Program-made: the position numbers and the translations under genes
Source of the DNA: Moraxella nasicaprae
GTDB lineage: Bacteria; Pseudomonadota; Gammaproteobacteria; Pseudomonadales; Moraxellaceae
NCBI RefSeq assembly: GCF_025643275.1
Contig: NZ_CP089977.1
Location: 390,001 to 422,000 of the forward strand
Length of the DNA: 32,000 nucleotides
Reading direction: 5' to 3'
The notes under the pieces: model-generated
Told to the model about the DNA's origin: nothing
Databases searched by the model: none
Seen by the model: only the letters and a program-made list of their open reading frames with translations
In this document: positions 1 through 32,000 of the stretch, piece after piece
Numbering within the stretch: the stretch's first letter is position 1
How the letters are laid out: the number at the start of each line of letters is the position of its first letter

Positions 1-145
1 CTTGGTCAATTACCAGCTTATCCACCACATAGACATCATCAGGCAAAGTAGTTGCTTTTTTGTCATTACTTGGCAATAGGCTTTTGATGACATTGGCGTA
101 AGTGGTGTGCATCTTTGGCAACTGGTCAAATTGTTTTTTTGACAT
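1..145 (-). CDS. MaoC-like dehydratase/enoyl-CoA hydratase (tentative), N-terminal fragment; gene continues beyond the left edge
   Basis: Read by hand on the reverse strand: AGGA, 7 nt, ATG(145..143), then MSKKQFDQLPKMHTTYANVIKSLLPSNDKKATTLPDDVYVVDKLVIDQ, open to nt 1. It begins 30 nt after the stop of the SDR gene. The family call rests on the frequent SDR+MaoC gene pairing, not on a motif visible in 48 aa. Confidence 0.4.
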   Translation of the reverse strand, partial: MSKKQFDQLPKMHTTYANVIKSLLPSNDKKATTLPDDVYVVDKLVIDQ

Positions 146-175
146 ACATTATCCTACTGTTTATTGACGAACCAA

Positions 176-1546
176 TCATGCACCCAAGATACTCTGACCG
201 CAAACACGCACCACACGACCATTGATACCGCCTGCTTGTGGTGCAATCAGCCAAGCAATCGTCTCAGCCACATCAACAGGTTCGCCCCCTTGTGTCATCG
301 AGTTCATACGGCGACCCGCCTCTCGAATGGCAAATGGAATTTGCCCTGTCATCTTGGTTTCGATAAATCCTGGTGCGACTGCATTGATGGTGCGATGAGT
401 GCCTTTAAATAGTTTGGCAGTCGCCTCAACCAAGCCAATCACGCCAGCTTTACTCATTGCATAGTTGGTCTGACCTAGATTGCCAGCGATGCCCGAAATG
501 GACGATATGCACACGATGCGTGCAGCATCAGACAGACCATCGTGTGCCAATAGATAATCATTGATGCGTGCAATGGCAGTCAAGTTAATGCCTAGCACCA
601 AATCCCACTTATCCTCACTCATGTTTGCCAAAGTCTTATCACGAGTTACGCCTGCATTATGCACCACACCATCAAGCTGACCACAAGCACGCACAATCTG
701 CTCGCCTGCATCGTCTGCTGTGATGTCAAGCGGTAATGCCTGACCGCCAATCTGTCCAGCCACTTTTTGTAGCTCTGGCAAGGCTTGTGGTACATCAAGA
801 CAATACACTTTTGCCCCATCTCGTGCCAAGATAGTGGCGATGGCTTGACCGATACCACGACTTGCCCCTGTTACTAGGATTTTTTTGCCAGCCAAAGTGT
901 CATTGGTCTGATAAGATGATTGGCAAATCGTAATCGGCTGACCTGACACATAGGCAGATTTTGCTGACATGAAGAAATTTAAAGTGTGTTCCAGTTCGTT
1001 TTCTGCACCTTTTTGTAGGTATAGCACTTGGGCGGTGATGCCTTTTTTAAACTCTTTGGCAACCGACTTAACAAAACCCAACAACGCTCTTTGAGCAAGG
1101 GCAAAATGCACATCGCCCCCTGTGCAACAATCAGGGCGAGCAATGACAATGATTCTGCCTGATGACTTGATACGACGAGCAATCAGATGAAAAAACTCAT
1201 AAACCTGTTTTAGGTCATCGCTGTTTTTTAGGTTGGTGGCATCAAAAATTGCCACTTTAAAGCGAGCATTCTCATCGCTCAATCGCTCAGTTAAGCTGGT
1301 GCTGGCAAGCGTCAATAATTCGCCTTGATTGGTGGAAATGTTGGCAGATAGCTTGCCCAAAATCTGTGCCAACTGCTGACGCACCGCCTCATCATCGCCC
1401 ACAGACAGACCCAGTGCCACCTCGCCACGCAAAATCGGCTGACCTGCTTCATAGCGGTCAAGTTTCATTGGGACAGGCAGTCCTAGATTTTTGGCAACTT
1501 TTCTACCCAAAGAAGACTGCATCAATTCGCCATAACGGTCACTCAT
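176..1546 (-). CDS. two-domain short-chain dehydrogenase/reductase, FabG-like 3-oxoacyl-(ACP/CoA) reductase (456 aa)
   Basis: ORF track 176..1558. The C-terminal half has Rossmann TGASRGIG and catalytic YAMSKAG (YxxxK). Start moved to ATG 1546 (MSDRYGEL) because GGAG lies 5 nt upstream; the track start is a TTG inside that RBS. Confidence 0.85.
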   Translation of the reverse strand: MSDRYGELMQSSLGRKVAKNLGLPVPMKLDRYEAGQPILRGEVALGLSVGDDEAVRQQLAQILGKLSANISTNQGELLTLASTSLTERLSDENARFKVAIFDATNLKNSDDLKQVYEFFHLIARRIKSSGRIIVIARPDCCTGGDVHFALAQRALLGFVKSVAKEFKKGITAQVLYLQKGAENELEHTLNFFMSAKSAYVSGQPITICQSSYQTNDTLAGKKILVTGASRGIGQAIATILARDGAKVYCLDVPQALPELQKVAGQIGGQALPLDITADDAGEQIVRACGQLDGVVHNAGVTRDKTLANMSEDKWDLVLGINLTAIARINDYLLAHDGLSDAARIVCISSISGIAGNLGQTNYAMSKAGVIGLVEATAKLFKGTHRTINAVAPGFIETKMTGQIPFAIREAGRRMNSMTQGGEPVDVAETIAWLIAPQAGGINGRVVRVCGQSILGA

Positions 1547-1731
1547 AATTTCTCCCAAAAATTGGCTGTATTGCTATTTTATTTTATGCTAACACCTTAC
1601 CACAAAATCATCAAAAAACCAAACCCAACTTACATACCAAATACCACATTTAACGCACAAAAAACCGCCAGCCAGCTTAATGAACCCATCAAAACACCGA
1701 CCGACGGTTACAAATAAAGCAGTAAAGGCAA

Positions 1732-3081
1732 TCAGGTCAGCGTGGTCTGCTTAGTCTCACGCACCATCAATAAACCAATCAACGACAGCACCGCATTGAC
1801 AAGCATATAGCAGCCCACGCCAATAAGACCAAACTGAGCGTTAAGCTTGATGGCGACGATGGTTGCTACACTTGCCCCCAAAATGCCCGCCAAAGTAAAA
1901 CCAAGCGACGCACCCAGATAACGCACCTGCGTGGCAAATAACTCAGGCAAAATCACCGCCATTGGTCCAAAATTTGCCCCAAGCAAAACCATGCCAATGC
2001 CAATAAAACCATACAGCCCGACCGCCTGATACACCAAGCCATCTTGTGCCAATAACATCGGCAAACACAGCCCAAACACACCAATCAGACTGGTGCTGGC
2101 AATTAGGACAGTTTTGCGACCCAGTTTATCACACAGATGACCTGCCGCCACAATACTGATGGCAAATACCACCGCCCCAAACAGCAATGCCATCGTAAAC
2201 TGCTCACTGGGCAAACCTAAGCCCTGTGCATGCCCAAAATCAGACAGCTGCGTACTGCTCTTTGCATAAATCTGCCCAAAAATAACCACCATATAAAATT
2301 GCACATAGCCAATAATAGCAATCAAAATCGCCTTAAAAAACGGCACTTTATGCGTTGTAAAAATCTGCTTAATGGGCAATTTGTGTAGTTTATCCTGATT
2401 TTTTGCATGGTCAAAAACCGCACTTTCTTGCAGAGTAAGACGCACATACAGACCAATCATCACAAGGCAAGCAGATGCAATGAACGGCAATCGCCACGCC
2501 CAAGCACTGACCGCCTCTTTACCTAAGCCAAGTGCCAATCCCAAAAAGACCAAGTTCGCCAAAAACAGACCTAGTGCCGCTCCCAGCTGCGGAAAGGCAG
2601 TGAATAATCCTCGCTTGCTTTGTGGGGCGTTTTCCAATGCCACCAATGCCGCACCACCCCATTCGCCACCAAGTCCAATGCCCTGCAAGGTACGACATAA
2701 AAATAGCAATACTGTCGCCCATACGCCAATGCTGGCATAAGTTGGCAAAAGACCAATCACCACCGTTGAAACACCCATCAACAGCAGTGAAATGACAAGG
2801 GCATTTTTTCGCCCCAAAGTATCGCCATAATGCCCAAACAACATCGCCCCCACGGGTCGTGCCAACAGATTGACCGCAAAAGTGTAAAGTGCTGCAATCT
2901 GACTGGCAACAGGGTCACTATGGTCAAAAAATTGCTCAGAAAACACCAATACCGTCGCCATTGCATAGATATAGTTGTCAAAATACTCAATGGTTGTGCC
3001 AGTCATTGTAGCGATGGCGACTTTTTTGGGGTTGTTTTTTTGGGGTAAAGACAGATAATGATTATCGCCAGATTGGTTCAT
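1732..3081 (-). CDS. MFS transporter, metabolite:H+ symporter (MHS) type, substrate unknown
   Basis: 449-aa ORF with ~12 hydrophobic segments. The N-terminus TGTTIEYFDNYIYAMATVLVF and the GHYGDTLGRK loop are typical of the KgtP/ProP/ShiA-like MHS subfamily. The ATG at 3081 overlaps the thiE stop (ATGA). Confidence 0.85.
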   Translation of the reverse strand: MNQSGDNHYLSLPQKNNPKKVAIATMTGTTIEYFDNYIYAMATVLVFSEQFFDHSDPVASQIAALYTFAVNLLARPVGAMLFGHYGDTLGRKNALVISLLLMGVSTVVIGLLPTYASIGVWATVLLFLCRTLQGIGLGGEWGGAALVALENAPQSKRGLFTAFPQLGAALGLFLANLVFLGLALGLGKEAVSAWAWRLPFIASACLVMIGLYVRLTLQESAVFDHAKNQDKLHKLPIKQIFTTHKVPFFKAILIAIIGYVQFYMVVIFGQIYAKSSTQLSDFGHAQGLGLPSEQFTMALLFGAVVFAISIVAAGHLCDKLGRKTVLIASTSLIGVFGLCLPMLLAQDGLVYQAVGLYGFIGIGMVLLGANFGPMAVILPELFATQVRYLGASLGFTLAGILGASVATIVAIKLNAQFGLIGVGCYMLVNAVLSLIGLLMVRETKQTTLT

Positions 3082-3743
3082 TTTAGTTGCTCCACAGCAG
3101 TTATGATGTTGTCAGCTTGCGTGATGGCAGAGATGATTGCCACGCCATTTGCTCCATAAGTACGCAAAGTCTGAGCGGATTGATGTGTGATGCCACCAAT
3201 TGCCACAAAAGGTTTTTGGATACCAGCTTGTCGCAAAATTTTGGGAAATTCGATGCCGACAGCAGGTTTTTGATCGCTTTTTGATTGGGTTGGGAAAATC
3301 GGACCTGTGCCAAAATAGCTCACTTGCGGTATGCTATCCCAATATCGAGCCTGTTCCAGAGTATTGACCGACAGACCCAGAATCATCGGTTTGGGCATTT
3401 CTTGGGCAATGTCAATAATCGACTTATCCCCCTGTCCCACATGAATGCCGTCCACGCCAAGTTCAAAGGCAAGCTCCACCATGTCATTTAGAATAAACGG
3501 CACGCCATACCGCTGGCACAGCCGCTGGCATTCTTTGGCAAGTTGTTTTTGTTCGCTTGGATTATCTTGCAGCGAAAATGCTCCCTTATCTCGAAATTGG
3601 TAACAGCTGATTCCTGCTTGCAAGGCTTGATGTAGGATATTTAGCAGATGCTCGCTGCGGTCGCCTGCTAGATGCCGACAGTCTTGTGTTCCTGCGATAA
3701 AGTATAAATTTAGGATTTTGGGGTCAAATGATGACAAATTCAT
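3078..3743 (-). CDS. thiE: thiamine-phosphate synthase
   Basis: ThiE motifs are present: YQFRDK, DGIHVGQGD, GPIFPTQSK, AIGGI. Start set at ATG 3743 ([18 protein letters not shown]), which overlaps the thiD stop as ATGA. The track start is an upstream alternative codon inside thiD. Confidence 0.9.
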   Translation of the reverse strand: MNLSSFDPKILNLYFIAGTQDCRHLAGDRSEHLLNILHQALQAGISCYQFRDKGAFSLQDNPSEQKQLAKECQRLCQRYGVPFILNDMVELAFELGVDGIHVGQGDKSIIDIAQEMPKPMILGLSVNTLEQARYWDSIPQVSYFGTGPIFPTQSKSDQKPAVGIEFPKILRQAGIQKPFVAIGGITHQSAQTLRTYGANGVAIISAITQADNIITAVEQLK

Positions 3744-4558
3744 AACAGATGTTTCCTTGCTTTGATGGCGTCCGCCCCTGCCCAATGATTGACAGGATTG
3801 ATGCCGCCTCCGACCTTAATGGGGTTGGCAATGGCGTGCGTGATGAATGCCTTAGCGTCTTTGATGGCATCCATCATCGGCACACCTTTGGCAAGCTGAG
3901 CTGTCAGGCAAGCTGAAAAACTACAACCAGTGCCGTGCGTCCCTGACTGTAAAATCCGTCTTTGCTCCACAAAAAATCTTGAACCACCTACCGACACCCA
4001 ATCACGACACCACTCATCATCACGATGACCACCTTTGATGATGACTCCTTTGATGCCCATTTGATGCAACTTATCAATGGCAAGCTGTAAGCTGTCATCA
4101 TCACTAATGCTCAATCCTGTCAAAACTTGTGCCTCTGGAATGTTGGGCGTGATGACATCTGCCAATGGCAATAATTTTATCAATGCCGTTACCGCATTTT
4201 CTTGTAATAAATTTGCCCCACCTTTGGCAATCATCACAGGGTCGATAATCAATTTGCCAACGCTTGCCTTGTGCTGTACCAAAAAATCATACACCGCCTG
4301 TATGCTTGCCACATCGCCAAGCATACCAATCTTGCACGCCTTAATACTAAAATCATCAACCACCGCATGTAGCTGGCTTGTGATGGTCTTAGGCGGTATC
4401 TGATGAATATCAAACACACCTTTGGTGTTTTGGGCGGTGATGGCGGTAATCACCGAAGTGCCAAACACCCCGCACAGCCCAAAAGTTTTCAAATCTGCCT
4501 GTATGCCTGCACCGCCACCAGAATCCGACCCTGCGATGGTTAGAGCTTGATACATCAT
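3740..4558 (-). CDS. thiD: hydroxymethylpyrimidine/phosphomethylpyrimidine kinase
   Basis: 272 aa with N-terminal [21 protein letters not shown] and a C-terminal GTGCSFSA ribokinase-fold signature. The ATG overlaps the thiM stop (ATGA, 4555..4558). Confidence 0.92.
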
Positions 4559-5370
4559 GACAATCCTCCTTGATACTCATCAATCTTGGCAAATTTGGCA
4601 ACCGTGTCATCATCAATCGCCCCAAGACAATCCATCAGCCCCACATAAAACTGCCCCAACTGGGTTTGTTCCAATCGAGCTGCCACCAATTCTCCTGCCA
4701 CAGCATAGCTACCAGCTGCCGCCACAACCGCCTGCAATGCCTCAGATGGATTTGCCACCGCCAAAAATGCACCGCACACGCCAGCCAAAAGACAGCCAGA
4801 TGCGGTAATCTTGGGAAACATTGGTGTGCCATTATTGATGGTAAAGACCACATCGCCATCACTGACATAATCCACCGCTCCGCTAACCGCCACAACACAG
4901 CCGTATCGATTGGCACAGTCTTTGGCAAGCATCGCCACATCAGCATGACCACAGCCAGCGTCCACGCCTTTGGCTTGCCAATCCACACCTGCCAAAAACG
5001 CCACCTCGCCAGCATTGCCACGAATGGCAGAAAAACGAATTTCGCTAAGCAGTTTTTTGGCAATCTGTTGACGATAAGCAGTTGCACCAGCACCCACAGG
5101 GTCTAGCACCACAGGCTTACCCAGCTCATTCATCGCCTTGCCAGCCACAAGCATCGCCTCTACTTGTGTGATGCTCAACGCCCCCATATTGATGACCAAA
5201 GCATCGGCAATGGCAGGCACTTGACTCATCTCATCAAGTGTGGACGACATGAATGGCGATGCACCAATGGCAAGCAATCCATTGGCGGTAAAATGAGCAG
5301 ACACCAGATTGGTGATGTTATGCACCAAAGGGTTTTGCTGGCGAATCTTGGATAGATACTGAAAATTCAT
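4555..5370 (-). CDS. thiM: hydroxyethylthiazole kinase
   Basis: 271 aa. NPLVHNITNLVSAHFTANGLLAIGASPFM is characteristic of ThiM. GGGAG RBS lies 6 nt before ATG 5370, and the gene is downstream of a TPP riboswitch. Confidence 0.92.
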   Translation of the reverse strand: MNFQYLSKIRQQNPLVHNITNLVSAHFTANGLLAIGASPFMSSTLDEMSQVPAIADALVINMGALSITQVEAMLVAGKAMNELGKPVVLDPVGAGATAYRQQIAKKLLSEIRFSAIRGNAGEVAFLAGVDWQAKGVDAGCGHADVAMLAKDCANRYGCVVAVSGAVDYVSDGDVVFTINNGTPMFPKITASGCLLAGVCGAFLAVANPSEALQAVVAAAGSYAVAGELVAARLEQTQLGQFYVGLMDCLGAIDDDTVAKFAKIDEYQGGLS

Positions 5371-5499
5371 AAATTCTCCCTAAAAACGATTTTATTCATC
5401 GAAGATTGATGGCAGATTGTCATCAACCACCAGTATTTAGGTCAAATTCATCAAGACAGTAAGCACTCATCAAAATTGCTTGGACAATATGATGCTTAC

Positions 5500-5552
5500 C
5501 AAAAAGACAAAAGCCCTTTTAGGTCTTGATAAAACAGACCCAAAAAAGGCTT
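5500..5552 (-). terminator. rho-independent terminator-like hairpin in the thiM leader (candidate riboswitch expression platform)
   Basis: The reverse strand reads AAGCCTTTTTTGGGTCTGTTTTATCAAGACCTAAAAGGGCTT followed by TTGTCTTTTT. This is a long imperfect hairpin plus U-tract, ~45 nt downstream of the aptamer. Confidence 0.55.
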
Positions 5553-5596
5553 AGTTAGGACGGCAGACAACCGTCAAATAAATCAAATAAGTTCAT

Positions 5597-5682
5597 CTTA
5601 GTTCCCTACGCCAGTGCTAACTGTATCAGGTTCACGGGTATCATCTCAGCCTGACCATCACGGTCTAGGCACCCCGACTAAA
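5597..5682 (-). promoter_or_regulatory. TPP (THI-box) riboswitch aptamer
   Basis: The reverse strand reads TTAGTCGGGGTGCCTAGACCGTGATGGTCAGGCTGAGATGATACCCGTGAACCTGATACAGTTAGCACTGGCGTAGGGAACTAAG. It contains the conserved GGGGUGC, CUGAGA, ACCC, AACCUGAU and GCGUAGGGAA elements in canonical order, upstream of thiM. Confidence 0.92.
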
Positions 5683-5693
5683 TTTTGTCATTT

Positions 5694-5722
5694 AGTTTAA
5701 ACAAATCAAAAAATATTGTCAA
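5694..5722 (-). promoter_or_regulatory. candidate sigma70 promoter of the thi operon
   Basis: The reverse strand has TTGACA (5722..5717), a 17-nt spacer and TAAACT (5699..5694). This places a start site a few nt before the riboswitch P1 stem. Confidence 0.5.
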
Positions 5723-5896
5723 TATAAAATAAATCACTGTATAAAATTAAATCAAAATAATAACCATAAGTATTCAAATATAAATTTCTTATAATATTTT
5801 ATTATAATATAAGGAAAAATTGGCTTAATTCATGATTTTGTTGGTAAATAATGCTAATCTAAGCCCAATCACCATTCATCAATTAGGAAATTTCAC

Positions 5897-7180
5897 ATGA
5901 CCATCAAAAAAGTCGCCATCTTGGGCGGAAATCGCATTCCCTTTGCTCGTAGTAACGGTGTGTATGCCGATGCCAGCAATATTGATATGTTAAGTGCTGC
6001 ATTGGACGGTTTGGTTGAGCGGTTTGATTTGGCGGATAAAGAGATTGGCGAAGTTGTTGCTGGCACTGTCCTAAAACACAGCAATGACCTAAATCTTACC
6101 AGAGAATCACTGCTCAACACTCGCCTATCGCCAACCACACCAAGCTACGATATCTCCCAAGCGTGCGGTACAGGCTTGCAGGCAGCATTTGCTGTTGCCA
6201 ACAAAATCGCACTTGGTATCATCGATAGCGGTATTGCAGGCGGGGTGGACACGACTTCGGACGCACCGATTGCCTTAGGCGATGGCGTGCGAAAATCCTT
6301 GATTCGACTGGGTAATGCCAAGACCGCCAAAGACCGCCTGACCGCTCTTAGCACCATCAATCCAAAACAACTGCTTGCTTTCCCCCAAAATGGCGAACCA
6401 CGCACTCGTCTATCGATGGGGGAGCATCAGGCCATTACCGCCCTAGAATGGAACATCAGCCGTGCCGCCCAAGATGAATTGGCTTATCAAAGCCATCAAA
6501 ATCTTGCCAAAGCCTATGCCGAGGGGTTCTTTGACGACCTAATCACACCATACAAAGGTCTTAGCCAAGATAACAACCTGCGTGCCGATACCACGCTTGA
6601 AAAACTTGCCAGCCTAAAACCTGTATTTGGCAAAAAGAATGCCAACCCCACGATGACCGCTGGCAACTCCACCCCATTAACCGATGGTGCATCTTGTGTT
6701 TTGCTTGCCAGTGACGAGTGGGCAGATAAACACGGTTATAAGCCCCTAGCCTACCTAACCCATCAGCAAACAGCGGCGGTGGATTTTATTGGTAAAGAAG
6801 GCTTGACCGAAGGACTTTTGATGGCACCTGCTTATGCTGTGCCAAAAATGCTTGCTAAGGCTGGTCTGACTTTGCAGGATTTTGATTTTTATGAAATTCA
6901 CGAAGCCTTTGCATCACAGGTGCTATCGACACTTGCCGCATGGGAAGATGAAAACTTTTGCAAAAACCGCTTGGGTCTAGATGCACCGCTTGGCTCAATC
7001 GACCGCACTAAACTCAATGTCAATGGGTCAAGTCTGGCTGCTGGACACCCTTTTGCCGCCACAGGTGGGCGAATCCTTGCCAGTGCTGCCAAACTCCTTG
7101 CCCAAAAGGGCTCTGGTCGTGCATTGATTTCTATCTGTGCTGCTGGTGGTCAGGGTGTAACCTGCATCCTAGAACGCTGA
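5897..7180 (+). CDS. acetyl-CoA C-acyltransferase (thiolase family)
   Basis: 427 aa with a thiolase active-site Cys context (ISQACGTGLQA), C-terminal NVNGSSLAAGHPFAATG and CAAGGQG motifs. Confidence 0.9.
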   Translation: MTIKKVAILGGNRIPFARSNGVYADASNIDMLSAALDGLVERFDLADKEIGEVVAGTVLKHSNDLNLTRESLLNTRLSPTTPSYDISQACGTGLQAAFAVANKIALGIIDSGIAGGVDTTSDAPIALGDGVRKSLIRLGNAKTAKDRLTALSTINPKQLLAFPQNGEPRTRLSMGEHQAITALEWNISRAAQDELAYQSHQNLAKAYAEGFFDDLITPYKGLSQDNNLRADTTLEKLASLKPVFGKKNANPTMTAGNSTPLTDGASCVLLASDEWADKHGYKPLAYLTHQQTAAVDFIGKEGLTEGLLMAPAYAVPKMLAKAGLTLQDFDFYEIHEAFASQVLSTLAAWEDENFCKNRLGLDAPLGSIDRTKLNVNGSSLAAGHPFAATGGRILASAAKLLAQKGSGRALISICAAGGQGVTCILER

Positions 7181-7190
7181 TTGACAATCC

Positions 7191-7226
7191 AAAAAAAACA
7201 GCACCGTCATTGGTGCTGTTTTTTAT
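7191..7226. terminator. bidirectional rho-independent terminator shared by the thiolase gene (+) and the small-protein operon (-)
   Basis: The 9-bp stem AACAGCACC/GGTGCTGTT (7197..7205 / 7212..7220) has a 6-nt loop and is flanked by an A-run on the left and a T-run on the right. Confidence 0.75.
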
Positions 7227-7514
7227 TCATTGATTTTTCGATTGTTGTCGCCACGCCTTATATTTCATATTGGCAAATAAGATTGGCCATATACCAACTG
7301 CATATAACGCCCCGCCCAGCCATTGAAAATAAAGCGTTTCCTCGCCAAACATATGATTGGTATAAACACCCAATAAAAAGAAAACGATGGTAAATAACAA
7401 CCAATCTAGCTTGATTGTCTTGCCGTCCCAATAACAAAATACCAAACTGGCAAGTCCCAAAAATGCCAATATGCTCATCGTCAAATCAAAAGAAAAATCA
7501 TAATATGTCATCAT
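7227..7514 (-). CDS. small membrane protein A (95 aa, three predicted TM helices), no recognised family
   Basis: GGAG lies 8 nt before ATG 7514. There are three hydrophobic stretches (about aa 11-29, 36-56, 63-83) and a basic C-terminal tail. It is the last gene before the terminator. Confidence 0.6.
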   Translation of the reverse strand: MMTYYDFSFDLTMSILAFLGLASLVFCYWDGKTIKLDWLLFTIVFFLLGVYTNHMFGEETLYFQWLGGALYAVGIWPILFANMKYKAWRQQSKNQ

Positions 7515-7537
7515 CGTCTAACTCCTTGATTGGTTGG

Positions 7538-7834
7538 TTAAAATTTTTTTATTCTAAATTTATCCCTAAAAATATGGGAACGAAGCAACTGTTCATATTG
7601 CGGACGAGAGCTTTGAGAAACAACCAATGATATGATTAACACCATCGCCAAATGCATTGCCATGACATTCGCCGTCTGCTTTTCTGGATAATGCCACAAT
7701 AAAAAAATACTGGGCAAAAACCCCACCGCTATATGTAGCAGACGCCACCAGTGAATTTTCTTATCATGAAATAGCATGACTAACAAATAAAACTGACATG
7801 CAAAAACCAGCTCTGTTGCAAAAAATCCAAGCAT
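7538..7834 (-). CDS. small membrane protein B (98 aa, three predicted TM helices), no recognised family
   Basis: Start set at ATG 7834 (MLGFFATEL) with GGAG 8 nt upstream; the track start is the preceding GTG. It has three hydrophobic stretches and a basic tail RDKFRIKKF. The 11-nt RBS context AATCAAGGAGT is identical to that of gene A. Confidence 0.6.
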   Translation of the reverse strand: MLGFFATELVFACQFYLLVMLFHDKKIHWWRLLHIAVGFLPSIFLLWHYPEKQTANVMAMHLAMVLIISLVVSQSSRPQYEQLLRSHIFRDKFRIKKF

Positions 7835-7849
7835 CACAACACTCCTTGA

Positions 7850-8167
7850 TTATTCCGCCCAAAATACCCTTTCTTTCAGCTGAGCAACCTTCCACCCTTG
7901 ATAAAACCAAATAATGAAAAAAGGCGACATTGCTCTTGTTACGGCAGCATAAACATAATTAAAAGCGGAAGCACCCAATTCTTTTCTTAGCTCGTTGGTC
8001 TCAATTAGATTTTGTGTCTCAACAATATCTGAATGTACAGCAGCCATCGCAACCAAAACCAACACAATCAATACATGTATCATGGTCGTAAATTCAATGA
8101 CATGTTTTCTCCAAAACAGCAAGGTAAAAAAAGCACCAAAAATCAATGCCATAAATACATTCGCCAT
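7850..8167 (-). CDS. small membrane protein C (105 aa, three predicted TM helices with a ~25-aa polar loop), no recognised family
   Basis: GGAGG lies 9 nt before ATG 8167. Hydrophobic stretches are at about aa 2-19, 26-44 and 72-92. The stop is 15 nt before the start of gene B. Confidence 0.6.
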   Translation of the reverse strand: MANVFMALIFGAFFTLLFWRKHVIEFTTMIHVLIVLVLVAMAAVHSDIVETQNLIETNELRKELGASAFNYVYAAVTRAMSPFFIIWFYQGWKVAQLKERVFWAE

Positions 8168-8185
8168 CCATCAAACCTCCATATC

Positions 8186-8215
8186 ATCAATAGACCGCAT
8201 AAGCAGTCTATTGAT
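8186..8215 (-). other. perfect 10-bp inverted repeat (intercistronic stem-loop)
   Basis: ATCAATAGAC (8186..8195) and GTCTATTGAT (8206..8215) are separated by 10 nt. On the mRNA strand it ends 7 nt before the GGAGG RBS of gene C. No U-tract follows. Confidence 0.45.
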
Positions 8216-8327
8216 ATTGTTTAGATATTATTGATGAATTTGGTCTTTGCCATCTGTATCTAAACACTTCTCGTTCAAACTTTTTACCATCATCACGACT
8301 GTTGGTTGTTCTTTGTATTTTTGCCAT
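8208..8327 (-). CDS. possible 39-aa very basic peptide (coding status uncertain)
   Basis: Internal ATG 8327 of track ORF 8208..8426 gives MAKIQRTTNSRDDGKKFEREVFRYRWQRPNSSIISKQYQ, with a weak AAGG 9 nt upstream. No family recognised. Confidence 0.2.
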   Translation of the reverse strand: MAKIQRTTNSRDDGKKFEREVFRYRWQRPNSSIISKQYQ

Positions 8328-8337
8328 CAGAATTACC

Positions 8338-8526
8338 TTATTTGGATTTGGTATCATTCTTTGAAGGTTGTGAATCAAATCGCCAACTTTCAAGCCAAGA
8401 AATACCATCTGTGATGTTAAAAGCACCTTCCATGAAAGCCTCTATTCTGGCTTTTAAAACACCCATATTTAATCTTAAACCACCGCCATGAAGAGATTTA
8501 CAAGACACATCGGTCGCAGACCGCAT
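8338..8526 (-). CDS. possible 62-aa (or shorter) hypothetical protein (coding status uncertain)
   Basis: Track ORF MRSATDVSCKSLHGGGLRLNMGVLKARIEAFMEGAFNITDGISWLESWRFDSQPSKNDTKSK. The best RBS (GAGG, 5 nt) actually precedes the internal ATG giving MEGAFNITDG... (31 aa). It overlaps another frame (8208..8426). Confidence 0.25.
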   Translation of the reverse strand: MRSATDVSCKSLHGGGLRLNMGVLKARIEAFMEGAFNITDGISWLESWRFDSQPSKNDTKSK

Positions 8527-8555
8527 CTATCCAATTTTTATAAAGTTATTTGGGA

Positions 8556-8639
8556 TTATTTGCCATCATCGGCATGAGCGATGCTTGTTGCCAGCATCGT
8601 GATGAGCGTACCAGTCATCAATAGGTGATGTGTTTTCAT
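8556..8639 (-). CDS. 27-aa signal-peptide-like / single-TM micro-ORF
   Basis: Not in the ORF track (too short). The reverse strand has GGAG, 6 nt, ATG(8639), then MKTHHLLMTGTLITMLATSIAHADDGK and TAA(8558..8556). Stops follow in all three frames within 45 nt. Confidence 0.35.
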   Translation of the reverse strand: MKTHHLLMTGTLITMLATSIAHADDGK

Positions 8640-8670
8640 AAAAAACTCCTTTTTTGATTAAGATAGACAT

Positions 8671-8710
8671 TGCACAAAGAAAACAATAATCAGCACATCT
8701 TCCTTGTGCA
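8671..8710 (-). promoter_or_regulatory. leader hairpin (11-bp stem, 18-nt loop) in the 5'-UTR of the small-protein operon
   Basis: The mRNA strand reads TGCACAAGGAAGATGTGCTGATTATTGTTTTCTTTGTGCA. The arms TGCACAAGGAA/TTCTTTGTGCA pair with one G-U. It lies between the predicted start site (~8725) and the RBS at 8649..8646. Confidence 0.45.
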
Positions 8711-8712
8711 TT

Positions 8713-8744
8713 TTTATACTATTACAAATTTATACTATTACAAA
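8713..8744. repeat. perfect tandem duplication of a 16-bp unit (TTTATACTATTACAAA x2)
   Basis: Units at 8713..8728 and 8729..8744 are identical. Each carries a -10-like TAGTAT on the minus strand. Confidence 0.9.
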
Positions 8745-8760
8745 ATAATCTGTCTGTCAA
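8732..8760 (-). promoter_or_regulatory. candidate strong sigma70 promoter of the small-protein operon
   Basis: The reverse strand has TTGACA (8760..8755), a 17-nt spacer and TAGTAT (8737..8732). The -10 lies in repeat copy 2, and a second identical hexamer lies 16 nt downstream in copy 1. Confidence 0.5.
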
Positions 8761-8784
8761 TATTTTTTATTAAATAAACTTAAT

Positions 8785-8819
8785 AAAAAACACGACAGCC
8801 TAAGCCATCGTGTTTTTTG
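8785..8819. terminator. rho-independent terminator after cstA; copy 1 of an identical 35-bp element
   Basis: AAAAAACACGACAGCCTAAGCCATCGTGTTTTTTG has a CACGA..TCGTG stem extended by GC/GU pairs and A-run/T-run flanks. It lies 17 nt downstream of the cstA stop. Confidence 0.75.
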
Positions 8820-8835
8820 ATTATCTGACGATGAT

Positions 8836-10308
8836 TTAGTCGTCTAACTGCTGCTTAGTTGGGCGAACCATCATCATGAATACCACAAAAGACACCGCAG
8901 TAATCGCCAATCCCAGCCATACCGACAAGTCATAATCCAATCCCAAGCCAATCGGAGCATTGAGAATAAAGGTGGTACATACCGCTGTCATGAATATCGC
9001 AGGCACGGTAGATACCCAGTGGAATTTCCCTTTATTCATCAGATAGGCAGAAGTTACCCATAGTGTTACCATAGCTGTGGTTTGGTTTGCCCAACCAAAA
9101 TAACGCCACAAAATCTGAAAATCAACTTTGGATACCAAAAAGCCCACCACGAATAACGGCAAAGCAATCATCAAACGCTTCATCAATGTTTTTTGTTCAA
9201 AGTTCAGCCATTCAGCAATCGTCAAACGAGCCGCACGAAATGCTGTATCACCTGAGGTAATCGGCAAAACCACCACGCCAAGCACCGCCATGATACCGCC
9301 AGCCATGCCTAACATGCCAACCGCAGAATCATAGACAACTTTTGACGGTGTACCTTGCAATGCCTCCACCAATCCAGCTTGACTGTCATAAAAACTTAGC
9401 CCCACCATACACCAAATCAAGGCAATCACACCCTCGGCAATCATCGCTCCATAAAAGATAAAGCGAGCCTCTTTTTCATTTTCGGCACAACGAGCCATCA
9501 GTGGTGTTTGCGTGGCATGAAAACCAGAAATCGCCCCACAGGCAATGGTCAAAAACAAAATTGGCCAAATCGGCACATTGTCTGGATGCATATTTTTGAA
9601 GAAATCAGCAAAACCAATGTCTGTACCGACCGTACGGAAAAAACTGATGTCATTGGCAAGCAAGCCATACAACATACCAAAAGTCATGAATAACAACAAT
9701 GCCCCAAAAATTGGGTAAATGCGACCAATGATTTTGTCAATCGGTACTAAGGTTGCCAAAATATAGTAGGCAAAAATGACGGTCGTCCATACCGCCAAGA
9801 TAGTCTCTTTTGACCAACTGCCATTGGTTGCACCACTCAAATCCATCGTGATGTTTGTCAATAATGAAGCAGGACTTGCCACAAACACCACGCCCACCAG
9901 CAGCAGTAGCAATACCGCCAAGATGTTCATAAAGTGTTTAAAAGGCTTGCCCAGATATTTACCAGCCAAAAATGGTAAATTCGCCCCACCATTACGAATG
10001 CTTAGCATGCCAGTCAAGTAATCATGCACCGCACCTGCAAAAATACAGCCAAACACAATCCACAGCATCGCCACAGGTCCATACAACGCCCCCAAGATTG
10101 GCCCGAAAATCGGACCTGTACCAGCGATATTTAGCAGTTGAATCAGCCAAATTTTGCGTTTTGACATCGGTACATAGTCCACACCATCAGCCATCGTATG
10201 AGCTGGTGTGGCTCGCTCTGGACGAATGCCAAAAATCCTCTCAATGACTTGGCTATATAAAAAATAGCCCATCAATAGCAAGGCAACGCACGCCAAAAAC
10301 CATAACAT
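8836..10308 (-). CDS. cstA: carbon starvation protein CstA family transporter (short ~490-aa form)
   Basis: Polytopic membrane protein with the CstA signature LLNIAGTGPIFGPILGALYGP. Start moved to ATG 10308 (MLWFLACVALLL) with GGGAG 7 nt upstream; the track start adds 24 aa without an RBS. Confidence 0.85.
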   Translation of the reverse strand: MLWFLACVALLLMGYFLYSQVIERIFGIRPERATPAHTMADGVDYVPMSKRKIWLIQLLNIAGTGPIFGPILGALYGPVAMLWIVFGCIFAGAVHDYLTGMLSIRNGGANLPFLAGKYLGKPFKHFMNILAVLLLLLVGVVFVASPASLLTNITMDLSGATNGSWSKETILAVWTTVIFAYYILATLVPIDKIIGRIYPIFGALLLFMTFGMLYGLLANDISFFRTVGTDIGFADFFKNMHPDNVPIWPILFLTIACGAISGFHATQTPLMARCAENEKEARFIFYGAMIAEGVIALIWCMVGLSFYDSQAGLVEALQGTPSKVVYDSAVGMLGMAGGIMAVLGVVVLPITSGDTAFRAARLTIAEWLNFEQKTLMKRLMIALPLFVVGFLVSKVDFQILWRYFGWANQTTAMVTLWVTSAYLMNKGKFHWVSTVPAIFMTAVCTTFILNAPIGLGLDYDLSVWLGLAITAVSFVVFMMMVRPTKQQLDD

Positions 10309-10437
10309 ATCTATACTCCCTATAACCCAAATAACATCACACAATCCATCAGCAAACCCAGCAATCAGCCAATTTGCCAATCCTTATCACTCATTTGACA
10401 AAACATCATCTTGATACACAAGCCAACTTACACTCGC

Positions 10438-10626
10438 TCATTTGGCATCATTAGCCTCATCTGCCTGAACGGGCAAGCGATGTTCGATGCGTTTGCCATT
10501 GTCATCAAACTGATATTTTGGCACGCAGCTACGACAGCCGCCTTGCTCCACACCCATGTCTTTGCATAGCTGGTTATAGGCATTCCATAATTTTCGCCAA
10601 AAACCGACATTTTCTTGATTAGACAT
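10438..10626 (-). CDS. small CstA-associated protein, YbdD/YjiX (DUF466)-like (tentative)
   Basis: 62 aa, with GGAG 5 nt before ATG 10626. The sequence FWRKLWNAYNQLCKDMGVEQGGCRSC resembles the GG-x-x-C-C end of YbdD/YjiX proteins. These small proteins classically sit next to cstA paralogues. Confidence 0.5.
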   Translation of the reverse strand: MSNQENVGFWRKLWNAYNQLCKDMGVEQGGCRSCVPKYQFDDNGKRIEHRLPVQADEANDAK

Positions 10627-10660
10627 TGATACTCCTTATCAGTTGCTTGTCTTTGTTTTC

Positions 10661-10689
10661 ATTCTATACAAATCAGCAACAATACGCAA
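10661..10689 (-). promoter_or_regulatory. candidate promoter for the ybdD-like/cstA unit
   Basis: The reverse strand has TTGCGT (10689..10684), a 17-nt spacer and TAGAAT (10666..10661), ~35 nt upstream of the small ORF. Confidence 0.35.
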
Positions 10690-10963
10690 ATAGTTTATAC
10701 ATAAATCAATAATCTCATTACCCAACATAATCCTATTGCCCAATCAACACAACATCGTCACGCAATCATCATGCCTGACAGACAGCAAGAGACACTCTGT
10801 TTAAACATCGACCCAAGCATTGTCACAAAGCTGATTTTAAGATGGCAAACTGAGTATGCTACACACCAAACGCCCATCTTGCCTAAGCAGTTGAGTGGTT
10901 AAACATGATTGTTAGCACCGTATCATCAATTCTCATTAATACAGCAGTAAACATCAAGCCATA

Positions 10964-10998
10964 AAAAAACACGACAGCCTAAGCCATCGTGTTTTTTG
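10964..10998. terminator. rho-independent terminator after the CoA-transferase gene; copy 2 of the identical 35-bp element
   Basis: The same 35 nt as 8785..8819, in the same orientation, 11 nt downstream of the stop at 11009..11011. Confidence 0.75.
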
Positions 10999-11008
10999 TT
11001 TGATTTGA

Positions 11009-12523
11009 TTATTTGATACGCATATCGCCAGTTTCGACAAAGCGTTGATGCCATGATAGGGCTTCTAGCAAAATGTGCGGTGTATGTAGTCCGCCTGCTT
11101 TTTCGGCACGGTCGTAATAATCTCTTAGCATATCACGGTAGTCAGGGTGTGAACAGTTGTCAATAATCAGCTTGGCACGCTGACGAGGCGACTTGCCACG
11201 CAAATCTGCCATACCCTGCTCAGTGACGATGAACATCACATCGTGTTCGGTGTGGTCATGATGCGATACCATCGGTACGATTGCAGAGATTGCCCCGCCT
11301 TTGGCAGTTGATGGACTGACGTAGAATGAGAAGAAACCATTGCGAGTGAAGTCGCCAGAACCACCGATACCGTTCATCATCTTAGTACCCATGATGTGTG
11401 TTGAGTTCACGTTACCATAGATGTCCGCTTCAATCATTGAGTTCATGCCAATGACACCCAGACGGCGAATCACTTCTGGGTTGTTGCTGATTTCCATTGG
11501 GCGTAGGATAATCTTATCTTTTAGGAATTCGATGTTTTCATTAAAGCGAGCCAACGCATCAGGACTGAACGACAAAGCAGTCGCAGAGGCAGTTTTCATC
11601 TTTTTGGCTAGGATTAGGTCAAGCATGCCATCTTGAAGCACTTCGGTATAACCTGTCAAATCTTCAAATGGTGCATCAAGCAAGCCTGCCATCACAGCGT
11701 TCGCCACATTGCCCACGCCTGATTGTAGTGGCAGCAAGCTCTTAGGCAAACGACCAGCCTTGACTTCATGGTCAAGAAAATCAATCACTTGGGCGGCGAT
11801 GGCTTTTGAAACCTCATCAGGCTCAGCAAATTTTGAGTTACGGTCGCCAGCATTGGTCAAAACAATGCCCAAAATCTTGTCAGCAGGACAATCTAAGGCA
11901 GTTGTACCAATGCGGTCAAACGCACCAATGATAGGAATTGGCTTACGATGTGGTGGCAAACCAACCTCAGCATAGACATCGTGCATGCCTTCTAGTCCAG
12001 CACTCAATGCTCCATTGATTTCGATGATGACTTTTTCGGCATTATTAACCGCTTCAACGCCATGCCCAATACCCATCGCAGGAATGATTTTGCCATCTTC
12101 GGTAATGGCAGTCGCCTCAATGATGGCGATGTCAAACTTACCATAGAAACCTTGACGCATCTGCTGCTCGACATGCGATAGGTGCATGTCTTGATAAGCG
12201 GTATTGCCAGCGTTGATACTGTTACGCAATGTTGGGTCTGATTGGAATGGTGAGCGGAATTTAATGGCATTGGCTTCGGCAAGCACACCATCACACTCAG
12301 GGGCAGTAGAAGCACCTGTTACCATACCAATGCCAAATGATTCGCCACGAGCGTGAGCAGCTTTGGCTTTTTCAGCGATGGCGGTCGGTAGAGCTTTTGG
12401 ATAGCCTGCACCTGTAAAGCCAGTAATGGCAAGATTCATGCCGTCCTTGACAAATTCAGCGGCAGCTTCGGCACTCATCACTTTTTGGCGTAAGGCTTCA
12501 TTTCTGATGCGTTCGATACTCAT
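11009..12523 (-). CDS. acetyl-CoA hydrolase/transferase family protein, likely succinyl-CoA:acetate CoA-transferase (AarC/Cat1-like)
   Basis: 504 aa, the typical length for this family. The N-terminus AEAAAEFVKDGMNLAITGFTGAGYPKALP and the C-terminal GIGGSGDF motif are characteristic. Confidence 0.85.
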   Translation of the reverse strand: MSIERIRNEALRQKVMSAEAAAEFVKDGMNLAITGFTGAGYPKALPTAIAEKAKAAHARGESFGIGMVTGASTAPECDGVLAEANAIKFRSPFQSDPTLRNSINAGNTAYQDMHLSHVEQQMRQGFYGKFDIAIIEATAITEDGKIIPAMGIGHGVEAVNNAEKVIIEINGALSAGLEGMHDVYAEVGLPPHRKPIPIIGAFDRIGTTALDCPADKILGIVLTNAGDRNSKFAEPDEVSKAIAAQVIDFLDHEVKAGRLPKSLLPLQSGVGNVANAVMAGLLDAPFEDLTGYTEVLQDGMLDLILAKKMKTASATALSFSPDALARFNENIEFLKDKIILRPMEISNNPEVIRRLGVIGMNSMIEADIYGNVNSTHIMGTKMMNGIGGSGDFTRNGFFSFYVSPSTAKGGAISAIVPMVSHHDHTEHDVMFIVTEQGMADLRGKSPRQRAKLIIDNCSHPDYRDMLRDYYDRAEKAGGLHTPHILLEALSWHQRFVETGDMRIK

Positions 12524-12762
12524 TGTGTTATCCTCTTGTTTTTTGGGTCATCGCCCAACAGTTTCCAAAGTATTGAATTTACAGTTGTAAATCATCTTTG
12601 ATTTTACCATTAGATGAGATGTAAATAAATACCCAAAATGAAATTTCAACCAGCTTGTTTGTATTTATTGTTAATCCATCGGGCATCAAGTAGCAAAAGA
12701 CACATTTTTTCTGGATTTGTTGAGCTGACATTTGGTTATTTCAAGCCAATTCTTAGCACAAT

Positions 12763-12796
12763 AAAAACAAAAAACCACCGCATGACACGGTGGTTT
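12763..12796 (-). terminator. rho-independent terminator after prfB
   Basis: The stem AAACCACCG/CGGTGGTTT (12772..12780 / 12788..12796) has a 7-nt loop. On the minus strand it is followed by TTTTTGTTTTT. Confidence 0.7.
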
Positions 12797-12805
12797 GATG
12801 ATGAT

Positions 12806-13901
12806 TTACAATCCAGCTTTTAAACTTGCTTCAATAAATCTATCTAAGTCGCCATCAAGCACCGCTCCTGTGTTACTGTTCTCAACGCCAGTACGCAAGT
12901 CCTTAATGCGTGAATCATCAAGCACATAAGAGCGAATCTGCGACCCCCAGCCAATGTCAGATTTGCTGTCTTCTAGGGCTTGCTGTTTTTCCATGCGTTT
13001 TTGCATTTCTAGTTCATACAGCTTGGCACGCAGCATTTTCATGGCGGTGTCTTTGTTGGCATGCTGTGAGCGTTCGTTTTGACACGCCACGACCACCCCT
13101 GTGGGTTGGTGGGTAATACGCACCGCAGAATCTGTGGTATTAACATGCTGACCGCCAGCACCTGATGAGCGATAAGTATCGATACGCAAATCAGCAGGAT
13201 TGATGTCAATCTGAACATTATCATCAATTTCAGGGGAAACAAACACCGCCGCAAATGAAGTATGACGACCATTATTGCTATCAAACGGCGACTTACGCAC
13301 CAAACGATGCACACCTGTCTCGGTGCGTAACCAACCAAAAGCATAATCGCCCTTGACTGAGATGGTTGCTGACTTGATGCCAGCCACGCCACCTTCGCTG
13401 ATTTCGATGATTTCTGCCTTAAAGCCGTGCGACTCACACCATCTGGTGTACATTCGTAGCAACATCTGTGACCAATCTTGGGCTTCTGTACCGCCAGAAC
13501 CTGCCTGAATGTCCAAATAGCAATTATTGGCGTCCATCTCGCCAGAGAACATACGCTTAAACTCTAAATCCTCAACCTTAGCACGAGCTTCATCAAGCTC
13601 ACTTTGCACATCGGCAAGCAAGCTCTCATCATCTGCCTCCACCGCCAGTTCAAGCATGGCAATGGCATCTTCTAAGCTGACATCCAGCCCTTCAATGACA
13701 CCGATAATGCCGTCAAGCACCGATTTTTCTTTGCTAATCTTGGTGGCAAGCTCTGGATTGTTCCATAGTTCAGGATTTTCCAGTTCCAGATTGACTTCTT
13801 CTAAGCGTTCTTTTTTGCCTTCAAAGTCAAAGATACCCCCGTAGCTCTTGCCCACGAGCAGCTAGGTCTTTGATTTGTTCTTGATAAATGGCGATTTCCA
13901 T
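12806..13901 (-). CDS. prfB: peptide chain release factor 2, requiring a programmed +1 frameshift
   Basis: Frame 0 runs from ATG 13901 as [24 protein letters not shown], then an in-frame TGA (13829..13827). The +1 frame continues [11 protein letters not shown]... to the stop at 12806. SPF (RKSPFDSNN) and GGQ (SGAGGQHVN) motifs are present. Total 364 aa. Confidence 0.95.
13826..13842 (-). promoter_or_regulatory. prfB autoregulatory +1 frameshift site
   Basis: The reverse strand reads CGGGGGTATCTTTGAC: an internal SD-like GGGGG, 3 nt, then CTT TGA C. This matches the canonical E. coli AGGGGGUAUCUUUGAC site. Confidence 0.95.
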
Positions 13902-14003
13902 AATAACTCCAATAAAACTTTTTTGGTACAAAATATACCAAACACTCATCACAGCACGATAAAATGGCAAATTATACCAAATTTTTTGCCCTGATTGCTA
14001 ATT

Positions 14004-14681
14004 TTATGCCATTGCCCAATCTTCAATCCGCCAGCCTTGCTCTTGGGCGTATTTAGTCAATATGGCATCAGGATTGACACACACCGCCTCGTCAGCAAAA
14101 GACAACAAGGGAATGTCATTTTTTGAATCAGAATAAGCAATCAATCGGTCAAACCGTACACCTTCATCAGCATATTGGCTGATTAGGCGATTCAGATGAT
14201 ATAGTTTGCCCTCCTTAAAGTTTGGGCGGTCAGCAACTCGACCAGTATAAGCATCATCAATCACTTCCAGCTTGGTTGCCAAAGTATGCTTTTCATCAAT
14301 CCCAAACAGACCTGCAATCGGCACGACCACAAAATCATTGGTCGCTGAAATAATAACCACCGTATCGCCAGCTTGTCTGTGTTTGTGGATTTGTTGTATG
14401 CCCAAAGGTCGCATGTTTGGCTTAATCCAACTATCCAGATACGCTTGTCGATGAGCGTGCAACTTACTCATGCTCTGCGTTTTTAGAAAACCTGCCACAA
14501 ATTCATTATACTCAACTGCATCTAGCGTGCCAGCAATATAATCTTGATAAAATTTATCATTGGCATTGGCATAGAACTTTGCATCAATCAAGCCTTGCTC
14601 GACAATAAACTGCCCCCAGCTATGGTCACTGTCCATATTCAACAAAGTCATATCCAAATCAAATAATGCCAAATTTGCCAT
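14004..14681 (-). CDS. HAD-superfamily subfamily IB hydrolase (phosphoserine-phosphatase-like)
   Basis: Start set at ATG 14681 (MANLALFDLDMTLL, the DxD HAD motif I) with GGAG 8 nt upstream. Later motifs IISATNDF and SDSKNDIPLL are present. The track start adds 35 aa that run through the upstream terminator. Confidence 0.8.
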   Translation of the reverse strand: MANLALFDLDMTLLNMDSDHSWGQFIVEQGLIDAKFYANANDKFYQDYIAGTLDAVEYNEFVAGFLKTQSMSKLHAHRQAYLDSWIKPNMRPLGIQQIHKHRQAGDTVVIISATNDFVVVPIAGLFGIDEKHTLATKLEVIDDAYTGRVADRPNFKEGKLYHLNRLISQYADEGVRFDRLIAYSDSKNDIPLLSFADEAVCVNPDAILTKYAQEQGWRIEDWAMA

Positions 14682-14748
14682 TATTTTAGCTCCTGTTTTG
14701 CTTATCAAATCCGTCCTAATTATCCCCCATCTGCCCAAAACTTGCAAT

Positions 14749-14778
14749 AAAAAACCAGTCCATACCGACTGGTTTTTT
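14749..14778. terminator. bidirectional rho-independent terminator
   Basis: AAAAAACCAGTC CATACC GACTGGTTTTTT: a 6-bp GC-containing stem extended by A/T runs, 16 nt downstream of the DUF937-like gene stop. Confidence 0.7.
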
Positions 14779-14793
14779 GTAGTCAAAACAAAA

Positions 14794-15489
14794 TTATCTC
14801 ATGTTTTGCATTTGAGCAAGTAATTGAGCAATCTCATCATTTGCCGCACTTTCTGTTTGCAAATCGCCCTGCGGTGTCAGACCATTAACCACTTGGGGTA
14901 ATAGTTCAGCAATGCCCTGACAAACCTCATGTTGGCTAGCACCTGTTTGTTGGCAAGCGGCATCAATCTCTTCTGCACCGAATAATTGTTGGATATCGCC
15001 AGCATCGATGCCATCATTATCTTGGTCAATATTGACCCAAGATTGAGCCTGACTGCCCATACCCTGATTGGATAGTTTGCCAAGCAGACCTGACAGACCG
15101 CCATTTTTTTGGATAAATGCCAACACGATGGGTAATAAAGCAATCAATAGCGCGCCTTTATTAAAGCCACCTTGCTGACCAGCAGACTGGCTACCAAGCA
15201 CATTACCCAAAATACTGCCCAAATCAGTTGGGCTGGCGGTGGTCTTTTGACCGCCAAGTACACTGCCCAATACAGCATCTAGACCGCCTTGTTGTCCAGC
15301 AGACCGACCACCAAGCACATTGCCTAATAGACCACCCAGACCAGCATTCGACTGATTGCCGCCTTGCATAGCACCTGCCAAGCCGCCAAGCAGACCGCCT
15401 AGACCAGCTTGATTTTGGGTGGGCTGCTGTGTTTGACCTTGTACGGCATTTTGGATTACTTGGGTAACGATACTTTGTAATAGACTCAT
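14794..15489 (-). CDS. YidB/DUF937 family protein with a Gly/Gln/Leu-rich repetitive N-terminal half
   Basis: Start set at ATG 15489 (MSLLQSIVTQVIQ). Repeated LGGLLG / LGNVLG-x-xSAGQQGG units are followed by a C-terminal EVCQGIAELLPQVVNGLTPQG segment typical of YidB-like proteins. The track N-terminal extension is Cys/Trp-rich and looks non-coding. Confidence 0.65.
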   Translation of the reverse strand: MSLLQSIVTQVIQNAVQGQTQQPTQNQAGLGGLLGGLAGAMQGGNQSNAGLGGLLGNVLGGRSAGQQGGLDAVLGSVLGGQKTTASPTDLGSILGNVLGSQSAGQQGGFNKGALLIALLPIVLAFIQKNGGLSGLLGKLSNQGMGSQAQSWVNIDQDNDGIDAGDIQQLFGAEEIDAACQQTGASQHEVCQGIAELLPQVVNGLTPQGDLQTESAANDEIAQLLAQMQNMR

Positions 15490-15616
15490 TCTGATATTCC
15501 TAAAAAAAATCATCTGGCAAGATTGCCAACTTTGACACACATCATAACAAATCCAATCAACAATCCTTGTATTTATTATGCGTTTATCTGTATCATTCTT
15601 GTTATCGTCATGCCAA

Positions 15617-16090
15617 TCATCGATATTGACTGGGGCTAAATTTGGATAAAACAACCAATTTGGCAAACTTATTTTTTGGCAACATGTCATCAAAAATCAG
15701 TACCGTCATCGACCGCTTTTTTGGCAAAATGATAAAAAACTGCAAACCAATCACTTGTGCCACGCCCAAATCAGCGTGCCATACTTTGACCAAATAGCCT
15801 TGCCATAGCTGCTTAGGCTGAGCAAACAAAACACTCTCAATCTGCCAAAGTTCATCAATGCTTTGTGTGCCAAGTGATACAATGCGTCGCTCTATTGCCC
15901 ACCATACCATCAAGCCCACACAAACCGATAGCCAAACCAACCAATGCCACCAAGACAAATTGGCTGCCAATAGCAATATCGAAAAACAGGCAACCACTCC
16001 CAATAAAATCCACCATCGGCGATAAGAAAACCCCAAATCAATCTGCAAATCCAGACGATTTTTTGAGTGTGATGATGGACGATTTGGCAT
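15617..16090 (-). CDS. YgfX-like inner-membrane protein (CptA-like partner of SdhE)
   Basis: 157 aa with two adjacent Trp-rich TM helices (RRWWILLGVVACFSILLLAANLSWWHWLVWLSVCVGLMVWW), then a soluble domain. The ATG lies 3 nt after the sdhE stop, the same arrangement as E. coli ygfY-ygfX. Confidence 0.6.
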   Translation of the reverse strand: MPNRPSSHSKNRLDLQIDLGFSYRRWWILLGVVACFSILLLAANLSWWHWLVWLSVCVGLMVWWAIERRIVSLGTQSIDELWQIESVLFAQPKQLWQGYLVKVWHADLGVAQVIGLQFFIILPKKRSMTVLIFDDMLPKNKFAKLVVLSKFSPSQYR

Positions 16091-16093
16091 AAA

Positions 16094-16348
16094 TCAACTG
16101 GCGTATTTGAGTGCTTTTAGTTTTTGAATCAATGCCCATACCGCCTCTTCGGCTGGTCGCTCTTGCTCCAAAAAAAACAGCAGCAAATCAGGGTCTTCAT
16201 AGCCAAGCAAGGTTTCAAACGCTTTTTGCTCATCAGCATCTGCATTTAGATAGTGCGACTTGACATAAGGGTCAATATAAAAATCCAGCTCTTTTAATCC
16301 ACGGCGTGCCTGATAAATGATACGGCGTTGAGCATCGGTTGGGGTCAT
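16094..16348 (-). CDS. sdhE: FAD assembly factor SdhE (succinate dehydrogenase flavinylation factor, YgfY/DUF339)
   Basis: 84 aa with the signature RRGLKELD (RGxxE motif) and conserved EDPDL. GGAG lies 6 nt before the ATG. Confidence 0.9.
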   Translation of the reverse strand: MTPTDAQRRIIYQARRGLKELDFYIDPYVKSHYLNADADEQKAFETLLGYEDPDLLLFFLEQERPAEEAVWALIQKLKALKYAS

Positions 16349-16380
16349 GATTCACTCCATCAAAAAAAAGGTTCTGGTTC

Positions 16381-16420
16381 AAAAAGTATGCTACAAAAAA
16401 CCCAGTTTGGCATACTTTTT
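16381..16420. terminator. orphan terminator-like hairpin 32 nt upstream of the sdhE start
   Basis: AAAAAGTATGC (16381..16391) pairs with GCATACTTTTT (16410..16420), and CAAA/TTTG inside the loop can extend the stem. A/T runs on both sides allow it to work in either orientation. Confidence 0.45.
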
Positions 16421-16671
16421 AGACCACTACCCAAAAAATCAACCACTTGCTTTGGCAAATGATAAATATTTAAAAAAATTTTAAGATAACCACAAACAGC
16501 CAGCCACATCAGCGTTTTATTTTTGGCGGTGTTATCTTGTTTTGGTGTCATCGCCATATATTAACAGATTTGGGCATCACTTGGCAAAATCGCCAAGCCA
16601 AAAAAATCATGACCTTGCAAACTAATTTCATTAAAACAATCATCTTTTTGCCCATGATTGATGTATTATTC

Positions 16672-16702
16672 AAAAAAAATAAACGCCCAATCATGAGCGT
16701 TT
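16672..16702 (-). terminator. probable terminator after the DUF4126 gene
   Basis: The stem AAACGC/GCGTTT has a 10-nt loop. On the minus strand it is followed by ATTTTTTTT. It lies 11 nt downstream of the stop at 16713. Confidence 0.5.
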
Positions 16703-16712
16703 TTATATCAAA

Positions 16713-17291
16713 TCATTGAGCTTGACTGGTAAATTTGCGTTTTAATCTGACCATCAGCCAAATCAAGACAATCACACCAATCACTGCAATCGCCATACCC
16801 AGCACAGGCATAAAAATCGTCAATGCTGACAAACCAACCGCAGCACCTGTCTCTGCCATGCCAAAAGCAGGATTGGCAGTGCCAGCTGTCGTGGCGGTCG
16901 ATACCGCACGAGTGGCTGCCGAAGTACCTTTAATAGTGGCGGCAGCTCCACCGCCAGCCACGATTGCCAACGCCCAAGTGGTTGCAGGGCTAAAATCAGT
17001 CAGCGTGCTTGCCATCACCAAAGTACCAGCCACGCCCGCCAATGGCACAGCAATGGTGTCTAACAGATTATCCACCACAGGCACCAGATAGCCAATGGAT
17101 TCCACCACGCTTGCCACACCCAAAATCACTAAGGCGTACACACTGCCGACCCACTGCCAAGTCTCATTGAGCGGAATGACGCCAAAATAGGACGCCAGCG
17201 ACAATCCAAACAATGGCACAAAAACTCGAAAACCAGAACTTGCCGCAAGCCCGATACCTAAGCAAATACTCAATATCATCTCGATGGTCAT
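16713..17291 (-). CDS. DUF4126-like integral membrane protein
   Basis: 192 aa. The N-terminus GLAASSGFRVFVPLFGLSLA and an Ala/Thr/Gly-rich central region fit my recollection of DUF4126. The ATG overlaps the dacB stop (ATGA, 17288..17291). Confidence 0.6.
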   Translation of the reverse strand: MTIEMILSICLGIGLAASSGFRVFVPLFGLSLASYFGVIPLNETWQWVGSVYALVILGVASVVESIGYLVPVVDNLLDTIAVPLAGVAGTLVMASTLTDFSPATTWALAIVAGGGAAATIKGTSAATRAVSTATTAGTANPAFGMAETGAAVGLSALTIFMPVLGMAIAVIGVIVLIWLMVRLKRKFTSQAQ

Positions 17292-18823
17292 GACGATTTC
17301 TCACTTACATTGGTTGATGGTTGCTGGGTATTGGTGGGCGATGACGATTTGCCAAAAACAGCAATCTCCTTGATGATTTCATCAATGATACTGATGCCAT
17401 GTCCATTGATGCCAGCATTTTGAGCATTGACAAACACGACCACCACATACCAATTATCCGCACCATCTTTGGCATAACCTGCCACCGATGCCACATCATT
17501 GAGCGTGCCTGTTTTTAGCCATGCACGCCCAATGGCTGGGCTGTCTGGGTGTCTTTTGGCAAATGCCGCCATCGTGCCAGCCTGCCCCACCACAGGCAAT
17601 GACGCCAATAATGGTTCAAATACCTCAGATTGATAAGCATATCTTAATAGGTTTGCCATCGAAGTTGGGCTGATTTGGCAATCACGGCACAAACCAGAGG
17701 CTCGGCTCATTTTAGGTGGTTTGCCATCAATCTTCTTTTGCCACCAGTCATTGATAAAAGCAAATGCCTGTGTATAATCACTGCGTGTCGCCCCAGCAAA
17801 TAATGGTAGACTCAACGCCAGTTGTTCAGTCATCACATTATTAGAAAACTGGTTGATGTCGCGCACCTGCTCAGCAAGCGATTTGGAAAAATGACGCACG
17901 ATGGGAAATTTGGCTTGCCGTTCTGCCAATTTGTCAGCATCAAACTGCTCGTCAATAAAACGCACCTTGCCAGCAAATGTTGGGTCCAACTTTTGCCATT
18001 CGCCCTTGACCGCTTTAATGGCAAACTCTGACGAATCCCCAAAAGCCAGCCACTTGCTATTTTTGGCACATTGATTGGAAATTACACCATGAAGGCTTAG
18101 CTGGCTTTTGCTCAACTCCATTTTTGGTTCATTGGCTCGGTTGCACTCCCCAGATGATGCAGCGATACTGCTTGGTGATTCAAAATCTGCCAAAGTTGGC
18201 GATACCTGCACCAAAGCACGACTTTCGCCAATCGCAGGAGTAATCTCCACTTCAATCGTACCAAAATTCACCAAAAACGCATGCGGTGATGCATTATAAG
18301 CACGGGACGACTGTCCGTCAAAAGCCCCTGTATCAAATGCCACATTGCCAAAAGCACGATCGTCAATGATGATGTCGCCTGTGATGTGCCAAACGCCCTT
18401 TTCTTTTAAGGCACCAAGCAGATTGCGTAGTTGTCCATAGGTCATCGCAGGGTCACCAGATGCCACGATGACAACATCGCCATAAAGCACACCACCCACG
18501 ACCACGCCATGCTGATAAATGGTGGTTGTCCAACGATAATCCGCCCCCATATTATCTAGGGCGGCAATGGTGCTGACCAATTTTTGAGTAGAGGCTGGTG
18601 TTTTGACATCATCAATCTGATGATGGATTTGATAGCCTGCCACCGATTTGTCCATCGGTTCAACCAGCACGCCCACCGCCGATGGCTCAATGTGTGCCTC
18701 AGTCAGTTTGGCTTGTATATTACTGGGCAAATCAGCCCAAGCCTGAATACTTGCCAGCAAACAAATGGGTAGTGATTTTTTTATCCAGCCAGTGGCAACA
18801 TTCATAGAATACATCAATCTCAT
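17288..18823 (-). CDS. dacB: D-alanyl-D-alanine carboxypeptidase/endopeptidase, PBP4 (peptidase S13)
   Basis: The SxxK (PASTQKL), SxN (QFSNNVM) and KTG (LKTGTLNDV) motifs occur in the order and spacing of PBP4, with an N-terminal signal sequence (LLASIQAWA). The exact start (18823, 18814 or 18805) is unresolved because none has a clear RBS. Confidence 0.85.
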   Translation of the reverse strand: MRLMYSMNVATGWIKKSLPICLLASIQAWADLPSNIQAKLTEAHIEPSAVGVLVEPMDKSVAGYQIHHQIDDVKTPASTQKLVSTIAALDNMGADYRWTTTIYQHGVVVGGVLYGDVVIVASGDPAMTYGQLRNLLGALKEKGVWHITGDIIIDDRAFGNVAFDTGAFDGQSSRAYNASPHAFLVNFGTIEVEITPAIGESRALVQVSPTLADFESPSSIAASSGECNRANEPKMELSKSQLSLHGVISNQCAKNSKWLAFGDSSEFAIKAVKGEWQKLDPTFAGKVRFIDEQFDADKLAERQAKFPIVRHFSKSLAEQVRDINQFSNNVMTEQLALSLPLFAGATRSDYTQAFAFINDWWQKKIDGKPPKMSRASGLCRDCQISPTSMANLLRYAYQSEVFEPLLASLPVVGQAGTMAAFAKRHPDSPAIGRAWLKTGTLNDVASVAGYAKDGADNWYVVVVFVNAQNAGINGHGISIIDEIIKEIAVFGKSSSPTNTQQPSTNVSEKSS

Positions 18824-18831
18824 GATTTATA

Positions 18832-19122
18832 TTAGCTAAAATATTTTTGCAAACCTTCATTAATGCCAGCACTAATAGCACCTTTGAGTGGCTTGGCAAA
18901 AAACCCCAAGTTGGCTTCAAAAACAATCTTATCAGCCGTCAAAGTAGCCTTGGCATCAACGCCAGCCTTACTGATGCTGGCAGTGTCTTGCTCGACCCCT
19001 TCAACATAATTGGCTGTCAGACCAAATTGCGACTCAGCCTCTGCCAGCCACTGTTTGGCATACTGTCTGGCGGTCAAAAAATCAAATTGATGTTGTTTTT
19101 CAATCAAAATATCACTCATCAT
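18832..19122 (-). CDS. putative polyhydroxyalkanoic acid system family protein (PHA_gran_rgn-like)
   Basis: 96 aa. The overall pattern (MSDI-I-E--H, ...GVDAKATL..DKIVFEANLGFFAKPLKGAI...I...L) matches my recollection of that ~90-aa family. The stop lies 8 nt before the dacB ATG. Confidence 0.55.
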   Translation of the reverse strand: MMSDILIEKQHQFDFLTARQYAKQWLAEAESQFGLTANYVEGVEQDTASISKAGVDAKATLTADKIVFEANLGFFAKPLKGAISAGINEGLQKYFS

Positions 19123-19214
19123 ACACCTTTATCATGGTAATCAGCCCGTCTATTGTAACTGAATCTTGACCAAAATATGAGTATTATTGTGATGATAATT
19201 TGTAATCATCATCA

Positions 19215-19251
19215 CAAAACCCCTTTAATCACAATATTTAAAGGGGTTTTG
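19215..19251. terminator. terminator hairpin after dcd
   Basis: The 14-bp perfect stem CAAAACCCCTTTAA/TTAAAGGGGTTTTG has a 9-nt loop and lies 25 nt downstream of the dcd stop. Confidence 0.65.
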
Positions 19252-19275
19252 TTGATACAGACAGCGGGCGATATA

Positions 19276-19851
19276 TCAAGTTTTTGGCAAAGTCACGCCC
19301 GTTTGTCCTTGATATTTACCGCCACGGTCTTTGTAAGAGGTTTCGCACACATCATCAGCATCTGATTGGAAAAATAGCATCTGAGCCACACCTTCGCCTG
19401 CATAAATACGAGCTGGCAGATTGGTGGTGTTACTAAATTCTAGGGTAACATGACCTTCCCATTCAGGCTCTAAGGGCGTAACATTGACAATGATACCGCA
19501 GCGAGCGTAGGTGGATTTACCAAGACAGATGGTCAAAACATCTCGTGGAATCTTAAAATATTCCATCGTCCGAGCCAAGGCAAATGAGTTTGGCGGAATG
19601 ATACACTCATCGCCCACGATGTCAATGAAGCTGTTTGGGTCGAAATTTTTTGGGTCAACGATGGCAGAATGCACATTGGTAAACACTTTAAACTCTCTGG
19701 CACAACGCACATCGTAGCCATAGCTTGAAGTGCCATAACTGACCAGTTTGTCGCCCTGCTCATTATAGCGAACTTGATTTGGCTCAAATGGCTCAATCAT
19801 GCCATGCTCTTGTGCCATTTTGCGAATCCAGCGATCGGATTTGATAGACAT
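19276..19851 (-). CDS. dcd: dCTP deaminase
   Basis: 191 aa. [24 protein letters not shown]...SYGYDVRC...VDPK and the C-terminal [11 protein letters not shown] are highly characteristic of Dcd. Confidence 0.95.
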
Positions 19852-20137
19852 AGTTTGCCCTTTTTTGATAACTTTGGTCGATTTGGTGCATTATATGCTA
19901 TTTACCATCATTTTTGTAGCCATTGATTGCAAATCATTGATTTTTGGTTGGCTGACCGACCAAGACCCTCGCTCATTAGCAACCATCGCACGCCACCAAA
20001 AAAATTCACAGTCCAGTACACAAAAAATGTCAGCACCGCACAATGGCAATTCTTGATGAATTTGACTATAATAATTCTTATCAAGTCCCAAAAAATAATC
20101 TTAACTGACGCACATCGCTAACATCTTACCAAATTTT

Positions 20138-20725
20138 ATGAAAAAAAAGCCACGCTCAACCACCCCAAAAACCACCAATCAAGTTCGCATCATTGGCGGT
20201 ATGCATAAACGCCGACTGCTTAGCTTTATTGATGCTGATGGATTAAGACCCACGCCAGACCGTATGCGTGAGACATTATTTAATTGGCTTATGGGGCATC
20301 TCAGTGATGCCACCGTGCTTGATGTTTGTGCTGGTAGCGGTGTTTTGGGTGCAGAATGCCTATCTCGTGGAGCAAAATTCGCCACATTCATTGAATACCA
20401 AACCGCCCAAGCCAAGCTACTAAGCGACAACCTAAACACCCTGCGTCTTAGCGAGCAAAGCCAAGTCATTGCAGGCGATGCCTTGACCAAATTACCCAGC
20501 TTAACACAAACTTATGACATCGTATTCATTGACCCACCATACGCACTTAATCTATGGCAAAAACTGCTCAATATCTTGCAGGACAATAAACTGATACACC
20601 AAGATAGCCTGATTTATTTGGAAGCTGATAAAAGCATTGAGACCATCATCAATCTTGATGATTATCACATCATCAAAAACACAAAAACAGGTCAAGTGCA
20701 CAGCTATCTATTGCAAATCGCCTAA
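20138..20725 (+). CDS. rsmD: 16S rRNA (guanine966-N2)-methyltransferase
   Basis: 195 aa with RIIGGMHKRRLL, RPTPDRMRETLFNW, the SAM motif LDVCAGSGVLGAECLSRGA and catalytic FIDPPY. Confidence 0.88.
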   Translation: MKKKPRSTTPKTTNQVRIIGGMHKRRLLSFIDADGLRPTPDRMRETLFNWLMGHLSDATVLDVCAGSGVLGAECLSRGAKFATFIEYQTAQAKLLSDNLNTLRLSEQSQVIAGDALTKLPSLTQTYDIVFIDPPYALNLWQKLLNILQDNKLIHQDSLIYLEADKSIETIINLDDYHIIKNTKTGQVHSYLLQIA

Positions 20726-20827
20726 AAAACACACAAACAATCGCCCAAATACAAATTTTTATTGCCAAGTCATTGGGTGTGGCATAGAATAAAGCCTTCT
20801 TAATCACTATTGATAGAGCGTGATAAT

Positions 20828-21010
20828 ATGAAATCACTAAAAATCGTTATTCTGCTGACCGCTTGTTTTAGCTTGCAAGCCTGCGTGCATAAACTAGTTA
20901 CCGTCCCTGCCAAAATCGCCTATAAAACCACCAAAGGCGTGGTCAAAGGTACGGTTGCTGTTGGTAAAGCCATCATTCCTGGCGACAGTAGCGACAAAGA
21001 TAAAAAATAA
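20828..21010 (+). CDS. small lipoprotein (60 aa)
   Basis: Start at ATG 20828 gives MKSLKIVILLTACFSLQAC with a lipobox LQA-C, followed by a Lys/Val/Thr-rich mature peptide. A terminator follows. Confidence 0.6.
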   Translation: MKSLKIVILLTACFSLQACVHKLVTVPAKIAYKTTKGVVKGTVAVGKAIIPGDSSDKDKK

Positions 21011-21031
21011 TCTGCCAGACAGCCCATCAAG

Positions 21032-21057
21032 CACCAAAAATTCTTTTTGGTGTTTTT
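21032..21057 (+). terminator. rho-independent terminator after the lipoprotein gene
   Basis: CACCAAAAA TTC TTTTTGGTG followed by TTTTT. Confidence 0.6.
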
Positions 21058-21089
21058 GTTAAAATATGAAAAAACATTGAACGAAACAG

Positions 21090-21119
21090 TTGCATTAAAT
21101 TGCCAAAATAGGCTATAAT
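21090..21119 (+). promoter_or_regulatory. candidate promoter of rplM-rpsI
   Basis: TTGCAT (21090..21095), an 18-nt spacer and TATAAT (21114..21119), ~115 nt upstream of rplM. Confidence 0.5.
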
Positions 21120-21234
21120 GTGGGCTGTTTTTTGAGAGCCCTTCGTTTCCCAACTCTGAAAAACAAATAAAATCAGGCAATCGCTTGAATTTTTTATTTG
21201 TATTACTCTCAAACTCAACTTAAATAGGTTTTAT

Positions 21235-21666
21235 ATGACTACTACTATCAGTGCCAAACCAGCTGAAGTTGTACATGACTGGTATGTCGTGGACGCCGAA
21301 GGCAAAACGCTAGGTCGCCTAGCTACTGAAATTGCATCTCGTCTGCGTGGCAAACACAAGCCATCGTACACCCCACATGTTGATACTGGCGATTATATCG
21401 TGGTTATCAATGCTGACAAGATTTCTGTTACTGGCAAAAAAGCTCAGGATAAGAAATACTATCGTCACACTGGTTATCCAGGCGGCATCAAAGAGACCAA
21501 TTTCACCAAACTTCTTGCTCACAAGCCAGAAGATGTGTTGCATAAAGCTGTTAAAGGCATGCTTCCAAAAGGTCCTTTGGGCTATGCAATGATTAAAAAG
21601 CTAAAACTGTATGCAGGTACTGAACATCCGCACGCAGCACAGCAACCTAAAGTACTAGACATCTAA
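21235..21666 (+). CDS. rplM: 50S ribosomal protein L13
   Basis: 143 aa. [45 protein letters not shown] is an unmistakable L13 sequence. Confidence 0.97.
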
Positions 21667-21678
21667 TAAGGAGACATT

Positions 21679-22065
21679 ATGGAACGCAATTACGGCACTG
21701 GTCGCCGCAAGACTTCTACCGCTCGTGTCTTCTTGTCTAAAGGCACAGGTAACATCGTTGTAAACGGTAAATCACTAGACGAATACTTTGGTCGTGAAAC
21801 TTCTCGTATGGTTGTTCGTCAGCCGCTAGAACTTCTAGAACTAACTAATAGTGTTGATTTGTACATCACTGTTGTTGGTGGTGGTATCAACGGTCAAGCA
21901 GGTGCAATCCGTCACGGCATCACTCGTGCATTGATTGAATCTGACGAAAGCTACAAACCAGCTCTTCGCGCTGCTGGCTTTGTTACCCGTGATGCTCGTG
22001 AAGTTGAGCGTAAAAAATTGGGTCTACGCAAAGCTCGTCGTCGTCCACAATTCTCAAAGCGTTAA
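21679..22065 (+). CDS. rpsI: 30S ribosomal protein S9
   Basis: 128 aa. [14 protein letters not shown] and the C-terminal [12 protein letters not shown] are canonical S9. GGAG lies 6 nt before the ATG. Confidence 0.97.
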
Positions 22066-22083
22066 TTTTTTATCGTTTTTTGG

Positions 22084-22113
22084 AAAAATCCCCATTTTAT
22101 TGGGGATTTTTTT
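22084..22113 (+). terminator. rho-independent terminator after rpsI
   Basis: The 11-bp stem AAAAATCCCCA/TGGGGATTTTT has a 6-nt loop and a T-run. Confidence 0.75.
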
Positions 22114-22508
22114 ATGTCAGTCATTATTTTCACAAAAAAAATCGTCAAACACCCCTGTTTTACCCATAGAAAAATTAGGGAAAATTTGGTAAAATATTCA
22201 GTTGCAAATAAGCAATATTTCTAAACATTGGTAAAGATTGAGAGATGTTGATGTATTTGATTATTTTTTATAATCATTTTAATAAAAATATCTTTGCAAT
22301 CACTCCTTTTTTATGAATTCATTAAAATTTTTGCGACTTTTTTACTCAACTTTGTAAGAGAGTAATTTATTTTATTACAAAAATAGCTTAAAATAGTCAT
22401 ATTTAGCAAAATAGGCACAGCAAATGTGGTTTTTTATGGCGAAATTGTTTTGCCATAGCCACACACCCAGTATGGGAATTACCCCTTTCTTTTTTGGAGG
22501 AAGTTCTA

Positions 22509-23093
22509 ATGAGCCATGCCGAAGGCGTCAATGTAAAACGCCGTAGAGTCCTAATCGCAACCACCGCTGCCGTTGGTGCTGTCGGTGTTGGTGCGATTGC
22601 CACCCCATTTGTCCGTTCTTGGTATCCAAGTGCCAAAGCAGAAGCTGCTGGTGCAGCTGTCGTTCAAGACATTGCTGGCGTTGAAAACGGTCAAATGATT
22701 ACCGTTAAATATCGTGGCAAACCAATCTTTGTTGTTAAACGCACCGAAGAAATGATTGCAAACCTAGAAAAGGTAACACCAAAACTGAGCGATCCAAACT
22801 CAGAAGCATCTGTGCAACCTGAAGAATGTAAAAATCCAACACGCTCACTACAACCGCAGATTTTGGTTGTTGAAGGTGTTTGCACCCATTTGGGCTGTGC
22901 ACCAACATTCCGACCTGAGGTTGGTGCTGCTGACTTAGGCGGTGCAGACTGGTATGGTGGTTTCTTCTGTCCTTGTCACGGTTCACTATATGACTTAGCG
23001 GGTCGTGTTTATAGCGGCGTTCCTGCACCAGCAAACCTACCTGTGCCAATTTATAGTATTGATGGTACAATCCTAACTGTTGGAGAGGTGTAA
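22509..23093 (+). CDS. petA: ubiquinol-cytochrome c reductase Rieske iron-sulfur subunit
   Basis: Start at ATG 22509 with GGAGG 8 nt upstream. A Tat-type signal KRRRVLIATTAA and the Rieske boxes CTHLGC and CPCHGS are present. Confidence 0.93.
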   Translation: MSHAEGVNVKRRRVLIATTAAVGAVGVGAIATPFVRSWYPSAKAEAAGAAVVQDIAGVENGQMITVKYRGKPIFVVKRTEEMIANLEKVTPKLSDPNSEASVQPEECKNPTRSLQPQILVVEGVCTHLGCAPTFRPEVGAADLGGADWYGGFFCPCHGSLYDLAGRVYSGVPAPANLPVPIYSIDGTILTVGEV

Positions 23094-23094
23094 G

Positions 23095-24321
23095 ATGAGT
23101 ATCGCTAAGAAATTCATGGGCTGGATAGATGCTCGCTATCCAGCAACAGAGACCTATGAATATCATATGTCAAAATACTATGCACCAAAAAACTTTAACT
23201 TTTGGTACTTCTTTGGTGTTTTGTCAATGGTTGTCTTGGTGAACCAATTGGTTACTGGTATCTGGCTAACCATGATGTTCAACCCAAGTGCCGAAGGTGC
23301 ATTTGCTTCACTAGAATACATCATGCGTGATGTCAAAGGTGGCTGGCTCATTCGCTACATGCACTCAACAGGTGCATCAGCTTTCTTTATCGTGGTATAT
23401 CTACACATGTTCCGTGGCTTGATGTATGGCTCGTACAAAAAACCTCGTGAGTTGGTTTGGCTTATCGGTATGGGTATCTACCTATGCTTGATGGCAGAAG
23501 GCTTCTTTGGTTATCTACTACCTTGGGGTAACATGTCGTACTGGGGTGCTCAGGTTATTCTAAACCTACCAGCGGCTATTCCATTCATCGGTGATGCTTT
23601 GGCAGAATGGGTGCGAGGCGACTACCTGATTTCTGGTATTACTCTAAACCGTTTCTTTGCTCTTCATGTAATTGCTATTCCTTTGGTATTGGTTGGCTTG
23701 GTATTCATGCACTTGGTTGCCTTGCACCATGTTGGCTCAAACAACCCAGATGGCATTGACATCAAAAAACTAAAAGACAAAAACGGTGTACCACTAGATG
23801 GTGTACCATTCCACCCTTACTACACCGTGCATGATATGGTTGGTATCGTGGTGTTCTTCATCTGTTTCTTTGCAGTGGTATTCTTTGTACCAGAAGGTGG
23901 TGGTTATTTCTTAGAAAAACCAAACTTTGAAGTGGCAAATGCTCTAAAAACACCGCCACACATTGCTCCTGTTTGGTACTACATGCCATTCTATGCCATC
24001 TTGCGTGCTGTACCACACAAACTAGGCGGTGTCATCGCAATGGGTGCTGCAATTGCTGTGTTGTTCGTATTGCCTTGGCTAGACCGTTCACCAGTGCGTT
24101 CAATTCGATACAAGGGCATTTTGTCAAAAATCGCTTTGGCAATCTTTGTGGTTAGCTTCATTATTCTGGGCTACTTAGGTGGCACGGCTTCCACACCAAC
24201 AGCAACCATTATTGGTCGTATCTGTACCGTCCTATATTTCTTGTATTTCCTATTGATGCCATTCTACACCTCAATTGAGAAATGCAAACAACCACCTGAA
24301 CGAGTAACCGGAGGTCACTAA
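23095..24321 (+). CDS. petB: cytochrome b
   Basis: Start at ATG 23095 (MSIAKKFMGWIDARYP) with GGAG 8 nt upstream. Polytopic, with the conserved RYMHSTGASAFF, PWGNMSYWGA and heme-ligand His contexts. Confidence 0.95.
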   Translation: MSIAKKFMGWIDARYPATETYEYHMSKYYAPKNFNFWYFFGVLSMVVLVNQLVTGIWLTMMFNPSAEGAFASLEYIMRDVKGGWLIRYMHSTGASAFFIVVYLHMFRGLMYGSYKKPRELVWLIGMGIYLCLMAEGFFGYLLPWGNMSYWGAQVILNLPAAIPFIGDALAEWVRGDYLISGITLNRFFALHVIAIPLVLVGLVFMHLVALHHVGSNNPDGIDIKKLKDKNGVPLDGVPFHPYYTVHDMVGIVVFFICFFAVVFFVPEGGGYFLEKPNFEVANALKTPPHIAPVWYYMPFYAILRAVPHKLGGVIAMGAAIAVLFVLPWLDRSPVRSIRYKGILSKIALAIFVVSFIILGYLGGTASTPTATIIGRICTVLYFLYFLLMPFYTSIEKCKQPPERVTGGH

Positions 24322-25046
24322 TGAAAGCGTTTAATTCAATGACCAAATTTGGTGCTGGTCTTATCTTGGCTACTCTTGGTGCTTTTGCTGGCACCAATGC
24401 TCAGGCTGCAGGTGGTCACGGCTGTGGCACTTACACCCAAACTGATGGTACAGAAGTTACCTTAGAATGTAGCAAAGCTCCAATTGACCTAACCAATAAA
24501 GCTTCATTGCAGCGTGGTGCAGCCATGTTCATGAACTATTGCGTTGGCTGTCATTCAGCTCAGTATGTTCGTCATTCACGCATTGCTCAAGATTTGGATA
24601 TTCCACCAGAATTGGTTGAAAAATACTTGATGGTAACCACCAAATCTATCGGTGATCATGTAACCGCTCAAATCAATCCCGAAGTGCAAGGCGAATGGTT
24701 TGGTGCTGCACCGCCTGATTTATCACTAGAAACTCGCTTGCGTGGCGATGACTGGGTTTATACTTACCTACTAAGTTTCTATGAAGACCCAAGCCGCCCT
24801 TGGGGTTCAAATAACCTAGTTCTTGCCAATGCGGCAATGCCACATGTGCTGTATAATCTACAAAATGAACTGGGTAAAGCTGAATACGAAAAGCGTGTTG
24901 GCGACCTAGTGAACTATATGGCATGGATGGCAGAGCCTGTACGCCATGACCGCAAAATCTACGGTGCATTTGTGATTATTTTCCTACTTATTCTACTAAT
25001 TCCTGTTTACTTGCTAAACAAAGAATTCTGGAAAGATGTCAAATAA
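24321..25046 (+). CDS. petC: cytochrome c1
   Basis: It has a signal peptide, the heme motif CVGCHS, the PPDLS motif and a C-terminal TM anchor. The ATG overlaps the petB TAA (TAATG), with GGAGG upstream. Confidence 0.9.
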   Translation: MKAFNSMTKFGAGLILATLGAFAGTNAQAAGGHGCGTYTQTDGTEVTLECSKAPIDLTNKASLQRGAAMFMNYCVGCHSAQYVRHSRIAQDLDIPPELVEKYLMVTTKSIGDHVTAQINPEVQGEWFGAAPPDLSLETRLRGDDWVYTYLLSFYEDPSRPWGSNNLVLANAAMPHVLYNLQNELGKAEYEKRVGDLVNYMAWMAEPVRHDRKIYGAFVIIFLLILLIPVYLLNKEFWKDVK

Positions 25047-25062
25047 TCCAACTTGTATCATT

Positions 25063-25091
25063 AAGCCGATTGCCTTTGCAGTCGGCTTTTT
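25063..25091 (+). terminator. rho-independent terminator after petC
   Basis: The stem AAGCCGA/TCGGCTT has inner TGC/GCA pairs and is followed by TTTTT. Confidence 0.65.
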
Positions 25092-25093
25092 AT

Positions 25094-25147
25094 TTGACAA
25101 TTTGCCTTAATCATCTTACAATCAGTCTAAATTTTTAAACTTATCAA
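25094..25147 (+). promoter_or_regulatory. promoter plus operator-like box of the ArsR-family gene
   Basis: TTGACA (25094..25099), 17 nt, TACAAT (25117..25122), then CAGTCTAAATTTTTAAACTTATCAA. That 25-mer matches the 25 nt that follow the -10 of the OYE gene promoter at 21 of 25 positions. Confidence 0.55.
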
Positions 25148-25151
25148 AACT

Positions 25152-25475
25152 ATGAACGAACAAGCCCACGCAATGCAATTAATGAAAGACTGCATTCCCA
25201 TTTTTACCGTGCTTTCGGACGAAAACCGCCATTTGATTTTGAAATTATTGTTGGAAAATGGGGCGATGCGGGTCAATGACATTACCGAAAATCTGCATTT
25301 GTCTCGCCCTGCGGTGTCGCACCATTTGAAAATTATGCTATCCGCCAATGCCGTCAGCGTAGAACAAATCGGTAAAGAACGCTTTTACAGTTTGGCGATG
25401 AAAGATGAAATTGAAAAAATGGGCGAATTGGTGGCATTGATGAAAAAATATTGTCCGAGTAATCAAAGTGAATGA
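25152..25475 (+). CDS. ArsR/SmtB-family winged-helix transcriptional regulator
   Basis: 107 aa. FTVLSDENRHLILKLLLENGAMRVNDITENLHLSRPAVSHHLKIM is the family HTH signature. The ELCVCDL-type metal site is absent. Confidence 0.85.
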   Translation: MNEQAHAMQLMKDCIPIFTVLSDENRHLILKLLLENGAMRVNDITENLHLSRPAVSHHLKIMLSANAVSVEQIGKERFYSLAMKDEIEKMGELVALMKKYCPSNQSE

Positions 25476-25495
25476 GGCAATCAAGGTAAAATAAA

Positions 25496-26134
25496 ATGAA
25501 AGCAATTGTTATTGGTGCAACGGGGGCGACAGGCAATGCCCTGACCCAATTATTATTAAATAATGAGCATTACCAAAGTGTGATGATTTTTGTGCGAAAA
25601 CCTGTGGCAATCACGCACCCAAAATTAACCGTGCATTTAATTGATTTTGACAAACCAGATGAATGGCAGGACAAAGTACAAGGCGATGTGTTGTTTTGCT
25701 GTCTTGGCACAACTTTAAAACAAGCAGGCGGTCAAGAAAATCAACGCAAAATAGATTATGATTACCCGCTTGTGTTTGCCAATATCGCCAAACAAAATGG
25801 CATTGCACGATTTTTGGTCTTATCATCGGACGGAGCGAATGCAAGTAGCCGATTGTTTTATTATCGTTTAAAAGGCGAATTGGAAATGGCTTTGCAAAAT
25901 ATTGGTTTAACCCATTTAACCATTTTGCGACCGCCTTTATTAAAACGAGCAAACAGCGACCGTTTGGGCGAAATGGTCAGCGAAAAAGCCTTGTCATTTT
26001 TAAATCAATTTGGTTTATTGTTATCCGCCAAACCTATGCCAACCGATGTTTTGGCAAAGGCGATGATACAGGCGGTTACCGACAATCAAACGGGAATTTT
26101 GGAGAAAGGGGAGATTTGGAGGCTTGGTGTTTGA
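25496..26134 (+). CDS. NAD(P)H-binding protein, atypical SDR (HTATIP2/NmrA-like oxidoreductase)
   Basis: 212 aa with an N-terminal Rossmann MKAIVIGATGATGNAL. Size and layout fit the NAD(P)-binding domain-only oxidoreductases. AAGG lies 10 nt before the ATG. Confidence 0.75.
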   Translation: MKAIVIGATGATGNALTQLLLNNEHYQSVMIFVRKPVAITHPKLTVHLIDFDKPDEWQDKVQGDVLFCCLGTTLKQAGGQENQRKIDYDYPLVFANIAKQNGIARFLVLSSDGANASSRLFYYRLKGELEMALQNIGLTHLTILRPPLLKRANSDRLGEMVSEKALSFLNQFGLLLSAKPMPTDVLAKAMIQAVTDNQTGILEKGEIWRLGV

Positions 26135-26147
26135 ATTTGGGTGTCTT

Positions 26148-26471
26148 ATGACAATTATGGGATACTCTGCCAGAGAAAACCGCTTTTTTGATAAAAAAGA
26201 TTGGTATGCTTGGCTTGCTTATGGGGCGAATGGTCAGCCAATAGAAGACAATGACGACCAAGTGCAGTATTTAAACGATGATTTCAAGAAAGCCATTCGT
26301 ATAACTTATGAAGAATATGGTCGTTTTGATTTTGTTTATTATGTAAGCGGTTTTGATGATGGTAAGATTTTGATTTTAAATATCATCACCAATAATCTAA
26401 CTATCGCCACAACCAATTTGAATAAAACCATAGAAGATTGGTTAAATGGTGTTTTGGTGGGGCTTGACTGA
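26148..26471 (+). CDS. hypothetical acidic cytoplasmic protein (~107 aa), no recognised family
   Basis: The track ORF 26124..26471 starts at a TTG overlapping the previous gene. The first ATG is 26148 (MTIMGYSARENRFFDKKDWYAWLAYG...). No TM segment or convincing RBS. It is followed by a hairpin at 26492..26510. Confidence 0.4.
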   Translation: MTIMGYSARENRFFDKKDWYAWLAYGANGQPIEDNDDQVQYLNDDFKKAIRITYEEYGRFDFVYYVSGFDDGKILILNIITNNLTIATTNLNKTIEDWLNGVLVGLD

Positions 26472-26491
26472 TTAAACATCTTGCAAATCTA

Positions 26492-26510
26492 TTTTCAGGC
26501 AGTCTGAAAA
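26492..26510 (+). terminator. short terminator-like hairpin
   Basis: TTTTCAG GCAGT CTGAAAA: a 7-bp stem and 5-nt loop, 21 nt after the stop at 26471. There is no real T-run after it, so it is weak as an intrinsic terminator. Confidence 0.35.
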
Positions 26511-26514
26511 CCCC

Positions 26515-26568
26515 TTGACTTCCCCCACTTTCCCCTTTATAATATGTTTAAATTTTTAAACATATCAA
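26515..26568 (+). promoter_or_regulatory. promoter plus palindromic operator of the OYE gene
   Basis: TTGACT (26515..26520), 17 nt, TATAAT (26538..26543). The perfect palindrome ATATGTTTAA-ATTT-TTAAACATAT (26542..26565) overlaps the end of the -10. Confidence 0.6.
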
Positions 26569-26585
26569 CTTAAAAGAGACGTTCT

Positions 26586-27797
26586 ATGCTATTTCAACCC
26601 TTTACTTTCCCCAACGGCACGACTGCCAAAAACCGCTTTTTTAAATCGGCGATGGAAGAACAGCTTGCCGACAACAACAAACCCACACAAAACTTGGTCA
26701 ATCTGTACCGCACTTGGGCAAAAGGTGGGGCAGGGGTTTTGGTTACAGGCAATGTGATGATAAACAAAGAGGGCAAAGGCTCGGTGAATGATGTCGTGGT
26801 GTCAAACGAAGACGATTTGGCTATGCTGACAGCGTGGGCGGACGCTGGCAAAACAGACGGCACATTGATGATTATGCAAATCAACCACGCAGGCAAGCAG
26901 TCGCCCAAAGCGGTAAATCCTGTGCCGGTTGCCCCAAGTGCCGTACCGCTTATCGGAATGGACGGCTTTATCAATCCGCCACGAGAGCTGGCAGGCGATG
27001 AAATTTTAGGATTGATTGATGGTTTTGTGAAGACCGCCCAAATTGCCCAAAAAGCAGGGTTTAGCGGTGTGCAAATTCACGCCGCACACGGTTATTTGAT
27101 TAGCCAATTTTTGTCGCCACACCACAATACCCGTACCGATGAATGGGGTGGCTGTTTGGATAATCGTATGCGATTTTTAATTAAAATTTATGAGGGCATT
27201 CGTGCCAGTGTCCGTCCTGATTTTTTGGTGGGGGTCAAATTAAATTCAGCCGATTTTCAAAAAGGCGGATTTGATGAAAATGACAGTCTGGCTGTGGTAG
27301 AAAAATTATCACAAATGGGCATTGATTTTATTGAAATTTCTGGCGGTAACTACGAAAGCCCACAAATGCTCACCGCCAAACAAAGCACCAAAGAGCGTGA
27401 AGCATTTTTTATTGACTATGCCAAAAAGATGAAAAAAATCAGCCAAGTACCACTCATCATCACAGGCGGATTTAGAAGTAAAACGGCGATGAATGAGGCT
27501 TTAACAAGTGGCGATTTGGATTTGGTGGGCATTGCTCGCCCCTTTGCTCTTGTGCCTGATTTGCCCAATCAAATCCAAAATGGCACTTATAGGACGCTTG
27601 CCACAAACCGCATTCAAACAGGTGCTTCGTTTATTGACAAAAAAGCAGGGGCAATGCTTGAAATGAACTGGTATATGGCACAAATGCGTTTGATTGGTGA
27701 GGGCAAATCGCCTAATCCGAAATTGTCGGCTTGGAAGGTGCTATTTAAAACTTTATGGGAAAATGGCAAGGCGGGACTCTCTACGGGGCGAAGTTAA
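26586..27797 (+). CDS. NADH:flavin oxidoreductase, Old Yellow Enzyme family
   Basis: 403 aa. Family signatures are FKSAMEE, LVTGNVMI, the MIMQINHAGKQ context, VQIHAAHGYLISQFLSPHHNTRTDEWGG and IITGGF. Confidence 0.9.
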   Translation: MLFQPFTFPNGTTAKNRFFKSAMEEQLADNNKPTQNLVNLYRTWAKGGAGVLVTGNVMINKEGKGSVNDVVVSNEDDLAMLTAWADAGKTDGTLMIMQINHAGKQSPKAVNPVPVAPSAVPLIGMDGFINPPRELAGDEILGLIDGFVKTAQIAQKAGFSGVQIHAAHGYLISQFLSPHHNTRTDEWGGCLDNRMRFLIKIYEGIRASVRPDFLVGVKLNSADFQKGGFDENDSLAVVEKLSQMGIDFIEISGGNYESPQMLTAKQSTKEREAFFIDYAKKMKKISQVPLIITGGFRSKTAMNEALTSGDLDLVGIARPFALVPDLPNQIQNGTYRTLATNRIQTGASFIDKKAGAMLEMNWYMAQMRLIGEGKSPNPKLSAWKVLFKTLWENGKAGLSTGRS

Positions 27798-27919
27798 GCA
27801 AATCACACTTGTTAATTTGCTAACAAAACCATCGGTCAAGCCCAAAGATGCCAACTCTCATTCATTGATGATGAGGTTGTACCGATGTATTTGTTTAATT
27901 TATCCACACATTCATTCAC

Positions 27920-27943
27920 ACCACCAAATTTTGGTGGTTTTTT
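27920..27943 (+). terminator. rho-independent terminator after the OYE gene
   Basis: ACCACCAA ATT TTGGTGGT followed by TTTTT. Confidence 0.65.
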
Positions 27944-27975
27944 ATGGCAAATCATCAGTAAATGTCTTGTTTTCA

Positions 27976-28004
27976 TTGCTTTTTTTCACATTCATCACTA
28001 CAAT
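27976..28004 (+). promoter_or_regulatory. candidate promoter of the purine permease gene
   Basis: TTGCTT (27976..27981), 17 nt, TACAAT (27999..28004), 33 nt before ATG 28037. Confidence 0.35.
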
Positions 28005-28036
28005 AGCGTACCTAAGCGTAACCAATGAGAAACTTT

Positions 28037-29332
28037 ATGCTAAATAAATTTTTTGAGCTGGATAAAAAAGGCTCAACTGTCAAAACCGAAATCGTGGCAG
28101 GCATCACGACATTTTTCACGATGGTTTATATCGTGTTTGTCAACCCTTCTTTGCTGGGTATGGCCGGCATGGACGCACAAGTAGTGTTCGTTACCACCTG
28201 TCTAATCACTGCTTTTGGTACGATTGCCATGGGGTTGTTTAGCAACCTGCCCATCGCCCTAGCACCTGCCATGGGTCTAAATGCCTTTTTCACTTTCGTG
28301 GTCGTTCAAAAACTGGGCTACTCATGGCAAATTGGCATGGGAACGATTTTTTGGGGCTCAGTCGGTCTATTTTTATTGACATTATTGCAAGTGCGATATT
28401 GGTTCATGTCTGCCATTCCACTTGGCTTACGAGTTGGTATCGGGGCTGGTATTGGACTATTCATCGCTTTGATTGGTTTTAAGAACATGGGGCTTGTCGT
28501 GCCAAATCCTGATACTTTGATGGCACTTGGCGAGCTGCACGACCCAAAAGTTCTGATGGGTATTTTGGGCTTTTTTATCATTGTTGTATTGGCATCTCGT
28601 GGCATTCATTCTGGTGTACTGATTTCCATCACTGCCATCACAGGTCTTGCTTTGGTATTTGACCCTGCCGTCAGCTTTCACGGCATCATCTCAGCCCCAC
28701 CCAGCTTAGGTGCTGTGGTTGGTCAAGTGGACATCGCTGGTGCATTAGATACTGCATTATTGGGTATTATTTTCTCATTCATGCTGGTCAATCTTTTTGA
28801 CTCGTCTGGCACATTGATTGCCGTAACCAATAAAGCTGGCATGGCTGACGCACAAGGTCGCTTTCCAAAAATGAAACAGGCTTTGTATGTTGATAGTATC
28901 AGTGCCATGGTGGGTTCTTACATGGGTACATCAGCCATCAGTACCTACATCGAAAGTGGCTCTGGCGTGTCAGTTGGTGGTCGCACAGGCTTGACTGCGG
29001 TCGTGGTGGGTATTTTGTTCCTGCTAACCATCTTCTTCTCGCCATTAGCAAGTGTTGTGCCAGCCTATGCCACCGCTGGTGCTTTGGTATTTGTTGGCAT
29101 CTTAATGGCATCAAGCCTAATTGAGGTACAATGGGACGACCTAACCGAAGCTGCCCCTGCCTTCATCACTACTGCCATGATGCCATTTACCTATTCGATT
29201 ACCGAAGGGATTGCATTTGGCTTCATCAGTTATTGCATTCTTAAAGCATTTGCAGGTCGCATCAAAGAAATTCACCCTGCGGTTGCGGTGGTTTCCGCCC
29301 TATTTATTCTCAAATTTATCTGGGTTGGCTAA
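28037..29332 (+). CDS. NCS2-family purine permease (AzgA-like adenine/guanine/hypoxanthine transporter)
   Basis: Start at ATG 28037 (MLNKFFELDKKGSTVKTEIVAGITTFFTMVYIVFVNPSLL), a classic AzgA/PurP-type N-terminus. Polytopic, 431 aa. Confidence 0.9.
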   Translation: MLNKFFELDKKGSTVKTEIVAGITTFFTMVYIVFVNPSLLGMAGMDAQVVFVTTCLITAFGTIAMGLFSNLPIALAPAMGLNAFFTFVVVQKLGYSWQIGMGTIFWGSVGLFLLTLLQVRYWFMSAIPLGLRVGIGAGIGLFIALIGFKNMGLVVPNPDTLMALGELHDPKVLMGILGFFIIVVLASRGIHSGVLISITAITGLALVFDPAVSFHGIISAPPSLGAVVGQVDIAGALDTALLGIIFSFMLVNLFDSSGTLIAVTNKAGMADAQGRFPKMKQALYVDSISAMVGSYMGTSAISTYIESGSGVSVGGRTGLTAVVVGILFLLTIFFSPLASVVPAYATAGALVFVGILMASSLIEVQWDDLTEAAPAFITTAMMPFTYSITEGIAFGFISYCILKAFAGRIKEIHPAVAVVSALFILKFIWVG

Positions 29333-29340
29333 TCCCAAAC

Positions 29341-29371
29341 AAAAAAGCGGTCTTTGATTGACCGCTTTTTT
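29341..29371. terminator. bidirectional terminator between the convergent permease and yjbR-like genes
   Basis: AAAAAA GCGGTC TTTGATT GACCGC TTTTTT. Confidence 0.75.
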
Positions 29372-29385
29372 GTATGTCAATTTCA

Positions 29386-29748
29386 TCATTTGCTGGTCAA
29401 ATCATGGCTTAAATCAATCAAAGTCGCCAATTCCTCTTGCTCAAATCCATTATCCAGCACAATCGTCAGCCAATGCTCTTTATTCATGTGATATGCTGGC
29501 AATGCCAAACCTGCTTGGCGTAAAAAAATGACATGCTCTGGATGGCATTTTAGGTTCACAAAGTCTGTCTGCCCTGCCCTATCCAAACCAAGTTTTCTCC
29601 CATCAATTCGACCAACCAAAGCAAACCATTTTTGCTTAGCATTTTGGTGTCGAAACACTGCATGATTGGGGAATTTTTGCCATAGATAAACTGGCATGAT
29701 GCCATATTCATCGGCAATGTACTGCTCAATCCACATTCGTTGATTCAT
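29386..29748 (-). CDS. MmcQ/YjbR family DNA-binding protein
   Basis: YLWQKFPNHAVFRHQNAKQKWFALV...VNLKCHPE...PAYHMNKEHWLTIVLD matches the YjbR-like fold family. Start tentatively at ATG 29748 (MNQRMWIEQY), overlapping the end of the EamA gene by 23 nt. Confidence 0.75.
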   Translation of the reverse strand: MNQRMWIEQYIADEYGIMPVYLWQKFPNHAVFRHQNAKQKWFALVGRIDGRKLGLDRAGQTDFVNLKCHPEHVIFLRQAGLALPAYHMNKEHWLTIVLDNGFEQEELATLIDLSHDLTSK

Positions 29749-30634
29749 TAACTTGACCACGCTTAAACCATCGACCACCAAACACCTGAACAACCAACGC
29801 CATCATGACAACGGCAGAACCCAACCAATGCCAACCATTTAAAGGTTCTTTTAAGGCAAAATACGCCACCATCAAAGCAATGATGGGAATCAATAATGCC
29901 AATGGCGTGATTGTTCCTGCTGAATAACGAGCCAGCAGACTGCCCCAGCTGGCATAGCCCATCAATCCTGCCACATACGCCAAAAATCCCACCGACAACC
30001 AGCCACGCCAAGTCATGCCCTCAATTTGTTGCACAACACCAGCCACACCATGCAACGCCATCGATGCCACAGCAAATAATAACACCGTGATGACATTGCC
30101 CCAAATGACCAATGACAAAGCATTAACTTGACCGACTTTTTTAACCACTGCATTACCAACCGCCCAAGACAAAGCAGCCGCCAGCGTCAGTAGCAGACCC
30201 ATCATGGGTAGCTTGCCTTGATACTGACCTACTCCAACCAACATCAAGCCCACGCCTGCCAAAATCATCGCCAGCAGATGATTTACTTTTAGCGACTCTT
30301 GCCACAAAAAATAAGCAATCAATACCGTAAAAAATGCCTGACTCTGATGAGTCAAAGCAACAATCCCTGTTGGCATGCCCACCCAAATTGCCCAAAACAA
30401 CAAAGTAAACTGCCCAAAACTGATTGTCACTCCATACAAAACCAGCCAATACCACGCCACCGCTGGGCGTTTGATGATAAAAACAGCTGGCACAAGCAAG
30501 CAGACAAATCTTAATAAACCCAATACCATTGGGGAAAGCTCTTGAACGCCAAGCCTAATAAAATAAAAATTAACACCCCATAGCAGTATGACCATCACCG
30601 CCAATAAAATATCTTTTTTATTCATCTGATTCAT
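29726..30634 (-). CDS. EamA/DMT-superfamily transporter
   Basis: 302 aa with ~10 TM segments in two EamA-like halves. The N-terminus KKDILLAVMVILLWGVNFYFIRLG is typical. Confidence 0.85.
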   Translation of the reverse strand: MNQMNKKDILLAVMVILLWGVNFYFIRLGVQELSPMVLGLLRFVCLLVPAVFIIKRPAVAWYWLVLYGVTISFGQFTLLFWAIWVGMPTGIVALTHQSQAFFTVLIAYFLWQESLKVNHLLAMILAGVGLMLVGVGQYQGKLPMMGLLLTLAAALSWAVGNAVVKKVGQVNALSLVIWGNVITVLLFAVASMALHGVAGVVQQIEGMTWRGWLSVGFLAYVAGLMGYASWGSLLARYSAGTITPLALLIPIIALMVAYFALKEPLNGWHWLGSAVVMMALVVQVFGGRWFKRGQVNESTNVD

Positions 30635-30834
30635 GGTACGCTCAAACTTTCATTCATATTACATCAATTACCATCTCCATCAATCATTGATGGACTGCAC
30701 AAAAAACATCTTTTGGCTCAACGCCATATCCATTTGTTGGGTAAAAAAATCATTCATCAACACATCAAAGCATGGCAATATCATGCCTTTTTGCCACCAA
30801 ATAAAGGCATTGACACCAAAATCAATATTGAATA

Positions 30835-31338
30835 TCAAGAATAGTGCTGAATGGTCGTCAAAATATCCTGACGAATGATTTGACTGCTGGGCATTTTTTC
30901 AGCATGAAATCTCATGATTGGAATGCCAGCACTGGCAAGAGCCTTGTCTTTTTTGTCATCTTGTTTTTGGCGAGCCGTACTCTCATGCGTCCAATCATCA
31001 AGCTCAATGGCGACCAACACGGTCTGCAAATCATCATCTACCACCACAAAATCCACACTTTGACGGCAAATACGATTGAACCAGAACTGTCTGTCCCTAC
31101 CTGTGCTATCATCAGGCTCAATGATGCGACTGAGCTGTACTTGGCTAAAAATATGATATTCTGGCAATGCTTGTTTAATTTTATGGAAAAATATCACTTC
31201 GCTGTCTGTCATCAAGGGCATCGGCTCAAATGGCCAAATAGGCAGCTCATCGCCACGCACCATCTGTCTTTTTGGGCTGGTCAGCCAAAAAACCAGCACC
31301 AGTAGCACCACCACGCCACCCACAATCCACCAAGTCAT
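30835..31338 (-). CDS. membrane-anchored DUF2726 domain protein (restriction-endonuclease-like fold)
   Basis: Start set at ATG 31338 (MTWWIVGGVVVLLVLVFWL) with GGAGA 6 nt upstream. It has one N-terminal TM helix, then YHIFSQVQLSRII...VDFVVVDD...LVAIELDDWTHES...D..L..AGIPIMRF, a DUF2726-type D/ExD/H pattern. Confidence 0.7.
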   Translation of the reverse strand: MTWWIVGGVVVLLVLVFWLTSPKRQMVRGDELPIWPFEPMPLMTDSEVIFFHKIKQALPEYHIFSQVQLSRIIEPDDSTGRDRQFWFNRICRQSVDFVVVDDDLQTVLVAIELDDWTHESTARQKQDDKKDKALASAGIPIMRFHAEKMPSSQIIRQDILTTIQHYS

Positions 31339-31360
31339 CAACCATCTCCACCAAAAAACC

Positions 31361-31393
31361 AAAAAAGCACGAAATACCCATCGTTTTCGTGCT
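31361..31393 (-). terminator. rho-independent terminator after the LysM/SPOR gene
   Basis: The 9-bp stem AGCACGAAA/TTTCGTGCT has a 10-nt loop. On the minus strand it is followed by TTTTTT. Confidence 0.7.
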
Positions 31394-31423
31394 TATCCTT
31401 ATCAATAAAAAAACAGTGTAAAT

Positions 31424-32000
31424 TTATTCAACCTTATGAATAAATGCACCATCTGAATTGACACGAGAGTCATTAGCAACTTTTGAACGCAGCGCTTTGG
31501 CAGCGTCAGCACTTTTTGCTCCGCCAATCAATACCCTAGTACCACGACTGGTGTTGCTAGTATTGACCGTGTAGCCAGCTGCACGATATTGCTTGACTAA
31601 TTTATCCACTTTGGCACGGTCAGGCGTGATGGCAACTTGCACTGTATAACGACCCGCCAAGTGTGGATTTTGATCCTTGCCAGACTTATTGGCTCTGACA
31701 TCTGATTTGATGTTTTGTTTTTTATCATCTGACTTTTTATCAGATTTTTTCTCTTCACCTTTTTTGGTTTCTACTTTTTTACTTTCAGCTTTTTTCGTTT
31801 CAGTTTTTTTTGCTTCTGCTTTTTTGGCATTTTGCTCTTGCTTGGTTTGATTTTTTGCCCAAGCTGCTTTATTGTCTTTTGTGCGAGATGCCTGTGAGCC
31901 AGATGGGATTTTGAGCGTCTGACCTTCACGAATGATGTCGCCTGTACTCATACCATTTGCCTGTGTCAAAGCCGCCACAGAAACGCCGTGTCGATTGGCA
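31424..32000 (-). CDS. LysM - Lys-rich linker - SPOR domain protein, C-terminal part (gene continues beyond the right edge)
   Basis: The frame is open to nt 32000 (..ANRHGVSVAALTQANGMSTGDIIREGQTLKIP, the end of a LysM domain). A KKxExKK repeat linker follows, then a C-terminal YTVQVAITPDRAKVDKLVKQYRAAGYTVNT...RVLIGGAKSADAAKALRSKV SPOR-like domain. Confidence 0.75.
   Translation of the reverse strand, partial: ANRHGVSVAALTQANGMSTGDIIREGQTLKIPSGSQASRTKDNKAAWAKNQTKQEQNAKKAEAKKTETKKAESKKVETKKGEEKKSDKKSDDKKQNIKSDVRANKSGKDQNPHLAGRYTVQVAITPDRAKVDKLVKQYRAAGYTVNTSNTSRGTRVLIGGAKSADAAKALRSKVANDSRVNSDGAFIHKVE

Follow-up and report, generated by a model that had tools for sequence, protein, structure and literature searches.

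What are three consecutive genes for small membrane proteins, which belong to no family that can be named, doing among the housekeeping genes of Moraxella nasicaprae? The genes, here called A, B and C, lie on the minus strand of a 32,000-nucleotide stretch of DNA (the window). A sequence-only reading of the window had described three minus-strand open reading frames with strong ribosome-binding sites and gaps of 15-23 nt, and their positions, sites and gaps were all confirmed. Further, these are real genes rather than chance reading frames, as indicated by orthologues that share conserved motifs and by a pN/pS of 0.16. The same reading, which had seen no toxin, secretion or phage gene in the window, missed a broken fourth gene of the operon, here called S, directly upstream of A (8639..8208). 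The features of the locus, listed from the upstream to the downstream end of the operon, are as follows.

8732..8760, minus strand: promoter-like site of the S-A-B-C operon, sigma-70-type, TTGACA-17 nt-TAGTAT, 10 of 12 matches
8208..8639, minus strand: S pseudogene, consisting of the signal-peptide open reading frame 8639..8556 and the remnants 8526..8338 and 8426..8208
8189..8212, minus strand: inverted repeat AATAGAC-N10-GTCTATT, between the S stop codon and the A ribosome-binding site
7850..8167, minus strand: gene A, 105 aa, three membrane helices, identical to M. nasicaprae UXZ05188.1
7538..7834, minus strand: gene B, 98 aa from ATG or 99 aa from GTG at 7837, three membrane helices, identical to UXZ05187.1
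7227..7514, minus strand: gene C, 95 aa, three membrane helices, identical to UXZ05186.1
7193..7224, minus strand: intrinsic terminator hairpin and T-run, end of the operon, downstream of C

The promoter-like site, which we so name from its consensus match, is located just past the terminator of cstA (8818..8785). It was kept in all eight strains, in four of which the -10 hexamer was TAATAT, and the inverted repeat ahead of A had the same sequence in every strain compared. The ribosome-binding site of A is GGAGG (8180..8176), 8 nt 5' of the start, and those of B and C are AGGAG, 7 nt 5' of each start; the gaps are 15 nt between A and B and 23 nt between B and C. A shared 11-nt ribosome-binding-site context had also been noted from the sequence. 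The identity itself was borne out, as the 32-kb window contains exactly two copies of the 11-mer AATCAAGGAGT, against 0.03 expected by chance, but the two copies (7851..7841 and 7531..7521) stand ahead of the 98-aa (B) and 95-aa (C) genes and not ahead of the 105-aa gene. The terminator hairpin (-18 kcal/mol, z-score -6.2), which none of 200 shuffled sequences equalled in folding, also serves the convergent thiolase gene (5897..7180, plus strand). The GC content of the cassette is 37%, compared with 45-51% in the adjoining genes. Its neighbours in the window are cstA, the thiolase gene and the thi operon. The remaining window genes are housekeeping genes, and no phage, prophage, toxin or defence genes were found within the 32 kb, in agreement with the earlier statement that no toxin or phage gene was visible.

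Each of A, B and C has three hydrophobic segments by hydropathy, as had been described, and AlphaFold modelled three long helices in A (pLDDT 67) and in C (pLDDT 64), both at low confidence. The charge distribution predicts an N-out/C-in topology for the three proteins and their homologues. The positively charged C-terminal tail that the sequence-only reading ascribed to all three is clearly basic in B (net charge about +5) and C (+4) and only weakly so in A (+1). The proteins had been judged not to be alignable by eye, and pairwise BLASTP likewise gave no alignment among the three. Profile comparison by hhalign detected a weak signal between A and B (E 7.5e-4, probability 26%), and C was unrelated to either A or B at the profile level.

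Conserved motifs characterize each family. The A family has LLFW[RK]K at the cytoplasmic end of TM1, His31 in TM2, Asp47, and IWxYQxW in TM3. The B family has LF..K where TM1 ends, a His in TM2 in four of five lineages and, in its basic cytoplasmic tail, Y[DE]xLLKKxIW. The C family, the best conserved of the trio, has AF.GLASL...Y in TM1, Asp10 and Asp37. The orthologues of each protein are 20-35% identical and retain these motifs. Judging from these comparisons, A, B and C are three distinct proteins, not one repeated family, and the diversified array proposed earlier does not hold, since each has orthologues of its own in a fixed order in four other lineages. Subunits of one complex behave in this way.

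As had been suspected, no family could be named for the trio. Pfam, NCBIfam, PHROGs and PADLOC searches with A, B, C, their homologues and S gave nothing above threshold. The PADLOC-DB defence models did not match A, B or C at E<=10, and immunity families for colicins or microcins were missing from the Pfam matches of A, B, C and their homologues at E<=10. Profile searches of the PDB returned nothing for A and C and noise for B, and Foldseek found no significant fold neighbour in the PDB for the A and C models (best E 4-6). A match of A to phrog_32082 (E 0.02) was dropped, as it was absent from other family members. SdhC/SdhD-like haem anchors and a 2-His-1-Asp metal site formed by the conserved TM2 residues were set aside, as neither had a supporting match.

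Relatives were found by an exhaustive HMM search seeded with A. The search yielded only four other clusters, at 31-34% identity to A, and beyond M. nasicaprae and one Moraxella sp. metagenome-assembled genome the relatives came solely from raw-read assemblies. In total, the cassette is known from five lineages. B orthologues came directly after A every time, B-like and then C-like genes followed A in the other lineages wherever the contig extended that far, and an S-like gene preceded A in three of these four lineages, which are all those with upstream sequence. Across lineages the gaps between cassette genes were tight or overlapping (-8 to +41 nt). Thus, "hypothetical" small membrane reading frames were resolved into conserved operons only through exhaustive searches of raw-read assemblies.

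The chromosomal site of the cassette differs from lineage to lineage. Among the other Moraxella, Psychrobacter and Acinetobacter loci examined, none contained the trio. It was also missing from almost the whole of the public protein data, in which word-indexed searches returned the same species alone, and JGI metagenome scans, IMG/VR, plasmids and GenBank phages contained no relatives. Variable presence among relatives, for which a survey had been proposed, was found: in 80 related loci examined the cassette was not adjacent to the thiolase gene, and the trio is accessory, not core. A functional tie to the adjacent cstA or thi operon was set aside because the neighbours differ in every lineage. 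The possibility had also been raised that a toxin or a CDI or T6SS effector sits beside homologues elsewhere. No copy bore this out, and no colicin, CDI, T6SS or phage gene adjoined any copy of the cassette. The copy in L088 adjoins a divergent TetR-type regulator; such regulators are more usual near transport or detoxification genes.

S, the first gene of the cassette, encodes a protein with a predicted signal peptide for Sec-dependent export. Intact S has 144-147 aa in other M. nasicaprae strains (GCA_030530725.1 carries a 147-aa allele), and across cassettes the mature protein comprises about 100-125 aa of low complexity after cleavage. All S proteins have a signal peptide with an AxA cleavage site, a GRAVY of -1.1 to -1.5 and no membrane segment, and S is probably disordered. 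Pfam and other family scans detected no toxin domain in S, and there are no outer-membrane export genes nearby. Intact S matched PF13985 (YbgS-like) below threshold (E 0.01; 16.5 and 15.7 bits, against a cut-off of 27), and a match of the S remnant to KdpC (E 0.02-0.07) was judged to be noise.

In the window, the signal-peptide open reading frame of S (8639..8556) has 27 codons, encoding MKTHHLLMTGTLITMLATSIAHA and then DDGK, followed by a stop; its first 26 residues are identical to the start of intact S. The mature part persists in the remnants 8526..8338 and 8426..8208, out of frame and interrupted, which an S-family profile matched at E 8e-14 and 1.4e-5. The TAA after codon 27, a 1-nt deletion and a TAG are common to the window strain, L001 and L094, and to these the window strain adds another TAA, near 8340, and one more indel. 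Divergence of the remnant (p-distance 0.05-0.07) is close to the neutral rate, as judged by a dS of 0.09-0.11 in neighbouring genes. By these lesions and this rate, S in the window genome is an old pseudogene. S was broken in three of the eight M. nasicaprae loci compared and intact in five other contigs, where purifying selection acts on the gene (7-11 synonymous and 1-4 non-synonymous differences between non-identical alleles). The species has two S allele classes, which share 55% nucleotide identity over the mature part and 95% upstream. The broken allele matched the S of another organism at a BLASTP E of 1e-7, compared with E 2.1 against the intact M. nasicaprae allele.

A, B and C are intact and under purifying selection in S-intact and S-broken strains alike. 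Across the eight loci compared there were no stops or frameshifts in the three genes, and their segregating sites (30 synonymous and 19 non-synonymous) gave the pN/pS noted above (binomial p 6e-10), with a within-species value of 0.04 for C alone. Between two strains, both without intact S, the dN/dS of the trio was 0.18. The term orphan, which the sequence-only reading had used for such loci, fits the window strain for a reason unseen at the time, namely an S pseudogene upstream of a maintained trio. A and B are 95-99% identical on both S allele backgrounds and do not track the S class. The cassette haplotypes of M. nasicaprae are shuffled by recombination; only S has two allele classes, and co-variation of S, A and B is absent from this species.

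A second species, in which the cassette is linked to ftsW, carries divergent cassette alleles. Its strains share 99.5% identity in FtsW (dS 0.08). The corresponding identities among cassette alleles are 63-80% in S, 55-85% in A, 63-75% in B and 91-99% in C. The hypervariable block runs through mature S and A and covers the first two-thirds of B. Within sharp boundaries its nucleotide identity is 33-72%, against 93-100% in the flanks, its dS is 0.3-2.4 and its dN/dS is 0.13-0.5. The flanking genes remain constant, as do C and those parts of A and B that face the cytoplasm. Most of the residues that vary in A and B are in the half predicted to be periplasmic (65% vs 28%, Fisher p 2e-8, with topology boundaries that we set from hydropathy). 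Since dN/dS is below 1, the block gives no direct sign of positive selection, and S, A and B could co-vary simply because they were imported as one linked block, not because they are co-adapted. In this species S and the adjacent A and B vary together between strains within conserved flanks, as is found in polymorphic effector-immunity modules. Sharply different variants between strains, such as the cassette shows here, are also a feature of bacterial systems for self-protection and self-recognition.

We conclude with high confidence that the cassette has a four-gene S-A-B-C architecture with the evolutionary pattern described above. As to its role, our tentative reading is that the cassette may be a polymorphic module of an exported protein and its membrane partners, of the effector-immunity type, which became orphaned in the window strain. 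A, B and C would assemble into a single inner-membrane complex of nine helices, in which C is the constant core, and the periplasm-facing parts of A and B would form an allele-specific contact surface for S. This complex would neutralise or exclude S-type proteins that reach the periplasm, whether S came from the cell itself or from neighbours, for example through outer-membrane vesicles. The window strain would be an immune non-producer, and its trio would accordingly be an orphan immunity complex. That the trio is kept after the loss of S fits an orphan immunity locus and is not specific to effector-immunity modules.

A stronger version of this effector-immunity reading is possible, if doubtful: the cassette could represent an undescribed Sec-dependent polymorphic inter-bacterial system in which a disordered S is recognised allele-specifically by a nine-helix, three-subunit complex. 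Such a system would combine two variable specificity subunits with one constant core. Producers and immune non-producers would coexist in animal-associated Moraxella and related bacteria, and the window strain would be a natural non-producer. If the effector-immunity reading is right, the cassette would be a new compact recognition or immunity system of four tiny genes, the parts of which are recognised by no database. It would operate with no dedicated secretion machine and with a membrane component split into variable and constant subunits. Further, it would join the short list of exported/membrane pairs that co-vary within species, namely colicin-immunity, Ids and agr.

Immunity proteins against pore-forming colicins and pyocins (ColE1/Ia, pyocin S5) are similar to the trio in having about 100-115 aa and three inner-membrane helices. 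They are accessory and strain-variable and can outlast the loss of the toxin as orphans. Like the trio, they are often unrecognisable by sequence (PMC5358913). Against pore-forming and ColM-type bacteriocins, membrane immunity is provided by small proteins of three or four helices that often share no sequence homology (PMC5358913); missing homology is therefore no argument against immunity. The likeness to colicin E1 immunity proteins drawn by the sequence-only reading stands for size and topology and fails for homology, as there was no Pfam match and the hhalign probabilities against ColE1 Imm were 0.5% for A, 0.1% for B and 4% for C. In contrast to colicin immunity, the cassette has three different co-conserved proteins. 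Colicins are large and have receptor, translocation and pore domains, whereas S is a small hydrophilic Sec substrate; their genes usually lie on plasmids with a lysis gene, whereas the cassette is chromosomal and has none. IdsD-IdsE of Proteus mirabilis likewise combines an exported protein with an adjacent small membrane protein and has co-located variable regions. Binding of this pair is allele-restricted and set by variable membrane-spanning subdomains (PMC4471559). However, IdsD is a T6SS substrate encoded in a six-gene ids operon, S is Sec-exported, and there is no homology. The cassette also differs from Ids in having two variable membrane partners and a constant third, the partnership of which with S is putative.

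Several points weigh against the immunity reading. S has no known or predictable toxic activity; it is strongly hydrophilic and probably disordered, unlike membrane-active bacteriocins, and no route for it across the outer membrane is encoded nearby. In known cases a single protein usually suffices for immunity, whereas here three different ones are conserved. In M. nasicaprae, A and B do not follow the S allele class, a TetR-type regulator lies beside the L088 copy, and only five lineages are known. Further, the structure models are of low confidence and PADLOC, PHROGs, Pfam and the PDB gave no matches.

Alternatively, and with rather less probability, A, B and C may form an inner-membrane complex with a role of its own, either transport of ions, metals or small solutes or protection against envelope or acid stress, in which S would be a dispensable disordered periplasmic accessory comparable to E. 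coli YbgS or Asr. Maintenance of the trio without S is consistent with such a role, and the fixed order and tight coupling of the genes are typical of stoichiometric subunits. Polar residues near the cytoplasmic leaflet (His31 of A, the TM2 His of B, and Asp37/Tyr28 of C) may form an ion or metal site, and the regulator beside the L088 copy points in the same direction. S is hydrophilic, lacks a membrane-active segment and resembles YbgS-like proteins (PF13985) in its Sec signal peptide and its polar, low-complexity mature part rich in Gly, Asn, Lys and Asp, although the Pfam match is below threshold. E. coli ybgS is not known to be linked to small membrane-protein genes and has no established function. 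The gene is among those up-regulated under several stresses in E. coli (PMC9501238). However, a transport or stress role gives no reason for the coexistence of divergent S, A and B alleles, for the sharp boundaries of the block or for variation on the periplasmic side. The cassette is also extremely rare and patchily distributed, and no family of transporters or stress proteins matched. If true, this explanation would make the trio an uncharacterised membrane-complex family of narrow distribution and modest importance.

It is unlikely that the cassette is a strain-identity or signalling module in which S is an exported ligand and A and B are its allele-specific receptor, with no killing involved. 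Inside conserved flanks, the block does cover S and the outward parts of the membrane proteins next to it, and allele-specific IdsD-IdsE binding is a precedent, as is the comparable hypervariable region of staphylococcal agr, in which divergent alleles cover an exported peptide gene and parts of membrane genes. The agrB-agrD-agrC specificity block has conserved flanks and breakpoints inside genes. An agr hypervariable region is mentioned in PMC6834553. Whereas agr supplies its own processing protease, histidine kinase and response regulator, the cassette is devoid of signalling output, and neither a kinase nor a regulator nor any other such component lies in or beside any copy. S is also far larger than the agr autoinducing peptide. 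Further, the Sec-exported 12-kDa S has no evident route to other cells and was lost in three of eight M. nasicaprae strains.

It is improbable that the cassette excludes phages at the inner membrane and in the periplasm, with its periplasm-exposed parts diversifying in an arms race against the ejection proteins of phages. Exclusion systems typically use small membrane proteins, the cassette is accessory, patchy and low in GC, and its diversification is concentrated on the periplasmic side. However, PADLOC and PHROGs gave no match, IMG/VR and GenBank phages held no relatives, no prophage or defence genes surround any copy, and dN/dS is below 1.

More improbable still is a role of A, B and C as holin-like inner-membrane permeabilisers that are modulated by S and serve, for example, protein release or cell death. 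The trio, as predicted here, has the architecture of class I holins (lambda S type), which have about 100 aa, three helices, an N-out/C-in topology and a basic cytoplasmic C-terminus, and holin families are very diverse in sequence. On the other hand, there is no endolysin, spanin, phage gene or other phage context nearby, the dual-start motif with an intervening basic residue is absent, holin families in PHROGs and Pfam matched the trio at noise level, and three distinct co-conserved proteins would be unusual.

That the trio is a tandem array of paralogous orphan colicin E1-type immunity genes, one per pore-forming toxin, is hardly credible: size, helix number and the accessory nature of the locus agree with E1/Ia-type immunity proteins, but this reading is already contradicted by the conserved gene order, in which each gene has its own orthologues in other lineages, and C is unrelated to A and B by profile, ColE1 Imm is dissimilar and, unlike the trio, has no basic C-terminal tail, and no copy has a pore-forming toxin beside it.

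Natural genetic controls exist for the cassette, namely strains with intact S, strains with broken S and three different S-A-B alleles. One further feature marks the window strain alone: a 16-nt tandem duplication (TTGTAATAGTATAAAT) just 3' of the promoter-like site.

Three minus-strand genes (A, B and C, the trio) encoding small membrane proteins are open reading frames located exactly where the sequence-only reading had placed them. Directly upstream lies a gene for an exported protein (S), which is a pseudogene in the window.

Features of the S-A-B-C cassette in the window
8760 to 8732, minus strand: promoter-like site (TTGACA, 17 nt, TAGTAT), directly past the cstA terminator
8639 to 8556, minus strand: S signal-peptide ORF, 27 codons with a strong RBS, directly upstream of the trio
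8167 to 7850, minus strand: gene A, ORF of 105 aa
7834 to 7538, minus strand: gene B, ORF of 98 aa (99 aa if the GTG at 7837 is the start)
7514 to 7227, minus strand: gene C, ORF of 95 aa
7224 to 7193, minus strand: strong terminator hairpin after C (-18 kcal/mol, z -6.2)

The RBS of A is GGAGG, 8 nt ahead of the start, and that of both B and C is AGGAG, 7 nt ahead of each start; the intergenic gaps are 15 nt (A-B) and 23 nt (B-C). The 11-mer AATCAAGGAGT is present in two copies in the window (0.03 expected by chance). The two copies of this shared RBS context stand ahead of B and C, not A. Three hydrophobic segments were found in each protein, and AlphaFold models of A and C consisted of three long helices each, at low confidence (pLDDT 67 and 64, respectively). 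Charge distribution predicted an N-out/C-in topology for A, B, C and their homologues. The three proteins are identical to the M. nasicaprae "hypothetical proteins" UXZ05188.1, UXZ05187.1 and UXZ05186.1, respectively, which assigns the window to this species. Related contigs stem from goat-associated metagenomes, as documented for one run (PMC12263884). A 16-nt tandem duplication, TTGTAATAGTATAAAT (~8721-8752, minus strand), abuts the -10 hexamer of the cassette promoter on the downstream side and is unique to the window strain among the eight strains compared. The predicted 5' UTR contains a perfect palindrome, GCACA-N7-TGTGC (8693-8709), which is kept in all strains and could serve as an operator or form a small hairpin.

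Searches of Pfam, NCBIfam, PHROGs and PADLOC with A, B and C gave no match above noise, in agreement with the earlier statement that no family could be named, and the same was true of their homologues and the S protein. Profile searches of PDB sequences were empty or returned noise, and Foldseek with the models of A and C gave no match below E 4. The sole database echo of mature S was a match to YbgS-like periplasmic proteins that stayed below threshold. For none of the four families did the databases searched contain a relative that is annotated or characterised. When the immunity protein of plasmid ColE1 was compared with the A, B and C profiles using hhalign, the probability was 0.1-4%, indicating no similarity. 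The trio is not a member of the colicin E1 immunity family; the proposal that it is orphaned is plausible, as S is broken while the trio is kept.

A word-indexed search of 5.8 billion proteins yielded one cluster per gene, each containing only this species. When A was used as the query of an exhaustive HMM search covering 1.84 billion representatives, four more clusters (31-34% identity) were recovered, with full-length coverage and similar sizes. On the contigs of these relatives, an A-like gene was followed every time by a B-like and then a C-like gene (gaps of -8 to +41 nt), and a gene for a Sec-signal-peptide protein (S) came first in every contig with upstream sequence. Alignments revealed motifs specific to A (LLFW[RK]K, His31, Asp47 and IWxYQxW), B (LF..K, a His in TM2 and Y[DE]xLLKKxIW in the tail) and C (AF.GLASL...Y, Asp10 and Asp37). 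The A and B profiles matched each other at E 7.5e-4 (hhalign, probability 26%), and the two may be very distant paralogues; C was unrelated to either. Because each family has its own motifs and the order is fixed across lineages, the trio is not a diversified array of copies, and this claim of the sequence-only reading is not supported. The cassette is a four-gene operon with three distinct membrane components in fixed order, as expected of subunits of one complex.

The cassette is known from five lineages only, and its chromosomal site differs by lineage: between cstA and the thiolase gene in the window, adjoining ftsW-murD in a second lineage and next to a TetR-family gene in a third. Its neighbourhoods in those lineages contained no phage, plasmid, toxin or secretion genes. 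In the window, toxin, secretion and phage genes are lacking as described earlier, but the broken S upstream had been missed. Further, the cassette was absent from the thiolase neighbourhood in 80 other Moraxellaceae and more distant genomes, which supports its description as accessory, and searches of the JGI metagenome, IMG/VR, plasmid and phage collections found no relatives. The trio has a GC content of 37%, compared with 45-51% in neighbouring genes. Three cassette lineages (L082-L093 and L106-L115; GC ~45%, 40% and 34%) occur in a single run series (SRR324061xx to SRR324069xx), which suggests that it circulates in the community of a single habitat.

The window S ORF encodes a signal peptide, MKTHHLLMTGTLITMLATSIAHA|DDGK, and then a stop. 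Five loci of the same species (L095, L097, L101, L102 and L104) have the same signal peptide followed by an intact S of 144-147 aa, and the window, L001 and L094 carry a second allele class after it. Nucleotide identity between the classes is 55% in the mature part versus 95% in the upstream region including the signal peptide. A TAA, a 1-nt deletion and a TAG are inactivating lesions common to the window, L001 and L094; the window has an extra TAA near 8340 and a further indel, and its S remnants are still matched by the S-family profile. Between strains, the remnant diverged at an approximately neutral rate (p-distance 0.05-0.07 versus dS 0.09-0.11 in neighbouring genes), and it is therefore an old pseudogene. 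The broken S matches S from a different organism of 34% GC (BLASTP E 1e-7) better than the intact conspecific allele (E 2.1). Non-identical alleles of intact S differ by 7-11 synonymous versus 1-4 non-synonymous codons, and the intact allele is under purifying selection. Mature S is very hydrophilic (GRAVY -1.1 to -1.5) and glycine- and polar-rich, lacks a membrane segment and has a cationic C-terminal half in three of five cases. The allele at L109 (1065-1364, 99 aa) lacks the central predicted amphipathic helix found in the other alleles (compared with L085, 591-944), so this segment is not essential for the role of S.

Thus, the exported, fast-diverging S was lost in the window strain, whereas the trio was retained. 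Across the eight M. nasicaprae loci (six haplotypes), A, B and C together had 30 synonymous and 19 non-synonymous segregating sites (pN/pS 0.16; binomial p 6e-10), C alone had a pN/pS of 0.04, and no stops or frameshifts were detected in the trio. The trio dN/dS between the window and L001, both without a working S, was 0.18. The only lesion seen in any A, B or C copy was in a database variant of A (P0014; 110 aa) with a frameshifted C-terminus ending ...VFGRNNQGVL. The S allele class did not track the A-B-C haplotype, in that L001 (broken S) was closest to L097 and L104 (intact S), indicating that recombination shuffles S and the trio.

Judged by its flanks, the ftsW-linked lineage is a single species (FtsW 99.5% identical between strains, dS 0.08-0.09), and at least three cassette alleles occupy the same site. 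Amino acid identity between alleles is 63-80% for S, 55-85% for A, 63-75% for B and 91-99% for C; S, A and B have thus diversified jointly while C stayed constant. Nucleotide identity is 33-72% in a block that opens with mature S and extends about two-thirds into B, and 93-100% outside. With a dS of 0.3-2.4 and a dN/dS of 0.13-0.5, the block alleles are old or imported lineages, not products of recent positive selection. Invariant parts comprise, in S, the signal peptide and short motifs; in A, loop 1, the tail and the cytoplasmic end of TM1; in B, TM1 and the entire TM3-plus-tail; and nearly the whole of C. The residues of A and B that vary were enriched in the predicted periplasm-proximal half (65% versus 28%, Fisher p 2e-8), with the caveat that we set the topology boundaries ourselves from hydropathy.

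A, B and C would form a single inner-membrane complex with C as its constant core, and the outer faces of A and B would provide an allele-specific contact for S. Several deep alleles in a single species, intragenic breakpoints, exported and membrane parts that co-vary, and membrane parts left orphaned together make up the pattern of effector-immunity and self-recognition loci, and for this match we rank a putative immunity-type function first, though tentatively; the window strain would then be an immune non-producer. Colicin-type membrane immunity (PMC5358913), IdsD-IdsE (PMC4471559) and the agr hypervariable block are comparable cases. The cassette is nearest to such known polymorphic modules of exported protein and membrane partner, but its parts are new and a three-subunit membrane component is unusual. 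Against immunity, S is unlike a toxin and has no evident exit from the cell, and immunity usually needs fewer than three proteins. Moreover, A and B do not follow the S allele in M. nasicaprae, and the co-variation is perhaps mere linkage inside an imported block. The leading alternative is a small complex serving transport or stress, to which S would be an expendable periplasmic accessory; it is rather unlikely. Recognition or signalling is clearly unlikely, phage exclusion is scarcely probable, and a holin-like role is hardly to be expected.

Near the cassette, ThiD, ThiE and the MFS transporter (window 1732-4558, minus strand) share only 71-79% amino acid identity with L001 (8106-10898), and the flanking ThiM, thiolase and SDR are 98-99% identical in the same two strains; this stretch is a second mosaic or recombinant segment. 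The thiM-thiD-thiE-MFS operon (4555 to 5370 and following genes, minus strand) lies downstream of a TPP riboswitch (5586-5686, minus strand; Rfam RF00059, 66.5 bits). In other Moraxella species (L002-L005 and L061), the 460-aa SDR gene directly neighbours the thiolase gene in divergent orientation; M. nasicaprae carries the riboswitch-controlled operon as an insertion between the two (window 176-7180). Synteny with other species is entirely lost downstream of the thiolase gene. The window cstA (8836-10380, minus strand), preceded by a DUF5363 ORF (62 aa, 10438 to 10626), is ~65% identical to the thiolase-adjacent cstA of M. caviae, M. oculi and a Moraxella metagenome-assembled genome (L006, L008 and L009), which has the opposite orientation; the window gene thus probably represents another paralogue or was acquired separately. 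The gene for release factor 2 (PCRF and RF-1 domains) has a classic programmed +1 frameshift site (~13826-13832, minus strand) upstream of the ORF at 12806 to 13855, at which a short leading reading frame stops at CTT TGA C and resumes in the +1 frame.
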